From an uncultured Gemmatimonadota bacterium (GTDB lineage Bacteria > JAAXHH01): 64,000 nucleotides of DNA. Under the pieces are notes generated by a model, which was not told the origin of the DNA, made no database searches, and saw only the letters and a list, made by a program, of their open reading frames with translations. Below are positions 1 to 64,000 of this stretch, piece after piece (positions within the stretch are counted from its first letter, which is position 1; every line of letters begins with the position of its first letter). The translations under genes and the position numbers were made by a program. The DNA lies in NCBI GenBank assembly GCA_951812955.1, contig OX638340.1, positions 704,001 through 768,000 of the forward strand, read 5' to 3'.

Positions 1-537
1 GTGCGCACGGGCGAGTTCGACCGCATGCTGCTCAGGCCCCGGAGCACCGTGCTCCAGTTGATCGGGCAGGAATTCACACTGAAACGGTTCGGACGGTTTT
101 TTCAGGGCGGCGGCGTCCTGCTCTGGTCGACGCTCTACCTGGACATCGCGTGGTCTCCGGCAGTCGTGGCCCTAACCGCGGTAACCGTAATCTGCGGCGC
201 CTGCTTCTTTCTCGGCCTTTTTATCAACATCGGTACGCTGTCCTTCTGGACCACGGAGACCCTGGAACTCATGAACGTGTTGACCTACGGCGGCATTGAG
301 GCTTCCAAATACCCCCTGGCCATCTATCGGACCTGGTTCCGCAGGTTCTTCACCATGGTGATCCCCATGGGATGCGTGACCTATTTCCCGATCCTCGCCA
401 TTCTCGGCCGGCCGGACCCGCTCGGTACGTCTCTCGCGTTTCAATACACCGCCCCTTTCTTCGGCCTGCTGTACTTTGTGCTGTCGCTATTCATCTGGCG
501 ACTGGGCCTGAGGCACTACCGTTCGACCGGAAGCTGA
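1..537 (+). CDS. ABC-2 type transporter permease-like membrane protein, C-terminal fragment (5' end off window)
   Basis: ORF runs from the window edge. Multi-TM hydrophobic protein with an ABC-2/DUF990-like pattern (LLRPRSTVLQLIGQEF...). No in-window start. Confidence 0.4.
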   Translation: MRTGEFDRMLLRPRSTVLQLIGQEFTLKRFGRFFQGGGVLLWSTLYLDIAWSPAVVALTAVTVICGACFFLGLFINIGTLSFWTTETLELMNVLTYGGIEASKYPLAIYRTWFRRFFTMVIPMGCVTYFPILAILGRPDPLGTSLAFQYTAPFFGLLYFVLSLFIWRLGLRHYRSTGS

Positions 538-691
538 CGCGCACACCCGATCACCGGTACGGAGCACGCGCTTACGGTTGTATTCGGGACGGAGCACGCG
601 CTCCCGGCGCACCCGAGGGCAAGCCCGCCATACCATCGGGATACACCGTCCTTCTTGACGATACCGCGGGTCCCGTATTAATTGGACCGGT

Positions 692-1147
692 ATGGCGAAC
701 GACAGACAATATCGATCGAATACGCGCTTCGTAGCCACCCGCGGCGTCAAGGAATACCGGGCCAGCATACCCGAGTGGGTGAATGAATCCGATACCGTCC
801 TCGAAATCGGCTGCGAATGGGGCACGACGACCCGGATCATCTCCGACCACGCCGCGTCGGTCATCGGTACAGATGTCAGTCCGGAAGTAATCGAACGGGC
901 CCGGGAACGCCACCCCCACATTCGGTTTGAAGCGCTGGACGCATTCGACGTGAGGGCGGCGCTCGAATTGAACGTGGACTTCACCAAGATCTACATCGAC
1001 ATGTCGGGGATATCCGGCTACCGGTCGCTGCTGGACCTGATCGCCCTGCTGAACAGCTATGCCGCCGTGTTGAGACCGGAAGCGATCGTGGTCAAGAGCG
1101 GCGCCTTGAAGCACTTCGCATCCCGTTGCATCCCGTTCAAAGGGTGA
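692..1147 (+). CDS. Small class I SAM-dependent methyltransferase
   Basis: 151 aa with glycine-rich SAM motif VLEIGCEWG followed by acidic D (GTDVS). ATG at 692. Confidence 0.6.
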   Translation: MANDRQYRSNTRFVATRGVKEYRASIPEWVNESDTVLEIGCEWGTTTRIISDHAASVIGTDVSPEVIERARERHPHIRFEALDAFDVRAALELNVDFTKIYIDMSGISGYRSLLDLIALLNSYAAVLRPEAIVVKSGALKHFASRCIPFKG

Positions 1148-1899
1148 TGGAGCCTCCTATGTGCGACCACCTGCCCACCAGTGGATCTGGCGTTCCGTCA
1201 GGTCGAAAGACCGGCATCCTCGTCCATGGCTACAATCTGAATGCCGGCCAGTGGGAGTCCGTGGTCTGGGGAGAACCGCGTGACCGGACCGGCCGCGTGC
1301 CCATGGGCGTGTTCGTCGCCCTGTGTGAACAGGCGGACGTAATGGTCTTTGGTTCCGGCGCGTCCAGAAAGGACGGGCTGCTGGAGTCCGAGTCCACGGC
1401 CCGATTGTTATGGGAACGGTTTGACGAACTCGCCGGATTTTCGGTATTTGGAAACTACCTGCACGAACTGAAGCGTCCTCCTTCAGCCGGCCGGTTCAGG
1501 AAACGGATTGAATCCATTTTGCGCCTGGACACGGATTCGAGGAATACCCGTGATGAAATCGCCCATGCCGGCGAGGTATTCGTCGACCTGGACGTGGAGC
1601 GGGTCATCCTGGTATCGAGCCCGACTCACCTGCCGCGTTGCCTGCGGGACGCCTGCTCAATCTACGGTGAGAACAGAAAAATGTCCCATCTGCGGCAGGA
1701 ACTCTACGCCACGCCCAGCGTCACCGGTTATCCCGGCTACTCGGCGGACGACGTCGCCATTTTCGAACCGCCGCATCGACCGGACCGTCCAGGATCAAAC
1801 CTCAGCAGGTTGGTGGCCCGAGTCCACGACCTCCCGGACAACGCGCGTGAACGGTTTGTCCGTCGCATGGAAGACCTGCTCCGGGAATTCAGGGTGTAA
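1147..1899 (+). CDS. DUF218 (YdcF/ElyC/SanA-like) domain protein
   Basis: Motifs GILVHGYNLN, VMVFGSGASR and VILVSSPTHLPR are typical of DUF218. ATG at 1147 overlaps the upstream TGA (TGATG), preferred over the TTG at 1126. A 10-bp duplication gcatcccgtt x2 sits just upstream. Confidence 0.5.
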   Translation: MEPPMCDHLPTSGSGVPSGRKTGILVHGYNLNAGQWESVVWGEPRDRTGRVPMGVFVALCEQADVMVFGSGASRKDGLLESESTARLLWERFDELAGFSVFGNYLHELKRPPSAGRFRKRIESILRLDTDSRNTRDEIAHAGEVFVDLDVERVILVSSPTHLPRCLRDACSIYGENRKMSHLRQELYATPSVTGYPGYSADDVAIFEPPHRPDRPGSNLSRLVARVHDLPDNARERFVRRMEDLLREFRV

Positions 1900-1953
1900 G
1901 CATAGATCCAGCGACCGGATCGGGATTCAGCAGGCAATCGCGAGGAGCAAGGC

Positions 1954-2772
1954 ATGATGACCCCGGAACAAAGGTACCTGTTCGATGTTTTTGGATACCT
2001 GCACATTGAAAATGCGCTTTCAAAAGAGGAACTCACGGCCTGCCAGCGAGCTTCGGCCCGATACATGAACACGCCGGAAGACAGGCTCCCGCCCGGATTC
2101 GGATTCGACGGCAAACGCCATCTCCATGGGTTCGCCTTCGACAAGTCGCTGGAAGCCCTGACCCGCCATGCGTCGATCTGGCCCATCGTCCGGGAACTCA
2201 CCAACGACAAGCCACGGTTGATCAGCGGCACCCTCCAGGTGGACCGTCCCGGCGAATCGGCCGTGGGCGGACTCCACTGCGCCAGGGAGGGATTCGGATG
2301 GGAGAGCACCCGGTACGAGACGCATCACGGAAGGGTCTATTGCGACGACATCATCGTGTTTCCCTATCTGGACGACGTATTGCCCGGCGACGGCGGCCTG
2401 ATCGTCCTGCCCGGATCCCACAAGGCCAATTTCCCGCGGCCGGAGCACCTTTTCAACAACGGGCTCATGCACGGTGTGGAGGACCTCGCGCCCGGCGTGG
2501 TCAACATCACGCCCAGGGCGGGTGACATCATCGTGACCTCGGAGCTCATGACCCACGGCATCCTGGAATGGCGGCCCAGGGACCGCATCCGGCGTATCGT
2601 CGTGCTGCGTTACAAACCCCAGCACGCCGGGCTCGCGACGCCGTTTCCCGATGAGATTAAGGCCGTGCTTTCTCCCGAAACTCGGGAACTGATCGAGACG
2701 GCCCACTACAACCATGTCAAGGAAATCGTGAAGGACGACCCGGACGGCAGCCCGAAAAGGGCGATTTCATGA
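1954..2772 (+). CDS. Phytanoyl-CoA dioxygenase (PhyH) family Fe(II)/2-oxoglutarate oxygenase
   Basis: N-terminal EQRYLFDVFGYLHIENAL and GGLIVLPGSHK motif. GAGGAG RBS 6 nt upstream of ATG 1954. Confidence 0.7.
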   Translation: MMTPEQRYLFDVFGYLHIENALSKEELTACQRASARYMNTPEDRLPPGFGFDGKRHLHGFAFDKSLEALTRHASIWPIVRELTNDKPRLISGTLQVDRPGESAVGGLHCAREGFGWESTRYETHHGRVYCDDIIVFPYLDDVLPGDGGLIVLPGSHKANFPRPEHLFNNGLMHGVEDLAPGVVNITPRAGDIIVTSELMTHGILEWRPRDRIRRIVVLRYKPQHAGLATPFPDEIKAVLSPETRELIETAHYNHVKEIVKDDPDGSPKRAIS

Positions 2773-3929
2773 ACATCAGGGATATCCGCGCCTTCACCGT
2801 GGACCTGTCTCGTGCCAGGAAAGCGGTCAAATCCTCGCTGCAAAGGAAAGGCCGCCAACCTGCCGGCCCCATGGATCGATACCCTGACTACCGGGGCAGT
2901 CGTTCGGCCGCGGGACCCTCCTGGCCAAGCGCGGCGTGCATTGTCGAAGCTGATGACGGATCTTTCGGCCTGGGTATCACCCAGCAGAGCGGCCCGGTCC
3001 TTCCCATCATCAACGATCACTTCCGGTCGCTGCTGGCGGGTCAGCCCGTCATGGCAACGGAGAAGTGCTACGACCTCATGGTCCGCGCGAGCGCCGCGTA
3101 CGGAAGCCAGGGCGCGGCCGGTTTCGCCATCAGCGCGGTGGATCTTGCGCTCTGGGACCTGAAAGGCAAGCTACTCGGCAGGCCGGTGTACGAGTTGCTG
3201 GGCGGTCCACAGAAGAAACACATCGACTGCTACGCCACGGGATTCGATATCGAATGGTACCTCGAGCTGGGGTTCAAGGCGGTTAAACTGCCTATGCCTT
3301 ACGGCCCCGACGACGGGATCGACGGACTGAACCGGGCCGATGAAATGGTTGCCGAAACGCGGGCGACGATCGGCGACGATATCGAATTGATGCTCGATTG
3401 CTGGATGGCGCTTGACGTGGAATACGCCGTTAGGTTGGGCGAGACGCTGAGACCCTATCGGTTGAAGTGGCTGGAGGATTACCTGATGCCCCACGACCTG
3501 GGCGGATTCGCGGCCGTCCGGCGTCGCTTACCTGCACAGGGTCTGGCCACGGGAGAACACTGGTACCTGGCGGAACCGTTCCTGTATGCCGCTGAACACC
3601 GGCTGGTGGATATCTTTCAACCGGATATCAAGTGGTGCGGCGGGATGTCCGCCGCGGTCCGCATCTGCCACATCGCCGAGGCCGCCGGGTTGACCGCCGC
3701 ACCGCATGGCGCCATGAACGATCCCTATGGACAACACCTGGTGTTCGCCATGCCCGCGGCAAGGTGGGGCGAAAGGTCAAGCGGAGTCTCCCCGCCCGGG
3801 GTACCCCTCGCGGAGATGGTTGAACTGCCGGGAACGGCCGTTATCGAAGACGGCTGTTTGACGCCCAGTGACGCTCCGGGTTTCGGGATCGAGGTGGACC
3901 AGGCATGGCTGGACCGCTTTGCCGTATGA
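2769..3929 (+). CDS. Enolase-superfamily enzyme (mandelate racemase/muconate lactonizing family; sugar-acid dehydratase-like)
   Basis: AVDLALWDLKGKLLGRPVYELLGG plus a KWLEDY-type metal-ligand region. ATGA overlap with the PhyH gene stop. Confidence 0.75.
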   Translation: MNIRDIRAFTVDLSRARKAVKSSLQRKGRQPAGPMDRYPDYRGSRSAAGPSWPSAACIVEADDGSFGLGITQQSGPVLPIINDHFRSLLAGQPVMATEKCYDLMVRASAAYGSQGAAGFAISAVDLALWDLKGKLLGRPVYELLGGPQKKHIDCYATGFDIEWYLELGFKAVKLPMPYGPDDGIDGLNRADEMVAETRATIGDDIELMLDCWMALDVEYAVRLGETLRPYRLKWLEDYLMPHDLGGFAAVRRRLPAQGLATGEHWYLAEPFLYAAEHRLVDIFQPDIKWCGGMSAAVRICHIAEAAGLTAAPHGAMNDPYGQHLVFAMPAARWGERSSGVSPPGVPLAEMVELPGTAVIEDGCLTPSDAPGFGIEVDQAWLDRFAV

Positions 3930-3932
3930 CGG

Positions 3933-5033
3933 TTATTCCTCCGGCCCACGGTCTTCAGATTCCTGCGGTAGATGAACCGTCCGGGTCGGAAAGGCCAGAC
4001 TGAGTCCGAGCGATTCGACGATCTCCATGATCTTCAGGTTTACGTCCTCCCTGATCCGCAGGTAGTCCTCCCACACCGTTGTCGCGGTAAAGTAGTAGAC
4101 CATGATGTCGAGGGAGTTCTCGGCAATCTCGTTGAAGCGTACGAGCATGGTCGATTCCTGGCTTACTTCGGGATGGGTACGCAGCAGTTTTTCTATCCTT
4201 GAAACGGTCTCTCTCATCAATTCCGACGGCGTATCGTAGGTGAGTCCCACCGTGATCCATACCCGGCGGAATGGCCGGGAAGAGATATTGTCGATTACGA
4301 ATTCCGCCAGCCGGTTGTTCGGAATAACGACGACGGTCTGTTCAAATGTCCGGATCCTGGTGCTGCGAAATCCGACGCTTTCCACCACGCCTTCGATCTC
4401 CCGGTCGGGCGACACGATCCAGTCCCCGGCGACGAAGGGTCGGTCGACCAGCAGCATGATGGACCCGAACACGTCGGCCAGGGTCTTTTGAGCTGCCAGC
4501 GCCACGGCCAGGCCGCCGATCCCCAGACCGGCCAGCAATCCCGAAACCGAGTAACCCAGATTCTGCAGGATCATGAGCGCCGCCAGGATCCAGACCAGAA
4601 TCTGAAGCGCTCGCTCCACGAGCGGAACCAGGTGGTCGTCCAGGGTCGTGTCCGTTTTGTGGGCCCATTCCTTGAGCATTGACGTGAATACGTTGACGCA
4701 TCTGAAAATCATCCAGGCCGTCAGAAGTGAAAAGGGCACCCAGAATCCCGCTCGTAACACCCCCATGACCAATTCAGGCGGACGAAGCGTATAAATGGCG
4801 AGATACAAACCTAGCACGACGATAACCCATTCGAGGGGTTTCTCGACCGCCATGATCAGCATATCGTCCAGGTGGGTCCTGGTAACGCGGGCCAGCCGTT
4901 TGGCGGCGCGGGTCATCAAATGCTTGAACAGCCATTTAAATACTAGCGTCCCAAGCAGAATCGCAAAGGTTGTACCGATTTCCCTGCCCGTCCACTGCCA
5001 CGACTGTTCAAGCAGGTTGTAAAGGGCGTCCAT
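3933..5033 (-). CDS. Mechanosensitive ion channel, MscS family
   Basis: TM helices followed by the MscS beta-domain signature (VVIPNNRLAEFVIDNISSRPFRRVWITVGLTYDTP). Start placed at the internal ATG with GGGAAGGA RBS (MDALYN); the ORF is open to 5084. Confidence 0.8.
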   Translation of the reverse strand: MDALYNLLEQSWQWTGREIGTTFAILLGTLVFKWLFKHLMTRAAKRLARVTRTHLDDMLIMAVEKPLEWVIVVLGLYLAIYTLRPPELVMGVLRAGFWVPFSLLTAWMIFRCVNVFTSMLKEWAHKTDTTLDDHLVPLVERALQILVWILAALMILQNLGYSVSGLLAGLGIGGLAVALAAQKTLADVFGSIMLLVDRPFVAGDWIVSPDREIEGVVESVGFRSTRIRTFEQTVVVIPNNRLAEFVIDNISSRPFRRVWITVGLTYDTPSELMRETVSRIEKLLRTHPEVSQESTMLVRFNEIAENSLDIMVYYFTATTVWEDYLRIREDVNLKIMEIVESLGLSLAFPTRTVHLPQESEDRGPEE

Positions 5034-5203
5034 AGACTGATCCTTCCCGCCGGGGCCGGTTCTCCCGGCATTTTTTTGTCGCATCGCCGGCGCCGATGCA
5101 TATATTTCAAGGGCTGTATCTTAACGTAAGGCCGATGGACTGTCAAGTCGAGGTCGACTTGGCAGGATTGCCCGGCAAGGGTACATACCGAAGGAGGAAG
5201 GGT

Positions 5204-7315
5204 GTGTCGACTCGCGTCAGCGTCCTGATTATCTCGGCTGTGTTTATCAGCTTAACCGCTGTGCTTTGCGATGGTTCTGGTCTGCCGGAACCGCCAAAGT
5301 ACACCGGCGATCTACCGGAACTCCGTGCGCGCGGTGTGATCCGTTTCATAGTTCGTCCGGATGCAATCGACCATATACCCCGCAATGCGGAGCCCGTTGA
5401 GCTCGACCACGACATGGCAAGGGGCATAGCCGAATCGCTTAAGATGGAATTGCGGATGATCACGGTCGACGACCACCGATCCATGGTCGACAAGCTCCTG
5501 CTGGGCGAGGGTGACATTGTCGCCGCGAATCTCACGGATACACCAGAACGGGAGGCGAAAACCGCATTTTCGGTTCCCTATCACTATGTCGATGAGTACC
5601 TGATCGTTCCCGCCGGCGAAAGTGTCCCGGATAGCCTTGGCGATCTGGCCGGCATGGAGATCAGCGTTCGGGAATCCAGCGCATACTACCAGACCCTCCT
5701 GGAGTTGCAGAAGCAGGTGCCCGACCTGAGGATAAACATCGTCCCAGAAACGATGCTGACGGAAAGTATCATCGACGGGGTAGCCCGCGGTGAGTTCGAG
5801 GCAACGGTCTGCGACAACAACCTTTGGTATGCCGTCGAGAAAGCCTACGACGACCTGGCCGCGCCGCTTGTGTTGGCGGAAAACCGTGAGATCATCCTGC
5901 TGATGCGGCCCGGCGACGAGGAACTGAAGAAGAAAGTCGACGAGACCCTGCTGGCGCTGCAGCTATCACGCACCCGCGAAAGCGTTTACACCGATGACCT
6001 GGACGGTTTGAAGAAGCGCGGCCGGCTTCGCATGATCACGAGAAACAACACGCTCACCTATTTCATTCACCGCGGAATGCAGGTCGGTTACGAATACGAA
6101 TTACTGAAAGAATTCGCCAGTCGGCATGATCTCCGCCTGGAAATCGTCATACCGGACAACCACGCCAAACTGCTCGACTACCTGAACGAGGGAAAGGGAG
6201 ACATCGTCGCCGCGGCCATGACGATCAACGAAGAGCGGGAGACGAAAGCGGATTTCACCATATCATACAACGACGTGGATGAACTGGTGGTGGTCCGCTC
6301 GGATGAAACCGACATTTCGAGTTTCGGGGATCTTGCCGGACGCAAGGTGCATGTCCGGGCCAGTTCATCGTTCCGCGCTACGCTCGAGGCGGTCGCCGAT
6401 TCCATCGAAGGGCTGGAGATTGTCGAGCTTCCGGACGATATCGAAACGGAGGACATCCTGGTCGGTATTGACGAGGGTATCTACGATGTGACCATGGCCG
6501 ATTCCAACCTGCTAGAGGTGGAACAGGCCTATGGACGCAACCTGAAGGCCGCGTTTCGTGTCAAGCCGGCTTCGCTGGGATGGGCGGTGCGCAAAAACAA
6601 TACTGCCCTCGGTGCCGCGCTCGACCAGTATATCAAGCAAGAAAAAAGAGGGCTGTTCTTCAACCTGATGCACAAAAAGTACTTCGAGAACCTGCGTACA
6701 ATCGCCAAATCCAGGGATTCTCTGAGGGTTGATCTGAGCGGGCAGCTTTCTCCGTACGACGATCACGTCAAGAAATACTCCGAATATTACGGGCAGGACT
6801 GGCGGCTGGTCACGGCGCAAATGTATCAGGAATCCAAGTTCGATCCGGATGCCGTGAGCTGGGTTGGTGCCCTGGGACTCATGCAGGTGATGCCGGCAAC
6901 GGGAAAGCAGATGGGTTTCACCGAACTGCATGACCCGGAGCAGGGGATCCATGCCGGCGTGAAGTACATGGATCACCTCCTGAACCGATTCGATCCCAAA
7001 CTGCCGATGGAGGTGCGGGTGCACTTCGCCCTCGCTTCCTACAATGCCGGATACGGCCATCTCCTCGACGCAAGGCGCCTGGCCAGGGAACTGGGCCGGG
7101 ACCCCGACCAGTGGTTCGGGCACGTAGAACAAGCCATGCTGCTCCTTTCCAAACCCGCTTACTACAAACGCGCCCGATACGGATTCTGCCGCGGCGGCCA
7201 GCCCGTCCACTACGTCGCGAACATACAGCAGTCCTACGAAGCCTACGTGGAAGCGCTCGCCTCGGACAAACCGGTTTTCTCGGACGACGCGGCTGAACTC
7301 GCCACGCGGAAATAG
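5204..7315 (+). CDS. MltF-like membrane-bound lytic murein transglycosylase: two SBP_bac_3 solute-binding domains plus a C-terminal SLT domain
   Basis: SLT motif ...QESKFDPDAVSWVGALGLMQVMPATG... after two periplasmic-binding-like domains. Signal peptide VSTRVSVLIISAVFISLTAVLC. GTG at 5204 follows AGGAGG (spacer 6); the ORF is open from 5096. Confidence 0.75.
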   Translation: MSTRVSVLIISAVFISLTAVLCDGSGLPEPPKYTGDLPELRARGVIRFIVRPDAIDHIPRNAEPVELDHDMARGIAESLKMELRMITVDDHRSMVDKLLLGEGDIVAANLTDTPEREAKTAFSVPYHYVDEYLIVPAGESVPDSLGDLAGMEISVRESSAYYQTLLELQKQVPDLRINIVPETMLTESIIDGVARGEFEATVCDNNLWYAVEKAYDDLAAPLVLAENREIILLMRPGDEELKKKVDETLLALQLSRTRESVYTDDLDGLKKRGRLRMITRNNTLTYFIHRGMQVGYEYELLKEFASRHDLRLEIVIPDNHAKLLDYLNEGKGDIVAAAMTINEERETKADFTISYNDVDELVVVRSDETDISSFGDLAGRKVHVRASSSFRATLEAVADSIEGLEIVELPDDIETEDILVGIDEGIYDVTMADSNLLEVEQAYGRNLKAAFRVKPASLGWAVRKNNTALGAALDQYIKQEKRGLFFNLMHKKYFENLRTIAKSRDSLRVDLSGQLSPYDDHVKKYSEYYGQDWRLVTAQMYQESKFDPDAVSWVGALGLMQVMPATGKQMGFTELHDPEQGIHAGVKYMDHLLNRFDPKLPMEVRVHFALASYNAGYGHLLDARRLARELGRDPDQWFGHVEQAMLLLSKPAYYKRARYGFCRGGQPVHYVANIQQSYEAYVEALASDKPVFSDDAAELATRK

Positions 7316-7334
7316 CCGAAAATCGGAGCAATCC

Positions 7335-8708
7335 ATGGATTCCGACGTCAGAGACCCCATCCGCCGGGCACCCTGGCAGAACCTCCAGGTACTCATCCAG
7401 GCCGATTCACGGCACGTACTGCCTTCCTATATCGGTTCGCTGACGGCGAGCGAACTCGCCCTGGCCGTCTCGCGCCTGAGCCAGGAAGAGCATACCCGGC
7501 TGCTCAATCTCCTTTCGCCCCAGGACGCGGCCGAGTTGATCGATCAGATCGAAGACGTGCAGGCGGTCGACCTGATCGAGGATCTCCCGGCGTCGGAAGC
7601 CGCGGCGATCGTCGACGAGATGTACAGTGACGCCCAGGCGGACCTGCTCGGCGACTTGAAAGACGAAGAAGCGGAAGCTATTCTCGAGGCGATGCCGGAC
7701 GAAACGGCCGAGGAAGTCCGGCGCCTGATGCAGTATCGGGACGATACGGCCGGCGGCATGATGCTGACCGAGTTTGTATCCTATCCCGCGGATTACTCCG
7801 TTCAGCACGTAATCGACGACCTGCGGAACAGACACGATGAATACGCCGGTTACGATGTACAGTATCTTTATGTTTCGGACGGACCGAAGCTGTCCGGTGT
7901 ACTGAGACTGCGCGACGTGCTCATGGCACTGCCCGGCCAGCCGCTCACGGAGATCATGTCGGCTGACCCGGTGCGCGTCGACGTCCATACGCCGCTTGAA
8001 GAAATGCGCGACCTCTTCGAGACCTATACCTATCTCGGACTGCCGGTTATCAATGAAGAAGGGAAACTGGTCGGCGTAGTACGCGCCGCGGACGTGCAGG
8101 AAAAACTGGCGGAGAAAACCGAAAGCGAGTTCCGAAAGACGAGCGGTATCGTGGGCGGCGAGGAACTGCGCAGCATGCCCGTCCTTACAAGGTCCTCTCG
8201 CCGGCTGTCCTGGCTCAGCGTCAACGTCGTGCTGAACATCCTGGCGGCGAGCGTCATCGTATTATACCAGGATACCATTGAAAAGGCGATCACCCTGGCG
8301 GTATTTCTGCCCATCATTTCAGACATGAGCGGATGCTCGGGCAACCAGGCCGTGGCCGTGAGCATCCGGGAACTGGCCCTGGGCCTCGTACGGCCCCGGG
8401 AGATCCTGCGCGTCCTCTTCAAGGAAGCCTCGGTGGGACTCATGAACGGACTGGCGCTCGGGACGCTCTTGGCCATAGCCACCCAGTTGTGGCAGGGAAA
8501 CCCGTACCTGGGTCTAGTCGTCGGAACCGCTCTGGCTGCAAACACAGTGCTCGCTGCGTGCCTGGGTGGGGTCATTCCCCTTGCGCTCAGGGCACTCAAG
8601 GCCGATCCCGCGCTGGCCTCCGGCCCCATGCTCACGACGGTAACCGACATGTGTGGCTTCTTTCTTCTCCTCAGCCTGGCGCAGTTCGTATTGCCGAAAC
8701 TGGTATGA
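7335..8708 (+). CDS. mgtE: Magnesium transporter MgtE
   Basis: Acidic MgtE N-domain, CBS pair, and C-terminal TM domain with the PIISDMSGCSGNQA... signature. Confidence 0.85.
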   Translation: MDSDVRDPIRRAPWQNLQVLIQADSRHVLPSYIGSLTASELALAVSRLSQEEHTRLLNLLSPQDAAELIDQIEDVQAVDLIEDLPASEAAAIVDEMYSDAQADLLGDLKDEEAEAILEAMPDETAEEVRRLMQYRDDTAGGMMLTEFVSYPADYSVQHVIDDLRNRHDEYAGYDVQYLYVSDGPKLSGVLRLRDVLMALPGQPLTEIMSADPVRVDVHTPLEEMRDLFETYTYLGLPVINEEGKLVGVVRAADVQEKLAEKTESEFRKTSGIVGGEELRSMPVLTRSSRRLSWLSVNVVLNILAASVIVLYQDTIEKAITLAVFLPIISDMSGCSGNQAVAVSIRELALGLVRPREILRVLFKEASVGLMNGLALGTLLAIATQLWQGNPYLGLVVGTALAANTVLAACLGGVIPLALRALKADPALASGPMLTTVTDMCGFFLLLSLAQFVLPKLV

Positions 8709-8759
8709 AACAGGTAAATTGGATCAAACCCACGGTCGAACTACCCCGACGTCGGGCAG

Positions 8760-10157
8760 GTGGATCGTGCGACATGCTATTCGGACACAAGGACATTCGC
8801 GGTGCACCCCAGCATATCCAACACCCTCGGTAGTATCCGCAAGGCAAGCCGGTTCATCGGCAGCGAGATCTGGCTCATCAATACCCAGGGATTGTCCCGG
8901 CTGCACGCACTTCTGGTGCGTATTGCCAAGTCCGTAATCTTCCTGTATAACCAGTTCTGGGAAGACCGCCTGCTGACCCGCGCCTCGGCGCTGACCTTCT
9001 CCAGCCTGCTGGCCCTTGTCCCGCTGCTCGCTATCGTCTTTACCCTGTACCAAAGCATGGGCCTGTACGTGGAAATCGAACCTACCCTCCGAGAATGGCT
9101 GAGTCCACTGGGCAGCAACGGAGATGTCGTGGCCACGAATATCATGAATTTCCTGGCCAATGCCCAAACCGGCACGCTGGGATACGTCGGGGTGGTGGTC
9201 CTTCTATTCGCGGTCCTGGGAATCCTGGCGAATATCGAGGAATCCTACAACGACATCTGGCACGTACGGCAGATGCGAAACTGGAAGCAACGACTGGTCA
9301 GCTACCTGGCCCTGTTGCTCATTGGACCGCTGATCATCACCGGCGTAGTTACTTTTACGGGTTCGTCCGACAGCATTGCCATCCTGGCCTACATCGAACG
9401 GATCGCGGGATTCTCGCCCCTGTCCTTATTGCTGATCGGACTCTTTTTTTCACTCATTATCTGGTCGGTGCCCAATACGCGGGTTTGGATCCGTTCCGCC
9501 CTGGTCGGCGGCATGAGTTCCGGGTTCGGCTGGTTGTGGCTCAACTGGGCCTTCGCCCAGTTCATTGCCGATACGACGCAGGCGAGCGCGAGAGAGATCC
9601 TTTTTGCCGGTTTCGCCGCCCTGCCGCTATTCCTGATCTGGCTGTACCTGGGCTGGGTGATCCTGCTGCTGGGAGCGATCCTGGCCTATTCGATTCAGAA
9701 CGTGAACACCATGGAGTGGAGGCAATCGGAGCGGGTCCACGGGACGGCGCTGCGGAATTACATCAACGTCCTCGCGTTCCTCTACATCATCCGCAATTAC
9801 GTGGAAGAAAACCGGCCGACCAGGCTGGATCGGCTTGCCGTACAGACAGGGGCTCCGGAGAACGTACTGGACGAAATGCTGTCTTCCTACGTGGATTCCG
9901 GTCTGCTTTCGAGGAAATCCGGACACCGCGTCACCTACGTTCCTGCCACCTCGCCTGCGGATATTCCCCTGCGTTCCCTGCTGAACGTGCTGTATCATCC
10001 GGAAACGCTGCCGGACCGGTTCGAGGGTGTCGATCCGCTGCATGCCATGGCCCGGGACCTACTGCAGTACTACCGGACGTCCTACCACTATCCCCTCGAT
10101 CAGTCCCTTACGGACACGGTGCTTTCACTCACGCCGCCGAGGAAGAACGCCCAGTGA
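8760..10157 (+). CDS. YihY/BrkB (ribonuclease BN-like) family inner-membrane protein
   Basis: ASALTFSSLLALVPLLAIVFTLY plus a multi-TM YihY pattern. Start uncertain (8760 or downstream). Confidence 0.7.
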   Translation: MDRATCYSDTRTFAVHPSISNTLGSIRKASRFIGSEIWLINTQGLSRLHALLVRIAKSVIFLYNQFWEDRLLTRASALTFSSLLALVPLLAIVFTLYQSMGLYVEIEPTLREWLSPLGSNGDVVATNIMNFLANAQTGTLGYVGVVVLLFAVLGILANIEESYNDIWHVRQMRNWKQRLVSYLALLLIGPLIITGVVTFTGSSDSIAILAYIERIAGFSPLSLLLIGLFFSLIIWSVPNTRVWIRSALVGGMSSGFGWLWLNWAFAQFIADTTQASAREILFAGFAALPLFLIWLYLGWVILLLGAILAYSIQNVNTMEWRQSERVHGTALRNYINVLAFLYIIRNYVEENRPTRLDRLAVQTGAPENVLDEMLSSYVDSGLLSRKSGHRVTYVPATSPADIPLRSLLNVLYHPETLPDRFEGVDPLHAMARDLLQYYRTSYHYPLDQSLTDTVLSLTPPRKNAQ

Positions 10158-10175
10158 TCCGAGGCGGGTAAACGC

Positions 10176-11357
10176 CTAATAACAGGTACCGGAACGCCTC
10201 AATCCCTCCAGGCTGCATCCCCGCGCTAGGTCGTGTTCCTTGACCGTGCGGAAGAATTCTTCCATCCCGAGCAGAAAGGGTTCGATGTATTCCCGCGAAC
10301 CGGCCTTGCCCATGTGACCCACGCGTAGCGAGTCCCTTGCGAATTCACCCATGGCCTGTGCCGCCAGGAAGCCATGGTTGCGCAGCAGGTAGGTCCGCAG
10401 TTCCGCGGCTTCGGAAACGTCCGGGTGGACCCGGAAGGTAGTCACCGTGTAGGACGCGGCCGGATCGGCAACGATGGGGGCGCACCCCACCGCGCGCAGT
10501 CCGGCGCGGACCACGGACTGGGCCCATGCGTACCGGGACCAGTGGCCTTGAAGGGTCTCGCGGTGGATGATCCGCCGCAGGCTGGCGTGAAGGGAGACGA
10601 TCAGGCTGCTGGACTGCGTCGTGGGATAGGGATGTTCTCCCGAAGCTTCGGACGCCCGCTTCCAAACGGCGAGGTCGTAGTACCAGCCCCGGTGAGCGCT
10701 GTCCTTGGCGCGTATGATATCCCACGCCCGGTCGCTGACCGCCAGAATACCCAGGCCCGGTGCGGTTTCAAGGGCCTTGTTTGAAGAAGTCACGGCCACG
10801 TCGATCCCCAGTTCGTCCACGGGAATGTCATAGCCGCCCAGGGCCGAAACGCCGTCAACGAAGAAGGGCAGGTCGAACTCGCGTGCCAGGCCGGCATATT
10901 CCTCCAGGGGATTCCGGACGCCCGTGCCCGTATCGTTGGCGACCACGACCAGGCCGGCTGCCGCCGGATGCCGTTCAAGCGCATCGCGCATTTTGGCCGG
11001 ATCGGCGGGCTCGCCCCATGGGTCATCCACGGCGACGACCTCGCTTCGGAATGCCTTGAGTATTTCGACGAGCCGGTTGGCGAATGGGCCGTTGGTCGCC
11101 ACCACCACCTGTTCACCGGGCCGGAAGAGGCTGCACAGCCCCGCATCGAGCGCGCCGGAACCGGGGGCGGTCATGATGATGATGTCGTTACGGGTCTGGA
11201 AGATGGTCCGGAGCATCGATACGGTTTCTTCGTAGATGGGACCGAAGTCTTCGCCGTAGTGGGGCAGTACCTGCTCGCTCAGGGCCTGCAGGGTTTCCTC
11301 CCAGATATCGATGGGACCGGGCAACAGCAATTTGGGTCGGGCCATGGGTTTACTCAA
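10176..11357 (-). CDS. Class V aminotransferase, alanine-glyoxylate/serine-pyruvate aminotransferase (AGT)-like
   Basis: PLP-lysine motif TSSNKALETAPGLG and an AGT-like fold. TTG at 11357 (TTGA overlap with the upstream stop) or ATG at 11345. Confidence 0.8.
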   Translation of the reverse strand: MSKPMARPKLLLPGPIDIWEETLQALSEQVLPHYGEDFGPIYEETVSMLRTIFQTRNDIIIMTAPGSGALDAGLCSLFRPGEQVVVATNGPFANRLVEILKAFRSEVVAVDDPWGEPADPAKMRDALERHPAAAGLVVVANDTGTGVRNPLEEYAGLAREFDLPFFVDGVSALGGYDIPVDELGIDVAVTSSNKALETAPGLGILAVSDRAWDIIRAKDSAHRGWYYDLAVWKRASEASGEHPYPTTQSSSLIVSLHASLRRIIHRETLQGHWSRYAWAQSVVRAGLRAVGCAPIVADPAASYTVTTFRVHPDVSEAAELRTYLLRNHGFLAAQAMGEFARDSLRVGHMGKAGSREYIEPFLLGMEEFFRTVKEHDLARGCSLEGLRRSGTCY

Positions 11358-12565
11358 TCCAGGTGAACGTCGGGTTGCTTGGCGATTATCTCGTTGATTG
11401 CGCTGATGAAGCGGTCGATGTCTTCGTAGGAATCATAGAAGTGCGTGGAGACCCTGAAGAATGAAAGGTCGTTTGCTCCAATGGCGGTGACCTCGATCTT
11501 GTAGTCTTTCCAAAGGTACTCACAGACTTTGGGAAGATCTATGCCTTCGATCGAGAAACTGGAGATGAACCCGGACATGGATTCGTCCATGGGAATCGTA
11601 AGCCGGGCACCCCGGATCCGTTCGAGCGCCTGCGCCTTCAGGTACCGGGCCAGGCCGAGACAGTAAGGACGGATCCTGCTCTCCCATCCGATGTCGAGCT
11701 GGTAATCGATGGCGTCTCCCAGGCAGGCATGGGGGGTCAGATCGCGCGTTCCGTTCACATCGTAGCGGCTGGCTGCATCCGTTTCACGCATATTGTGGCC
11801 GATTACCACGGGACGGACCTTGTTCTGGTACTTGGCATCCATGTAGAGAAACCCCACGCCCTTGGGCGCCAGCAGCCACTTGTGGGAACTGCTCGCGTAG
11901 AAGTCACACCCGACGTCCGAAAGGTCCAGGGGAACCATGCCGACGGCGTGGGCGCCGTCCACCATGGCCACGGCGCCGTGCGCATGGGCCAGGCGGGTGA
12001 GTTCCTTGATGGGGGCGACGAGTCCGGTCGTGAAGTACACGTGGCTGAAAACGACCACGCTGGTGTTATCGGTGATTCCCGCTTCGTAGGCTTCCACGAT
12101 ATCCCGGGGTGAGGACGGTGGCGTGGGTAACGGAACATAGTTCAGGTTCAGGCCGTCCCGCTCGGCCAGCCACGTCCACAGGGCGCGGACGGCGGGGTAT
12201 TCCTGGTCGCTCAGCAGCACGTCGCTTCCACGTTCCCAGATCAGACCCTGACCGGGTATGTTCATGCCCATGGTCGTGTTCAGCACGAGGGCAATCCGGT
12301 CCGGGGTCGTTCCGACGAACCGGGCGAGCTTCTCCCTGGACTGCTCCACCAGGGGCCTGAGAAGATCGCCGTGCCGACGATGCAGGGGATCCGCCTCGAA
12401 TTCCCGCATCAATTCGATGATCCGTTCGATGACCGGCCTGGCGGACGGCCCGACCGTTCCGCCCTGCAGGTAGGTTACGTCGTCCATCAGGTAGAACTGT
12501 TTCCTGATGTCGGACCAATAGGCGGCTTCTTCGGCGGCGATAGGATGCCTGGATTGAGCGGTCAT
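11354..12565 (-). CDS. Class V-fold PLP enzyme (cysteine desulfurase / isopenicillin-N-epimerase-like)
   Basis: SSSHKWLLAPKGVGFLY motif (SxHK). ATG at 12565. Translationally coupled to the downstream AGT-like gene. Confidence 0.75.
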   Translation of the reverse strand: MTAQSRHPIAAEEAAYWSDIRKQFYLMDDVTYLQGGTVGPSARPVIERIIELMREFEADPLHRRHGDLLRPLVEQSREKLARFVGTTPDRIALVLNTTMGMNIPGQGLIWERGSDVLLSDQEYPAVRALWTWLAERDGLNLNYVPLPTPPSSPRDIVEAYEAGITDNTSVVVFSHVYFTTGLVAPIKELTRLAHAHGAVAMVDGAHAVGMVPLDLSDVGCDFYASSSHKWLLAPKGVGFLYMDAKYQNKVRPVVIGHNMRETDAASRYDVNGTRDLTPHACLGDAIDYQLDIGWESRIRPYCLGLARYLKAQALERIRGARLTIPMDESMSGFISSFSIEGIDLPKVCEYLWKDYKIEVTAIGANDLSFFRVSTHFYDSYEDIDRFISAINEIIAKQPDVHLD

Positions 12566-12860
12566 GGTCTGTCCCGGACTAGGGTGAAAAACGGCGAGAA
12601 TCGTTGACGGACATCGCGATTATACTAACCGGACCGCATAGGGGTGTCAAGGCGTTACGAAGCTTTTGAACCGGCGAGGTGAATGTCGGTAAGATCGTCG
12701 AATGGAAAGCGATCCGCACCATGCGTTGAACGTCAGAAATGCCTTGTCAACACGGCCGCGGCATCTACCTTTTGCTGGATTGCCTTCGTTGAAGGAATCA
12801 CGACGATCGAGGTTTTCGTTCGCACGTTTCAAACTGGACCAGAAAAGGAGAAAACAGCCG

Positions 12861-13616
12861 ATGCGAGGAAACAGAGTGCTGGAGAAACTGAGGGCCGGAG
12901 AGACCGCCCACGTGGTCGGCGGCCACAGCCACACGGCGAATTCCATCGATTTCATGGGCCAGTTTGGATTTGACGGCTTCTGGATCGAGGGCGAACACGG
13001 CGACATTACTTTCGACCGGATCGGTGACGTCTCCCGGGCATGCGACCTGTGGAACATGGCGTCTGTCATGCGTGTACACGCCAACGAGACCGGGTTGATC
13101 GGCCGCACGCTGGACTGCGGTGTCAGCGGCCTGGTCGTCCCCCATGTGAGCAGCGCGGAGGCGGCGGACCGCGTGGTGCGCGCCAGCCGGTTCGCGCCGG
13201 CCGGCATGCGCGGCATGTACTTCAACCGACGGGGCTACGGCACCGACAACAGCGAGTTCATCGCGAAGGTGAACGATGAGATCCTCGTCATCGTACTCAT
13301 CGAAGAGATCGAGGCCGTGGAAAACCTGGACGAGATACTCGCCGTGGACCACATCGACGTATTCTTCGTCGCCCCGGGCGACCTCGCCCAGACCATGGGC
13401 CATCCGGGACGGATGTATCACCCGGAAGTGAAGAAAGTGGTTTCCGATACGCTAGGACGGATCGTCGCGGCCGGTCGGAACGCTGGATCACTTGTCGGGG
13501 AGGAGACCTTCGACGCACACGCCGAGATCGGCGTCCGGTTCTTCTTCACCGTGTATGACCACTGGCTCCGGGCTGGCGCCAAGGGCTACTGGGACAGGGT
13601 GGCTTCCCAGGGGTAG
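12861..13616 (+). CDS. HpcH/HpaI family 2-keto-3-deoxy-acid aldolase
   Basis: Motifs FWIEGEHG, VMRVHANE and VLIEE match the HpcH/HpaI TIM barrel. ATG 12861 is preceded by AAAAGGAG; the long upstream extension from 12702 is rejected. Confidence 0.8.
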   Translation: MRGNRVLEKLRAGETAHVVGGHSHTANSIDFMGQFGFDGFWIEGEHGDITFDRIGDVSRACDLWNMASVMRVHANETGLIGRTLDCGVSGLVVPHVSSAEAADRVVRASRFAPAGMRGMYFNRRGYGTDNSEFIAKVNDEILVIVLIEEIEAVENLDEILAVDHIDVFFVAPGDLAQTMGHPGRMYHPEVKKVVSDTLGRIVAAGRNAGSLVGEETFDAHAEIGVRFFFTVYDHWLRAGAKGYWDRVASQG

Positions 13617-13631
13617 ACCGGACGAACGGAT

Positions 13632-14588
13632 TCAATCGGTCCGGCTTCCCGGATCACCCGCGCCTTCGGCCTTTGCCCGTTCGTAGACGACGGCGGCCAC
13701 GGCCACATCTTCCACGGCCAGCCCCTGGGATTCGAAGAGGGTAATTTCATCGGAATCGGTACGGCCTGGCACGTGGCCGGCAACTACGTCGGCCAACTCG
13801 TGGACGCGGTCCCATTGAAGGAGTCCCTTTTCCACCGATTCGAGCAAGTCTCCGCACTCCACCTTCGCCTGCTCCCTGGAATCGACGGTGACCACGCCGG
13901 CTCGACTGACCGTCTCCGCATCGATTTCACTGCGTATGAGCGCGTTGGAACCAGCTGCGTTCACATGGGTGCCCGGTGCGAGCCAGGCGCCTTCCAGCAC
14001 CGGTCGCGCCGCGCTGGTGATCGTGATCGCCACTTCCACTTCTTCAACGCAGGCCCTGGCTGAATCAGCCGGGCGTACCGGCACTCCCAGGGCCTCGCTC
14101 ATCTCGCGGCAATACGCCTCTCTTCGCGTCCGATCCCGTCCATAGGCTTTAACACCCGTCACGTTGCGTACTTCACATACTGCAGCCAACTGGCTTCGGG
14201 CCTGCCATCCCGTTCCGATCACTCCCACGGTAGCCGCGTCATCCCGCGCCATGTACTTCGTCGCCACGCCGCTCGCCGCGCCCGTTCGCATCTGGCCGAG
14301 CCGGTCGGCCTCGATCGCAACCAGCGGTTCGCCCGTGTCGGCTTTGAACAATAAAACCAGGAATCTCGCACCGTGCCGCGTAGTCGTGTACGCTTTCAGT
14401 CCGGTGAGATTCAACTCCGGGATCCCCCCGGACATGACGTGGAGCGTATGGCCCGGAAGCCGTACCCTCGAACGCGGGATGTTGACCGCCGATCCAGCGC
14501 CGAGTCCACGGAACACTTCTTCGACCGCGCGGACTGCCGCGGCCATGGACAGTAAACCTCCTACTTCTTCCTCATTGATGTACAGCAT
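13632..14588 (-). CDS. Ornithine cyclodeaminase / mu-crystallin family protein
   Basis: Rossmann GVIGTGWQARSQL, NAAGSN, and an OCD-like N-terminus. GGAG RBS 7 nt before ATG 14588. Confidence 0.85.
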   Translation of the reverse strand: MLYINEEEVGGLLSMAAAVRAVEEVFRGLGAGSAVNIPRSRVRLPGHTLHVMSGGIPELNLTGLKAYTTTRHGARFLVLLFKADTGEPLVAIEADRLGQMRTGAASGVATKYMARDDAATVGVIGTGWQARSQLAAVCEVRNVTGVKAYGRDRTRREAYCREMSEALGVPVRPADSARACVEEVEVAITITSAARPVLEGAWLAPGTHVNAAGSNALIRSEIDAETVSRAGVVTVDSREQAKVECGDLLESVEKGLLQWDRVHELADVVAGHVPGRTDSDEITLFESQGLAVEDVAVAAVVYERAKAEGAGDPGSRTD

Positions 14589-14621
14589 GCTTGCGCTCCG
14601 ATCGGTTCGGTTAACGGTTCC

Positions 14622-14766
14622 GGGAACTTCGCTGCCGTCCGGGAACTCCGCTGCCGGACGTGAACTCCGCTGCCGTCCGGGAACTCCGCTGCCGTCCGGG
14701 AACTCCGCTGCCGGACGTGAACTACGCTGCCGTCAGGGCACTCCGCTGCCGGACGGCACTCCACTG
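14622..14766. repeat. Tandem array of about 8 copies of a 19-bp unit (GGGAACTCCGCTGCCGTCC alternating with GTGAACTCCGCTGCCGGAC)
   Basis: Direct head-to-tail repeats read from the sequence. They lie in the divergent intergenic region between the OCD-family gene (start 14588, minus) and the MFS gene (start 14942, plus). Confidence 0.85.
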
Positions 14767-14941
14767 GTGACAGCGCGTGTTCAAACCGGAGCGGCCATGC
14801 CTCGGGCGAACGGGCGGTGATCCCATACAGCAGGCCATGATATCCGGTCCTTCGACGGGGTGTCAAGGCCAATGTTACGGCTTAACCGCAGAGGACGCGC
14901 GTCTTGACAGTACCCGTGGGCGTGGTATCTTCAGCTTCGTC

Positions 14942-16177
14942 ATGCCTCTGCCCTTCCAAGCGTTTCGAGACCGGTTTCCCGCGCTCCGATACCGCGATTT
15001 CCGCCTCCTGTGGTCCGGTCAGATCGTTTCGCTTACCGGATCACGAATGCAGCAGACGGCCGTGCTGTGGCATATGTATTTGTTGACCGAGTCCGCGTAT
15101 GCCCTTGGTGCGATGGCAGTTATAAGACTCATACCCATCGTGATTCTTTCTCCGCTCGCCGGTGTGATCGCCGACACCCATGACCGCAAGCGCGTACTGC
15201 TCATCGCCCAGTGCGGCCTCGCCCTGATCAGTACGACGCTGGCGTGGATCACCTGGTCGAGCCAGGATTCCCCCACCATGTTGTATGTGATCACCGCCAT
15301 AAGCGCTGGGATCGGTTGCTTCAGTAGCCCGGCCAAAAACGCCATGGTGCCGAACCTGGTCGACCGGAGGCACCTGGCCAACGCCATGAGTATCAACATC
15401 ACCGCCTCCCATGTCGCATCGGTGACCGGGCCGGGCATTGCCGGCCTGATCCTGGCATCGGGCTCAATCGCGGCCGTTTACTGGATCAATACGGTTTCAT
15501 TTGTCTTCATGATTGTTCCAATCCTCATGTTGCGTTCCGGGCACCGCAGCATCGGCGGCGTGACACGGGTCAGCTTTGCGGCAGCGCTCGAGGGGCTGCG
15601 GTTCATAAGGCGTTCGTCCATTATACGCTCGGCGATGTTGCTGGACTTCACCGCTACGTTCTTTGCGTCCGCCACATCGTTGCTGCCGATTTTTGCCGTT
15701 GAAGTACTGGACGTCGGGGAACAGGGGTACGGCCTGCTTACGGCGGCCCCGGCGATCGGCGCCGTGCTGACCGGCGCAATCATGTCCACCTTCCCAGTGA
15801 TTTCGGGCCAGGGACGGCTGTTGTTCAAAGCGGTGGCGTGTTACGCGCTGGCCACCGTGGTCTTCGGCATATCATCAAGCTTCTGGCTCACCTTCGCCGC
15901 GCTGTTCCTGACTGGGGCGTTCGATACGGTAAGCATGGTGCTGCGCCATACCGTCATGCAGCTGTCGACCCCGGATGAATTGCGCGGCCGCATGACTTCG
16001 GTGAACATGATTTTCGTCATGGGCGGACCCCGGCTCGGCGAAGCAGAAGCCGGCCTGGTGGCGGGACTCGCGGGAGCCCCCTTCTCCGTAATTACAGGTG
16101 GGATCGGCTGCCTCGTGGCCGTCGCCGTCATAGCCTGGCGGTCTCCCACGTTGAGACGATACGACGGCCAACGATGA
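14942..16177 (+). CDS. MFS transporter
   Basis: 12-TM MFS pattern with N-terminal FRLLWSGQIVSLTGS. Internal ATG 14942 chosen; the ORF extension from 14777 reads through the tandem repeat. Confidence 0.8.
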   Translation: MPLPFQAFRDRFPALRYRDFRLLWSGQIVSLTGSRMQQTAVLWHMYLLTESAYALGAMAVIRLIPIVILSPLAGVIADTHDRKRVLLIAQCGLALISTTLAWITWSSQDSPTMLYVITAISAGIGCFSSPAKNAMVPNLVDRRHLANAMSINITASHVASVTGPGIAGLILASGSIAAVYWINTVSFVFMIVPILMLRSGHRSIGGVTRVSFAAALEGLRFIRRSSIIRSAMLLDFTATFFASATSLLPIFAVEVLDVGEQGYGLLTAAPAIGAVLTGAIMSTFPVISGQGRLLFKAVACYALATVVFGISSSFWLTFAALFLTGAFDTVSMVLRHTVMQLSTPDELRGRMTSVNMIFVMGGPRLGEAEAGLVAGLAGAPFSVITGGIGCLVAVAVIAWRSPTLRRYDGQR

Positions 16178-16199
16178 CTCGGTTTCGAAAGGACTAGTT

Positions 16200-17051
16200 A
16201 TGATATACGATGTTCACGCTCACGCATGGCGGTACCCCGATCACTTCAACGATACCTTCCGTAACCAGGCGATCAGAATGCGGGGGTATGAGCTGGACCT
16301 GACTCCGGAATACGCGAGCTACCTGGCTTCCGCGCGGACCGCCGGACAGCCCGTGAAAACTGTGGTCTTCGGTGGTAAGGCAAGGCTGTCGGGACTGTGG
16401 ACGCCGGACAGTTACGTGGCGGCATACTGTGCGGAGTATCCCGACCAGGCGATCCCCTTCATGTCTCTGGACCCCACCCAGGACGGATGGAGAGACGAGA
16501 TGACCGAAGGGCGGGAACACCTGGGCATGCGCGGTATCAAGCTTCTGCCCATGTACGCGGGGTTCTATCCCCAGGACCCCGAACTCGACGACCTGTGGCA
16601 GTACGCTGCCCGAAACGACCTACCGGTGCTTCTGCATACCGGCACGACCTTCGTCGACCAGGCACCCCTGGACTGCACCCTGCCGCGGCACCTCGACGCG
16701 GTCGCCATCAAGTTCCCGGAATGCCGGATCATCCTGGCCCACCTCGGCCACCCCTACGAAGGGGAAACCGTGGCAGTGATCCGCAAGCACCCCAACGTGT
16801 ACGCCGATGTGTCCGCGCTGCACTACCGCCCCTTTCAGCTCTATCACAGTCTCATGCTCGTCCAGGAATACGGGGTATGGAACAAGCTCCTCTTCGGTAC
16901 CGACTACCCGGTCACGACGGTGGACGACACGCTTCGCGACCTGCGCGGACTGAACGGCATGCTCGAAGGCACGGCCCTGCCTCGGCTGGACATAGCGGAA
17001 ATGGAGGAGATGATTCACCGGGACGCGGGGGAGATCCTGGGGATTGACTGA
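16200..17051 (+). CDS. Amidohydrolase-2 family (TIM-barrel metal-dependent hydrolase, ACMSD-like)
   Basis: N-terminal DVHAHAW (HxH), LLHTG, HLGHP, and C-terminal FGTDYP motifs. Confidence 0.75.
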   Translation: MIYDVHAHAWRYPDHFNDTFRNQAIRMRGYELDLTPEYASYLASARTAGQPVKTVVFGGKARLSGLWTPDSYVAAYCAEYPDQAIPFMSLDPTQDGWRDEMTEGREHLGMRGIKLLPMYAGFYPQDPELDDLWQYAARNDLPVLLHTGTTFVDQAPLDCTLPRHLDAVAIKFPECRIILAHLGHPYEGETVAVIRKHPNVYADVSALHYRPFQLYHSLMLVQEYGVWNKLLFGTDYPVTTVDDTLRDLRGLNGMLEGTALPRLDIAEMEEMIHRDAGEILGID

Positions 17052-17106
17052 TCCCGCCGGGAGGGGCGGGGCAGTCAACGCCAAACCGCACGTTTGACCG
17101 CGCGTC

Positions 17107-18924
17107 CTATCCTTCGCCTGTCAGCCACTGCCAGAATCGGAAGGGTTCCGGTTTCTTTTTAGTGGGATCCTCGAAGACGTCCCTGGTGATATAGAGATTG
17201 GTCTGCAGGTTGGACATCAGTTCGCCGCGCCAGGCCCTGTAGCCCCACTGGTTGGGTTCCAGGGACACTCCCCGGACGAAGGGCTTCCACATCTGGTTGA
17301 TCCGGATGTACCACAGGAAAATCCCGCCGGCTTCGTCGACCAGGATCCGCTCGGCGTCCCGGTACATGGCCATGCGGCCCTCCGGGTCGCCGACGAGTTC
17401 GTTGGCCTGCCTCACGAGTCGCTCGAAACGATCGTTGTGCCAGGCGTGCCGGCCGTTCGAAAGCCAGATGGTAAGCAGGTTTCCCGCGTCGATGAAGTCA
17501 TACTGGTAGGGAACCATCCCCAGGGTCAACTCCCGGTTGCTCATGGCGTCCAGGTAGACCTTCCGTTCCACGTTGCGTACACCGACATTCAGCGCAAGGT
17601 GCTGATTCAACATGGCCTGGACCGCCTCCGCGGCTGTCCGTATGTTTGCGGCCTCTCCGCGCAGCCAGATGTTCACCTCCGGAAAACCGCGTCCGCCGGG
17701 ATAGCCGGCCTCGGCGAGATAGCGACGCGCGAGATCGGGATCGAATTTCTGCAGTGGGGCCAGTTCCTCCGTGTTGGAACCAGGGAACCCGGGCGGCAGC
17801 ATGGAGGAAGCCGGTATGCCGACATCCCGCATGGCCGATTTGATGATGGCATCGACATCGATGGCATGGGCGAAGGCCTTGCGAACGCGCACATCGTCGA
17901 ACGGCGGGTTGAAGGTGTCCAGCATCAGGTAGTACGTTGAGAAGTCCGTATAGGCATTGAGTTGATCGCGCAGGACCCGATCCGCCTTGATCCGGTTGAT
18001 TTCGGCCTGGTTGGTCAGGGGGACGTAGTCTACTTCGCCGGCTTCATAGGCGGAGAGAAACTGCGGGGGAACGGCCAGGTTGTACAACCGGGCCACTACC
18101 CGTTCCAGCATGGGCCTGGTGGGACCCCGGTAGTTCTGATTGATTCCGAGCACGATGCGGTCGCCCTTGATCCATTCGACCAGGCGGTAAGGACCACTGC
18201 CGAAATGGGTTTCGGGCCGCGTCGCCCATTCAGGACCGTATTTATCAAACAAATGTGTCGGCGAAACCCAGCTTTTGGCGAGCAGGAGCGGCAGGTAGGG
18301 CGTCGGATTTTCCGTCGTGAACGCCACGGTGTGATCATCGAGGGCCTTGACGCCCAGGGAGTCGAGCGGAAGGCGTCGGCCAACGACGTCGGTCCAGTTT
18401 TTTATGGACCTGAAGTACCATTCGAAGTCGAAACCCGTCTCCGGATTCGCCCAGCGACGAAAGGTGGCCTCGTAGTCGCGGGCCGTCAGAGGATGGCCGT
18501 CTGCGAAGATCATCCCCTTGCGAATCTGGTAGGTCCAGGTCAGCCCGTCTTTGGACAGTTCCCACGAGGTGGCGCCCGCGGGCAGCAGGTTGAAATCCCG
18601 GTCCACGCGGACGAGCGGCTCGGCTACCAGTCCCACGCCCCACGCCTGCTTGTAGGTGGACGTGCCCCGGTCGAGGTACCGGTTGTCGGGTGAGAACTGA
18701 GTAAGGACCTGGAGTTCCGGCGGAGCGGCATCGGGAGGTAGCGTGACGCCGAATGAGTTTACATATCGTTCCGTCCCGCCGGCTTCGCTGTCGCCGTCAT
18801 CCTGCAGGGCCGGGACGGATAGGCTGGACAGCGCAAGGGCCGCCCCGAGGAAGGTCAGAACGGCCGCCGTGTGCACGCATCGCACGTTACGCAGGATGGA
18901 CACGGCCTGATAAGGTCGGAACAA
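17107..18924 (-). CDS. ABC transporter substrate-binding protein, family 5 (Opp/Dpp/Nik-type), orphan
   Basis: Signal peptide plus an SBP_bac_5-like size and pattern. No permease or ATPase genes adjacent. TTG start at 18924 is uncertain. Confidence 0.7.
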   Translation of the reverse strand: MFRPYQAVSILRNVRCVHTAAVLTFLGAALALSSLSVPALQDDGDSEAGGTERYVNSFGVTLPPDAAPPELQVLTQFSPDNRYLDRGTSTYKQAWGVGLVAEPLVRVDRDFNLLPAGATSWELSKDGLTWTYQIRKGMIFADGHPLTARDYEATFRRWANPETGFDFEWYFRSIKNWTDVVGRRLPLDSLGVKALDDHTVAFTTENPTPYLPLLLAKSWVSPTHLFDKYGPEWATRPETHFGSGPYRLVEWIKGDRIVLGINQNYRGPTRPMLERVVARLYNLAVPPQFLSAYEAGEVDYVPLTNQAEINRIKADRVLRDQLNAYTDFSTYYLMLDTFNPPFDDVRVRKAFAHAIDVDAIIKSAMRDVGIPASSMLPPGFPGSNTEELAPLQKFDPDLARRYLAEAGYPGGRGFPEVNIWLRGEAANIRTAAEAVQAMLNQHLALNVGVRNVERKVYLDAMSNRELTLGMVPYQYDFIDAGNLLTIWLSNGRHAWHNDRFERLVRQANELVGDPEGRMAMYRDAERILVDEAGGIFLWYIRINQMWKPFVRGVSLEPNQWGYRAWRGELMSNLQTNLYITRDVFEDPTKKKPEPFRFWQWLTGEG

Positions 18925-19154
18925 CGTCAGGTGTCCCTCTATCTACAGGTTGGATATTGTCATGGAGTCGATGGTGGATCTTACGGAATTCCAGTTGGAC
19001 TGTCAACGGTTTCGTCCCGTGACAGCGCACATAAAACAGGTGACACGTAACATCAGGGCATTTACTCTATACAGGTTCCGCCAGCGATGTAATCGCCTCC
19101 CGACTCGAGGCAAAGGGGAGTCTGGAGGACGGATTCCACAGAAAGGAAGACAGC

Positions 19155-20174
19155 ATGCCTATCGCCACGAGACAACTGGGAACAACGAACGCCCACGTGA
19201 CCGAACTGGGTTTCGGATCCGCGCCGCTTGGTGACCTGTTCCAGCCCGTCACGGACGCCAAATCCCGCGCCACGCTGCGGGCGGCCTGGAGGGCAGGTAT
19301 ACGCTACTACGACACTTCACCATGGTACGGCTACGGGAAGAGCGAACTGCGACTGGGCGAGTTTCTGCGTCAGAAAAGCCACGGTTCCTACGTGGTGTCC
19401 ACCAAGGTCGGCCGCGTGTTCAAGGCAACCAGGGACCTCAAGAATTTCGACTACGGCTTCTGGTGCGGTGGCCTGCCCTTCGATCACGTCTACGATTACA
19501 GCTACGACGGCCTCATGCGGTCCTACGAAGACAGCCTCATCCGCTTCGGAGTCCACCGGGTCGATCTTCTGTTGATCCACGACCTGGATCCCTTCTATCA
19601 CAACGAGGCCCAGATCCAGGCTTATCTTCATCAACTGTTCACCAGCGGCTGGCGCGCGCTGGCGGAGCTCAAGGCCTCGGGCGATATCAAGGGCGTGGGC
19701 GCGGGACTCAACAAGACCGGCATGATGCTGCGCTTCCTGGAGCTGATGCCCCTGGACTTCTTCATCGTGGCGATGCCTTACACCCTGCTGGACCAGGAGG
19801 CCCTCGACCGGGAGCTTCCCCGGTGCGTGGAAGACGGGATCGGCATCGTGATCGGCGCCGTCTTCGCTTCCGGAATCCTGGTCACCGGTCCCACGGAAAA
19901 CTCGACCTATGGTTACATGCCCGCGACGCCGGAGATCATGGAGAAGACACGGCGCATCCAGGCGGTCTGCGAACGGTACGGCGTGCCGCTGGCCGCTGCC
20001 GCCTTGCAGTTCCCGCTGTTTCACCCGGCGGTCGCGTCCGTCATCCCCGGTGCGATCAGGCCGGAATACGTCGAATCGAACCTGTCAAACTACCAGCACG
20101 AGATTCCCGTGGATCTGTGGGCCGAATTGAAATCGGACGGGTTGATACGTGAAGACGCTCCGACTCCCGGGTAA
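19155..20174 (+). CDS. Aldo/keto reductase
   Basis: LGFGSAPLG, YYDTSPWYGYGKSE, and an AKR TIM-barrel pattern. AAAGGAAG RBS. Confidence 0.85.
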   Translation: MPIATRQLGTTNAHVTELGFGSAPLGDLFQPVTDAKSRATLRAAWRAGIRYYDTSPWYGYGKSELRLGEFLRQKSHGSYVVSTKVGRVFKATRDLKNFDYGFWCGGLPFDHVYDYSYDGLMRSYEDSLIRFGVHRVDLLLIHDLDPFYHNEAQIQAYLHQLFTSGWRALAELKASGDIKGVGAGLNKTGMMLRFLELMPLDFFIVAMPYTLLDQEALDRELPRCVEDGIGIVIGAVFASGILVTGPTENSTYGYMPATPEIMEKTRRIQAVCERYGVPLAAAALQFPLFHPAVASVIPGAIRPEYVESNLSNYQHEIPVDLWAELKSDGLIREDAPTPG

Positions 20175-20180
20175 CCGTTG

Positions 20181-20921
20181 ATGGAATTCGAACTCTGGCA
20201 ACTGTTCCTGCTCGCCGGCGTGGGTGTTCTTTCAGGCTTCCTGAACGTCATGGCCGGCGGCGGATCTCTGCTGGCCCTCCCCGTCCTCATCTTCATGGGG
20301 CTCCCCGGCAACGTGGCCAACGGCACCAACCGCGTGGCCATCGTCGCCCAGAACGTTTCCGCCTTCACCAGTTTCTTCAGGAAGGGGTATTCGGAGTTAC
20401 GCACGATGCTGACCCTTGCGCTTTGCGCGGTGCCGGGGGCGGCGATGGGGGCGTACCTGGGTACCCAGGTCAGTGGCGAACTGTTCAATCGGATCCTCGG
20501 CGGCCTGATGATCGTGCTGCTGATCCTGATGAGCAGGAAACAGCGTGACGTGGCAGTAGTCGAAAATCCCCGGAGACTGGTGCTGGGACACTTCCTCATG
20601 GTCGCGGTGGGGTTCTACGGCGGATTCATCCAGGCCGGAGTCGGGTTTATACTCATGGCGGTGCTTTACCGTGTCGTCGGACTTGACCTCGTCCGGGTCA
20701 ATGCCTACAAGGTATTCATCATAGGCATATATACCCTGGTGGCGCTGGCCATATTCGCGGACAAGGGACAGGTGCTCTGGCTTGCCGGGGCCAGTCTGGC
20801 CGTTGGCACCACGATCGGTGGATGGATCGGCGCACATTTCACCGTCAAACGGGGCGAGAAACTGATCCGCGTCATCCTAAACGTGGTGCTGGTCGTCATG
20901 GCCGTAAGACTGCTGTTCTAA
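20181..20921 (+). CDS. TauE/SafE (DUF81) family sulfite/anion exporter
   Basis: GVLSGFLNVMAGGGSLLALPVLIFMG and an internal duplicated 4-TM half. ATG 20181; TTG at 20178 is also possible. Confidence 0.8.
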   Translation: MEFELWQLFLLAGVGVLSGFLNVMAGGGSLLALPVLIFMGLPGNVANGTNRVAIVAQNVSAFTSFFRKGYSELRTMLTLALCAVPGAAMGAYLGTQVSGELFNRILGGLMIVLLILMSRKQRDVAVVENPRRLVLGHFLMVAVGFYGGFIQAGVGFILMAVLYRVVGLDLVRVNAYKVFIIGIYTLVALAIFADKGQVLWLAGASLAVGTTIGGWIGAHFTVKRGEKLIRVILNVVLVVMAVRLLF

Positions 20922-20943
20922 ACCCGGATAACCGGAGGTCGGC

Positions 20944-22356
20944 ATGGCTGATAAGGCAGGCGGGTCCAGGCCGAATGTCGTACTTTGTATTTGCGACCAG
21001 CTACGCGCTTTCGAACTGGGATGCTACGGGAACGAGGTCGTCCGGACACCCCACCTGGACCGATTGGCGACGGAAGGCGTCCGTTTCGAAACGGCGGTTA
21101 GCAACAACCCCGTCTGCATGCCCGCGAGATCCTGTCTCATGACCGGCCAGTACAGCCGGACCTGCATGGGCATGCTGGGCAACTACGCGGAGCCGAACGA
21201 GGATGGATCGACGACGATGCCGGAGTATCCCGCGGCGGGCCGTCCCCACCTGCCCGCGCCTACGCTGCCCGAAATGTTTAAAAGCCTTGGTTACGATACG
21301 GCGCTGATCGGTAAATGGCATATCCACACCGCGCCTGGTTCATCCGGATTCGACTACAGCCTCTATCCGCGGGTGCACCACCGTCACAGTGGACAGTCTT
21401 TCGTGGAGAACAACGGAGAGGAATTCCAGTTAGACGGGTTCAGCGTCGGATTCGAGTCGGACCAGGTCGGGGGCTACCTGCGAGACCGGGAAAACATAGA
21501 TAAGCCCTTTTTCCTCTACTACAGCATTTCTCCACCCCACATGCCTCTGATGGATGCGCCCGAAACATACCTGGAAATGTACGATCCCAATGATATCCCC
21601 TTGCGGCCCAATGTCTTCCGGGACGGCGAACTTCCATACGACGAGCACTGGTTCAGGGTCTATCTGTGGGACTTTCTCTTCTACGATAAAAACCTGCCGT
21701 TTACACGCGCGCTGCCCTCCGGATTCGATCTGCGTCGTCTGATCGCACTCTATTACGGCATGACGTCCTGGGTCGACGACATGGTCGGACGCCTCATGCG
21801 TTTTCTCAGGGCATACCGCCACGCGGAAAACACCATCGTCGTTTTCCTCTCCGACCACGGCGACAACCTCGGTAGCCACCATTTGTTCAACAAGGGCCGC
21901 GTGATCGAAGAATCCATCCGCATCCCACTGGTCTTTCACGCGCCGAACCGTTTGCAACCCCTGGTCAACACGACCTCGACGGCCCAGATCATCGACGTCA
22001 TGCCCACCCTCCTATCCCTTTGCGGCGGTTCCACTCCAGCCCACGTCCAGGGGAGAAACCTGGCCGGAACGATTTCGACTGGAGAAGCCCAGGGAGAAGA
22101 TGGCGCATTCATAGAGACGGGTAGAGGGGAAATCGGACTGCGGACGACGACCCACACGTACGGGATTCGTATCGATACGAAGACTGGCCGCGTACTGGAC
22201 GACCGGGCGGGTTTTTACGATTTGCGGACTGACCCTTACCAGTTGACCGACCTGCGGAACCCGGCCCTCGAGGACAATCTGGCAGCCGGCCTACGGGACC
22301 GGGTACTCTCCTGGCACTACGAAACGCCCTGGATGCACAGCGGTTCATTGGTCTGA
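20944..22356 (+). CDS. Sulfatase (formylglycine-dependent), apparently without a signal peptide
   Basis: CxPxR motif (PVCMPARSCLMTGQY) and NVVLCICDQLR N-terminus. GGAGG RBS. Confidence 0.85.
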   Translation: MADKAGGSRPNVVLCICDQLRAFELGCYGNEVVRTPHLDRLATEGVRFETAVSNNPVCMPARSCLMTGQYSRTCMGMLGNYAEPNEDGSTTMPEYPAAGRPHLPAPTLPEMFKSLGYDTALIGKWHIHTAPGSSGFDYSLYPRVHHRHSGQSFVENNGEEFQLDGFSVGFESDQVGGYLRDRENIDKPFFLYYSISPPHMPLMDAPETYLEMYDPNDIPLRPNVFRDGELPYDEHWFRVYLWDFLFYDKNLPFTRALPSGFDLRRLIALYYGMTSWVDDMVGRLMRFLRAYRHAENTIVVFLSDHGDNLGSHHLFNKGRVIEESIRIPLVFHAPNRLQPLVNTTSTAQIIDVMPTLLSLCGGSTPAHVQGRNLAGTISTGEAQGEDGAFIETGRGEIGLRTTTHTYGIRIDTKTGRVLDDRAGFYDLRTDPYQLTDLRNPALEDNLAAGLRDRVLSWHYETPWMHSGSLV

Positions 22357-22378
22357 CTCGAAACAACCGGAAATACCC

Positions 22379-23584
22379 ATGACCGAGACGAGCCGGATTG
22401 GCAATAACCGACTGATTGCGTTGCTGTTCGGCATCATGTTCGTAGCCGTTGCGGACAACCAGATGATCTCCCCGCTCCTGCCCGACCTGATGTCCGCTTT
22501 CGGCATGGACGCGGGACAGGCCGGATTGCTGGTCTCGGTCTATGCGATCGCGGCTGCGGCCGTCTCCTTCGGCCTCGGTCCCCTGTCGGACAGCTGGGGC
22601 CGAAGGAAGATGTTATTCGCCGGGCTGATCGTGTTCACCACGGCGACCCTGATGTGCGGCCTGGCATGGGACTATGCTTCGATGGTAGCCTTCCGAGCCG
22701 TCACGGGTGCGGCCGCGGGGACCCTCTCACTGAACGTAACCGCGAGCATCGGGGACCACTTTCCCTATAAGCGTCGAGGCGCCGCCATGGGCATGGTAAT
22801 GTCGGGGTACTTCACGGCCATGATCCTGGGCGTGCCGGCGGGGGCCTTTATCGCGGAAGCCTGGTCCTGGCGGTGGGCCTTTTGCGCATTTGCGGGTGCC
22901 GGGCTCTTATTATGGTTGCCGGCGCTGGCCGTTTTACCCTCAAGGGCTCAGGTTGTACGCGGTGCCAACATAATCGACCTGGTGAAGCGTTATCGTAGAT
23001 TCCTCGTTCGCACCGGACCCCTGTCGGTCGTTGCGGCGTCGTTTCTCGTATCGGCATCCACGGTCGGTTTCATTACCTTCGTAGGGACCTGGCTGCGGGA
23101 CATTTACGGACTTTCGACCGACTGGATCGGCATGATATTTCTCTTCGCCGGTCTGGGCGCGCTATTGGGCAGTCCATTGGCCGGGCATCTCTCGGACCGG
23201 GTGGGAAAGAAGAGGATTGTCGTGGGCAGCGGGCTGGCGATGGCCGTCCTGCTGGCCGGTATACCGTGGATTACCGATCTGTTGCCGGTGGTATTCGCCG
23301 GGTTCATATTGACCGGCATCGCAGGGGCGTTTCGCCACGCGCCGCTGCAGGCACTGGTCACGGCCATGGCGACGGACGAGGAACGCGGCACCTTGATTGC
23401 GCTTAAGAACACCGTGGCGGAAATCGGCATCGCGACCGGAACGGCGCTGTGCGGCGTGCTTTACGTCGCCTTCGGATACGGCTCCGTCGGCGCGGCCTGC
23501 GGCGTCATGGCCGCTGCCGCGTCCCTCATCATCCTGCGCTGGGTGAGCGAACCGGGCGCTCCGGACGAAACGGGACCGGGTTAG
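22379..23584 (+). CDS. MFS transporter
   Basis: 12-TM MFS pattern with a GPLSDSWGRRKM loop motif. Confidence 0.8.
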   Translation: MTETSRIGNNRLIALLFGIMFVAVADNQMISPLLPDLMSAFGMDAGQAGLLVSVYAIAAAAVSFGLGPLSDSWGRRKMLFAGLIVFTTATLMCGLAWDYASMVAFRAVTGAAAGTLSLNVTASIGDHFPYKRRGAAMGMVMSGYFTAMILGVPAGAFIAEAWSWRWAFCAFAGAGLLLWLPALAVLPSRAQVVRGANIIDLVKRYRRFLVRTGPLSVVAASFLVSASTVGFITFVGTWLRDIYGLSTDWIGMIFLFAGLGALLGSPLAGHLSDRVGKKRIVVGSGLAMAVLLAGIPWITDLLPVVFAGFILTGIAGAFRHAPLQALVTAMATDEERGTLIALKNTVAEIGIATGTALCGVLYVAFGYGSVGAACGVMAAAASLIILRWVSEPGAPDETGPG

Positions 23585-23594
23585 ACTCGATGGA

Positions 23595-24323
23595 TCAGGA
23601 TTCGTCGTAGGCGGTCAGGCGCCTGATCCAGATGTTGCGGTACCTGACGGGATTGCCGTGATCCTGCAGCTGCACGGGGCCCGTCACGGCGTGGGGCGAG
23701 TCGTAGTTCGCCAGGTTCCTGTGCCCGGTGGGTCCAACGGCCTTCTGCCTGTGGTGCGCCACGATGCCGTTGTGCAGCACCGTCAGGTGTGTGCCTTTGA
23801 CCAGCCTGTCGCCGTCCCACGACGGCGCTTCGAAGACGATGTCGTAGCTTTGCCATTGCCCGGGTCCCCGGCTCGCGTTGATCAGGGGAGGGTACTGGCC
23901 GTAAATCGACGAGGCGGACCCGTCGGCATATGTCCGGTTGTTGAAACTGTCCAGCACCTGGATTTCATACAGTCCCAGCAGAAATACGCCGCTGTTTCCC
24001 CGGCCCTGGCTGTCTCCCGCGACTTCCTCGGGTGTAGCCCATTCCAGATGCAACTGGCAGTCGCCGAAGTGTGCTCGGGTCGAGATATCTCCCGTGCCGT
24101 TGACCTCCATATAGCCGTTTTCCACCTTCCAGGCGGCGGCGCCATCCCGGCCGGTCCACTGGTCGAGGTCCGATCCGTCGAATAACACGACCGCGTCCGA
24201 GGGCGGGCCACCTGCATCGCCGCCCGGGGTGACGACCCGGGGCTGCGGCCGGTCGCCATCGTGAACGCGCCAGGTGCCGCCCGGAATTACGGGAGTATCG
24301 CTGTAACCTACGGAATCCGCCAT
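23595..24323 (-). CDS. DUF1080 (3-keto-disaccharide hydrolase / GH16-lectin-like) domain protein
   Basis: WKVENGYMEV...GNSGVFLLGLYEIQVLDS...LTVLHNG...NIWIRRL pattern. AGGAG RBS. Confidence 0.75.
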   Translation of the reverse strand: MADSVGYSDTPVIPGGTWRVHDGDRPQPRVVTPGGDAGGPPSDAVVLFDGSDLDQWTGRDGAAAWKVENGYMEVNGTGDISTRAHFGDCQLHLEWATPEEVAGDSQGRGNSGVFLLGLYEIQVLDSFNNRTYADGSASSIYGQYPPLINASRGPGQWQSYDIVFEAPSWDGDRLVKGTHLTVLHNGIVAHHRQKAVGPTGHRNLANYDSPHAVTGPVQLQDHGNPVRYRNIWIRRLTAYDES

Positions 24324-24335
24324 GTATATCGACTC

Positions 24336-25451
24336 CTATAAGCAAACTTCGTGAATCATGCGTGAGTAGATGTCCACTGCTTCGTAAAGCTGCGGAATTT
24401 CCACGTATTCGCCCACCGTGTGGGCACGTTCGATGCTGCCTGGGCCCAGGACTACCATATCCAGCTGCTCTCTGAAATGGGGAGCGTCCGTCCCGTAGGG
24501 CACGGTTTCCGGCCGCTTACCGCCTGTGACTTCGGACGCCAGTTGCACGATGGGACTCGAAGGATCGGCGTAGAAGGGACGGGAAAGGGTGCTCGAAACC
24601 TCGAACCCGTAACTTTCGGCCCGAGAAACCAGTTCTTTCACCAGTACCTCGCTGTGATCGTCCGGCATCGTGCGGAAACAGACGTGACAGGTCGATCGCG
24701 CGGCGGAGACATTCTGCTTCGTGTCGTAGTCGGTGATTACCATGTTGAACCCGTTCGAAGGCGGATTGAACTCCGTGTTCCGGAACCGTTCATCCTCTTT
24801 TATCTGCTCCGACAGTTTGGCCATTTCGGCAAGGAAAGGGGCAATCTTGAAATTGGCGGATTCCCCGAGACCTGTGCTGGTGTGGGCCGCCCGGCCGTGG
24901 GCCGTCACCACGACGTGCGCCGCACCCTTGTGGGCGTACACCGGCGTCAGGCTTGTCGGTTCGGCCACCACGCCGAAGTCCGGTCGAAGGGTGCTCATGA
25001 TACCGGATTCCGTGGCTACCTGGTGCGCTCCGCCGCCACCCACCTCCTCATCGGCCGTCGCCACCACGATCAGCGGCTTCTTCAGACGGTCCGCATCCAC
25101 CTTTGCGGCGGCGATCATGGTGCATGCCAGGGGACCCTTCATGTCGCAGCTGCCCCGGCCCAGCAGCCGGTCGCCGTCGACCACGCCGTGATAGGCATCC
25201 CAGTCCTGTTCCTGCCCCGGGACGGTGTCCGTGTGGGACAGGAAGGCCAGTCCGCCTTCGCCTTCACCTTTGCGTCCGACGAGACTGACTTTCAGTTCGC
25301 CGTTTTCATCTTCGTAGGACAACCGTTCCACTTCAAGCCCGCATGCCTTCATCCGGTCTTCGACCAAATCGGATATGGCGGCGTTGCTCCACCGGCTGAC
25401 GGACTTCACATCCACGAACTCCTTCGTCATTTCAACTGGATCCAGACCCAC
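24336..25451 (-). CDS. M20 family metallopeptidase (ArgE/DapE/acetylornithine deacetylase-like)
   Basis: HTDTVP, GRGSCDMKG and ATADEEVGG motifs. GTG start preceded by GAGAGGGGGA. Confidence 0.8.
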   Translation of the reverse strand: MGLDPVEMTKEFVDVKSVSRWSNAAISDLVEDRMKACGLEVERLSYEDENGELKVSLVGRKGEGEGGLAFLSHTDTVPGQEQDWDAYHGVVDGDRLLGRGSCDMKGPLACTMIAAAKVDADRLKKPLIVVATADEEVGGGGAHQVATESGIMSTLRPDFGVVAEPTSLTPVYAHKGAAHVVVTAHGRAAHTSTGLGESANFKIAPFLAEMAKLSEQIKEDERFRNTEFNPPSNGFNMVITDYDTKQNVSAARSTCHVCFRTMPDDHSEVLVKELVSRAESYGFEVSSTLSRPFYADPSSPIVQLASEVTGGKRPETVPYGTDAPHFREQLDMVVLGPGSIERAHTVGEYVEIPQLYEAVDIYSRMIHEVCL

Positions 25452-25499
25452 GGAATCCCCCTCTCAAGATCGTCGTTATCGCACCCGTAATGGTGCTGT

Positions 25500-26489
25500 T
25501 CAGTCCGTCAGCCAGCTCGACATTTCGTCCCGCAATTCCGAGTCCGTCCTCAGGGCGAGGGCTTCGAATGCGTTATCGAGGTGGCCGGTATGCCGGGCGC
25601 CGACGATGACCGACGTGACATCCGGATGCCCCATTGTCCAGGCCATGGCCAGGCGCACCATGGGGAGTCCCCTGGAGTCCGAGAGGGCGCGCAGCCTCTC
25701 CACGTTTCGGAAATTCCGGTCGTTGAAGTAGATGTCCGCGTGACCGGGTATAACGTCGAATCGCGAGCCCCTGGGAAAGTCGTTCCGATCCGGCGTGTAT
25801 TTGCCCGTAAGGAAACCGGCGGCGAGCGGACTGTAGGACGTAACACCTACTTCCTCGCGCCGGCACAGGGGGAAGAGTTCGTCCTGCGCGCCGGGATCGG
25901 CCAGGTTGTAGGGAGGCTGGATCACCTCGAAACGGGCATAACCATGCCGCGCGGAGGCATCCAGGGCTTCCTGGAGTTGTGAAGCATTGAAATTGCTGCA
26001 CCCCACGGTTTTGATTCTGCCGGCTGTCACCGCCTGGTCCAGCACGGCCAGGCTTTCATCGATGGGAACGGATTCGTCGGGGGAATGCAGTTCGTAGATG
26101 TCAATGCAGTCCACCTGCAGCCGGTCGAGACTGACCTGAAGCGCCCGGGCTATGTTCTCCGGCTTGTTTCCGCTGCTCACCTTGGAACAGATCACCACTT
26201 CGTCCCTGCAACCCCGCTCCTTCATCCAATTACCAATGATGATTTCGGAAGAACCCATGACGTCCGAGGTCTCACGCACGTCATCGACCTTCAACACGTC
26301 ACGCCGGTATGTACGGGCGTTGCCGCCCCCGTACGCCTCCGCCGTGTCGAGCCAGTCGAGGCCGTTTTCGACGGCATAATCCAGAATGGCTACCGAATTC
26401 TCCTCGTCTATCTCACGGCCAAAGGTCACGCAACCCAGGCCGATGAAGCTGATCGACATATCGGTACGGCCGAGTTTTCGGTGTTCCAT
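25500..26489 (-). CDS. Aldo/keto reductase
   Basis: MEHRKLGRTDMSISFIGLGCVTFG and an AKR pattern. ATG 26489 preceded by GGGGAG; the ORF extension to 26537 is rejected. Confidence 0.85.
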   Translation of the reverse strand: MEHRKLGRTDMSISFIGLGCVTFGREIDEENSVAILDYAVENGLDWLDTAEAYGGGNARTYRRDVLKVDDVRETSDVMGSSEIIIGNWMKERGCRDEVVICSKVSSGNKPENIARALQVSLDRLQVDCIDIYELHSPDESVPIDESLAVLDQAVTAGRIKTVGCSNFNASQLQEALDASARHGYARFEVIQPPYNLADPGAQDELFPLCRREEVGVTSYSPLAAGFLTGKYTPDRNDFPRGSRFDVIPGHADIYFNDRNFRNVERLRALSDSRGLPMVRLAMAWTMGHPDVTSVIVGARHTGHLDNAFEALALRTDSELRDEMSSWLTD

Positions 26490-26641
26490 GCACACTCCCC
26501 GGTTGTATCCAACGGATACGATGGACGTCCTTGGCAAATCGCATCATGCAGCCGGACCGGCTGTGGTGTAAATGTACATCCGGCAGGATCAGGTGGGCAA
26601 GAGATGTTTGTCGTGGAAACCGGTAGGAAAGGGAGACTGAA

Positions 26642-26790
26642 GGCCGGCGGCCCGGACAGTCAGGCCCAAACGGCTGCGAATGACGATCCAGGTGGTCCGG
26701 GCTGTCAGGCCCAAACGGCTGCGAATGACGATCCAGGTGGTCCGGGCTGTCAGGCCCAAACGGCTGCGGCTGGCGATCCAGGCGGTTTTA
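26642..26790. repeat. Tandem array of about 3.3 copies of a 45-bp unit (GTCAGGCCCAAACGGCTGCGAATGACGATCCAGGTGGTCCGGGCT)
   Basis: Two perfect copies plus one diverged copy and a partial copy, read from the sequence. They lie between the 3' end of the HtrA-like gene (26814) and the 5' end of the AKR gene (26489), both on the minus strand. Confidence 0.85.
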
Positions 26791-26813
26791 GACAGTCCAG
26801 GCAGTCCAGCAGA

Positions 26814-28118
26814 TTAGAATCCATTATCCCCGGGCAGGACCGCCGACCGCTGACCGATACGCCGCATGCGTTCATCCAGCAGCCTTTTGAGCTGATTCAA
26901 CTTGAGCCGGTGGGCCGCAAGTTCCATTTCGTGTTCCAGGATCATTTGCTGGATTAGATTGGGATCTTCACTGGGCAGGGGATCGTCCGCATCATCTTCG
27001 ACGAGTAAAGGCGAGGCGGGGGCATTCAGCAGTTTCGGCTGAGGCGCGAGAACCGTGTTCACCGTCTTTTCCGTATCTCCCCGCAGGTACGTGATTTCGA
27101 TCCGGGTGCCCACCGGTAGCGCGGTCACGAATTCTGCAAGGACAATGGGATGGTTCATCGGGACACCGTTTACAGCCTGCAGAATATCGCCCTTGCGCAG
27201 ACCGATCTTCATGGCCGGGCTATCGGGATATACATCAGAAACGACCATACCTTCTCCGGCGCCCAGCATGATATTGCGGTCGCCGCCGACATTGATGCTG
27301 TCCCAGATTTTCTCCACGTACACACCCAGCCAGCTCCGGCGGATCTCACCGTATTCGATGAGCTGTCTGGCGAAGGTCTTTACGCGGTTGATGGGAATGA
27401 CCGAAATCAATCCTCCGTCATTTCCTCCACTAAAGTGCTCCGACAGGGAGGTCTGTGCCCCCTGGGAATCGGCCACGAGACCGAGCAGGCGACCGTTCGT
27501 TGAAAACACGGCGCCGCCGGTGTAACCTCCGCCGACCACTGCGCTGACCTGCAACATGACATCTTCTTCCCTTACCCCGTTCACGATTCCCGTCGTCATC
27601 GAGGATGGAAATCCATGGGCGTTATTCAGCACAAGAACCCAGGATCCGGGACGGACGCCATCGGAATCACCGATGCGCGCGGTATGGACCGACACGCTGT
27701 CAACACGGATCACGGCGATATCGGAAAGCCTGTCCACCCCGACGAGTTCGCCGAGGCGGTACTGGCCATCCTGGAAATTCACCAGGATATCGTGGGCATG
27801 ATCCACGACGCCGGCCGTCGTGATGATGAAACCGTCTCTGTGGAGGACAACACCGGTCCCAATGGATCGTTCCCAGTCGGTGAAAGTCTGCCCGTTCACC
27901 GTATTGATGAATTTCCGCTGTACGATCACGCTGGCGATCGTCGGTTCCACGCGTTCAACGAGTCCGACGATCTCTTGTTCCAGGTTATGCAGGTACGGGG
28001 GGGCCTGCGCGTAAGCCCTGGAAGCGGCATAAAGGTGCCCCATACAGCACAGCAGCGCGGCACATATCAGGGGCCGAAAGTGTTCGGTTCCGAGTCGTAT
28101 GGGTTGAGAACCAAGCAT
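26814..28118 (-). CDS. HtrA/DegP-like S1C protease homolog with one PDZ domain; predicted nucleophile position is Thr (GYTGG) rather than Ser
   Basis: Signal peptide (AYA/QA), His (AGVVDHA), Asp (SDIAVIRVD), GGGYTGGAVF aligning to GNSGGPL, a PDZ domain (SWLGVYV...GDILQAVNG), and a C-terminal coiled-coil tail. It is the last gene of the ECF sigma / anti-sigma operon. Confidence 0.8.
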   Translation of the reverse strand: MLGSQPIRLGTEHFRPLICAALLCCMGHLYAASRAYAQAPPYLHNLEQEIVGLVERVEPTIASVIVQRKFINTVNGQTFTDWERSIGTGVVLHRDGFIITTAGVVDHAHDILVNFQDGQYRLGELVGVDRLSDIAVIRVDSVSVHTARIGDSDGVRPGSWVLVLNNAHGFPSSMTTGIVNGVREEDVMLQVSAVVGGGYTGGAVFSTNGRLLGLVADSQGAQTSLSEHFSGGNDGGLISVIPINRVKTFARQLIEYGEIRRSWLGVYVEKIWDSINVGGDRNIMLGAGEGMVVSDVYPDSPAMKIGLRKGDILQAVNGVPMNHPIVLAEFVTALPVGTRIEITYLRGDTEKTVNTVLAPQPKLLNAPASPLLVEDDADDPLPSEDPNLIQQMILEHEMELAAHRLKLNQLKRLLDERMRRIGQRSAVLPGDNGF

Positions 28119-28124
28119 GGTTGG

Positions 28125-28994
28125 TCAGAACGAGATACGGACGCGTCTGAGAGGGGTGGTCGGACCTGACGACCCTTGCGTGTCAGGCGAACCAGGCAAA
28201 CCATATGCTCGCTGTGTTGCGCGAAATTCGGTGGTTCCGACGGGTTGCAGACGTTCCTCCGTCGTCGGTTGATCTATATTGCCGCTGGTATCCAGGCCCC
28301 GGCCGAAGGACTCGCTGAACAGGGATGGATCGAGGCGCATGCCCGTACCTGCCGACACGAATCGGATCCCATGGGTTTTTGGTTCCATGGTCCTGACGGT
28401 CATGATGCCCGGTCTGTTGCCGGTGATTCCGGATGCGTTCAAAGAGAGACTGGATGCAGAAGAAGTGGGGAGAATGGATGCCTGTTCCTGGCTCAGTGCC
28501 GGCTTTACCGCCATGTACGGCGCGAGTTCTCTTTCTAGGGGAAAGGGCGAAATCGGATCGGGGGGTGCAAGTTCGGGTTCAACGGGCGTCGGCAGGGAAA
28601 AGGCCATGGGAGGGGACGGAGACGATTCGGACCGCCCCGTAGGCGCGGACAGTTCCCAGAATCCGCCGATCACGGTTATGGTAAGGATCAGGCTGGTCGC
28701 AAATACCAGTTGAACGGGACGCTGCCGGCTGTGTTCGCCCAGTTCGGCAAAAGCCCCCGATACGCGCCTCCACCAGGAAGCGGCGTACAGTTCACGGGCA
28801 ATTTCCAGGTTCAGCAGATTACCGAGTCGATGATCGAATCCTGGTTGAGGGGATACGGCGGGCAGACTCTTCACGGCCTGTATGGAGCTTTCCATGTCAT
28901 CAATCTTGAGCCGGCACCGTGGACATCCGTTCAGGTGAAACCGTAGTTCGTCTTCGGTTGCCTTCGACAACTGACCGTCCAGGTAGTCGGACAT
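28125..28994 (-). CDS. Anti-sigma factor, zf-HC2 (putative zinc-finger) type, single-pass membrane protein
   Basis: MSDYLDGQLS...HLNGCPRCR motif, one TM (LVFATSLILTITVIGGFW), and a Pro-rich periplasmic tail. It lies immediately downstream of the ECF sigma gene. The ORF is open to 29057, so the start is ambiguous. Confidence 0.65.
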   Translation of the reverse strand: MSDYLDGQLSKATEDELRFHLNGCPRCRLKIDDMESSIQAVKSLPAVSPQPGFDHRLGNLLNLEIARELYAASWWRRVSGAFAELGEHSRQRPVQLVFATSLILTITVIGGFWELSAPTGRSESSPSPPMAFSLPTPVEPELAPPDPISPFPLERELAPYMAVKPALSQEQASILPTSSASSLSLNASGITGNRPGIMTVRTMEPKTHGIRFVSAGTGMRLDPSLFSESFGRGLDTSGNIDQPTTEERLQPVGTTEFRATQRAYGLPGSPDTQGSSGPTTPLRRVRISF

Positions 28995-29035
28995 CTTCCG
29001 CTCGTAACCACTACAGTTCAAAATATCCTTCCTCC

Positions 29036-29683
29036 TCAAAGTATCTCTACCTGCCACTGCCTGAGCATTTCCTGCAGTCTCAGCCGGCCCCGGTTGACCC
29101 GCGACTTGACGGTTCCGGTCGGACAGTGCAGTATCTCGCCGATCTGTTCGTAAGACAGTTCTTCAATATCGCGCAGCACGATCACGGATTTGTATTTCTC
29201 CGGCAGTTGATCGATCGCGTGCTGGATGGCCCTGCCCAGTTCATTCTGCTCCAGGTGATCGCCAGGCCCCGCGTTCTTGTCCGGCAGATCGATTCCTTCC
29301 CTGGTGCTGTTCTCGTGGGGCGACGCGTTCAGGGAGAAGAACTGGCGGCGTTTTCGCTTGCGCAACTCGCTCCGGGCGAGATTGAGCGCGATGGTATAAA
29401 TCCAGGTGGAAAGATTGGAGATCGCCTTGTAGTTGTGGCGGTTCCGGTAGACCCTGAGAAACGTCTCCTGCACCAGGTCTTCCGCGCACTCCATATTGTG
29501 GACCATGCGATAAATGCAATTATACAACCTGGTACGGTATCTTCCGACGATAACTTCGAAAGCGCGCGCATCCTCCCGTTGAACCCGGATGAAAAGCGCT
29601 TCATCCGACAGGGTCAATTCGTCGAGCACCCCTGATTCGATATCGGAGACCTGTACCGCGTTTATATAGGTGTTGTCAGCCAT
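29036..29683 (-). CDS. RNA polymerase sigma-70 factor, ECF subfamily
   Basis: Region 2 (FEVIVGRYRTRLYNCIYRMVHNMECAEDLVQETFLRVY) and region 4 (VIVLRDIEELSYEQIGEILHCPTGTVKSRV). ATG 29683 preceded by GGGAGAGAAG; the alternative ATG is 29698. Confidence 0.85.
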   Translation of the reverse strand: MADNTYINAVQVSDIESGVLDELTLSDEALFIRVQREDARAFEVIVGRYRTRLYNCIYRMVHNMECAEDLVQETFLRVYRNRHNYKAISNLSTWIYTIALNLARSELRKRKRRQFFSLNASPHENSTREGIDLPDKNAGPGDHLEQNELGRAIQHAIDQLPEKYKSVIVLRDIEELSYEQIGEILHCPTGTVKSRVNRGRLRLQEMLRQWQVEIL

Positions 29684-29699
29684 TTTCTTCTCTCCCATA

Positions 29700-29735
29700 C
29701 CACGTTATACGTTGCGCGGAGGGATGGGTTTCAGA
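29700..29735 (-). promoter_or_regulatory. Candidate ECF-type autoregulated promoter (TGAAAC-N16-CGTATAA) upstream of the sigma gene
   Basis: Minus-strand sequence ctGAAACccatccctccgcgcaaCGTATaacgtg sits immediately 5' of the ECF sigma start. It resembles the GGAAC-N16/17-CGT(C/A) class; inference only. Confidence 0.25.
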
Positions 29736-29838
29736 AAAAGTGGCCGGTATCCATCACAACCGGATTGATTCCGGCTTGCCGGCCCGCAATGGTCAATTAG
29801 GAATATAGAATACTGCCGGCCGGATGTCAATCGGACCG

Positions 29839-31518
29839 TCATGCCCGCACCTCGCTCACATCGTGTATGGTATACTGATAGCCCTGCTCAGTGAGGAAGA
29901 GCTGACGGTTCACGGCGTAGTCCTGGTCCAGGGTGTTTCGCGTGATGAGCGAGTAGAATATGGCGGCCGAGCCGTCAGCCTTGGGACGGAGGATCCGGCC
30001 CAGACGCTGGGCTTCCTCCTGGCGAGACCCGAAAGTGCCCGATATCTGGATCGCCACGTTGGCGTCCGGCAGGTCGATGGCGAAATTGGCGACTTTGGAC
30101 ACCACGAGGCGTTTGAGTTCACCGTTTCTGAACCGGTTATACAGATCGAGTCGGGCCTGCAGGGGCGTGCTGCCGGTGATCAGGGGGAAATCGAACAACG
30201 CGGCGATCTGCTTGAGCTGTCTCACGTATAGACCGATTATCAGAACCTGGTCCGTCGGATGTTGATCCAGCAGGTTGCGGATGATCTCCGTCTTCCGGCT
30301 GTTTTCCGAGGCGATCCTGAACTTCTCCCTGCGATTGGCCACGGCGTAGGACATGCGCCGTGCTTCGGGCAGGTCTATCCGGATTTCACGGCAGTACGCC
30401 TCCGCGATCCAACCCTGCCGCTCCAGCAGTTTCCAAGGCATGTCGTACCTTCGGGGACCAATGAGGCTGAAGACGTCGTCCTCGCGGCCGTCTTCCCGAA
30501 CCAGCGTAGCGGTCAGCCCGAGGCGCCTTCGGGCCTGGATCTCGGCCGTGAAACGAAAAACCGGGGCCGGCAGCAAGTGAACCTCGTCATAGATGATGAG
30601 GCCCCAGCCCTTCTGGTCGAATAGACCGAAATGCTTGAATTCGTCTCCCCTGCTTTTCCTGTAAGTCAGAATCTGGTATGTGGCCAGTGTTACGGGCCGA
30701 ATCTGTTTCGTTTCACCGGAATACTCACCGATCATATCCTCGGAAAGCGAAGTCTTCCCGATCAGTTCCTCCCGCCACTGCCGCAGTGCCACCGTGTTGG
30801 CCGTAAGTACGAGGGTGTGACATTTCAGGGCGGCCATGGCACCGAGGGCCACGATCGTTTTCCCCGCGCCGCAGGGGAGCACGACGACTCCGTTGCCGCC
30901 CTGCGGTTCGCCGTTCATGTGGAACGCGCCAACGGCGTCCACCTGGTAATCCCTCATGCTGAAGGATTTACGGTCGCCGGGCGTGGTGCGCAAATCGATT
31001 GCCAACGGGGCGCCTTCTACGTAACCCGCCAGATCTTCCACCGGAAATCCGACTTTTATCAGCGCCTGCTTGATGTGGCCGCGGAATCGATCACCCACCC
31101 GGACCCGTCGCTCGTCCAGCGGTTGTGCGAGAAACTGCTTGACCGAGGGCAGCCCGGAAACTTCCGCGATAAGCGCCGCATCGTCGGACTCGAGTATAAG
31201 CTTCCCGTCCTCCTTGCGCAGCCTGAGCTGGCCGTACCGGGCTATGAAATCGACGATCTCGCGGCGGATGTTCTGTGGAATCTCGTACTTGCTCAGGCCT
31301 TCGAGCGACTCGAGCACGCCGTCCGCTTCCATGCCCGCCGAGGCGGCGTTCCACAGTGACAGGGGGCTCAGCCTGTATACGTGGATATGCTCAGGGGACT
31401 TTTCCAGTTCCGCGAATCGCGCCAGCGCATCCCGAGCGTCCTCGTAGCGTGGATGGTCGACTTCGACGAGGATGGTCCGGTCGCTCTGCACGATCAATGG
31501 GTTCTTCAGGTCAGGCAA
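29839..31518 (-). CDS. XPB/Rad25(Ssl2)-like superfamily-2 DNA helicase
   Basis: N-terminal NPLIVQSDRTILVEV damage-recognition-like domain, Walker A (VVLPCGAGKT), DEVH (IIYDEVHLLPA), and C-terminal helicase motifs. TTG start preceded by AAGGGGAG. Confidence 0.8.
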   Translation of the reverse strand: MPDLKNPLIVQSDRTILVEVDHPRYEDARDALARFAELEKSPEHIHVYRLSPLSLWNAASAGMEADGVLESLEGLSKYEIPQNIRREIVDFIARYGQLRLRKEDGKLILESDDAALIAEVSGLPSVKQFLAQPLDERRVRVGDRFRGHIKQALIKVGFPVEDLAGYVEGAPLAIDLRTTPGDRKSFSMRDYQVDAVGAFHMNGEPQGGNGVVVLPCGAGKTIVALGAMAALKCHTLVLTANTVALRQWREELIGKTSLSEDMIGEYSGETKQIRPVTLATYQILTYRKSRGDEFKHFGLFDQKGWGLIIYDEVHLLPAPVFRFTAEIQARRRLGLTATLVREDGREDDVFSLIGPRRYDMPWKLLERQGWIAEAYCREIRIDLPEARRMSYAVANRREKFRIASENSRKTEIIRNLLDQHPTDQVLIIGLYVRQLKQIAALFDFPLITGSTPLQARLDLYNRFRNGELKRLVVSKVANFAIDLPDANVAIQISGTFGSRQEEAQRLGRILRPKADGSAAIFYSLITRNTLDQDYAVNRQLFLTEQGYQYTIHDVSEVRA

Positions 31519-31536
31519 GAATCTCCCCTTTTGGTT

Positions 31537-32619
31537 TCAGCGCTCTGCTGTAGAATCCTGTCCGCCTTTACCGGCCAGAATGCCTGCCAGTTCAGGGCGC
31601 CCAGTCATGAGCCGGCCGCGAACGGTCTCGTATACGTCGTCGACTGCGATGCGCTCCATGCAATCGAAATATGGACAGGCGGTCTCGATACACCGGGGGC
31701 AGGGAGGTACTTCCGGCATCAGGATATCATGATCCCCACCGAAGGGGCCCCAGCGTGCCGGGCTGCATGGTTTTATGGGGCAGAACAACGCAACAGTGGG
31801 CGTTCCCACGGCCGCCGCGACGTGCAGGGGCCCGGTACTGTTCGTGACGCAGAGCGAGGATGCCTGGAGCAACGCCGCCAGTTCCTTGAGGTCGAGTTCT
31901 CCGGCGACACGAATGACCGATTCCGGCAGCGATCCCGCGACCCTTTCGACCAGGTCCCGTTCTCCGGCCGATCCTGTTACAACGACGCGGACGCCGCGCC
32001 GGGCAAGCCGCCCGGCCAGTTCCGAGAAGCACCCCGCGGGCCAGTTCCGTGCCGACCCTCCGCTACCCGGATGCAGCAGGACCAGCGGATCGTCCGGCCG
32101 CACGTGCCAGCGGCGCAAGCGACGCGCTATGGCGCACCGGGCCGAATCGGGCACATGGATCTGCGGGGCGGCTTCACCTGCGCCGTCGAACAGCGCCCGA
32201 GCCAGAGACAGATTGTATTCGACCTCGTGCTTGCGGGCCTCCCGCCGGTGCTCGTATAGCCTTCGGTTGAAAAGAAATCCGTATGCCCTGTACCCCGTTC
32301 CGATCCTTACCCGTATGCCGGCGAGACGGCAGGCCAGGGCCAGCCTTGCCGTGGGATGCAGGACCAGGACCGCGTCGAACCGCCCCGCACGGAGGTCGCC
32401 GACCAGACGCAGGAATCCCGATGGTCCGCCGTGGCGTCCGGAGCGCTCGTCCACGATCGTCTCGTCCAGGGCCGGATGTCCCTCGATGGCGCCGGCCGCA
32501 TACGGGGACACGAGCATCGCGATATGGCAATCGGCACGCTGCTCCCGCAACACGCTGAGCACAGGCGTCGACAGCAGCACGTCACCGATACGGTCCGTTC
32601 GAATGACGAGTATCCGCAT
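31537..32619 (-). CDS. Glycosyltransferase family 9 (ADP-heptose:LPS heptosyltransferase-like)
   Basis: MRILVIRTDRIGDVLLSTPVLSVLRE N-terminus and a GT9 C-terminal pattern. ATG 32619 preceded by GGGGAGAA. Confidence 0.8.
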   Translation of the reverse strand: MRILVIRTDRIGDVLLSTPVLSVLREQRADCHIAMLVSPYAAGAIEGHPALDETIVDERSGRHGGPSGFLRLVGDLRAGRFDAVLVLHPTARLALACRLAGIRVRIGTGYRAYGFLFNRRLYEHRREARKHEVEYNLSLARALFDGAGEAAPQIHVPDSARCAIARRLRRWHVRPDDPLVLLHPGSGGSARNWPAGCFSELAGRLARRGVRVVVTGSAGERDLVERVAGSLPESVIRVAGELDLKELAALLQASSLCVTNSTGPLHVAAAVGTPTVALFCPIKPCSPARWGPFGGDHDILMPEVPPCPRCIETACPYFDCMERIAVDDVYETVRGRLMTGRPELAGILAGKGGQDSTAER

Positions 32620-32658
32620 CGTCGTCAGTTCTCCCCGGTCAGGGAGCTCCGCCGCCAA

Positions 32659-33291
32659 TCACTGGCGCCAGGCTTCCATGACGCGATCAAAAGATGTACA
32701 ACCCGCCCGGATGAGACGCGGGGGCCTGACAGAAACGTCCACGACCGTTGAAGGCTGATCCGATGGCGAACGCCCGCCGTCGAGAATCAAATCTATCCGG
32801 TCTTCCAACCGCTGGGCAACGTCTTCCGCCGTAATCGGTTCAGGATCTCCCGAACGGTTGGCACTGGGTGCGGTTACGGGCCCTCCCACCGCACGGCACA
32901 GATGCCCGGCGATCGCCGCGCCGCTTTGCCTGACCCCGATCGTCGAGCCTCCGCCCAGCAGTTCCCGCGGCACGCTGTTCAACGCCGGCAAAACCAGCGT
33001 CAGGGGACCGGGCCAGCAGGCATCCATCAACGCATGGACACGCCCGGGGATGTGCCGGACCAGGCGGTACAGGTCCTGCCGGCGAGAAACGAGAACCAGG
33101 ATCGGCTTGGATTCATCGCGGCCTTTGGCGTCGTATATACGCCGAATCGCGGCAGGATTGGTTCCGTCCGCGCCGATACCGTAAACCGTCTCAGTAGGAA
33201 AGGCCACAAGGCCCCCGTCACGGATAACGCCTGCGGCCTCCCGCAGAATGGCCTTGTCCGGTCGTACCGGATCGATTGCGAGTATCCTCAT
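32659..33291 (-). CDS. L-threonylcarbamoyladenylate synthase (Sua5/YrdC/TsaC family)
   Basis: GGLVAFPTETVYGIGADGTNPAAIRRIYDAKGRDESKPILVLV. ATG 33291. Confidence 0.8.
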   Translation of the reverse strand: MRILAIDPVRPDKAILREAAGVIRDGGLVAFPTETVYGIGADGTNPAAIRRIYDAKGRDESKPILVLVSRRQDLYRLVRHIPGRVHALMDACWPGPLTLVLPALNSVPRELLGGGSTIGVRQSGAAIAGHLCRAVGGPVTAPSANRSGDPEPITAEDVAQRLEDRIDLILDGGRSPSDQPSTVVDVSVRPPRLIRAGCTSFDRVMEAWRQ

Positions 33292-33417
33292 GGACACGAA
33301 CCCGATTGATCGGTTGAACCATCGTGACAATACAATCGCGCCGGGTACATCACCGGAGCAACCGGATATGGAATCCAGCGGCCGGCCGGTGTAATCCAAC
33401 TGATGGCCGGTACGAGG

Positions 33418-34695
33418 CTAAGCCATCCTTCGCAGGCCCTTTTCGCCGATGTCCTTACGGAAATAACGCTGGTCGAACCGAATCCGGTCCACCGCGTCGT
33501 AGGCCCTGTCTATGGATCCTCTGAGATCGTCGGCCAGGGCCGTCACGCCCAGGACCCTGCCGCCGGCGGTCACCAGCTTACCATCCCGCATGGCCGTATC
33601 GGCATGAAAGGCGAAGACATCATCCATTTCGTCCAGTAGATCCAGCCCGCGTATTTCCATCCCTGTCTCGTATGAGCCGGGATACCCACCGGAGGCCACC
33701 ACGACACAGGTCGCGGCCTTCCGCTTCCAGGTCAGCGGCCCGGCGGGCAAGCTGCCTTCACTGATCCCGACCGCCAGTTCCGCGAAGTCGTCCTCGAGAA
33801 GCGGCAGAATGACCTGGGCCTCGGGATCCCCGAAACGGCTGTTGAATTCGACGACCATCGGCCCTCCGGCGGTCATCATGATTCCGCAGTACAACACCCC
33901 CCTGAAGGGTCTGCCGCGACGCTTCATGCCCAGGACCGCGGGTTCGATGATCCGTTCCAGGATGTCCTTCAACGCGCCCTCGTCGATGACCGGGGCCGGC
34001 GCATAAGCGCCCATGCCCCCGGTGTTCGGCCCCGCATCGCCGTCGTAGATCGGTTTGTGGTCCTGCGAGGGAACCAGCGGCATGACCCGTTCGCCGTCAG
34101 TAAGCACGAACACGGACGCCTCCTCACCTTCCATGAAGGCCTCTACGACCACCTTGCGGCCCGCTTCGCCGAACTTTTTTTCGGTCATAAGGCCGTCAAG
34201 CGCCTTCATGGCTTCCTCGACGGTGCGGCAAACCAGCGCGCCCTTGCCGGCGGCCAGCCCGTCTGTCTTGACGACGATCGGCGCGCCCAGTTCGTTCACA
34301 TACGCACGCGCTTTTGCCACGTCTGAAAAAACCTCGAAAACGGCCGTAGGTATTCCTTCTTCCCGCATCATCCGCTTGGAGAATGCCTTGCTCCATTCGA
34401 TTTCGGCGGCCGCCCGCGTTGGACCAAAGGCCCTGATGCCCAGGCTTTCCACTTCGTCGACCACACCGGCTTCCAGCGCGCCGTCGGGCCCCACCACCAC
34501 CAGGTCAATATCGTTTTCACGGGCAAAACCGGCGATTCCGCGCGCGTCTTCCGGTGCGATGGACACGCATTCCCCGAGGGCGGCGATACCCGGATTACCC
34601 GGCGCCGCGTACAGGCTGTCTACGAGGGCGGAGCGCCGAAGCGCCCAGGCCAGCGTGTGTTCTCTTCCACCCTTGCCGACGACCAGAACGTTCAT
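33418..34695 (-). CDS. purD: Phosphoribosylamine--glycine ligase
   Basis: MNVLVVGKGGREHTLAWAL N-terminus, ATP-grasp motifs, and C-terminal ...DGKLVTAGGRVLGVTA... Confidence 0.9.
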   Translation of the reverse strand: MNVLVVGKGGREHTLAWALRRSALVDSLYAAPGNPGIAALGECVSIAPEDARGIAGFARENDIDLVVVGPDGALEAGVVDEVESLGIRAFGPTRAAAEIEWSKAFSKRMMREEGIPTAVFEVFSDVAKARAYVNELGAPIVVKTDGLAAGKGALVCRTVEEAMKALDGLMTEKKFGEAGRKVVVEAFMEGEEASVFVLTDGERVMPLVPSQDHKPIYDGDAGPNTGGMGAYAPAPVIDEGALKDILERIIEPAVLGMKRRGRPFRGVLYCGIMMTAGGPMVVEFNSRFGDPEAQVILPLLEDDFAELAVGISEGSLPAGPLTWKRKAATCVVVASGGYPGSYETGMEIRGLDLLDEMDDVFAFHADTAMRDGKLVTAGGRVLGVTALADDLRGSIDRAYDAVDRIRFDQRYFRKDIGEKGLRRMA

Positions 34696-34756
34696 GGAGT
34701 CTCCGGATGATGTAACCGCGATCACGCGATCGTAAGAACCTTAGAACGTGAACTAC

Positions 34757-34806
34757 GAGTACCGAGGAACTGGAACTTCCAGTACCGATTAACCTGCAGT
34801 ACCGAT
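34757..34806. promoter_or_regulatory. Candidate operator: 13-bp perfect palindrome CTGGAACTTCCAG flanked by three AGTACCGA direct repeats, 60-110 nt upstream of purD
   Basis: Read directly from the sequence: gAGTACCGAggaaCTGGAACTTCCAGTACCGAttaacctgcAGTACCGAtt. It sits in a 560-bp lower-GC intergenic region. Function is inferred. Confidence 0.3.
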
Positions 34807-35144
34807 TCGATCCGGTTCGTGCGAGTTGAAGACGTACGTCTCGATTGCATCTGAATTCTGAATGGGTTTACGGTGAAACCAAATCCGGTACGCGTGCGTT
34901 CTTACAATTGTCATTAAGGAATTGCTATAAAGGAACGAGTGCGTCTATCTAATATGAATACTCGTAGTTTGACGGAAATGAATACCCGCATTTTGAAGAA
35001 ATCCGGGGTGATCGCGATGCCGGATGGAATCCACCCGGATACCAGGTTCCATGACGATCTGCGAGATCGCCAAAGTTAAAGAAATACGAAGGAAGTGTCA
35101 AGGCGGGAACTTAAAAACACTGCCGCGAAATGCCCCGAAAACCA

Positions 35145-35172
35145 TTGACACGGAACATCTTCGCGTTAGTAT
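35145..35172 (+). promoter_or_regulatory. Sigma-70-like promoter (TTGACA-N16-TAGTAT) for the ctp-like gene
   Basis: TTGACA at 35145-35150, a 16-nt spacer, and TAGTAT at 35167-35172. This leaves a ~108-nt leader to ATG 35288. Confidence 0.45.
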
Positions 35173-35287
35173 TGTCTAGTGCTTCAAAAACGATATACGC
35201 ACGCCTTCGAATGAACCCGAAAAGACGTTTCCGGTGCGAGACCGTTTACATCCCGGACAGAAGACCGGGACGAAGGAGTAAGGCCTT

Positions 35288-36919
35288 ATGTCGATCATGA
35301 AGAGACCGAAATACCTGATCCTGCTGGTTTTTGTAGCGGTCGGATCGTTCCTGCTGGGCAGTACGGCGGACAGGACGATACACGCGGCGGACAACATCTA
35401 CTCGAGCACCAGGCTGCTGATGGGCGTACTCAGCCTTGTCAACGACAACTATGTAGAGGAAGTAGAGCCCGGTGAGTTGATCTACGCCGCAATCGACGGT
35501 ATGCTCGAAGTGCTCGATCCTCATTCCAGTTTCCTGAGCAAGGAAACCTTTGCCGAAATGGGAGAACGCTTCAGTGGGAATTTCTACGGCATCGGGATCG
35601 AGTTCGACGTGCTGGATGGATTCCTGTACGTTATTTCCGTGATCGATGAATCGCCATCGGAAGCCGTTGGCCTCCAGTCCGGCGATCGTATTGTTCGGAT
35701 TGACGGTGAATCGGCGATAGGCATCAAGCATGACGAGGTCCGACATAAATTGCGTGGGGAGAAAGGAACCAGGGTGGACGTAACTATCGAACGGACCGGA
35801 GTCGACGAGCGGTTCGACGTTACGATCACCCGCGATCGGATTCCCATTCGCAGCGTTCGGACGTCCATCATGCTGGAAGACCAGACCGGATACATCCAGT
35901 TGATCCGGTTCGCCAAGACCACTTCGCGGGAACTCGAGACTGCCCTGGACAAGCTTCAACAAGACGGCATGGAGCGGCTGATACTCGACCTGAGAGGCAA
36001 TTCCGGAGGCTACCTGGACCAGGCGGTGGCGGTGTCGAGCAAGTTCATACCAGAAGGCCGCGTAATCGTTAAAACCATGGGCAGGAACCGGACTTCCAAC
36101 CAGACGTTTCAATCTCTTAGCGGAGTGCGCCACCGCGATATGCCCCTGGTGATCCTGCTGGACCATCGCTCCGCCTCCGCATCCGAAATCGTGGCCGGCG
36201 CCGTTCAGGACTGGGACCGGGGCGTGATTGCCGGAACCCGCAGTTTCGGCAAGGGTCTCGTACAGACTCTGTTCGCGGAGCCTCACCTGGCTGACGGTTC
36301 CGCGCTAAAACTGACGACGGCCCGATACTACACCCCAAGCGGTCGCATGATCCAACGGGACTATAAGAACAAATCCTACCAGGAGTACATCGAAGGCTCG
36401 TTCAGCGAATCCGGCGAGGCGGCGACGGGGGAGGATTCCGCTTCAGCATCGGACAACCCTGACCGCCCTGAATACGTCACCGCTGCAGGGCGTACAGTCT
36501 ACGGAGACGGCGGCATTTCTCCCGATGTCGTTATCAAGACGCCGAAACGCCAGTACCCCTTCGTTATAGGCAAGTACAGGGGCTGGATGCCTTTCGACCG
36601 GGCCTGTTTCGAATTCGCCAATACCTACGGCGTGACCCGGCCGGACCTCAGGGACGACTTCGACACCTTCCTGAACGAGTTTCAGGTCGACGAGGCCATG
36701 CTGGAAGCGTTCAAGACCCAGGTCCGGGAGTCCGGAATATCCTTCTCCGACGATGAATTCAGCGCCGATCTGGACGTCATCGAACTCCAGTTGAAACGGG
36801 CCCTTGCCCGGAATCTCTGGGGTGACGAGGAAGCCAGCCGCGTAGCCGCGGCCGGAGACGAACAACTCCAGCGGGCCCTTCTGTTGTTCAATTCTCACGA
36901 GATGCTGGTTCAGCACTAA
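35288..36919 (+). CDS. Carboxyl-terminal processing protease (S41 family, Ctp/Prc-like) with a PDZ domain
   Basis: S41 motifs (LDLRGNSGGYL, GASASEIVAGA), a PDZ domain, and a signal/anchor N-terminus. GAAGGAG RBS. Confidence 0.85.
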   Translation: MSIMKRPKYLILLVFVAVGSFLLGSTADRTIHAADNIYSSTRLLMGVLSLVNDNYVEEVEPGELIYAAIDGMLEVLDPHSSFLSKETFAEMGERFSGNFYGIGIEFDVLDGFLYVISVIDESPSEAVGLQSGDRIVRIDGESAIGIKHDEVRHKLRGEKGTRVDVTIERTGVDERFDVTITRDRIPIRSVRTSIMLEDQTGYIQLIRFAKTTSRELETALDKLQQDGMERLILDLRGNSGGYLDQAVAVSSKFIPEGRVIVKTMGRNRTSNQTFQSLSGVRHRDMPLVILLDHRSASASEIVAGAVQDWDRGVIAGTRSFGKGLVQTLFAEPHLADGSALKLTTARYYTPSGRMIQRDYKNKSYQEYIEGSFSESGEAATGEDSASASDNPDRPEYVTAAGRTVYGDGGISPDVVIKTPKRQYPFVIGKYRGWMPFDRACFEFANTYGVTRPDLRDDFDTFLNEFQVDEAMLEAFKTQVRESGISFSDDEFSADLDVIELQLKRALARNLWGDEEASRVAAAGDEQLQRALLLFNSHEMLVQH

Positions 36920-36988
36920 CGAGTTTATAAAAGGGACCCGCGGACCGCGGAATAACAAGGCCACGCCGGAGAACGCCAAGGATTGACC

Positions 36989-39900
36989 GTGCCGAGTAAA
37001 ACCTCCCTTTCCGCCTGGCACGCGCTGCGAGACCGGCTCCACGAACTTCGAATCCGCAGCCGTTGGGTTGTCATCGCCGAAGGCTTGTTCATCACCGGCG
37101 CGCTGATCTGCGTCCTCGCGCTTTCCCTCGCCACGCTCGAATCCTACCTCTACCTCGACCCGGTGGTTAGGCTGGTACTGATCTCGGCGAGTATCATGCT
37201 CCTGACGGCAGTGCTGGTCCGGCGAAATCTGCATCGTTTGAGACACGGTTTTTCCGACGATGACCTCGCGCGGCAGGTCGATTCCCAGTATCCTGAATTG
37301 AACGACCGGGTCACCGTGGCCTTGCAACTCTCCCGGCAGCGGGAAGAGGGATCCAAGGCCTCGCCCGCACTCCTGGACGCGGCCGTTACGGATGCCGCAA
37401 AATACACCCGGACGGTGGATTTCAAAGAAGCAGATCAAAGATTCCGCATCGCCCCGGCCGCCAAGAGATTCGGCCTTGCCGCGCTGCTATTGATACTGGC
37501 GATGGCCGCGTTCGGCGCGCCGCTTACCGGCGCCCTCGGCCGGCTGGCAAGCCCCCTGACCCATTTCCAGCCTCCGCAACGCACGTTTCTGAGCGTCCTG
37601 CCGGGAGACGTGGAAGTTGCGGCCGGAGGCCACGTAACGATTATGGCCGAAGCGGTCGGCGAGATGCCAGGCCGGGCCATCATGCACCTGACCTCGGACG
37701 AAGGATCGAGCAACTCCGTGGATATGAAGGCCACGGCGCCGGGTTCGTACTCCCACACCCTGCGGGAGATCAGGGAGAGTCTGACCTACGTAATCGAGGC
37801 CGGAGACGCCGTCAGCCATTCCTTTCGCATCAAAGCCATCGATCGCCCGTTCATCGGCGCGCTGCGCCTTACCTATCATTATCCTGCCTACACCAGGCTT
37901 GAACCCAGGACCACCACCGAAGGAGGCGACATCGTCGCACTGAAGGGAACGCGGGTGGAACTGGCCGCCGTGGATGCAAGCCGGAATCTGTCGGAAGCGG
38001 CGCTTTTCATCGAGCATTCAGACGAACCGGTAGCCATGAAGGTTGTAGACGACACGGCCACCGTACCGCTGACCGTGCAGTCAGATCAACGGTACCGCAT
38101 CATGTTGCGCAACATGGACGGCCATGAAAGCGCGGACCCCGCATGGTACCGGATTATCGCGTTGCCGGACCGCATGCCATCGCTCCGCATCCTGTCGCCC
38201 GGCCGAAATACAGATCTCACGGAGAACATGGTCGTTTCGTTTCTGGTATCAGGCACGGACGACTTCGGGTTCTCGGGAATGAACCTGGTCTACCGTAAAG
38301 AACCCGGAGGCGAGGAGCGGAACCTGCCCATCCCCGTGGACACGGAGTCCACGATGATTTCGCAGCCATTCGTCTGGGATCTCTCAAATGAAAACCTCTT
38401 TCCGGGGGACGTGGTCTCCTACCGGATCGAATTGTATGACAACGACACGATTTCGGGGCCGAAGCGGGCGGTAAGCCGCACCTATACGCTCCGGTTTCCT
38501 TCGATAGAAGAGATATACGATCAGATCGACGAAACACAGGAACAACAGGTCTCGGACATGGAGGATATGCTGGAAGAGCAGGAAGAAACCAGGAAGAAAA
38601 TCGAAGAACTGAATCGGACCCTCGAACAGAAAGCAAGGGAAGAAGCCGACGGGATTCAGTCGGAGGAATTGTCCTGGGAACAGAAAAAGGAGATCGAATC
38701 CGTTCTGACCGGCCAGGAACAGGCGACCGACGAACTCCTCAAAGCGGCCGAAGCGATCAGGGCGACCATGGAAACACTGGAAGACCACGATTCGCCCAGC
38801 CAGGAGCTCATCGACAAGATGGATCAACTGCGGAAGCTTTTTCAGGAGATCGCCACGCCCGAATTGCTGAAGGCTATGCAGGAATTGAAACAAGCCCTTC
38901 AGTCCTTCGACAACGAGCAGCTGAAGGCGTCGATGGAATCCTTCGAATTCGAGCAGGAAGAGTTTTTGAAACGACTGGAGCGCAGCCTCTCCATTCTGAA
39001 GCAAATCCGGATGGAGCAGCAGTTGATGGCTGCCGTTCGACAGACTCAGGACCTCGCTGCACGACAGGACGAGTTGCGCTACGCAACGGAGAATTCGTCG
39101 AACAGCGAAGAGCGATTGGAACTATCGGAAAAGCAGCAACAGTTAGGGGAGGACACAGGCTCCCTGCAGCGCGACCTGGAAAGTCTCGCCCGCGCGATGG
39201 AAGCGTTCAGGGACATGCCCGCAGAGCGTGTGCTCGAGGCCGCCGGCGATATGGAACGCCGGGATATGACGGGAAACATGGATCAGATCGCCGAACAATT
39301 GAAAGTCGGCAGGATGCAGCGGGCGATGGCAGGCCAACAGGAAATGTCCCGGGCGCTTTCCGGTCTGAACCAGCAACTGCAGGACATCCAGGATCAACTA
39401 CAGGAAGACCGGATGCGGGAAATCGCCGAAGGAATGCGCCGCGCGATGCACCAACTGGTCGATCTTTCCGTCAGCCAGGAGACCCTTAACGAACGCACCC
39501 GGAGCCCGGGTGGGTCCGGAACCCGGATCAACATTCTTACGGAAGACCAGCAGGGACTCCTTGGCGGCGCTTCGCTCGTGGCCAACGACATCGTATCCAT
39601 TGCGCAGAAAACGCCGTTCATTTCTCCTTCCATCGGACGAGCGCTGGGAGAAACACTGAACAGCATGGAGCGCGCGGAGGACCACCTGGCCGAACAGGAA
39701 CGCGATACGGCGTCCGGGGAACAACTGGCCGCCATGAAGTCTCTGAACGAGACCGTACTGGCCTTGCAGCGGTCCATGAGCAACATGGCGAATTCCGGTT
39801 CGTCCTCCGGCATGATGGATCTCATCGAAAGGCTTCAGGGCATGGCCAGGCAACAGACCGGAATTAACGACCAGATGGACCCGATGATGGATGAATCGAA

Positions 39901-40372
39901 CGGCAGCATGGACCTGGAAACCCAGGCACAGGTATCCAGGCTGGCAGCCAGGCAGGAAGCGTTGCGTAAGAGCCTGGAACAACTGCGTAGTGAGCAGCAG
40001 GGTCATCAGGAACAGATTCTCGGCAGGTTGCAGGAAATCGAAAACGAGATGGACGACACCGTACGTGAGTTGCAACAGTTCCGGGTCGACCCCGACCTGG
40101 TGGAGCGCCAGCAACGGATCCTGTCCAGGTTGCTGGACGCTTCGCGGTCCATTCGCGGACAGAAACGCGAGGAAAAGCGGCGAGCCGCACCTGGCGAGGA
40201 CCTCGTTAACCTTCCTGCGCCGGACGACTTGCCCGAAGATCTGACCCAGCTGGAACGCTCCCTCCGGGATGATATCCTGGGTCGTGTCGAAGAAGGCGCG
40301 TATCCCCGGGAATACGAAGAACTCATACGCGCCTATTTCCGCGCGCTTGCACACATTCCTGTAGTAAACTAG
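36989..40372 (+). CDS. Large (~1128 aa) double-TM anchored protein with an Ig-like beta-rich middle region and a ~600-aa E/Q/L-rich coiled coil; function unknown (DUF4175-like?)
   Basis: Two N-terminal TM helices, a beta-rich region (~aa 230-500), and heptad-like repeats rich in E, Q, L and R to the C-terminus. GTG 36989 follows AAGGA (spacer 6); the ORF is open from TTG 36983. Confidence 0.6.
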   Translation: MPSKTSLSAWHALRDRLHELRIRSRWVVIAEGLFITGALICVLALSLATLESYLYLDPVVRLVLISASIMLLTAVLVRRNLHRLRHGFSDDDLARQVDSQYPELNDRVTVALQLSRQREEGSKASPALLDAAVTDAAKYTRTVDFKEADQRFRIAPAAKRFGLAALLLILAMAAFGAPLTGALGRLASPLTHFQPPQRTFLSVLPGDVEVAAGGHVTIMAEAVGEMPGRAIMHLTSDEGSSNSVDMKATAPGSYSHTLREIRESLTYVIEAGDAVSHSFRIKAIDRPFIGALRLTYHYPAYTRLEPRTTTEGGDIVALKGTRVELAAVDASRNLSEAALFIEHSDEPVAMKVVDDTATVPLTVQSDQRYRIMLRNMDGHESADPAWYRIIALPDRMPSLRILSPGRNTDLTENMVVSFLVSGTDDFGFSGMNLVYRKEPGGEERNLPIPVDTESTMISQPFVWDLSNENLFPGDVVSYRIELYDNDTISGPKRAVSRTYTLRFPSIEEIYDQIDETQEQQVSDMEDMLEEQEETRKKIEELNRTLEQKAREEADGIQSEELSWEQKKEIESVLTGQEQATDELLKAAEAIRATMETLEDHDSPSQELIDKMDQLRKLFQEIATPELLKAMQELKQALQSFDNEQLKASMESFEFEQEEFLKRLERSLSILKQIRMEQQLMAAVRQTQDLAARQDELRYATENSSNSEERLELSEKQQQLGEDTGSLQRDLESLARAMEAFRDMPAERVLEAAGDMERRDMTGNMDQIAEQLKVGRMQRAMAGQQEMSRALSGLNQQLQDIQDQLQEDRMREIAEGMRRAMHQLVDLSVSQETLNERTRSPGGSGTRINILTEDQQGLLGGASLVANDIVSIAQKTPFISPSIGRALGETLNSMERAEDHLAEQERDTASGEQLAAMKSLNETVLALQRSMSNMANSGSSSGMMDLIERLQGMARQQTGINDQMDPMMDESNGSMDLETQAQVSRLAARQEALRKSLEQLRSEQQGHQEQILGRLQEIENEMDDTVRELQQFRVDPDLVERQQRILSRLLDASRSIRGQKREEKRRAAPGEDLVNLPAPDDLPEDLTQLERSLRDDILGRVEEGAYPREYEELIRAYFRALAHIPVVN

Positions 40373-40381
40373 GCGGCGATC

Positions 40382-42262
40382 GTGTATCGCAGTTCCAGAA
40401 CGCAAAGCGGCAGTGCGACACCGCGACGTAGGAATCTCGTATGCGGTTTGCTCGCCGCGTTAATGACAGCTCAGTTATTGCTGTTCTCGAGTGCCGAAGG
40501 ACAGACCGGACGGACGGACGACCTGAACAGGAGGATCGAGCAGGCCAGGAGTCTGGAACGTCTCCGGCAATACGACAGGGCGGTTGCCATATTCGAGCGC
40601 GTGTTGCGGGATGCTCCGGACAACCGGTCCGCGCTCAACGGCGCCGTACGGCTTTACTTCCGGCTGAACGCCTTTGACCGGGCGATACCTCTGCTCGAGA
40701 CCCATATTGAGAAAAACCCCGACAGAATAAACCTGCGCGGCATGCTTGCCGAAGCGCTTTTCGGCGTCGGGCGGGACGGCGACGCGGAGGAACAGATCCG
40801 AATCCTGCAAGACCGTTTTCCGCAAAGTGAATCGGCCGTGAACGAGATCGCTTATCTGTACCTCGACAGGCAGGCGTACGACAAGGCCATCCAGACCTAC
40901 CTTTCCGGACGGAAAAGACTGGGCAAACCGGGGGCTTTCGCCCTTGGTCTCGCCAGTGTCTACACCAGTGCGTACGACATACCGGGCGCCGTACGAGAAT
41001 ACGTGCGGTGGTTGACGCAGCAACCCCGTCAGCAGCGTATCGTCAATGATCGCATCGACCTGCTCGCGGGTTCGGGAGGCCAGGAACTCGTTGAAGAGTC
41101 GCTGAAATCAGCGGTGTCCGAACATGGCGGCAGCAAGGATGCACACGATCTGCTCGGTAGTTTTTACCTGCGATCCGATAAACCCACTGAGGCCTTGGCC
41201 GCGTACCGCGTTGCGGACCGGTTGGACGGTGCCAGCGGGAAATACCTTATCCGGTTTGCGGAATGGGCCCTGCGGGAAGGGCACTATCGGAACGCCATTG
41301 GCACATATCAGGAATTGACCAGGACAACCATGTCGGATTCCCTGCGCGCCGAGGCCTATTCCGGCCTCGCCATGGCGTTTCAGGAAAGTGGCGCCGTGAA
41401 CGATGCCGCCGAGACCTACCGGAATATCATCGCGCAGTATCCGGGATCCAGGTTCCGCGAAGAGGCGATGTCCAACCTGGCGGACCTGCACCTTGTTCAC
41501 TACCGGGACGCGCCACAGGCCCTCGAACTGTACCGGTCGCTGCTGGACGGTCCGGACGACGCATCCACGTCGAAGTACCGTGAAAATGCCCTGTTTGGCA
41601 TCGCGGAGAGTTACGTCGTCATGGGCAGTCTCGAAGACGCGCTTGTCTATTACAACCGCATCAGGGACCCTGCTTCCGGATTCGCCGATTCTGAAACCCG
41701 TGCGCGGACGAATTACCATCTGGGTGAACTGGCGTTATTTCAGGGCCGATTGGACGAGGCCCTCGAACTATTCCACGAGACGGCAGACCGCTATTCGGGG
41801 AGTCCCTTTGCCAATGATGCGTTGGAATGGACCATCCTGATTGCCGAGGGCCGGCAGGGAGGAGACCGTTCGTTTACGGAGTATATCCGGTCGGTGCTGC
41901 TGCAACGTCGGCACAGGGACCTGGAAGCCCTGGCAGCCTGCAAGTCTCTAGTCGAGGAGCACGCGCAAAGTCCCATCGCGGACACAGTCATCCTGGACAT
42001 CGGGATGATACTCGACCGGCTGGGCAAGCCGTTCCAGGCGGTCGCGGCCCTTCGCGACCTGATCGAGCGGCATCCGGATAGCCGCCATAGCGCCACTGCC
42101 CGGCGGCGGATCGCGGAAATCTACGAAACTGGCATCGGTGATATCCCCCAGGCGCTCACGGAGTATGAGGCCCTGCTCCTGTCCCACCCGGACCACTTCA
42201 AAAACGACGCCGTCCGCCGCAAGATAAGAGAACTGACCGCAAACCATCCGCCCCTGCCGTGA
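40382..42262 (+). CDS. Tetratricopeptide-repeat (TPR) protein, secreted or periplasmic
   Basis: Signal-like N-terminus and repeated 34-aa A/Y/L-rich TPR motifs throughout. It lies 10 nt after the large coiled-coil gene. Confidence 0.7.
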   Translation: MYRSSRTQSGSATPRRRNLVCGLLAALMTAQLLLFSSAEGQTGRTDDLNRRIEQARSLERLRQYDRAVAIFERVLRDAPDNRSALNGAVRLYFRLNAFDRAIPLLETHIEKNPDRINLRGMLAEALFGVGRDGDAEEQIRILQDRFPQSESAVNEIAYLYLDRQAYDKAIQTYLSGRKRLGKPGAFALGLASVYTSAYDIPGAVREYVRWLTQQPRQQRIVNDRIDLLAGSGGQELVEESLKSAVSEHGGSKDAHDLLGSFYLRSDKPTEALAAYRVADRLDGASGKYLIRFAEWALREGHYRNAIGTYQELTRTTMSDSLRAEAYSGLAMAFQESGAVNDAAETYRNIIAQYPGSRFREEAMSNLADLHLVHYRDAPQALELYRSLLDGPDDASTSKYRENALFGIAESYVVMGSLEDALVYYNRIRDPASGFADSETRARTNYHLGELALFQGRLDEALELFHETADRYSGSPFANDALEWTILIAEGRQGGDRSFTEYIRSVLLQRRHRDLEALAACKSLVEEHAQSPIADTVILDIGMILDRLGKPFQAVAALRDLIERHPDSRHSATARRRIAEIYETGIGDIPQALTEYEALLLSHPDHFKNDAVRRKIRELTANHPPLP

Positions 42263-43701
42263 CCATGTCCAGATCGCTTCACATACATCTTGTGGCCATC
42301 TGCGGTACAGGGATGGGCGCGCTCGCGGTGATGCTCAAGTCTCTGGGTCACCGGGTTACCGGAAGCGACGAGAACGTCTATCCCCCAATGAGTACGGTGC
42401 TTTCGGAGCAGCGAATAACTGTATTTAATGGTTACGCCGCATCCAACCTGGATCCGCCGCCGGACCTAGTAGTCATCGGAAACGCGGTTTCCCGGGGCAA
42501 TCCCGAGGCCGAAGCGGTGCTCGAAAGGAAGATCCGGTATGCGTCCATGCCGGAGACACTCAAGACATTCTTTCTATGGGACCGCAAACCGGTCGTGGTG
42601 GCGGGAACACACGGCAAGACGACTACGACGGCGATGCTCGCATGGGTGTTCACCGAAGCCGGCCTGGATCCAAGCTACATTGTCGGCGGCGTTCCCATCG
42701 GCTGGCAGACCGGCGCGCGGCTGGGATCGGGCGACCTGTTCATCCTGGAAGGCGATGAATACGACAGCGCCTTCTTCGACAAACGTGCGAAGTTCCTTCA
42801 TTACCTGCCCGATACGGTGATCATAAACAACATCGAATTCGATCACGCGGACATTTACGATTCGCTCGATGAGATCGAGCTTGCCTTCAGAAGGCTGGTC
42901 AACATCATACCGGAAAACGGCCTGTTGATCGGCCCGGCGGACGACGCCCGTGTCCGGGCGCTCGCTTCACGCGCATTCTGCCCCGTCCATACCCTGGGCG
43001 CGTCACCGGACGCAAGGTGGTCGGTGCGTGACGTATCCAGCGATCCCGGCGGCACGTCCTTCGACCTGTATGAACTGGGTGAGCACCGCGCCCGTCTCAT
43101 GATCGGTCAACTCGGAATGCACAATGTCAGGAACGCCCTGGCGGTCGTGGCCGCCGCCAGGCATTACGGCGTATCCTGGCCGGATCTGACACGGAGCCTG
43201 AAGTCCTTCCCCGGTGTGAAGCGGCGTCTCGAAGAGCGGGGCGAAATAAATGGTATCGCGGTCTACGACGATTTCGCTCACCACCCCACGGCCGTAAAGG
43301 CGACGCTGGAAGCCCTCAGGAGGGCTTTTCAGGACCGGCGTATCTGGGCCGTATTCGAACCGCGTTCCGCCACGACCATACGCCGGAACTTCCAGGAAGC
43401 CTACGGCGCTGCATTCGACAACGCGGACCGCGTGCTGATCGCGCCGGTCTTTCTACCCGGCAAAGCGCCGGACGGCAACCGTTTTTCAGTGGACGAACTG
43501 TTGGATGGACTGCGCGGGCGGGGTCTGAAGGCCGTCGCCACGGAAAGCGTGGAACAAATCGTCGAACATCTAGCCGAGGAGGCGGCGCCGGGCGACCGGA
43601 TCGTGTTCATGAGCAATGGGGGATTCGGCGGTATCCTCGATAGGACTTTGAACGCGCTGGGGAAAAAACACGCGGTGGAAGCGTCCCGGAAACAGGACTA
43701 G
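42259..43701 (+). CDS. mpl: UDP-N-acetylmuramate:L-alanyl-gamma-D-glutamyl-meso-diaminopimelate ligase (murein peptide ligase)
   Basis: HIHLVAICGTGMGALAVMLKSLGHRVTGSD N-terminus and Mur-ligase motifs (VAGTHGKTTTTAM). GTGA overlap with the TPR gene stop. Confidence 0.85.
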   Translation: MTMSRSLHIHLVAICGTGMGALAVMLKSLGHRVTGSDENVYPPMSTVLSEQRITVFNGYAASNLDPPPDLVVIGNAVSRGNPEAEAVLERKIRYASMPETLKTFFLWDRKPVVVAGTHGKTTTTAMLAWVFTEAGLDPSYIVGGVPIGWQTGARLGSGDLFILEGDEYDSAFFDKRAKFLHYLPDTVIINNIEFDHADIYDSLDEIELAFRRLVNIIPENGLLIGPADDARVRALASRAFCPVHTLGASPDARWSVRDVSSDPGGTSFDLYELGEHRARLMIGQLGMHNVRNALAVVAAARHYGVSWPDLTRSLKSFPGVKRRLEERGEINGIAVYDDFAHHPTAVKATLEALRRAFQDRRIWAVFEPRSATTIRRNFQEAYGAAFDNADRVLIAPVFLPGKAPDGNRFSVDELLDGLRGRGLKAVATESVEQIVEHLAEEAAPGDRIVFMSNGGFGGILDRTLNALGKKHAVEASRKQD

Positions 43702-44678
43702 GCGTGCCGAGCGTACACTTCGACGTCCATTACTTTGCCGGCCGACCTGAACTGCTTCCGCAGCGTAGCTTCATGGATGAATCCCGCGTCTCGCAGTGCC
43801 GCGCTCTTCGGGCCGTCGTCCGGTTCAACATGGCAGATTACCTTGCGTCCGGTCGGAAGAGCAAATGAATCGAGCAGTGGCTTCAGTTGCGCCGTAAAGG
43901 CGGAATGAACGGCCAGATCGAGGAGAAAGGTCTCGCCGCGCCAGCGGGTATCGGGCGCCAGGGTCGCGTAACCCGTGACCGCTCCGCGCTCCGTGACCAT
44001 CAGCCGGACCTGGACATCATCCGCTTCCCGTGTTTGCTTCATCAGCCCCAGGTAGGCCCCCTCGAACATGCGCGGTCCGATATGTCCCAGTCCGACGTTA
44101 CGCAGGGAAGGCGGACCGGACTGTGCGCAGAACACGTTAAGCGAAGGCCAGTTCTTCCAGTCCCCAGGGACCACGCGAGCCCTGCCTCCGCGGAAATGTT
44201 CCCGCTCGTACGCCGCGTGCTCCATGTACTTCATGTGACCCGATTCCGGCTCGACGCTACGGAAACCGAAGCCGTGGTAGAGGTAATAGGGATGGGTATC
44301 GTAGCCGGTGGACAGCGTAAGGTACCGGCCGTCCCGGGCTTTGAAATCGGCCATCTGCTCGGTCATTACGAGCCGCGCTACACCCTTGCGGCGGTGTTCA
44401 GGCGCGGTGTACACGTGGCTCAGGATGCCGATCCCGTCGTGTTCGCTGACCATGATGTTGCAGACCGCCCTGTCGTTTAGACAGCCGAGGTAGAACCTGG
44501 TTTCGAGGGGGCTGACCCGGCCGGCGAATACCTCGTCGAGATGCCACTGTTCGTTGCTGTACTTGTGCGCCAGGATCGGCCGGACCAGGGGCGCATAGTC
44601 GTCATCCGGCGCCAGGACGACGCCGATTTCGAGCTTTTCACCCGTGCGGAGCGTACTGGCGGCGATCTGCGTGTACAT
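43698..44678 (-). CDS. GNAT family N-acetyltransferase (tandem GNAT-like domains)
   Basis: Motif A region HVYTAPEHRRKGVARLVM...YYLYHGFGF. ATG 44678. Convergent 4-nt overlap with the mpl stop. Confidence 0.7.
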   Translation of the reverse strand: MYTQIAASTLRTGEKLEIGVVLAPDDDYAPLVRPILAHKYSNEQWHLDEVFAGRVSPLETRFYLGCLNDRAVCNIMVSEHDGIGILSHVYTAPEHRRKGVARLVMTEQMADFKARDGRYLTLSTGYDTHPYYLYHGFGFRSVEPESGHMKYMEHAAYEREHFRGGRARVVPGDWKNWPSLNVFCAQSGPPSLRNVGLGHIGPRMFEGAYLGLMKQTREADDVQVRLMVTERGAVTGYATLAPDTRWRGETFLLDLAVHSAFTAQLKPLLDSFALPTGRKVICHVEPDDGPKSAALRDAGFIHEATLRKQFRSAGKVMDVEVYARHA

Positions 44679-44733
44679 AAACGTTGGGGTACAATCGGAG
44701 TTGGGGGATGGATTGAGATCGCGGCCTGTGCTT

Positions 44734-45153
44734 CTAGGTCTGCCTGCCGCGGCCCAGAACAGCACCGACGGCCATGCCGCTCAACGCCACCTGAACTGTA
44801 TCGATGATGACCTTGATCAAGGTCCCGGTGAGATCCAGCATGGTGGTCATGCCAAAGAGGCTCAGACCCAGGAACAGGTGGAGTAGCGCTCCGAAGACCG
44901 CACTGGTCCCAAGGGCCTTTACCGCGCCGGTGTGGCCCGTCCAGCAGCCAAGGAGCACGGTCAGTAAAGCGCCCATGGCAACGGCGCCCAGGACGATCGT
45001 CCACACGTTCGGGCTGGACTTCATGACCAGTTCGGGAGCCGTCACCGCGTAACCTTTTAAAAAACCGCCGAACAAACCGCCAGCGGCAAAGCCAAGCAGC
45101 AGCACCATGACGGTCCCGGTTACAGTCGCAATGGCGAATCGTTGTACAGACAT
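44734..45153 (-). CDS. Small 4-TM membrane protein, DUF1761-like (paralog A)
   Basis: 139 aa, hydrophobic, with N-terminus FAIATVTGTVMVLLLGF. GGGAGAGGAG RBS. Paralogous to the adjacent gene. Confidence 0.5.
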   Translation of the reverse strand: MSVQRFAIATVTGTVMVLLLGFAAGGLFGGFLKGYAVTAPELVMKSSPNVWTIVLGAVAMGALLTVLLGCWTGHTGAVKALGTSAVFGALLHLFLGLSLFGMTTMLDLTGTLIKVIIDTVQVALSGMAVGAVLGRGRQT

Positions 45154-45253
45154 AGACTCCTCTCCCTGCGAATAACCGTCCTGTCTTCCGGCCCTTGTTA
45201 CAAGGTTGTGTGCCCGCAGGCCGCTGTCGGAAACCTGCGGATCATCCGACGGA

Positions 45254-45667
45254 TCACTTCCTGGCGAGTACGATTCCGATCACGGCGCCCGCCAGGGAAA
45301 TGCGTACCGTCGTCAGGACAACGTCAAACAACGTCGCCTGGAGATTCATGTAGTGCACTGTGCCGTAGAACATCATGCTGATGCTCAGGCTCAGCAGGAA
45401 ACCGAAAATCGCGCCGGTCCTGAATCCCGCACCTGCGCCGGATACCTTTGCCCAGCAACCGATTACGAGGCACAGCAACGCCGCCAGTACCAACTCGCTC
45501 AGGTAAATGAACAGCATTTCGGGCGGGTCTTTCGTCACGGAGGCCGCCCCCGGATCGGCGTTCGCGGCGAAAAACCCCATGAACAACACCGCATACAGGA
45601 AGAAACCCATGACGAGCAGAACCACGGCGCCTGCGATCGTAGCGACCAGGAAACGGGTTAGACTCAT
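45254..45667 (-). CDS. Small 4-TM membrane protein, DUF1761-like (paralog B)
   Basis: 137 aa with the same architecture (FLVATIAGAVVLLVMGFFLY). GGAG RBS. Confidence 0.5.
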   Translation of the reverse strand: MSLTRFLVATIAGAVVLLVMGFFLYAVLFMGFFAANADPGAASVTKDPPEMLFIYLSELVLAALLCLVIGCWAKVSGAGAGFRTGAIFGFLLSLSISMMFYGTVHYMNLQATLFDVVLTTVRISLAGAVIGIVLARK

Positions 45668-45717
45668 ATTGGCTCCGGGAAGGCGTTAAATGCTCAACGC
45701 TCAGTCTGTCGGGATCA

Positions 45718-47100
45718 TCACGCCGCGAGACCTGCTATCCGGTCGATGAGTATATCCACCTGTTCGGCCGTATCCATGACATGCAGCGTGGCGCGGACCC
45801 CGCTGAATCCGCCGGCGGCGCCGACCGTCCGTATATAGATGTTCGGGTTCCGGTACCACAACCGCCCGACGATATCTGAAGGATTCAGGTCCTTGACCGA
45901 AAAGGATACGAGCGCCATGGACATGCGGGGATCGTCCGACGAATAGACGGTGACCCCGTCGATCTCCTTCAATCCTCTTCTCAGCCGCAGGGACAGGTAA
46001 CGGAGCCGTGCTTCGATGGCTTCCGGGTTAAGTCTGTTGTGGAAATCCAGCGCCGCGCCGATCGAAATGCGGTCCGAGTAGCTCGTGGAGCCTCTCTGCT
46101 CGAGTTTACGCGCACCCTCGATGGCCCGGTCCGGATCGGGTGAACCGGTGTATACAAGCGGACGAATCCGGTCTGCCGCGTCGTTCCGGAGGAACAGGAA
46201 CCCGGTATGCTGGGCGGCCAGCATATACTTGTGGCCCGGGCCCGCGTACATGTCACACCCGAGATCCTGCATGTCCAACTTCATCATGCCAGGCGGTTGG
46301 GCCCCGTCGATCAGCGTTATGATGCCCTTCGACCTTGCCATCTCGCATATTTCCTTCACCGGCATGATGAAACCGTCGGTGTAGTTGATATGGCAGATGG
46401 TGAGGAACCGGGTCTTCGACGTAATGCCCGATTCCACCACGTCTATGACTTTCTGCGGGTCTTCGAGCATGCGGAAACTGGGATCCGAGATGTCCACCAT
46501 CTTGAATTCCAGGCCGTCTCGCTTCGCGCGAAACGCCATCATGTTCTTCACCCACCCGTAGTCATAGTTGGTCGTCAGAATCTCATCGCCCCGTTTCAGG
46601 TCCAGCCCCATGAATCCGAGGCCCATGCCATCGGTAGTGCTGTTTGTGAAGGCGATTTCCTCGACATCCGCTCCTACGAAACCGGCCATGTCCTTGCGAA
46701 TCTGGTCCATGCCGCTGAAAAAGTAGGTCGACCAGCACATGGCAGGATCGGAATTGACTGCTTCCACGGCCTCGGTCTGCGCCTTGTGGACGCTCAGGGG
46801 CGAAATACCCCGTGTGCCGGAATTCATGTATATCACGCCGTCACGAAGGAGGAACTGGGCCGCGACCTTCTCCCAGTATGCCTCGTCATCGGGTGCGGCG
46901 CCGCCATCCGGCGTGTCGGGCAGATCGGGCAGCGGCGCTGCTTCTGCTTCCTGAACCGGGGACAGCAGGGTCGACGCACCGGCCAGCCCGGCCGCGCCGG
47001 CCATCATGCTGCCAATGAATCCACGGCGGGACAGACCTTGCAGCTTGTCAGGGTCCTGAATTCGGGGATCGAAGTGCAATGTTCCTTCGTTGTCAGACAT
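45718..47100 (-). CDS. Tat-signal class V-fold PLP-dependent enzyme (aminotransferase / isopenicillin-N-epimerase-like), predicted exported
   Basis: Twin-arginine motif SRRGFIGSMMAGAAGLAGASTLL with an AEA/AP cleavage site, followed by a class-V fold (AGPGHKYML, SxHK-like). GGAGG RBS 7 nt before ATG 47100. Confidence 0.75.
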   Translation of the reverse strand: MSDNEGTLHFDPRIQDPDKLQGLSRRGFIGSMMAGAAGLAGASTLLSPVQEAEAAPLPDLPDTPDGGAAPDDEAYWEKVAAQFLLRDGVIYMNSGTRGISPLSVHKAQTEAVEAVNSDPAMCWSTYFFSGMDQIRKDMAGFVGADVEEIAFTNSTTDGMGLGFMGLDLKRGDEILTTNYDYGWVKNMMAFRAKRDGLEFKMVDISDPSFRMLEDPQKVIDVVESGITSKTRFLTICHINYTDGFIMPVKEICEMARSKGIITLIDGAQPPGMMKLDMQDLGCDMYAGPGHKYMLAAQHTGFLFLRNDAADRIRPLVYTGSPDPDRAIEGARKLEQRGSTSYSDRISIGAALDFHNRLNPEAIEARLRYLSLRLRRGLKEIDGVTVYSSDDPRMSMALVSFSVKDLNPSDIVGRLWYRNPNIYIRTVGAAGGFSGVRATLHVMDTAEQVDILIDRIAGLAA

Positions 47101-47165
47101 GAAATGCCTCCATCGGGGATCGAACCGTCCCGTTTATCCGGCTGAATTGGGCAAGTGTAGTGTGC

Positions 47166-47194
47166 AGTATAATTGGGATCTATAATGGGAACAA
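47166..47194 (-). promoter_or_regulatory. Candidate sigma-70-like promoter (TTGTTC-N17-TATACT) for the Tat-signal PLP enzyme gene
   Basis: Minus-strand cTTGTTCccattatagatcccaatTATACTg lies ~60 nt upstream of ATG 47100 in a lower-GC spacer. Confidence 0.3.
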
Positions 47195-47258
47195 GAAATA
47201 ACGATCCATGAGATTAAAGCGAAATGTCTGCGGACGCAGTAACCGCAATGCACAGCTT

Positions 47259-48269
47259 TCACTCGTGCTTCTCCAGGAAATCTTTCAAGCACTCGCATTC
47301 ACTTGCCGCAGCCGGATCCAGTTCGATCTGGTGCATCCGGGCGCGGACGTAGAAGAGGCTCATCTCGTCCGGCGTTCCGTCCCGCTCGATGATCTCCCGC
47401 ACCCTGGCGGGAAAGTAGCTGCCCCAGTCCGGCTGGCGACCATCGAGATCCGTAAAACCGTATTCTTTCGCTAGCGTACCGCTCGAGTACAGCCCGCCGT
47501 ACTTCGAAGCGACGTCCGGATCGGCCGCCAGAGCCGCGACGCCCCTGCCCATGTAGCACGGCGTTTCCGATTCTTCGAAGTATGAGTCCTGGGCAATAGC
47601 GTCCCGCCAGTTCTCTTCCGTGACCCCGAAACCGTCCAATATCGCCTCGGACCGCAGAAACCCCGGCGTGACGGTCAGCGCGGTGATTCGGTGCGCGTGG
47701 AGATCGGTAGCCATCGCGTATCCCAGCCGGATCGTCGCGTTTTTCGCGAAGTCGTAGAACAGGTTCCCGCGATAGCCCATCGTGTCGCCGTCCGTGACTT
47801 CCACGATCAGCCCGGAGTTCTGCTCGATCATGATCGGCACACCGTGCCTGCTGGTGATGATATGGCTGTGTACCGCCCCTTCAATCATCCTGAACCCCTG
47901 GGCCGTATCGAGTTCCCAGAAAGGCGAACCCCACTCGATCATTTCATCGCCGCCCCATATGTCGTTGACGAGGATGTCGAGCCGACCCTGGTCGTTCCTG
48001 ACGCGTGCGAACAATCGCTCCACTTCGGCTTCGATGGTATGGTCCGTCCGCACGGCGATGCCGCGGCCGCCTTCGGCCGTGACGATATCGGCGGTCTCCT
48101 CGATGGTTTCAGGCCGGCCCGGCGTGGCGGGGCGTCCTTTCACGCTCCGTCCGGTGCAATAGACCGTGGCGCCCGCCGCACCGAGCATTCGGGCGATTCC
48201 CCGGCCGGTCCCGCGTGTGGCTCCCGTCACGACAGCCACGCGATCCTGCAGTGATCCACGATCCATCAT
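47259..48269 (-). CDS. SDR family oxidoreductase with a C-terminal extension
   Basis: Rossmann VAVVTGATRGTGRGIA and an SDR pattern. Internal ATG 48269 chosen; the ORF is open to 48350. Confidence 0.75.
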   Translation of the reverse strand: MMDRGSLQDRVAVVTGATRGTGRGIARMLGAAGATVYCTGRSVKGRPATPGRPETIEETADIVTAEGGRGIAVRTDHTIEAEVERLFARVRNDQGRLDILVNDIWGGDEMIEWGSPFWELDTAQGFRMIEGAVHSHIITSRHGVPIMIEQNSGLIVEVTDGDTMGYRGNLFYDFAKNATIRLGYAMATDLHAHRITALTVTPGFLRSEAILDGFGVTEENWRDAIAQDSYFEESETPCYMGRGVAALAADPDVASKYGGLYSSGTLAKEYGFTDLDGRQPDWGSYFPARVREIIERDGTPDEMSLFYVRARMHQIELDPAAASECECLKDFLEKHE

Positions 48270-48534
48270 GTTTCCCGGAAAGCGGTGTGCGTCCGAATCT
48301 TGCCGGTTAAGAAGACGATCCAATGTACTTGCCGCGACGCCCGATGTCAAAGTGATAGGGGGTCCGTCAGGATAGCAGTTGTTTCACCGGACATGACTCA
48401 TTATGGTAAGGGATCCACGCAAACAGCGGGGTCCGGCGACGACACAGAAACGATTGATCCGCGGCAGACTTCCGCATGCGGTTTCCTGATCGTATGATCC
48501 TCCACGATTTGCGATTTCCAATTTCGAGACACAC

Positions 48535-49530
48535 ATGGCCATCATACCTGTCGATTACTCAAATCCTCGCTACGAAGCGACGTCCCTGCACCGTTTTACT
48601 GTAGAAGCGCTACGGAAAGCCGGCTTGTCGCACGCCCACGCATCGGAAATGGCCGATTACCTGACCGCGACGGATCTGCGCGGCGTGCTCAGTCACGGTA
48701 CTCGGCAGCTTCCCGGCTACGTGAGGTCCTTCCAGTCACGCAGCTGCAACGCCACGCCGAACATCCGGATCCATCGCGAAGCCGGAGCAATGGTGCAGTG
48801 GGACGGTGACGGCGGCATGGGACACCTGGTTTCCGCCCGAGCGATCCGCTCGGCGGTCTCACGGGCAAGATCAACGGGGATCTGCCTGGTCACGGCGACG
48901 CACTGCGGCCACACCGGTTCCGTAGGGAACTGGACGCGCATCGCGACGGGGTCGGGCATGATCTGCCTGTACTACAGCACGCCCATGAGTCCGCTTCCCT
49001 TCGACCGGCCAGAACCCGTCGTTGAAGCGTTGAATAACCCCCCGGTCAGCTTCGGATTCCCTGCCGCGGAGGGCGAACCGCCCGTGCTGATCGATATGGG
49101 TACGCACCTGGAACTCCCCGATGTTCAGGAGAAGATCGCGGAGATAAGCGTGCTGCCGCTGATTAAGGGACTGGCCTACCAGGTCACGTCCGTAATGTTG
49201 ACCTGGCCCGTGGACGCGCAATCTCACATTGAACGAAGCTATCCGGGGGCCACCAGCAGCCTCACCGCCGTCGTCCTGGACCCCGCCTTCATCGGCGAGC
49301 CATCCAATTACACGCGAACGGTCACGGAATTGCGGGCGAACATCCATGCCATGCGACCCCTGCCGGGCCTGGACCGTTCATCGTTACCGGGTGAAATCGA
49401 AGCGGAGCGGGAGGCCGATTTCAGCCGGAACGGGATACCCCTGGACGACGCCCACATCCTGTCGCTACGGGACCTGGGCGATGAACTGGGTGTACCGTGC
49501 TACTGGGAGACTGGCGGATGCGGGAGGTAA
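48535..49530 (+). CDS. Ldh_2 family (malate/L-lactate/sulfolactate dehydrogenase family 2) oxidoreductase
   Basis: LTATDLRGVLSHGTRQLPGYVRSFQSR and GHTGSVGNW motifs are typical of Ldh_2. Confidence 0.7.
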   Translation: MAIIPVDYSNPRYEATSLHRFTVEALRKAGLSHAHASEMADYLTATDLRGVLSHGTRQLPGYVRSFQSRSCNATPNIRIHREAGAMVQWDGDGGMGHLVSARAIRSAVSRARSTGICLVTATHCGHTGSVGNWTRIATGSGMICLYYSTPMSPLPFDRPEPVVEALNNPPVSFGFPAAEGEPPVLIDMGTHLELPDVQEKIAEISVLPLIKGLAYQVTSVMLTWPVDAQSHIERSYPGATSSLTAVVLDPAFIGEPSNYTRTVTELRANIHAMRPLPGLDRSSLPGEIEAEREADFSRNGIPLDDAHILSLRDLGDELGVPCYWETGGCGR

Positions 49531-50141
49531 ACGAGGAACAGGCGGGGCGGGCTCATCGCGACCAGCTCCAACGGGCACTGGGTCATTACCTGGCGCGTTT
49601 TCCCGGTGAAGGCGAAACGGTAGAACGGATCCGTTCCCTGGTGGCCGGACATCCCGACTGCTTCGAAAGGACGTGCCTGCCGGGCCACATCACCGGTTCG
49701 GCCTGGATCGTTTCTCCCGACTGTTCTAAATACCTGATGACCCGCCACCGGATATTCGACCGCTGGCTACAGTTGGGCGGCCATTCCGACGGTTGCACCC
49801 AACCTCACCTCGTCGCCCTGCGGGAAGCCGAAGAAGAGTCCGGGCTATCGGGTTTCGGCCTGTACCGTGAGCTGGAAGGATTCGTTCCACTGGACGTGGA
49901 TATCCACACCATCGCCGCCCGGGCCGGCGTACCTGCGCATGCGCATTTCGACCTCCGCTATCTGCTGATGGCATCCGTCGAAAAACCCTTGAAGATAAGC
50001 GATGAATCCCATGACCTCAGGTGGTTTGAAAGGAACGAACTCATGGAAATGATCCACGAAGAAAGCGTGCTTCGCATGCTGCACAAAGGGGACGCCGCCC
50101 TGAAACGGCAGAGGGGGGATTTCGTACACAGTTTCTCCTGA
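49518..50141 (+). CDS. NUDIX hydrolase
   Basis: Nudix box GGHSDGCTQPHLVALREAEEESGL. ATG 49518 overlaps the Ldh_2 gene end; the alternative GTG is 49497. Confidence 0.7.
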   Translation: MREVNEEQAGRAHRDQLQRALGHYLARFPGEGETVERIRSLVAGHPDCFERTCLPGHITGSAWIVSPDCSKYLMTRHRIFDRWLQLGGHSDGCTQPHLVALREAEEESGLSGFGLYRELEGFVPLDVDIHTIAARAGVPAHAHFDLRYLLMASVEKPLKISDESHDLRWFERNELMEMIHEESVLRMLHKGDAALKRQRGDFVHSFS

Positions 50142-50269
50142 CGATTCGCTTGCACGACGCCGGCGGGGGGCGTATATTCTCCCCGGACTTTCAAACGACA
50201 AATCTCTGACATTTCCGCCTTGTTCGATCAGCCAAAGGTGGCGGCCAAAACCGAAAGAGGTGCCGTACT

Positions 50270-51025
50270 ATGCCCCCTCCCGCAGCCCTTCAGCTTTATA
50301 CCCTTCGAGAAATGGCCGACAAGGACTTCGATCAGGTGGTGAACCTGACCGCGGAGATCGGTTATGCTGGCGTCGAGCCCGCCGGTTTTCCCGGCACCAC
50401 GCCGGAAGCGGCCGGCAGGCTCTTCGAATCGCTGAACCTCGAAGTTCCCAGCGCGCACCTTCCGCTGCCCGTCGGCGACAACAAATCCTATGTCATCGAA
50501 ACAGCCGGTGCGCTCGGGACCAGCCGCGTGGTCGCGGGGCTGGGCCGGGACGATCACAACACGGTAGACAACATCAGGTGGTCGGCGGACCGCTTCAACG
50601 CGGCCGCGGAAGCCGTAGCGCCTCACGGTTTGACCTTCGGGATACATAATCACTGGTGGGAATACCTCGAGGTTGAGGGACGGATAGCGACGGATATCCT
50701 CCTCGAGCATCTTTCACCAGAGGTATTCTTCCAGGTGGACGTGTACTGGGTTCAGGTCGGCGGTCCCGATCCGGCCGGCGTGCTCGAGCGCCTCGGCGCC
50801 CGAGCGCCGCTGCTTCACCTCAAGGACGGCCCCTGCCTACGGGATACGGACATGACCGCCCTGGGCGAAGGGAAGGTGGACCTCCCTGGCGTGATCGCAG
50901 CCGGCGGAGATCACACCGAGTGGCACATCGTCGAACTGGACAGTTGCGCGACGGACATGGTCGAAGCGGTGAAGAAGAGTTACGACTACCTGGTGGACAA
51001 CGGCCTGTCCCGCGGCAACAGGTAG
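50270..51025 (+). CDS. Sugar phosphate isomerase/epimerase (xylose isomerase-like TIM barrel)
   Basis: LQLYTLREM N-terminus, AGVEP, and an HNHWWEY-type metal-ligand region. Confidence 0.8.
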   Translation: MPPPAALQLYTLREMADKDFDQVVNLTAEIGYAGVEPAGFPGTTPEAAGRLFESLNLEVPSAHLPLPVGDNKSYVIETAGALGTSRVVAGLGRDDHNTVDNIRWSADRFNAAAEAVAPHGLTFGIHNHWWEYLEVEGRIATDILLEHLSPEVFFQVDVYWVQVGGPDPAGVLERLGARAPLLHLKDGPCLRDTDMTALGEGKVDLPGVIAAGGDHTEWHIVELDSCATDMVEAVKKSYDYLVDNGLSRGNR

Positions 51026-51107
51026 CTCAAACCGGGCAGACTGCGAGTCGAACTCCGCCGCGTTCGAACGAGCGGCAAGAACTGAGACGGGAGCGAGGAG
51101 ACGGCGC

Positions 51108-51893
51108 ATGACAAAGGAAGAGGGCGCGCGCAAACGCGAGCAACTGATCCGCGACGGATACTGTCATATCGAAGGCGTGCTGCCAGAAGACTTCCTGGCT
51201 ACCATGCGGGAAGAATCGGACCGCCTGCTCGATTCGGCGGAACACCCGCCCGAGTGGCAGTACCAGGGATCCGACCTGCATGTTTCCGGTCAGGATAACG
51301 AGGCGATGGGCAACTTGCTCGAGTGGCCCGGCGCCCGGGATATCCTCAATACCATGGGCCTGACGGATTTCACCCCTTCCGGTATCGTAATCATCCTGAG
51401 CAAGCCGGCCGGCGGTCCGCCCCTCTACTGGCACCAGGACTGGATGGCGTGGAACGATCCCATCAGCCTGGCACCCTGGCCTCAGACCATATTCCTTTCC
51501 TACTACCTGGTGGACACGGACTTCGAAAACGGGTGTTTCCGCGTTATACCCGGCACGCATCGCAGGCGCATTCCCCTGCACGGCCAGGTGGAGGTCGCCC
51601 ACCAGGAGACCGCGTATTTCGCCGACATGAAGGATCCGCACATGTTCGGTGACCATACGGACGCTGTCGACCTGCCCGTGAAAGCCGGCGACCTGGTCAT
51701 CGGTGACGCACGCGTCCTTCACGCGGCGCGCGGCAACAACAGTGATCGCAGGCGGACTTTGCTTCTGGGATGGCACAACCGGCCGCTGACCGTACCGGAT
51801 CACTGGACTGGCGAGGTGCCCGAACCCATCCTGAACCGCCCGCCGGACGCCCGTTACGAAGGCACGAGAATCCCCGGAAAATACCTGGAGTAG
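51108..51893 (+). CDS. Phytanoyl-CoA dioxygenase (PhyH) family oxygenase
   Basis: REQLIRDGYCHIEGVL, YWHQDW and FRVIPGTHRR motifs. Confidence 0.8.
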   Translation: MTKEEGARKREQLIRDGYCHIEGVLPEDFLATMREESDRLLDSAEHPPEWQYQGSDLHVSGQDNEAMGNLLEWPGARDILNTMGLTDFTPSGIVIILSKPAGGPPLYWHQDWMAWNDPISLAPWPQTIFLSYYLVDTDFENGCFRVIPGTHRRRIPLHGQVEVAHQETAYFADMKDPHMFGDHTDAVDLPVKAGDLVIGDARVLHAARGNNSDRRRTLLLGWHNRPLTVPDHWTGEVPEPILNRPPDARYEGTRIPGKYLE

Positions 51894-51896
51894 CCA

Positions 51897-52640
51897 ATGA
51901 CCGAATTCGAAAACGCAGTCTACGAACTGGATGTGTACGGATTCACAGTCGTGGAGCGCGTCTTAACATCCGAACAGACGGAATCCATGCGCAGCGTGCT
52001 GATGCGTCTGAACGACGAGGTGGGTGAAGAACGCGGCGGCGAAGGATCCTGCAGCCACGTAAGCAACCTGCCCACCCTGGACCCGATCTTCTTTCCGGTC
52101 ATCGATCACCCCCGAATCCTGCCCATCCTCGAGCATTACCTCGAGCCCACGTTGATCCTGGGCAGCTTGAACAGCCGCATCGTGCGGCCGGGGGACGGCG
52201 ATCAGGGCTTTCACAGCGATATCCCCGCCGAGATGCTCAACATGGCCTCGCCGGTAATGATGAACACCGTGTGGATGCTGGATGATTTCTCACCCGAAAA
52301 CGGCGGCACCCGGGTCGTTCCCGGAACCCACAAAAGTGGCCTGGGCCATCCGTCTCAGGGGGTTGAAGTAAAGTACTACGTGCAGCCAGCCGCTCCCGCG
52401 GGAAGCGTGCTGGTCTTCAATGGCCAATGCTGGCACGGGGGCGGGGCCAACCATGGCAGCGCGAACCGGCACGCACTCTTCGCGCATTACCGGAAACGCA
52501 TGCTCATGTTCCAGTACGATCCCCACGAACGGTTCCCCGTCGAATGGTACGGACTGCTCACGGACCGTCAGAAGGAAATCATGCGCATGAAGCACGGTGT
52601 GGACGCGCCCCGTGCGGCCGACGTGCAGGTTTTCAGATAG
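51897..52640 (+). CDS. Phytanoyl-CoA dioxygenase (PhyH) family oxygenase (tandem paralog)
   Basis: YELDVYGFTVVERVL, FHSDIP and GGTRVVPGTHKSG motifs. It starts 3 nt after the previous PhyH gene. Confidence 0.8.
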   Translation: MTEFENAVYELDVYGFTVVERVLTSEQTESMRSVLMRLNDEVGEERGGEGSCSHVSNLPTLDPIFFPVIDHPRILPILEHYLEPTLILGSLNSRIVRPGDGDQGFHSDIPAEMLNMASPVMMNTVWMLDDFSPENGGTRVVPGTHKSGLGHPSQGVEVKYYVQPAAPAGSVLVFNGQCWHGGGANHGSANRHALFAHYRKRMLMFQYDPHERFPVEWYGLLTDRQKEIMRMKHGVDAPRAADVQVFR

Positions 52641-52655
52641 TGGTCCCGGAAGGCC

Positions 52656-53621
52656 CTACAAGGACATGGCTTCCGGGTTGACGATATGGTCCGGCCGCCG
52701 TCTGTTCCAGACCTGGAGCGCCATGGTCAGCGCCATGGTCCACATCCGTTCCCTGCTCGCGACGGTCACGCCGGCGATATGAGGCGTAACCACCACGTCG
52801 TCGCGAAGGAGGAGCGGGTTGTCCGGGGACGGGGGTTCGGGGTCAAAAACATCCAGGGCAGCTCCGTTGAGATGCCCCCGTTCGAGGGCGGCGCATAGTG
52901 CGTGCTCGTCCACCAGTCCGCCCCTCGAGACGTTGACGAAGTATGCGCCCGGCTTCATCTGCGCGAAACGGTCACCGTTCATCAGGTGGCGAGTCTCCTC
53001 CGTCAGGGGAGCATGTACCGAAACGACATCCGACCCGGCCAGTACGTCTTCGATGCGGGCAATCCGTTCGATGCCCATCGCCGAAGCCTTTTCATCCTCG
53101 ATATAGGGATCGTAGGCAATCACGCGCATGCCCAGCGCAACGGCGATCCGTGCGACCCTGCCGCCGATCCGGCCCAATCCGATCAATCCCAGCGTTCTTC
53201 CGTACAGCTCCATGCCCTGGTAGCCTGACAGGTAGTCTCTCTCGGGCTGCTTCGCAAATTCATCGGAAACACGCTTTAGTTGCTTGACCGTGGCCAGGAT
53301 CAGGGCAATCGCCGTTTCGGCAGTGGACAGGGTCGGCCCATCCGGCGTATTGCAGACCGCGATGCCCCTTGCCGTTGCAGCCGGAACGACGATATTGTCG
53401 ATACCTATACCGGTCCGGCAGATGACCTTCAGATCCGGATAACGGTCCATGAAGACCCCGTCATACGACCTCCGGGCACCAGCCACGATTGCATGGGCGC
53501 CGGGCAGGTGGCAGAGCGGGTCTTCAGGCGACTCCTCGGCCGAACCAATTACGAGCAGCCGTTCATCGAACGCCGAACGTATCGCGGGAGGCATGGTGCG
53601 ATCCGACCAGAGCCTCAGCAT
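52656..53621 (-). CDS. D-isomer-specific 2-hydroxyacid dehydrogenase (NAD-binding)
   Basis: GLIGLGRIGGRVARIA Rossmann and catalytic R/E/H pattern (...SVHAPLTEETRHL...). ATG 53621 preceded by AGGAGG; the ORF is open to 53669. Confidence 0.85.
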   Translation of the reverse strand: MLRLWSDRTMPPAIRSAFDERLLVIGSAEESPEDPLCHLPGAHAIVAGARRSYDGVFMDRYPDLKVICRTGIGIDNIVVPAATARGIAVCNTPDGPTLSTAETAIALILATVKQLKRVSDEFAKQPERDYLSGYQGMELYGRTLGLIGLGRIGGRVARIAVALGMRVIAYDPYIEDEKASAMGIERIARIEDVLAGSDVVSVHAPLTEETRHLMNGDRFAQMKPGAYFVNVSRGGLVDEHALCAALERGHLNGAALDVFDPEPPSPDNPLLLRDDVVVTPHIAGVTVASRERMWTMALTMALQVWNRRRPDHIVNPEAMSL

Positions 53622-53865
53622 GGGATCCTCCTGTGAACAACGGGCCGAACGAACCCGGGTTTCCGACAATTCAGTTGCCCGGCGGTAAACAAAACCTTAC
53701 ATTATGAATATCGTACAGCACCTCACCGCGCGCGTCCACGGGATATCATAGAACGGAAATCCATAACCGCAAGTCAATCGATATCCGGAATCGGCAAATA
53801 ACGCAGTGGTCGGGATCTTGCGCTTTCATGAATTATGAGCGACACCAAACCGGGGGAAATCTGAA

Positions 53866-55437
53866 GTGTTACGATTCTACTGCCGTCTTGCCTGTCTGAT
53901 CTGCCTGCTTGTGGCCGGACCCGCTCCAGCACAGGAACAGGAAACCGCCGCGACGGGAGCGGATTCCACCAGCGCCGGCGTCGATCCCCTGCTTTTGCCG
54001 GCGAACAGTACCGGCGACATCGATTTCACCGTGGATGTGAGCGGTTTCAGGGGGCAGGAAGAACAGATCTACCTCGAGTTCTACCTGCTGTGCCGTCCCA
54101 GTGAATTTACGCTCGAAGAAAGAGACGACAGGAAATACGTCGCCGACTTCTCGATTGATCTGAGCGTCGTCGACGAACAGGACAGCACCGTATTCCATTC
54201 GGTTCAAAAAAGGGAATACCAGACGGACCGTCCTGTAGTCGTCACCAAAAGGGGCGAGGAAAGGGTTGTGATGGAACAGATCGCCGCGGGTGTTGCCGCG
54301 GGTACGTACCGCGCGAAAGTTATCGTGACCGACCTCAACTCCGATCGCTATGGCGAAGCTGTGAAACCCTTCGTGGCCCGGCCTTTTAACGATCCCGAAC
54401 TATCTGTGAGCAACCTGCAGTTATCGACGCTCATCCAGCGGACCGAAGAGGACAATCGCTTCACAAAAAACGGTCTGCTTGTACTGCCCAATCCCCTTAG
54501 GATTTTCGAGAAATGGACCGAAATGCCCGAGGACGGCGCTTACAAACCTCGCAACATGTTCCTTTATTTCGAGATATACAACCTGGTCCCGGATTCGACC
54601 GATCAAAAGGCCACATACGACATTTATCCCGCGGTTACCAGCCATGCCAACGAAATGACTTTTCCCCTCGCTCCCAAAAAGAACAGGCGCATTTCCGGTT
54701 CCGCCGGACTAGACGTGATCGCGCTGGACTACATGACCTTTCCCGATGGTATCTTTACCCTCGACATCAGGGTCAGGGACGTGCTGGCCGGGACGGAAGC
54801 GTCGAGTTCGGCCGTCTTCGAGATCATCCAGCCTCCACCACCGCCCCCGCCCGTCATGGTGTTGACCGAGGAACAGGCTAAGCGGGGCCGGAGGATGCTG
54901 GCGATCCTGGCGAACAAACGGGAGCGCGACCTCTACGACAATCTCGACCTCGAAGGCAAGACGGAATTCCTGATTGCCTTCTGGCGCATGCGCGATCCTA
55001 CGCCCGAGACCCCTGAAAACGAATCCATGATGGTGTTCAACGAGCGGTTTTCCTATGCCGACTTTCAACTGGGTGGGGCGGAAAGCGACCGGGGCGACGT
55101 CTTCATCCGATACGGCCAGCCAGAGGAAATCGAACGGCACGATTCCAACAACATCATGAAATCCTACCAGGTATGGTACTACACGGAAGGGGTACAAGGC
55201 GATCCTTCACGGACCTCCGAAGGCGGGCGCCATTTCTTCGTTTTTGGTGACCGGCGGGGCATCGGCAGGTACGAACTGGTGCATTCCTCGGCACGGGGAG
55301 AACTCTTCAATCCCAATTGGCGCCAGGACCTGCTCCTCATGAACGAAGCCTTATTTGAGGACGGCAGTGGTTTCATGACGAATCCGGGGCTGCTCGTACC
55401 CAACAGCAGTCCGGACGCCGATCCCGCCAAACCCTGA
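53866..55437 (+). CDS. Secreted protein with a GWxTD-like C-terminal domain (degenerate motif GAESD)
   Basis: Signal peptide (CLICLLVAGPAPAQEQ). The C-terminus FWRMRDPTPETPENE...FNERFSYADFQ...SDRGDVFIRYGQPEEIERH...YQVWYY...FFVFGDRRGIGRYELVHSS matches the GWxTD-family architecture as I recall it. GTG start preceded by GGGGGAAA. Confidence 0.45.
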   Translation: MLRFYCRLACLICLLVAGPAPAQEQETAATGADSTSAGVDPLLLPANSTGDIDFTVDVSGFRGQEEQIYLEFYLLCRPSEFTLEERDDRKYVADFSIDLSVVDEQDSTVFHSVQKREYQTDRPVVVTKRGEERVVMEQIAAGVAAGTYRAKVIVTDLNSDRYGEAVKPFVARPFNDPELSVSNLQLSTLIQRTEEDNRFTKNGLLVLPNPLRIFEKWTEMPEDGAYKPRNMFLYFEIYNLVPDSTDQKATYDIYPAVTSHANEMTFPLAPKKNRRISGSAGLDVIALDYMTFPDGIFTLDIRVRDVLAGTEASSSAVFEIIQPPPPPPPVMVLTEEQAKRGRRMLAILANKRERDLYDNLDLEGKTEFLIAFWRMRDPTPETPENESMMVFNERFSYADFQLGGAESDRGDVFIRYGQPEEIERHDSNNIMKSYQVWYYTEGVQGDPSRTSEGGRHFFVFGDRRGIGRYELVHSSARGELFNPNWRQDLLLMNEALFEDGSGFMTNPGLLVPNSSPDADPAKP

Positions 55438-55469
55438 GCGCTTTTTGCTGATATCGGGGTATAGTCTCG

Positions 55470-55537
55470 GCCTGCGCGGCTTCCATCAAGCCGGCGCAGG
55501 TCCAGCCTGAGCCGCTTCAATCCGGCGCGGCTCAGGC
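55470..55537. terminator. Two tandem GC-rich hairpins between convergent genes (candidate bidirectional terminator)
   Basis: cctgcgcggctt-ccatc-aagccggcgcagg (about a 12-bp stem with one bulge) and gcctgagccgc-ttcaatccggc-gcggctcaggc (perfect 11-bp stem). They lie between the stop codons of the GWxTD-like gene and hflX. There is no U-tract. Confidence 0.4.
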
Positions 55538-55551
55538 CTGCACGGCTCACT

Positions 55552-56868
55552 TCACTCCACATACCTGCATACGAATGCGTCCAGCGTCTTGCCGAGGCGG
55601 CCGGCAACCGAAGGCATCATGCGGACCGTCAGGCGGACTCCTTCAGGTTCGTCTTCACGGTGCAGGACATCCCCCGACTCATACGCGACGGATACAGCGT
55701 GCCCATTCTCATAGGGTATCAGCAGTTCCAGTTCCACGCGATGAAGGTCGATCCTCTGTGAAATAGTCCGGCGCAAGCGGTCTATATCACCGGAATCCAG
55801 GGCGGACACCGCAATGGCGTCGGGATCGGCCAGCGTCAGGATATCCAGTGCGTCCGGACTCTCCAGGCGGTCTGTCTTGTTGAAGACCAGCAGCAGGGGA
55901 AGTTCGGAAGCTCCCAGTTCCGCCAGCACCTGGTTCACCGTCGCGATATGTTCAACGTGATTGGGATGGCTGCCGTCTACGACGTGAACCAGCAGGTCCG
56001 CGTCGTACACCTCGGTCAGCGTGCTTCTGAAAGATGCAATCAGGTGATGGGGCAGTTTTCGGATAAAACCCACGGTATCCGAGAGCAGAACGGGCTGGCC
56101 CGGGGTCAAGTGTATCGCGCGCGTGGTAGCGTCGAGGGTGGCGAAAAGCCTGTCCTCAATCAACGTGTCCGCTTGGGTGAACGCGTTGAATATCGTGGAC
56201 TTCCCTGCATTGGTATAACCGATCAGGGCGATACAGAACATGGCGCTTCGTCGCTGACGCTGGCGTTGATAGGAAGCGGTTACGTGTTCGAGATTCCTGC
56301 GCAGGTGGGTAATGCGACCGCGGATCAAACGTCGATCGATTTCCAGTTGCGTCTCGCCGGGGCCTCTTACCCCAATGGCGCCGCCCGATCCCGCCGCCAC
56401 GCCGCCTTCCTGCCGCGACAGGTGGTCCCACTGCCTGGTCAGCCGCGGCATCATATACTGCAGTTGCGCAAGTTCAACCTGAAGCTTGGCCTGCCTCGAC
56501 TTTGCACGCGAGGCGAATATATCGAGTATCAGGCCGCTGCGATCCAGAATGCGCCGTTCGATGACACGGTCCAGGTTCCTGACCTGCGCTGGTGTGAGAT
56601 CATCATCGAATATCACGAGGTCGATTTCCTCCGCCTTGCACAGTTCGGCGATCGACTTGGCCTTTCCGGTTCCGATATAAAACGCCGGATGCATGGCGCT
56701 GCGAACCTGGATGATCCGCTCTACGATTTCCGCGCCGGCGGTATCGGCCAGCAGGGCGAGCTCATCGAGCGACTCTTCCATTTCGGCGACCCGTTCGTTG
56801 GAAGGCACCATTCCGATCAACAGGGTGCGTTCGCGGGTTTTTCTGGGTATTTCGTGCATTTCATGCAT
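55552..56868 (-). CDS. hflX: GTPase HflX
   Basis: HflX N-domain, G1 GYTNAGKSTIFN, G3 DTVGF, and G4 NKTD motifs. Confidence 0.9.
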   Translation of the reverse strand: MHEMHEIPRKTRERTLLIGMVPSNERVAEMEESLDELALLADTAGAEIVERIIQVRSAMHPAFYIGTGKAKSIAELCKAEEIDLVIFDDDLTPAQVRNLDRVIERRILDRSGLILDIFASRAKSRQAKLQVELAQLQYMMPRLTRQWDHLSRQEGGVAAGSGGAIGVRGPGETQLEIDRRLIRGRITHLRRNLEHVTASYQRQRQRRSAMFCIALIGYTNAGKSTIFNAFTQADTLIEDRLFATLDATTRAIHLTPGQPVLLSDTVGFIRKLPHHLIASFRSTLTEVYDADLLVHVVDGSHPNHVEHIATVNQVLAELGASELPLLLVFNKTDRLESPDALDILTLADPDAIAVSALDSGDIDRLRRTISQRIDLHRVELELLIPYENGHAVSVAYESGDVLHREDEPEGVRLTVRMMPSVAGRLGKTLDAFVCRYVE

Positions 56869-56910
56869 TATGGGCGGTTACTCTTTCAGTAGATGTTTCT
56901 GTCGGGGCCG

Positions 56911-59181
56911 TTAGGACATTGCTTTCGCGGAGAAAATCCTCTCCACGCGATTGCGGATCCGGCCGGCCAGTCCGTTTCCATGGGGCAGCGCGACTTCGTG
57001 ATCGGCCGGGCCACCATCTCCGGCAATCCGTGCCGAGTTCCCCCCGGCTCGCGTACCCGAAAGCCAGTATTCTGCCAGCATGAGCGCCATCACCAGGACG
57101 ATCAGAGATTTCCAGATTTCATATCTGCCCGTGGCGCTGAAGGTCCCGCCGCGGAGGACGTCCGGGGAGCCGTCCAGGTCCTTCAGGACAAGATACGTGC
57201 CGTATCCGAGAAATCCGGCCGCCCGTACCGGGGTGAATCGAGCCAGGTCCGATTCCCGCGTGTCCGTGTTTACCGCGAACGCCTGCACGACGGCGTCACC
57301 GTCCCGCAGCGTATACACGCCGGGTTGTTTCGCATCCGGAACTTCCACCGTTATTCCGCTCCGGCCGATACGCGAATTGACCGTCTCCGAACGGCCCGTG
57401 GGATACTCCAGGTTGAGGTCGGCGTTCGCCGGAACGCCGATCAACGGCTGCACCACCGGGTGACCGGCCAGAAATCCTCCATCGGCAACCGTCACGGCGG
57501 GATGTAGATACCTGACGCCTCGATGCATGAACGGTACAAAAGCGCTTCTCAATGCCAGGTCGCTCCAACCGGTGTTCACGTCTGAAGCGACCAGAAGCGC
57601 CCTCCCGCTGCCGGATCGGCCTTCGAGAATCGCCGGCGTGCCGTCCATGAACCGGGCGATCACCCGCGCGCCGCGGTCCGCCTCCACGGCATAGGAAGCA
57701 TAGAACCGCACCGCGCCGGTCGACATCGATTCTGCGGAACGGCCATCGAAGCGGAAAACCGGATGCTCGTAATCGACCTGGTCAATCCGGTGAAAGGACG
57801 TCTTCCGGTCCGGCATCCCCCTTCGAGCCGTAATCGAGCATCCGAAGACATCAGAAAAAAACCCGTGTCTATAAACCGCCGGGGCCACCCCTTCTCCGAG
57901 AAATACCAGGACCCCGCCACCGGAGGAAATGTAACGCTCCATGCTAGCAAGCCGCGCCGGCGTCAGTTCCATTCCTCCATCCACGATCAGTACGCCCGAT
58001 TCGTACAAATCGCTATTCAACACGTCGGCGGATGCAGTCCGCAGGTCCACGGGCGTGACCAATCCGCCCGACGGCTTCAGCACCTGCTCGATGAAGTACC
58101 TGGATTCGGTCAGTCCAACGGCGGTAACGCCAAACGCTTCCGGGACATTGAGGGTGAAATACCGCCGATTGTCTGCTGCGAGGTCATCTTCGTCCAGTTC
58201 CACATAACCGGAATACCGGCCCGGGTTGTCGATGACGACATTGAACTGAACTGAACCCGTTCCGCCCGTCTCGGCAGTAACCTGGCGGCTGTCACGCGTC
58301 TCGCCGTTTATGACGAGACGGACTTCCCTGGTCCGACTGGTCTGCCCGGTCCGACTGGTCTGCCCGGTGCGCGCCGATGCCTCGTTCCGGCTGGTAAAAG
58401 TCGCGACAAACTGCTCCGGCTGATTGCGGATCAGCAGGCCCTCGCTTACGGAAACTGCGTCGATACTTGCGTTGTCCACGTCCCTTGCCGCGTAGGGATA
58501 CAGGTAAATAGGCGTATGCGGTTCCGATTGCGCTGTCGAGTCGGTTTCCGCCATATCCTGCCAGTCGGTTCGCTGTAAATCGGACAGCAGGTGGATTTCC
58601 TTGTTCGCAGAAACAACGCCGGCCAGTTTTAGCCGCGCGAGACTCAGGGCGCCGGCGATATCCCCCGTTCTTTCCGATACTTCCGCTTCCGCCAGGCGCG
58701 CTCTGAGCACTTCCTTCCGGGCCGTGGGAACTTGCGGCATGGTCTCGGGCGGCATGGCCGACAGAATGAGCAGGCCCTCGTCGCCTTGCCGCATCCTGTC
58801 GATAATTCGGCCGGCCTCGGCCCTGGCAGCGGCAAATGGCGTATCTCCGTAGCGTCCGGCACCCATGCTGTACGAATTGTCCAGCACAATGGTATAGACC
58901 GTCCGCTGCTCCAAACCGCTGCCGAACATGGCGCCCGCCAGGCCTTCAAGAACCGGCCTGGCGAAAGCCAGCACCAGAAACAGAATGATCAGGGTGCGAA
59001 GCAATAGAAGCAGAAGTTCCCGGAGTCTCAGGGCCCGGGATCGTTGCAGGTGATGACCCCTGATGAAAATCACGGAGCTGAAGTCGACGGTGGAGACCCG
59101 CTGGCGATGAAACAGGTGCATGATCAGCGGAACGGCGACCGCTACGAGTCCAAACAGCATCAGCGCGTTCAGAAAGGTCAT
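56911..59181 (-). CDS. BatA/two-anchor N-terminal domain plus von Willebrand factor A domain membrane protein
   Basis: MTFLNALMLFGLVAVAVPLIMHLF (aerotolerance-regulator N-terminal double-TM domain), VWA MIDAS (TIVLDNSYSMG), and a C-terminal TM (IWKSLIVLVMALMLAEYWL). ATG 59181 preceded by GGAGGAAG. Confidence 0.75.
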   Translation of the reverse strand: MTFLNALMLFGLVAVAVPLIMHLFHRQRVSTVDFSSVIFIRGHHLQRSRALRLRELLLLLLRTLIILFLVLAFARPVLEGLAGAMFGSGLEQRTVYTIVLDNSYSMGAGRYGDTPFAAARAEAGRIIDRMRQGDEGLLILSAMPPETMPQVPTARKEVLRARLAEAEVSERTGDIAGALSLARLKLAGVVSANKEIHLLSDLQRTDWQDMAETDSTAQSEPHTPIYLYPYAARDVDNASIDAVSVSEGLLIRNQPEQFVATFTSRNEASARTGQTSRTGQTSRTREVRLVINGETRDSRQVTAETGGTGSVQFNVVIDNPGRYSGYVELDEDDLAADNRRYFTLNVPEAFGVTAVGLTESRYFIEQVLKPSGGLVTPVDLRTASADVLNSDLYESGVLIVDGGMELTPARLASMERYISSGGGVLVFLGEGVAPAVYRHGFFSDVFGCSITARRGMPDRKTSFHRIDQVDYEHPVFRFDGRSAESMSTGAVRFYASYAVEADRGARVIARFMDGTPAILEGRSGSGRALLVASDVNTGWSDLALRSAFVPFMHRGVRYLHPAVTVADGGFLAGHPVVQPLIGVPANADLNLEYPTGRSETVNSRIGRSGITVEVPDAKQPGVYTLRDGDAVVQAFAVNTDTRESDLARFTPVRAAGFLGYGTYLVLKDLDGSPDVLRGGTFSATGRYEIWKSLIVLVMALMLAEYWLSGTRAGGNSARIAGDGGPADHEVALPHGNGLAGRIRNRVERIFSAKAMS
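58331..58366 (-). repeat. In-frame tandem duplication of an 18-bp unit (GGTCCGACTGGTCTGCCC x2 plus a partial copy) inside the BatA/VWA gene
   Basis: Read from the sequence. It encodes RTGQTSRTGQTSRT in the protein's linker region. Confidence 0.7.
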
Positions 59182-59412
59182 TCGACTTCCTCCACGTGGG
59201 TTCATTAATATACCCCCGGCACCTTCGCTCGTAAAGCGGTATCATCGGCTGGCCGGAGGCTGCTTGTGCGGGAATCAGCGGCACATTACAGGCGGGCGCG
59301 GGCCGGCCGGATGGCGTGTTCAGGGTCGATTTTCCTTGACACACCGGTCGGCTGGGGGTATCGTATTTCTACTATTCGGTCAAACCCGCTGGCAACCCCA
59401 GAAGGAGCGTTT

Positions 59413-60549
59413 ATGGAGGCATGGCTGGCCCTGGAAGACGGCACAGTCTACGAAGGCGAATCCTTTGGCGCTACCGGGGAAAAGGTTGGAGAAGTCGTAT
59501 TCAACACCAGCATGATCGGATACCAGGAGGTATTGACCGACCCGTCGTATAAAGGTCAGATCGTCACCATGACCTACCCGTTGATCGGAAATTACGGCGT
59601 TAATCCCGGCGATCTGGAATCGCTTCATCCGCACGTGGAAGGATTCGTGGTTCGGGAATACCAGCGAAATCCGAGCAACTGGCGTTCCACCGAAAGCCTG
59701 CACAAGTTCCTGGACGATCACGGCGTCGTTGGCATTTCCGGAATCGATACCAGGGCACTGACCCGACGGCTTCGTGTCGAAGGCGTCATGCGCGGGGTCA
59801 TATGTTCCGGTTCTGCGGCCCCGGACTCACTCGTAAATAAGGCTAGGACCGCGCATAGCATGATAGGCATGGATCTGGTCCGCGAGGTGACCACGGACCG
59901 TCCATACCGGTGGGAGGGAGATCGCCGTATCTACACAGACCCTCCTGATGGAGAACCGGACAAGATTTGGAACGACTTTGACGCGCCCGGTGATTTCCGG
60001 GTCGTCGTCATGGATTACGGAGTCAAGCACAACATCCTGCGGAACCTGGCGCGCCGTGGCTGCCAGGTCCTCGTTCTGCCGGCGGACTACACGGCCGAAC
60101 AGGTGCTGCGGATGAACCCCGACGGCATCATGTTATCCAACGGACCGGGCGATCCCGGCGCCGTTCAGTATGCCATAGAAGAGTTGAAAGTCCTCATCGG
60201 GCAGAAGCCCATTTTCGGCATCTGCATCGGCCACCAGCTACTCGGCATGGCACTCGGCGGGGAAAGGTTCAAACTGAAGTTCGGCCACCGCGGCGCCAAC
60301 CAGCCCGTAAGGCAATGCGAATCGGGACGGGTGGAAATAACCGCCCAGAACCACGGTTTCGCCATTGACGCTGCCACACTTGACGAGTCCGAGGTGGAGT
60401 TGACCCATATCAACTTGAACGACCGCACGCTTGAAGGGCTCAGACACCGGCGGTATCCGGTGTTTTCGGTACAATATCACCCCGAGGCTTCGCCGGGGCC
60501 GCACGACGCGGATTACTTGTTCGACCGATTCATTGCATCCATGCAGTAG
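59413..60549 (+). CDS. carA: Carbamoyl-phosphate synthase small (glutamine amidotransferase) subunit
   Basis: [21 protein letters not shown]-terminus and a GATase active-site region ([14 protein letters not shown]...HGFAID). GAAGGAG RBS 5 nt before ATG 59413; the ORF extension from 59266 is rejected. Confidence 0.9.
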
Positions 60550-60596
60550 ACCAGGCCAACGGTGCTGTTCCAGTTGGTTTCCTACAGGAGCCAGCA

Positions 60597-62384
60597 ATGC
60601 GAAAAAGTATCAAGCACATCCTCTTTCTCGAACCGAAATCCTCCCATCTGCACGTGTATTCGGACGCGTACATTCCGCGTATCGGCTGCCTGGTGCTCGC
60701 GACGATCATGCGGAAACTGGGTTACGGCGTGCGGGTGATGCTGGAAGAAGTGGAGGAGATCGATACCAACGAGTTCGGGGAAGCCGACCTGATCTGCATA
60801 TCCTCCCTGACCTCGACGGCGCCCGGGTCCTACCAGTACGCCGATTTCATCCGGAACGTCTATCCGGAAAAGACGATCGTGATGGGCGGGACGCACCCGA
60901 CTTTCGTACCCGATGAAGCCCTCCAACACAGCGATTTCGTGGTGCGCGGCGAGGGGGAGGAAGCGCTGGTCGAGCTGGTCAAGTGCCTGGAATCCGGCGC
61001 CGACTACCGCGGCATCGCCAATCTCTCCTGGGTGGAAGACGGCCAGGCGATCCACAATCCGGAGCGACCGAAGGCGGAAGACCTGGACGTGCTGCCCATA
61101 CCGGACTTCAGTCTGGTTCCTTCCGGCCGACTGGATATCATGTCGATACAGACACAGCGTGGCTGCCCGTGGGACTGCAGTTTCTGCACAGTGACCAAGT
61201 TGAACGGGCACAAGTTGCGCGGCCATTCGGTCGAACGCGTGCTCGATATGCTGGAAGCCTATACGAAGATGCCGAATTTCAGCTACCTCTTTTTCGCAGA
61301 TGATATCTTCAACGTGCCAGTGGATCGCACCATGGCCATCATGCAGGGCATGATCGACCGCAGGCTGACCATACCGTGGGCCGCGCAGATGCGCCACGAA
61401 ATCTCGAAGCAGCCGGAGTTGATGAAGAAGATGCGCGAGGCGGGATGTGACCGCGTGATGATCGGTTTTGAATCCATCGACGAAACGGCCCTCGAGCTGT
61501 ACGGCAAGAAAGAGACTGCGCTGGACGTAGAACGGGCCATCGACGCGATCCATGACCACGGGATCGATCTCCACGCCATGTTCATTGCCGGCGCAGATTC
61601 GGATCATCCGGAAACCATCAAGACGCAGTTCGAATTCGCCAAGAAGAAGGACCTGGCGACCTCGCAGTGCATGATCCTGACGTATCTGCCCGGTTCCGAA
61701 GACACCATCCGTTACGATCTCCAGGGCGGCGAGTACCTGAGCCACGACTGGAGCCACTACGACGGCCACCATGCCAATCACCCCGTCCCGAACATGACCC
61801 GTTACGAACTGGTCAACACGGTGATGGAAGGCATGAAGGGGATGTACGCGCCGCACCGTATCCTGTCCAAGCTGGGCAGCGCGGCATGGAACGCGGTCAA
61901 GTTAAACAAGCGGGAGGCTACGCGGCAACTGCGTAACGGCCTGCTCCGGCTGAACGGCTACTCCATCCTGCAGCGGTGGTTCACGGAGCACACCGACTAC
62001 CTGGCCGGTCTTCGCGCCGAAAACGTGTCTCTGTCACCGGATCGCTACAAGCGCGTGCTCCTGGCCGTTTCCAACGTGGACGTGAGCCGCGTGCTCCACA
62101 AGTTCCTGGACGAGATGAACATACGCGTAGAAGAATACAGCGAGGAAAAACTCTCCGCCCTCAAGGATTCCGACCTCGTCGTCATGGCGGGAGAGATGGT
62201 GGACGACGTGAGGGCCAAGGTCCAGAACCTGCACATCTTCCCGGTACACGACAAGAATACGCGTATGGACCGGACCCTGACCCAACTCGGCATCCTCTTC
62301 ACCGAGAACGTGGACAAGGTACGCGAGGCCATTGCCGCAGTGCACTTCCAGCCCGGCCAGAGCAAGGTGGCGGCGAAAAGTTGA
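60597..62384 (+). CDS. B12-binding domain radical SAM protein (class B) with a ~200-aa C-terminal extension
   Basis: N-terminal cobalamin-binding-like domain (DLICISSLTSTAP...), CxxxCxxC (RGCPWDCSFC), and a radical SAM core. AGGAG RBS. Confidence 0.85.
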   Translation: MRKSIKHILFLEPKSSHLHVYSDAYIPRIGCLVLATIMRKLGYGVRVMLEEVEEIDTNEFGEADLICISSLTSTAPGSYQYADFIRNVYPEKTIVMGGTHPTFVPDEALQHSDFVVRGEGEEALVELVKCLESGADYRGIANLSWVEDGQAIHNPERPKAEDLDVLPIPDFSLVPSGRLDIMSIQTQRGCPWDCSFCTVTKLNGHKLRGHSVERVLDMLEAYTKMPNFSYLFFADDIFNVPVDRTMAIMQGMIDRRLTIPWAAQMRHEISKQPELMKKMREAGCDRVMIGFESIDETALELYGKKETALDVERAIDAIHDHGIDLHAMFIAGADSDHPETIKTQFEFAKKKDLATSQCMILTYLPGSEDTIRYDLQGGEYLSHDWSHYDGHHANHPVPNMTRYELVNTVMEGMKGMYAPHRILSKLGSAAWNAVKLNKREATRQLRNGLLRLNGYSILQRWFTEHTDYLAGLRAENVSLSPDRYKRVLLAVSNVDVSRVLHKFLDEMNIRVEEYSEEKLSALKDSDLVVMAGEMVDDVRAKVQNLHIFPVHDKNTRMDRTLTQLGILFTENVDKVREAIAAVHFQPGQSKVAAKS

Positions 62385-62530
62385 TGAGGTGACGGTCGGC
62401 CAGCCTGCGGTTGATTCAATTTAGGTCGGTCAACCCCTGCCGTTAATTCGGTTTGGACCGTCTGGTAGCTGCTTCTGCTTACGACGGCACCTGTTGCAAT
62501 AACATCGATATACAGAAAGAGAGATCTACC

Positions 62531-62815
62531 ATGGCCGCGTACATTATCGTGGAATACGTCGTAACGGACGAGGATGCCTTCGCAGAGTTCAGCAAAAGGA
62601 CCGCAGCAGCCGTAGAAGCCCATGGCGGCAGGTATCTGGTCCGCGGCGCCGTGGAAGTCCTGGATGGGGATTGGACGCCGGAACGCATGGTCGTCGTGGA
62701 ATTTGAAAACAGCGACGCGGCGAGGGCCTGGCTGGACTCTTCGGATTACGCTGAACTCAAGGCATTGCGCCAGCGGGCTACCAGAGCCAGCGTGGTCTTT
62801 GCCGAGGGTGTTTGA
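62531..62815 (+). CDS. DUF1330 domain protein
   Basis: 94 aa. MAAYIIVEYVVTDEDAFAEF...GGRYLVRGAVEVLDGDW...VVVEFENSDAARAWLDS matches the DUF1330 pattern. Internal ATG 62531. Confidence 0.65.
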   Translation: MAAYIIVEYVVTDEDAFAEFSKRTAAAVEAHGGRYLVRGAVEVLDGDWTPERMVVVEFENSDAARAWLDSSDYAELKALRQRATRASVVFAEGV

Positions 62816-63088
62816 GCTGGACGGGCCGGTTAGTTCGAAAAGTGCCGGCCCGAATTGATGTCGTACATACAGCCCTGCCTGCAAATCCGTTCTGAGCAGT
62901 CCGCTCTAGCGGATTCAGTGAGATTCCTACCTCAGCCATACTTGAGCAATACCCCAGTCATTTACTGAGCCAATTCTGCATTTAGATCACGAATTTTGAG
63001 AAAATTTGGCAGGGAATTGGATTCCGACGATGAGGCGCGGTCTGTCCTCAGTGAGCCTTCTTAAGTTGCATTCAATCTGGCTGCCATG

Positions 63089-63286
63089 TCAGAACTGGTC
63101 AGATTGATTGAAGATGGCGCCATAGCGTATCGACATGGATGGCGAAATCGATCGACGTCCATGCACAATCTCATTAATTGGACGTGGTGCAACCCCGATT
63201 GCACGCGCCATGAAATTCTGCGAAATGCCCATCGGCTTGAGGTACTCCTCAAGTAGAACCTCGCCGGGTGTTATGGGTTTTTGCAT
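63089..63286 (-). pseudogene. HigA-family (XRE HTH) antitoxin-like gene, C-terminally truncated, with no cognate HigB toxin gene
   Basis: 65 aa. [59 protein letters not shown] matches the HigA N-terminal HTH pattern. It stops about 30 aa before the usual HigA end. Only 46 nt separate it from the next gene upstream. Confidence 0.45.
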
Positions 63287-63332
63287 AGTTATTCCTACTA
63301 CTGGAAACTACTGGTTTGGTGTACTACTAAGA

Positions 63333-64000
63333 CTAATTAACCAAATACCATTTTAGGTTCGAACCTGGAAGGTTAACTTTCACTTCCTTGAATTCAAGGA
63401 GATCCAGATTTCCTGTAAATTCACCCCGCAGTAAAACTCCTTGATCTTCATACGGTCCGATGAGAGAGTCTTCCTTATTGTCAAGTTTAATCTTCTTACC
63501 GTCTAAGGTTTCGAAAGTAATGTCCTTGAACTCTCGTGGCTTGCCAATGTCAGCCGTTGCATACACGTTTCCAAGCACCTGGTTTGCGTCCAGAGAGTAC
63601 CTTTGGGCCACAGACTCAGTCGTCGACCTTTGACTGTGCATCTCTATTGTTACCACTTCAACACCATCCTTATTGCGTCCCACAACACGTACAGGTTCTC
63701 CAAATGCTGAGACACGAGAATCGGTAACCGCTGCTATCCGATCATCAAGCAATGGATGTGTTCGGAACGCCGTAAGGTTCTTTCCATCTTCCCCTGTAAA
63801 GTAGTCCGAATAATACCGTAGTTTCCTCAATACCAGGCTAAAGGCATCGATGCCGCGCTGACCGTACAGCCGTTCCATGTACAATGCCGCCATCGCATCT
63901 GCTTCTTCCTCCATAGAGCGCGGATAGCCTTCATAGAAAACATCTGTAGCCGCTTTTGCGAATATGTATGTTAATCCTCCCAAGACCTGGATTTCGTCAT
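63333..64000 (-). CDS. M48-family (HtpX/BepA-like) metallopeptidase, C-terminal portion with an extra ~120-aa domain (N-terminus off window)
   Basis: YPRSMEEEADAMAALYMERLYGQRGIDAFSLVLRKL matches the M48 third-ligand SRxxExxAD...KL motif; ...THPLLDDRIAAV matches the HPxxxERIaal motif. The ORF has no in-window start and continues past 64000. It lies in the low-GC segment. Confidence 0.55.
   Translation of the reverse strand, partial: DEIQVLGGLTYIFAKAATDVFYEGYPRSMEEEADAMAALYMERLYGQRGIDAFSLVLRKLRYYSDYFTGEDGKNLTAFRTHPLLDDRIAAVTDSRVSAFGEPVRVVGRNKDGVEVVTIEMHSQRSTTESVAQRYSLDANQVLGNVYATADIGKPREFKDITFETLDGKKIKLDNKEDSLIGPYEDQGVLLRGEFTGNLDLLEFKEVKVNLPGSNLKWYLVN

Follow-up and report, generated by a model that had tools for sequence, protein, structure and literature searches.

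A nonsense-interrupted higA gene as the probable remnant of a decayed chromosomal toxin-antitoxin module in a variable slot of an uncultured bacterial lineage

Published surveys have found orphan antitoxins to be common, most of them being left over from degraded canonical modules (PMC7354431). Klebsiella, Mycobacterium and Acinetobacter genomes are among those surveyed for orphan or degraded antitoxin genes (reviewed in PMC7354431). The described systems closest to the locus presented here are the HigB/HigA modules, such as P. aeruginosa HigBA, P. putida GraTA and P. vulgaris Rts1 HigBA. The HigB of the relatives of this locus is a RelE-type toxin, and their HigA is taken to be an XRE-type helix-turn-helix (HTH) antitoxin and autorepressor. 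To our knowledge, Fic proteins are not part of the described higBA modules. Gene pairs of a repressor and a metalloprotease are also known from other systems.

In this work we analysed the low-GC end of a 64-kb window (the whole stretch of DNA that was studied), in which a higA gene carrying an in-frame stop codon lies between an M48 peptidase gene and a DUF1330 gene. The features discussed in the text are the following, by coordinates in the window and strand.

60597..62384, plus strand: radical SAM gene, B12-binding (Pfam B12-binding and Radical_SAM), part of the conserved backbone that bounds the slot
62531..62815, plus strand: DUF1330 gene (PF07045, 98.5 bits), of native-like GC, a variable occupant of the slot
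62816..62986, no strand: non-coding stretch separating the higA stop from the convergent DUF1330 gene; relatives have the Fic gene here
62987..63286, minus strand: higA pseudogene, with the 99-codon frame and the original stop kept and an in-frame TGA at codon 66
63089..63091, minus strand: premature stop TGA in the codon of the conserved Trp66, a single G>A transition
63092..63286, minus strand: the 65-codon ORF as it stands (63089-63286 with its stop in the ORF list), with helices 1-4 including the helix-turn-helix
63287..63332, no strand: spacer of 46 nt at the expected higB site, with a putative deletion junction
63333..64000, minus strand: 3' part of an M48 metallopeptidase gene (PF01435), 221 codons and the stop, running off the window; the whole gene would encode roughly 555 aa

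The 65-aa ORF matched the TIGR02607 antidote_HigA model with 70.4 bits (cutoff 47.7) over profile positions 1-65 of 81. It also matched the Pfam family HTH_3 (PF01381) with 27.9 bits (cutoff 23) at residues 12-59, which places an XRE-type helix-turn-helix in the product and confirms the HigA-type assignment made by an earlier sequence-only reading of this DNA. The closest solved structures are those of P. aeruginosa HigA, P. putida GraA and P. vulgaris HigA. The ORF ends 34 codons early, the intact homologs having 99 aa; this agrees with the earlier estimate of about 30 residues, and the alignment to a C-terminus in ...FGTSAEF proposed there also fits.

Past the stop codon, the minus-strand translation continues with the remainder of HigA in the same frame (...SDQF*HGSQIECNLRRLTEDRPRLIVGIQFPAKFSQNS*), which rules out a frameshift as the cause of the truncation. 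When the stop was swapped for Trp, the TIGR02607 match rose from 70.4 to 80.0 bits and its coverage from positions 1-65 to 1-79 of 81. The read-through product of 99 aa presented 74-81% identity to the intact homologs over 99-100% of the length, and most of these have exactly 99 aa. When six relatives were aligned at the nucleotide level, their higA genes had the same start codon and final stop as the window copy; codon 66 is TGA in the window and TGG in all six, and Trp66 is invariant in 39 intact homologs. The window copy is a pseudogene by a nonsense change and no deletion derivative. The gene had been called truncated, which is right as to its early end but not as to its content, since one in-frame stop interrupts a gene that has lost no coding DNA.

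The AlphaFold model of the closest ortholog, P0012 (pLDDT 77.6, moderate confidence), presents helices at residues 7-19, 23-30, 34-41, 49-58 and 63-80, and the fifth helix falls inside the region of homology to the solved HigA and GraA structures. On this model, the stop at codon 66 would take off nearly all of helix 5 and the tail, and the 65-aa ORF falls short of the complete HigA fold of five helices and about 95-105 aa. In annotation, the ORF should be flagged as a higA pseudogene and not as a short regulator.

The intact 99-aa higA orthologs share one chromosomal slot in related metagenome-assembled genomes, with a sulfatase gene on one side and the radical SAM and CarA genes on the other; the closest of them adjoin orthologs of the window's own radical SAM and CarA genes. 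The collinear backbone, derived from the HigA-bearing loci combined with the GTDB relative L004 (OZ253560), comprises Ala-racemase-like, SnoaL, PALP and sulfatase genes, the slot, and then radical SAM and CarA. Over about 8 kb of flanking genes, L004 has 78% nucleotide identity to the window. The radical SAM gene of the window, collinear with CarA, has 88-90% nucleotide identity to those of L018-L023 and 78% to that of L004. The sulfatase, PALP and SnoaL genes, which lie left of the slot in L018, L020 and L004, are not in the window, as expected if they are located beyond 64000. The earlier reading had allowed that equally short orthologs in a conserved context would speak against a decayed gene; the orthologs in this context are full length.

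The content of the slot differs in six ways among seven relatives, and the arrangements are as follows.

L004: M48 peptidase alone
Window: peptidase, higA pseudogene, DUF1330
L001: peptidase split by an IS3-family element, a second IS3, PrlF/MazE-like antitoxin gene, Fic remnant, DUF1330
L020: HigB, HigA
L018/L019: 5'-truncated HigB, HigA, Fic, DUF1330
L023: frameshifted HigB, HigA, Fic
L021/L022: as L023, with a nonsense change in Fic, and with an SNF2/PLD gene and a tyrosine integrase inserted on the left

The DUF1330 gene is thus found in the window, L001 and L018/19, and not in L004, L020 or L021-23. The higA of L021/L022 is 99% identical to that of L023 despite the insertion on the left side.

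In L020, the HigB gene is intact (92 aa; PF05015, 54.3 bits) and ends 31 nt upstream of higA. It is frameshifted in L021-23 and 5'-truncated in L018/19 and L030. L030 and L031 represent less closely related HigA homologs, located outside this slot; L031 has what looks like an intact HigB (about 88 aa aligned). The pairing of full-length homologs with HigB, for which a BLAST search had been suggested, is therefore real (L020, L031). In the L024-L029 lineage, an intact higA occurs without HigB and overlaps a glycoside-hydrolase gene by 4 nt. Across these loci, toxin loss with antitoxin retention appears as a recurrent event in this HigA family. The persistence of a solitary intact HigA in L024-L029 also means that the loss of HigB alone does not make higA dispensable. 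The Fic gene is located downstream of higA in L018/19 and L023, has a nonsense change in L021 and is reduced to a remnant in L001; since all these Fic genes belong to a single orthologous locus, they count as one event.

In the window, both partners of higA are missing. The spacer at 63287-63332 is followed directly by the stop codon of the peptidase gene (63333-63335), so that the 46 nt upstream of higA leave no room for a HigB gene, as had been claimed; HigB (PF05015) is not immediately upstream, and no HigB-like sequence was found in the whole 64-kb window (tblastn, best E-value 0.04). On the peptidase side, the spacer is homologous to the L001 sequence 3' of the peptidase down to 63301, and the homology to the higA loci of relatives starts at about 63297-63300, with only about 11-16 nt kept 5' of the ATG. 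On the other side of higA, an unmatched stretch of about 160-170 nt (62816-62986) corresponds to 1595 bp in L018/L019, which include a Fic gene of 349 aa. This stretch had no match in the six related loci compared (L001, L004, L018, L020, L021 and L023), and no Fic remnant was detected in the window by tblastn at E < 1; short-word blastn of the spacers gave neither a HigB nor a Fic remnant. Promoter- and terminator-like sites were not above the shuffled expectation.

The stop codon is not the only change in the window higA. At columns invariant in 16 homologs, it presents 10 private differences, nine residues and the stop (I10V, A25F, A36P, T48S, F55Y, F58I, stop at W66, F75L, P91F and L95F), while every other aligned HigA sequence presents 0-3 at such columns. 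These changes fall on both sides of the stop codon; in the P0012 model, helix 2 contains A25F and the predicted recognition helix A36P. The nucleotide identity of the window higA to its relatives is 77-84%, against 88-90% for the radical SAM gene, and among the intact relatives the corresponding values are 83-87% and 90-92%. The substitution pattern suggests relaxed constraint across the whole gene.

These data bear on the possibility that the TGA is a sequencing or assembly error and that the genome holds an intact solitary HigA of 99 aa, an orphan antitoxin or regulator as in L024-L029. In favour of an error, one substituted base accounts for the defect, the DNA probably comes from a metagenome-assembled genome, and related lineages do hold intact solitary HigA genes. 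One miscalled base, however, cannot yield nine further private substitutions, A25F and A36P among them, on both sides of the stop where other sequences have 0-3, and the nucleotide divergence of higA exceeds what the backbone leads one to expect. We consider such an error very unlikely; because of the nine further private substitutions at otherwise invariant positions, the TGA probably reflects real decay.

The segment is very probably the last decay stage of a chromosomal higB-higA (plus fic) module, located in a variable slot between the sulfatase operon and the radical SAM and CarA genes. The earlier suggestion of a decayed toxin-antitoxin remnant is supported by the 99-aa orthologs downstream of HigB in the same slot, by the TGG>TGA change and by the nine private substitutions. 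We infer the following order of events. An ancestor common to the window and the L018-L023 group would have acquired the higBA genes in the slot, with Fic riding downstream. Without selection to keep the toxin, higB would have been inactivated in several lineages, each time independently. In the lineage of the window, a deletion may have removed higB wholly, leaving about 11-16 nt before the higA start, and a separate deletion may have taken fic. The higA gene, with no toxin to neutralise, would then have drifted, since it was freed of its only known role, the neutralisation of HigB and the repression of the operon; it would have accumulated the nine private changes and later the TGG>TGA change at Trp66. 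The 65-aa product, which keeps helices 1-4 but lacks helix 5 and has a proline in the predicted recognition helix, is considered probably non-functional. The M48 peptidase would be an unrelated occupant of the same slot.

The closest relative of the window, L001 (93-96% nucleotide identity), lacks higA altogether; in its place are IS3 elements, a PrlF/MazE-like gene and a Fic remnant. One simple decay series is consequently too plain an account of the slot's history.

A bolder proposal goes beyond module decay: the slot could be a dedicated, tRNA-independent integration hotspot of this uncultured lineage, which is probably sponge-associated and Latescibacterota-like, and higBA-fic a functional three-gene unit in which HigA also controls Fic, and not a set of neighbours by chance. 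We regard this combination as unlikely. If true, the hotspot would repeatedly capture foreign cargo, namely the low-GC M48 peptidase, higBA, Fic, DUF1330, PrlF, IS3 and the integrase island.

The composition of the window's end led to another reading. The GC content of the last 1 kb is about 0.468, against a mean of 0.600 in the 63 preceding 1-kb intervals (sd 0.025, minimum 0.537), which corresponds to z = -5.3. At 200-nt resolution, the fall begins directly past the DUF1330 stop codon at 62815, and GC is 0.489 over 62816-63332 and 0.461 over 63333-64000. The drop reported earlier after ~62880 is therefore real, from 0.60 to 0.47 after about 62816. The GC3 of the segment is 0.45-0.54 against 0.70-0.80, an atypical composition of the kind used to recognise islands.

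The M48 peptidase gene accounts for most of this drop. Its 221-aa fragment matched PF01435 (Peptidase_M48) at residues 13-92, profile positions 122-183 of 186, with 24.4 bits (cutoff 20.3), and about 129 residues extend past the match, in agreement with the earlier description of a C-terminally extended M48 gene running off the window. The full-length orthologs have 555-556 aa and an N-terminal hydrophobic leader. The motif HEIAHVERRH (HExxH) is present in 14 of the 15 ortholog ORFs read, the exception being the L016 ORF, a C-terminal fragment of 193 aa that ends short of it; the corresponding position of the window's own gene lies beyond 64000. The window fragment contains the segment SMEEEADAMAA, conserved in all orthologs, one Glu of which we take to be the third zinc ligand, as in M48 enzymes in general. 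The full-length L004 ortholog matched PF01435 at 86 bits, in its central part only, and the solved structures closest to it are the M48 peptidase 3c37 (E = 1.5e-14) and BepA (E about 1e-8). The family is rare, with 11 clusters among 5.8 billion proteins, and occurs in 14 GTDB species, labelled Latescibacterota/Latescibacteria (11), Gemmatimonadota (two) and only 'bacterium' (one, L004); the relatives found in the GTDB species scan have at most 83% amino acid identity. Given its size of about 555 aa, its unannotated N- and C-terminal domains and its persistently low GC, it may be a minor lead for work on symbiont lineages.

The window peptidase has a GC of 0.463 and a GC3 of 0.452, compared with a GC3 of 0.70-0.80 in the neighbouring genes. 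The L004 ortholog has 0.456 for both, and there the low GC is confined to the gene (9001-11000 of L004), with flanks of about 0.56-0.58 on both sides. Of the 13 other orthologs, none falls more than about 4 GC points short of its flanks, and the L009 gene exceeds them. Nucleotide identity between the window and L004 is 78.7% for the peptidase and 78.1% for the flanking genes. Being as diverged from L004 as the flanking core genes, the peptidase is old and not a recent arrival, and its low GC is a long-standing trait common to the syntenic L004 ortholog. A donor of lower GC may have contributed the gene before the split between the window and L004 lineages, or it may have been kept AT-rich for other reasons. 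If the region is built as in L004, low GC should persist for about 1.0 kb past the window, up to the peptidase start, and give way to a sulfatase gene of normal GC.

It is therefore highly improbable that a large genomic island of recent origin begins at the drop and continues well beyond 64000, despite the strength of the composition shift and the mobile-type genes in the slot of relatives (the tyrosine integrase of L021/22 and the IS3 copies of L001). A large recent island is not indicated because the low-GC peptidase is old and syntenic, and because the L004 tract is that single gene, followed by the collinear sulfatase-PALP-SnoaL genes at GC 0.56-0.59. Moreover, no tRNA gene was found in the window or in the six related loci, the flanking direct repeats were only short and at chance level, and no integrase was found in the readable part of the window, so that of the three marks proposed for a check only the integrase appeared, and only at the L021/22 slot. 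The idea of a horizontal-acquisition boundary holds insofar as the slot is variable and contains an integrase or IS elements in relatives, but not for the peptidase. Annotators should not infer from the GC drop that a large island begins there.

A functional regulator-protease pair of the short HTH protein and the M48 peptidase, comparable to an XRE repressor with ImmA/IrrE and with the peptidase transcribed first, is barely credible: the two genes are on the same strand, 46 nt apart, and such pairs exist elsewhere, but HigA homologs are absent within 10 kb of the peptidase in all 14 other genomes that have it, the neighbours in the 10 genomes with readable downstream sequence are diverse with no conserved HTH, the L004 peptidase abuts the radical SAM gene directly, the HigA orthologs of relatives follow HigB or the sulfatase, homology to L001 is lost at about 63300, between the peptidase gene and the HTH gene, the only Pfam match of the peptidase at E <= 0.1 is PF01435 with no ImmA/IrrE-type model, and the HTH gene itself has a nonsense change. 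The pairing raised by the sequence-only reading, and its recurrence in other genomes (0 of 14), thus found no support, and the peptidase should not be annotated as a partner of the higA remnant.

Returning to the decay of a higBA module, the remnant is an ordinary one, left by a degraded toxin-antitoxin module in an accessory slot of variable content; all elements are of known kinds and only the uncultured lineage is new. Its direct importance is small, but it provides a clean and well-documented example of the death of a chromosomal toxin-antitoxin module. In the seven related genomes, the toxin would have been lost first, by frameshift, 5' truncation or full deletion, being retained in one, and the antitoxin would have outlived it and then decayed.

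Among known systems, the orphan antitoxins (PMC7354431) offer a close parallel, since here too an antitoxin is found without its toxin where relatives keep the module, and toxin inactivation precedes antitoxin loss. The difference is that the window antitoxin is itself already a pseudogene, which makes an anti-addiction or regulatory role unlikely.

The M48 gene shares the PF01435 catalytic domain with BepA/YfgC and 3c37, with HExxH in the L004 ortholog and EEEAD in the window fragment. It differs from BepA in about 230 N-terminal and about 130 C-terminal residues without a Pfam match and in having no TPR domain. Like the pairs of XRE and ImmA/IrrE (COG2856), the window has an HTH gene adjoining a zinc-metalloprotease gene on the same strand, but the protease is M48, the HTH protein belongs to the HigA family and the pairing is not recurrent.

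With the HigB/HigA modules of P. aeruginosa, P. putida and P. vulgaris, the window gene shares the match to the HigA equivalog and the XRE helix-turn-helix, and in its orthologs the toxin gene comes first, as is canonical, HigB ending 31 nt before higA. It departs from them in the lack of a toxin gene, in the interruption of the antitoxin at codon 66 and in its many private substitutions, and its relatives depart from them in the Fic gene located downstream.

The low-GC patch of the variable slot between the sulfatase gene and the radical-SAM/CarA genes (window 63333-64000; 9001-11000 in L004, a relative) corresponds to one gene, which encodes an M48 peptidase. The GC3 of this gene is 0.45, against 0.70-0.80 in its neighbours in the window, and its low GC has been kept in two lineages, those of the window and L004, whose nucleotide identity is 78%. 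Orthologs of the gene in other Latescibacterota have a nearly native GC. The features of the slot considered here are as follows.

L004:8996-10666, M48 peptidase, ~555 aa, with orthologs in L005-L015
L001:1032-4235 (closest relative; ENA ERZ25070917 contig, with 93-96% nucleotide identity to window 62711-64000), region of the split M48 peptidase gene and the IS3-type copies
within L001:4336-4836, PrlF/MazE-like antitoxin gene, 80 aa (PF15937 at 32 bits, PF04014 at 28 bits)
window 62453-62815, DUF1330 ORF, with possible starts at TTG 62453 (120 aa) and ATG 62531 (94 aa)

The peptidase family is rare, with 11 clusters in 5.8 billion proteins. The ~230 N-terminal and ~130 C-terminal residues of the protein presented no Pfam matches; the N-terminal part carries a conserved H...C-x2-C segment (…YHVASSNHLP…GMRPCGLCF). 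The next gene downstream in L010-L015 encodes a very large secreted protein that has a HELGHxFGLxHD metalloprotease motif, and in the L003/L016 genome the proteins encoded downstream present WD40-type Pfam matches.

In L001, the peptidase gene is split between positions 1191 and 2463 by a ~1.27 kb insertion encoding an IS3-family (rve) transposase, and the opposite strand carries a second IS3-type copy immediately downstream; the window gene is unbroken at the matching point (~63841). The position of the window higA pseudogene is occupied in L001 by the PrlF/MazE-like antitoxin gene, which is followed by short Fic-like remnants (tblastn E ~1e-7) and then by the DUF1330 gene. For the latter, the ATG is the more likely start in the window, because the Pfam match counted from it spans the full domain (residues 3-94) and because the annotated length in relatives is also 94 aa.

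L021 and L023, two relatives whose higA genes are 99% identical, differ by an integration into this slot that is very recent (L021:223-3622 compared with L023:1-311). The inserted SNF2/PLD-type gene and tyrosine integrase gene (PF00589, 62.7 bits) lie between the sulfatase gene and a frameshifted higB, with no tRNA nearby.

More distant HigA homologs were found at two kinds of loci.

L024-L029:3001-3300, P0128, intact HigA homolog, 99 aa, found on 18 contigs
L030:3458-4103 and L031:1170-1815, another HigA homolog beside a HepT/MNT toxin-antitoxin pair (PF01934 and PF01909)

P0128 is a conserved solitary HigA, with no HigB at L024-L029, and may have taken on another role. Its gene has a 4-nt overlap with the 3′ end of one encoding a 697-aa glycoside hydrolase (Alpha_L_fucos/GHL6), and the gene downstream of P0128 is of the DUF222/HNH type. 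The other homolog adjoins the HepT/MNT pair at both loci, and its neighbourhood in L031 also contains a Phd/YefM antitoxin gene; clustering of addiction modules is thus a feature of these genomes.
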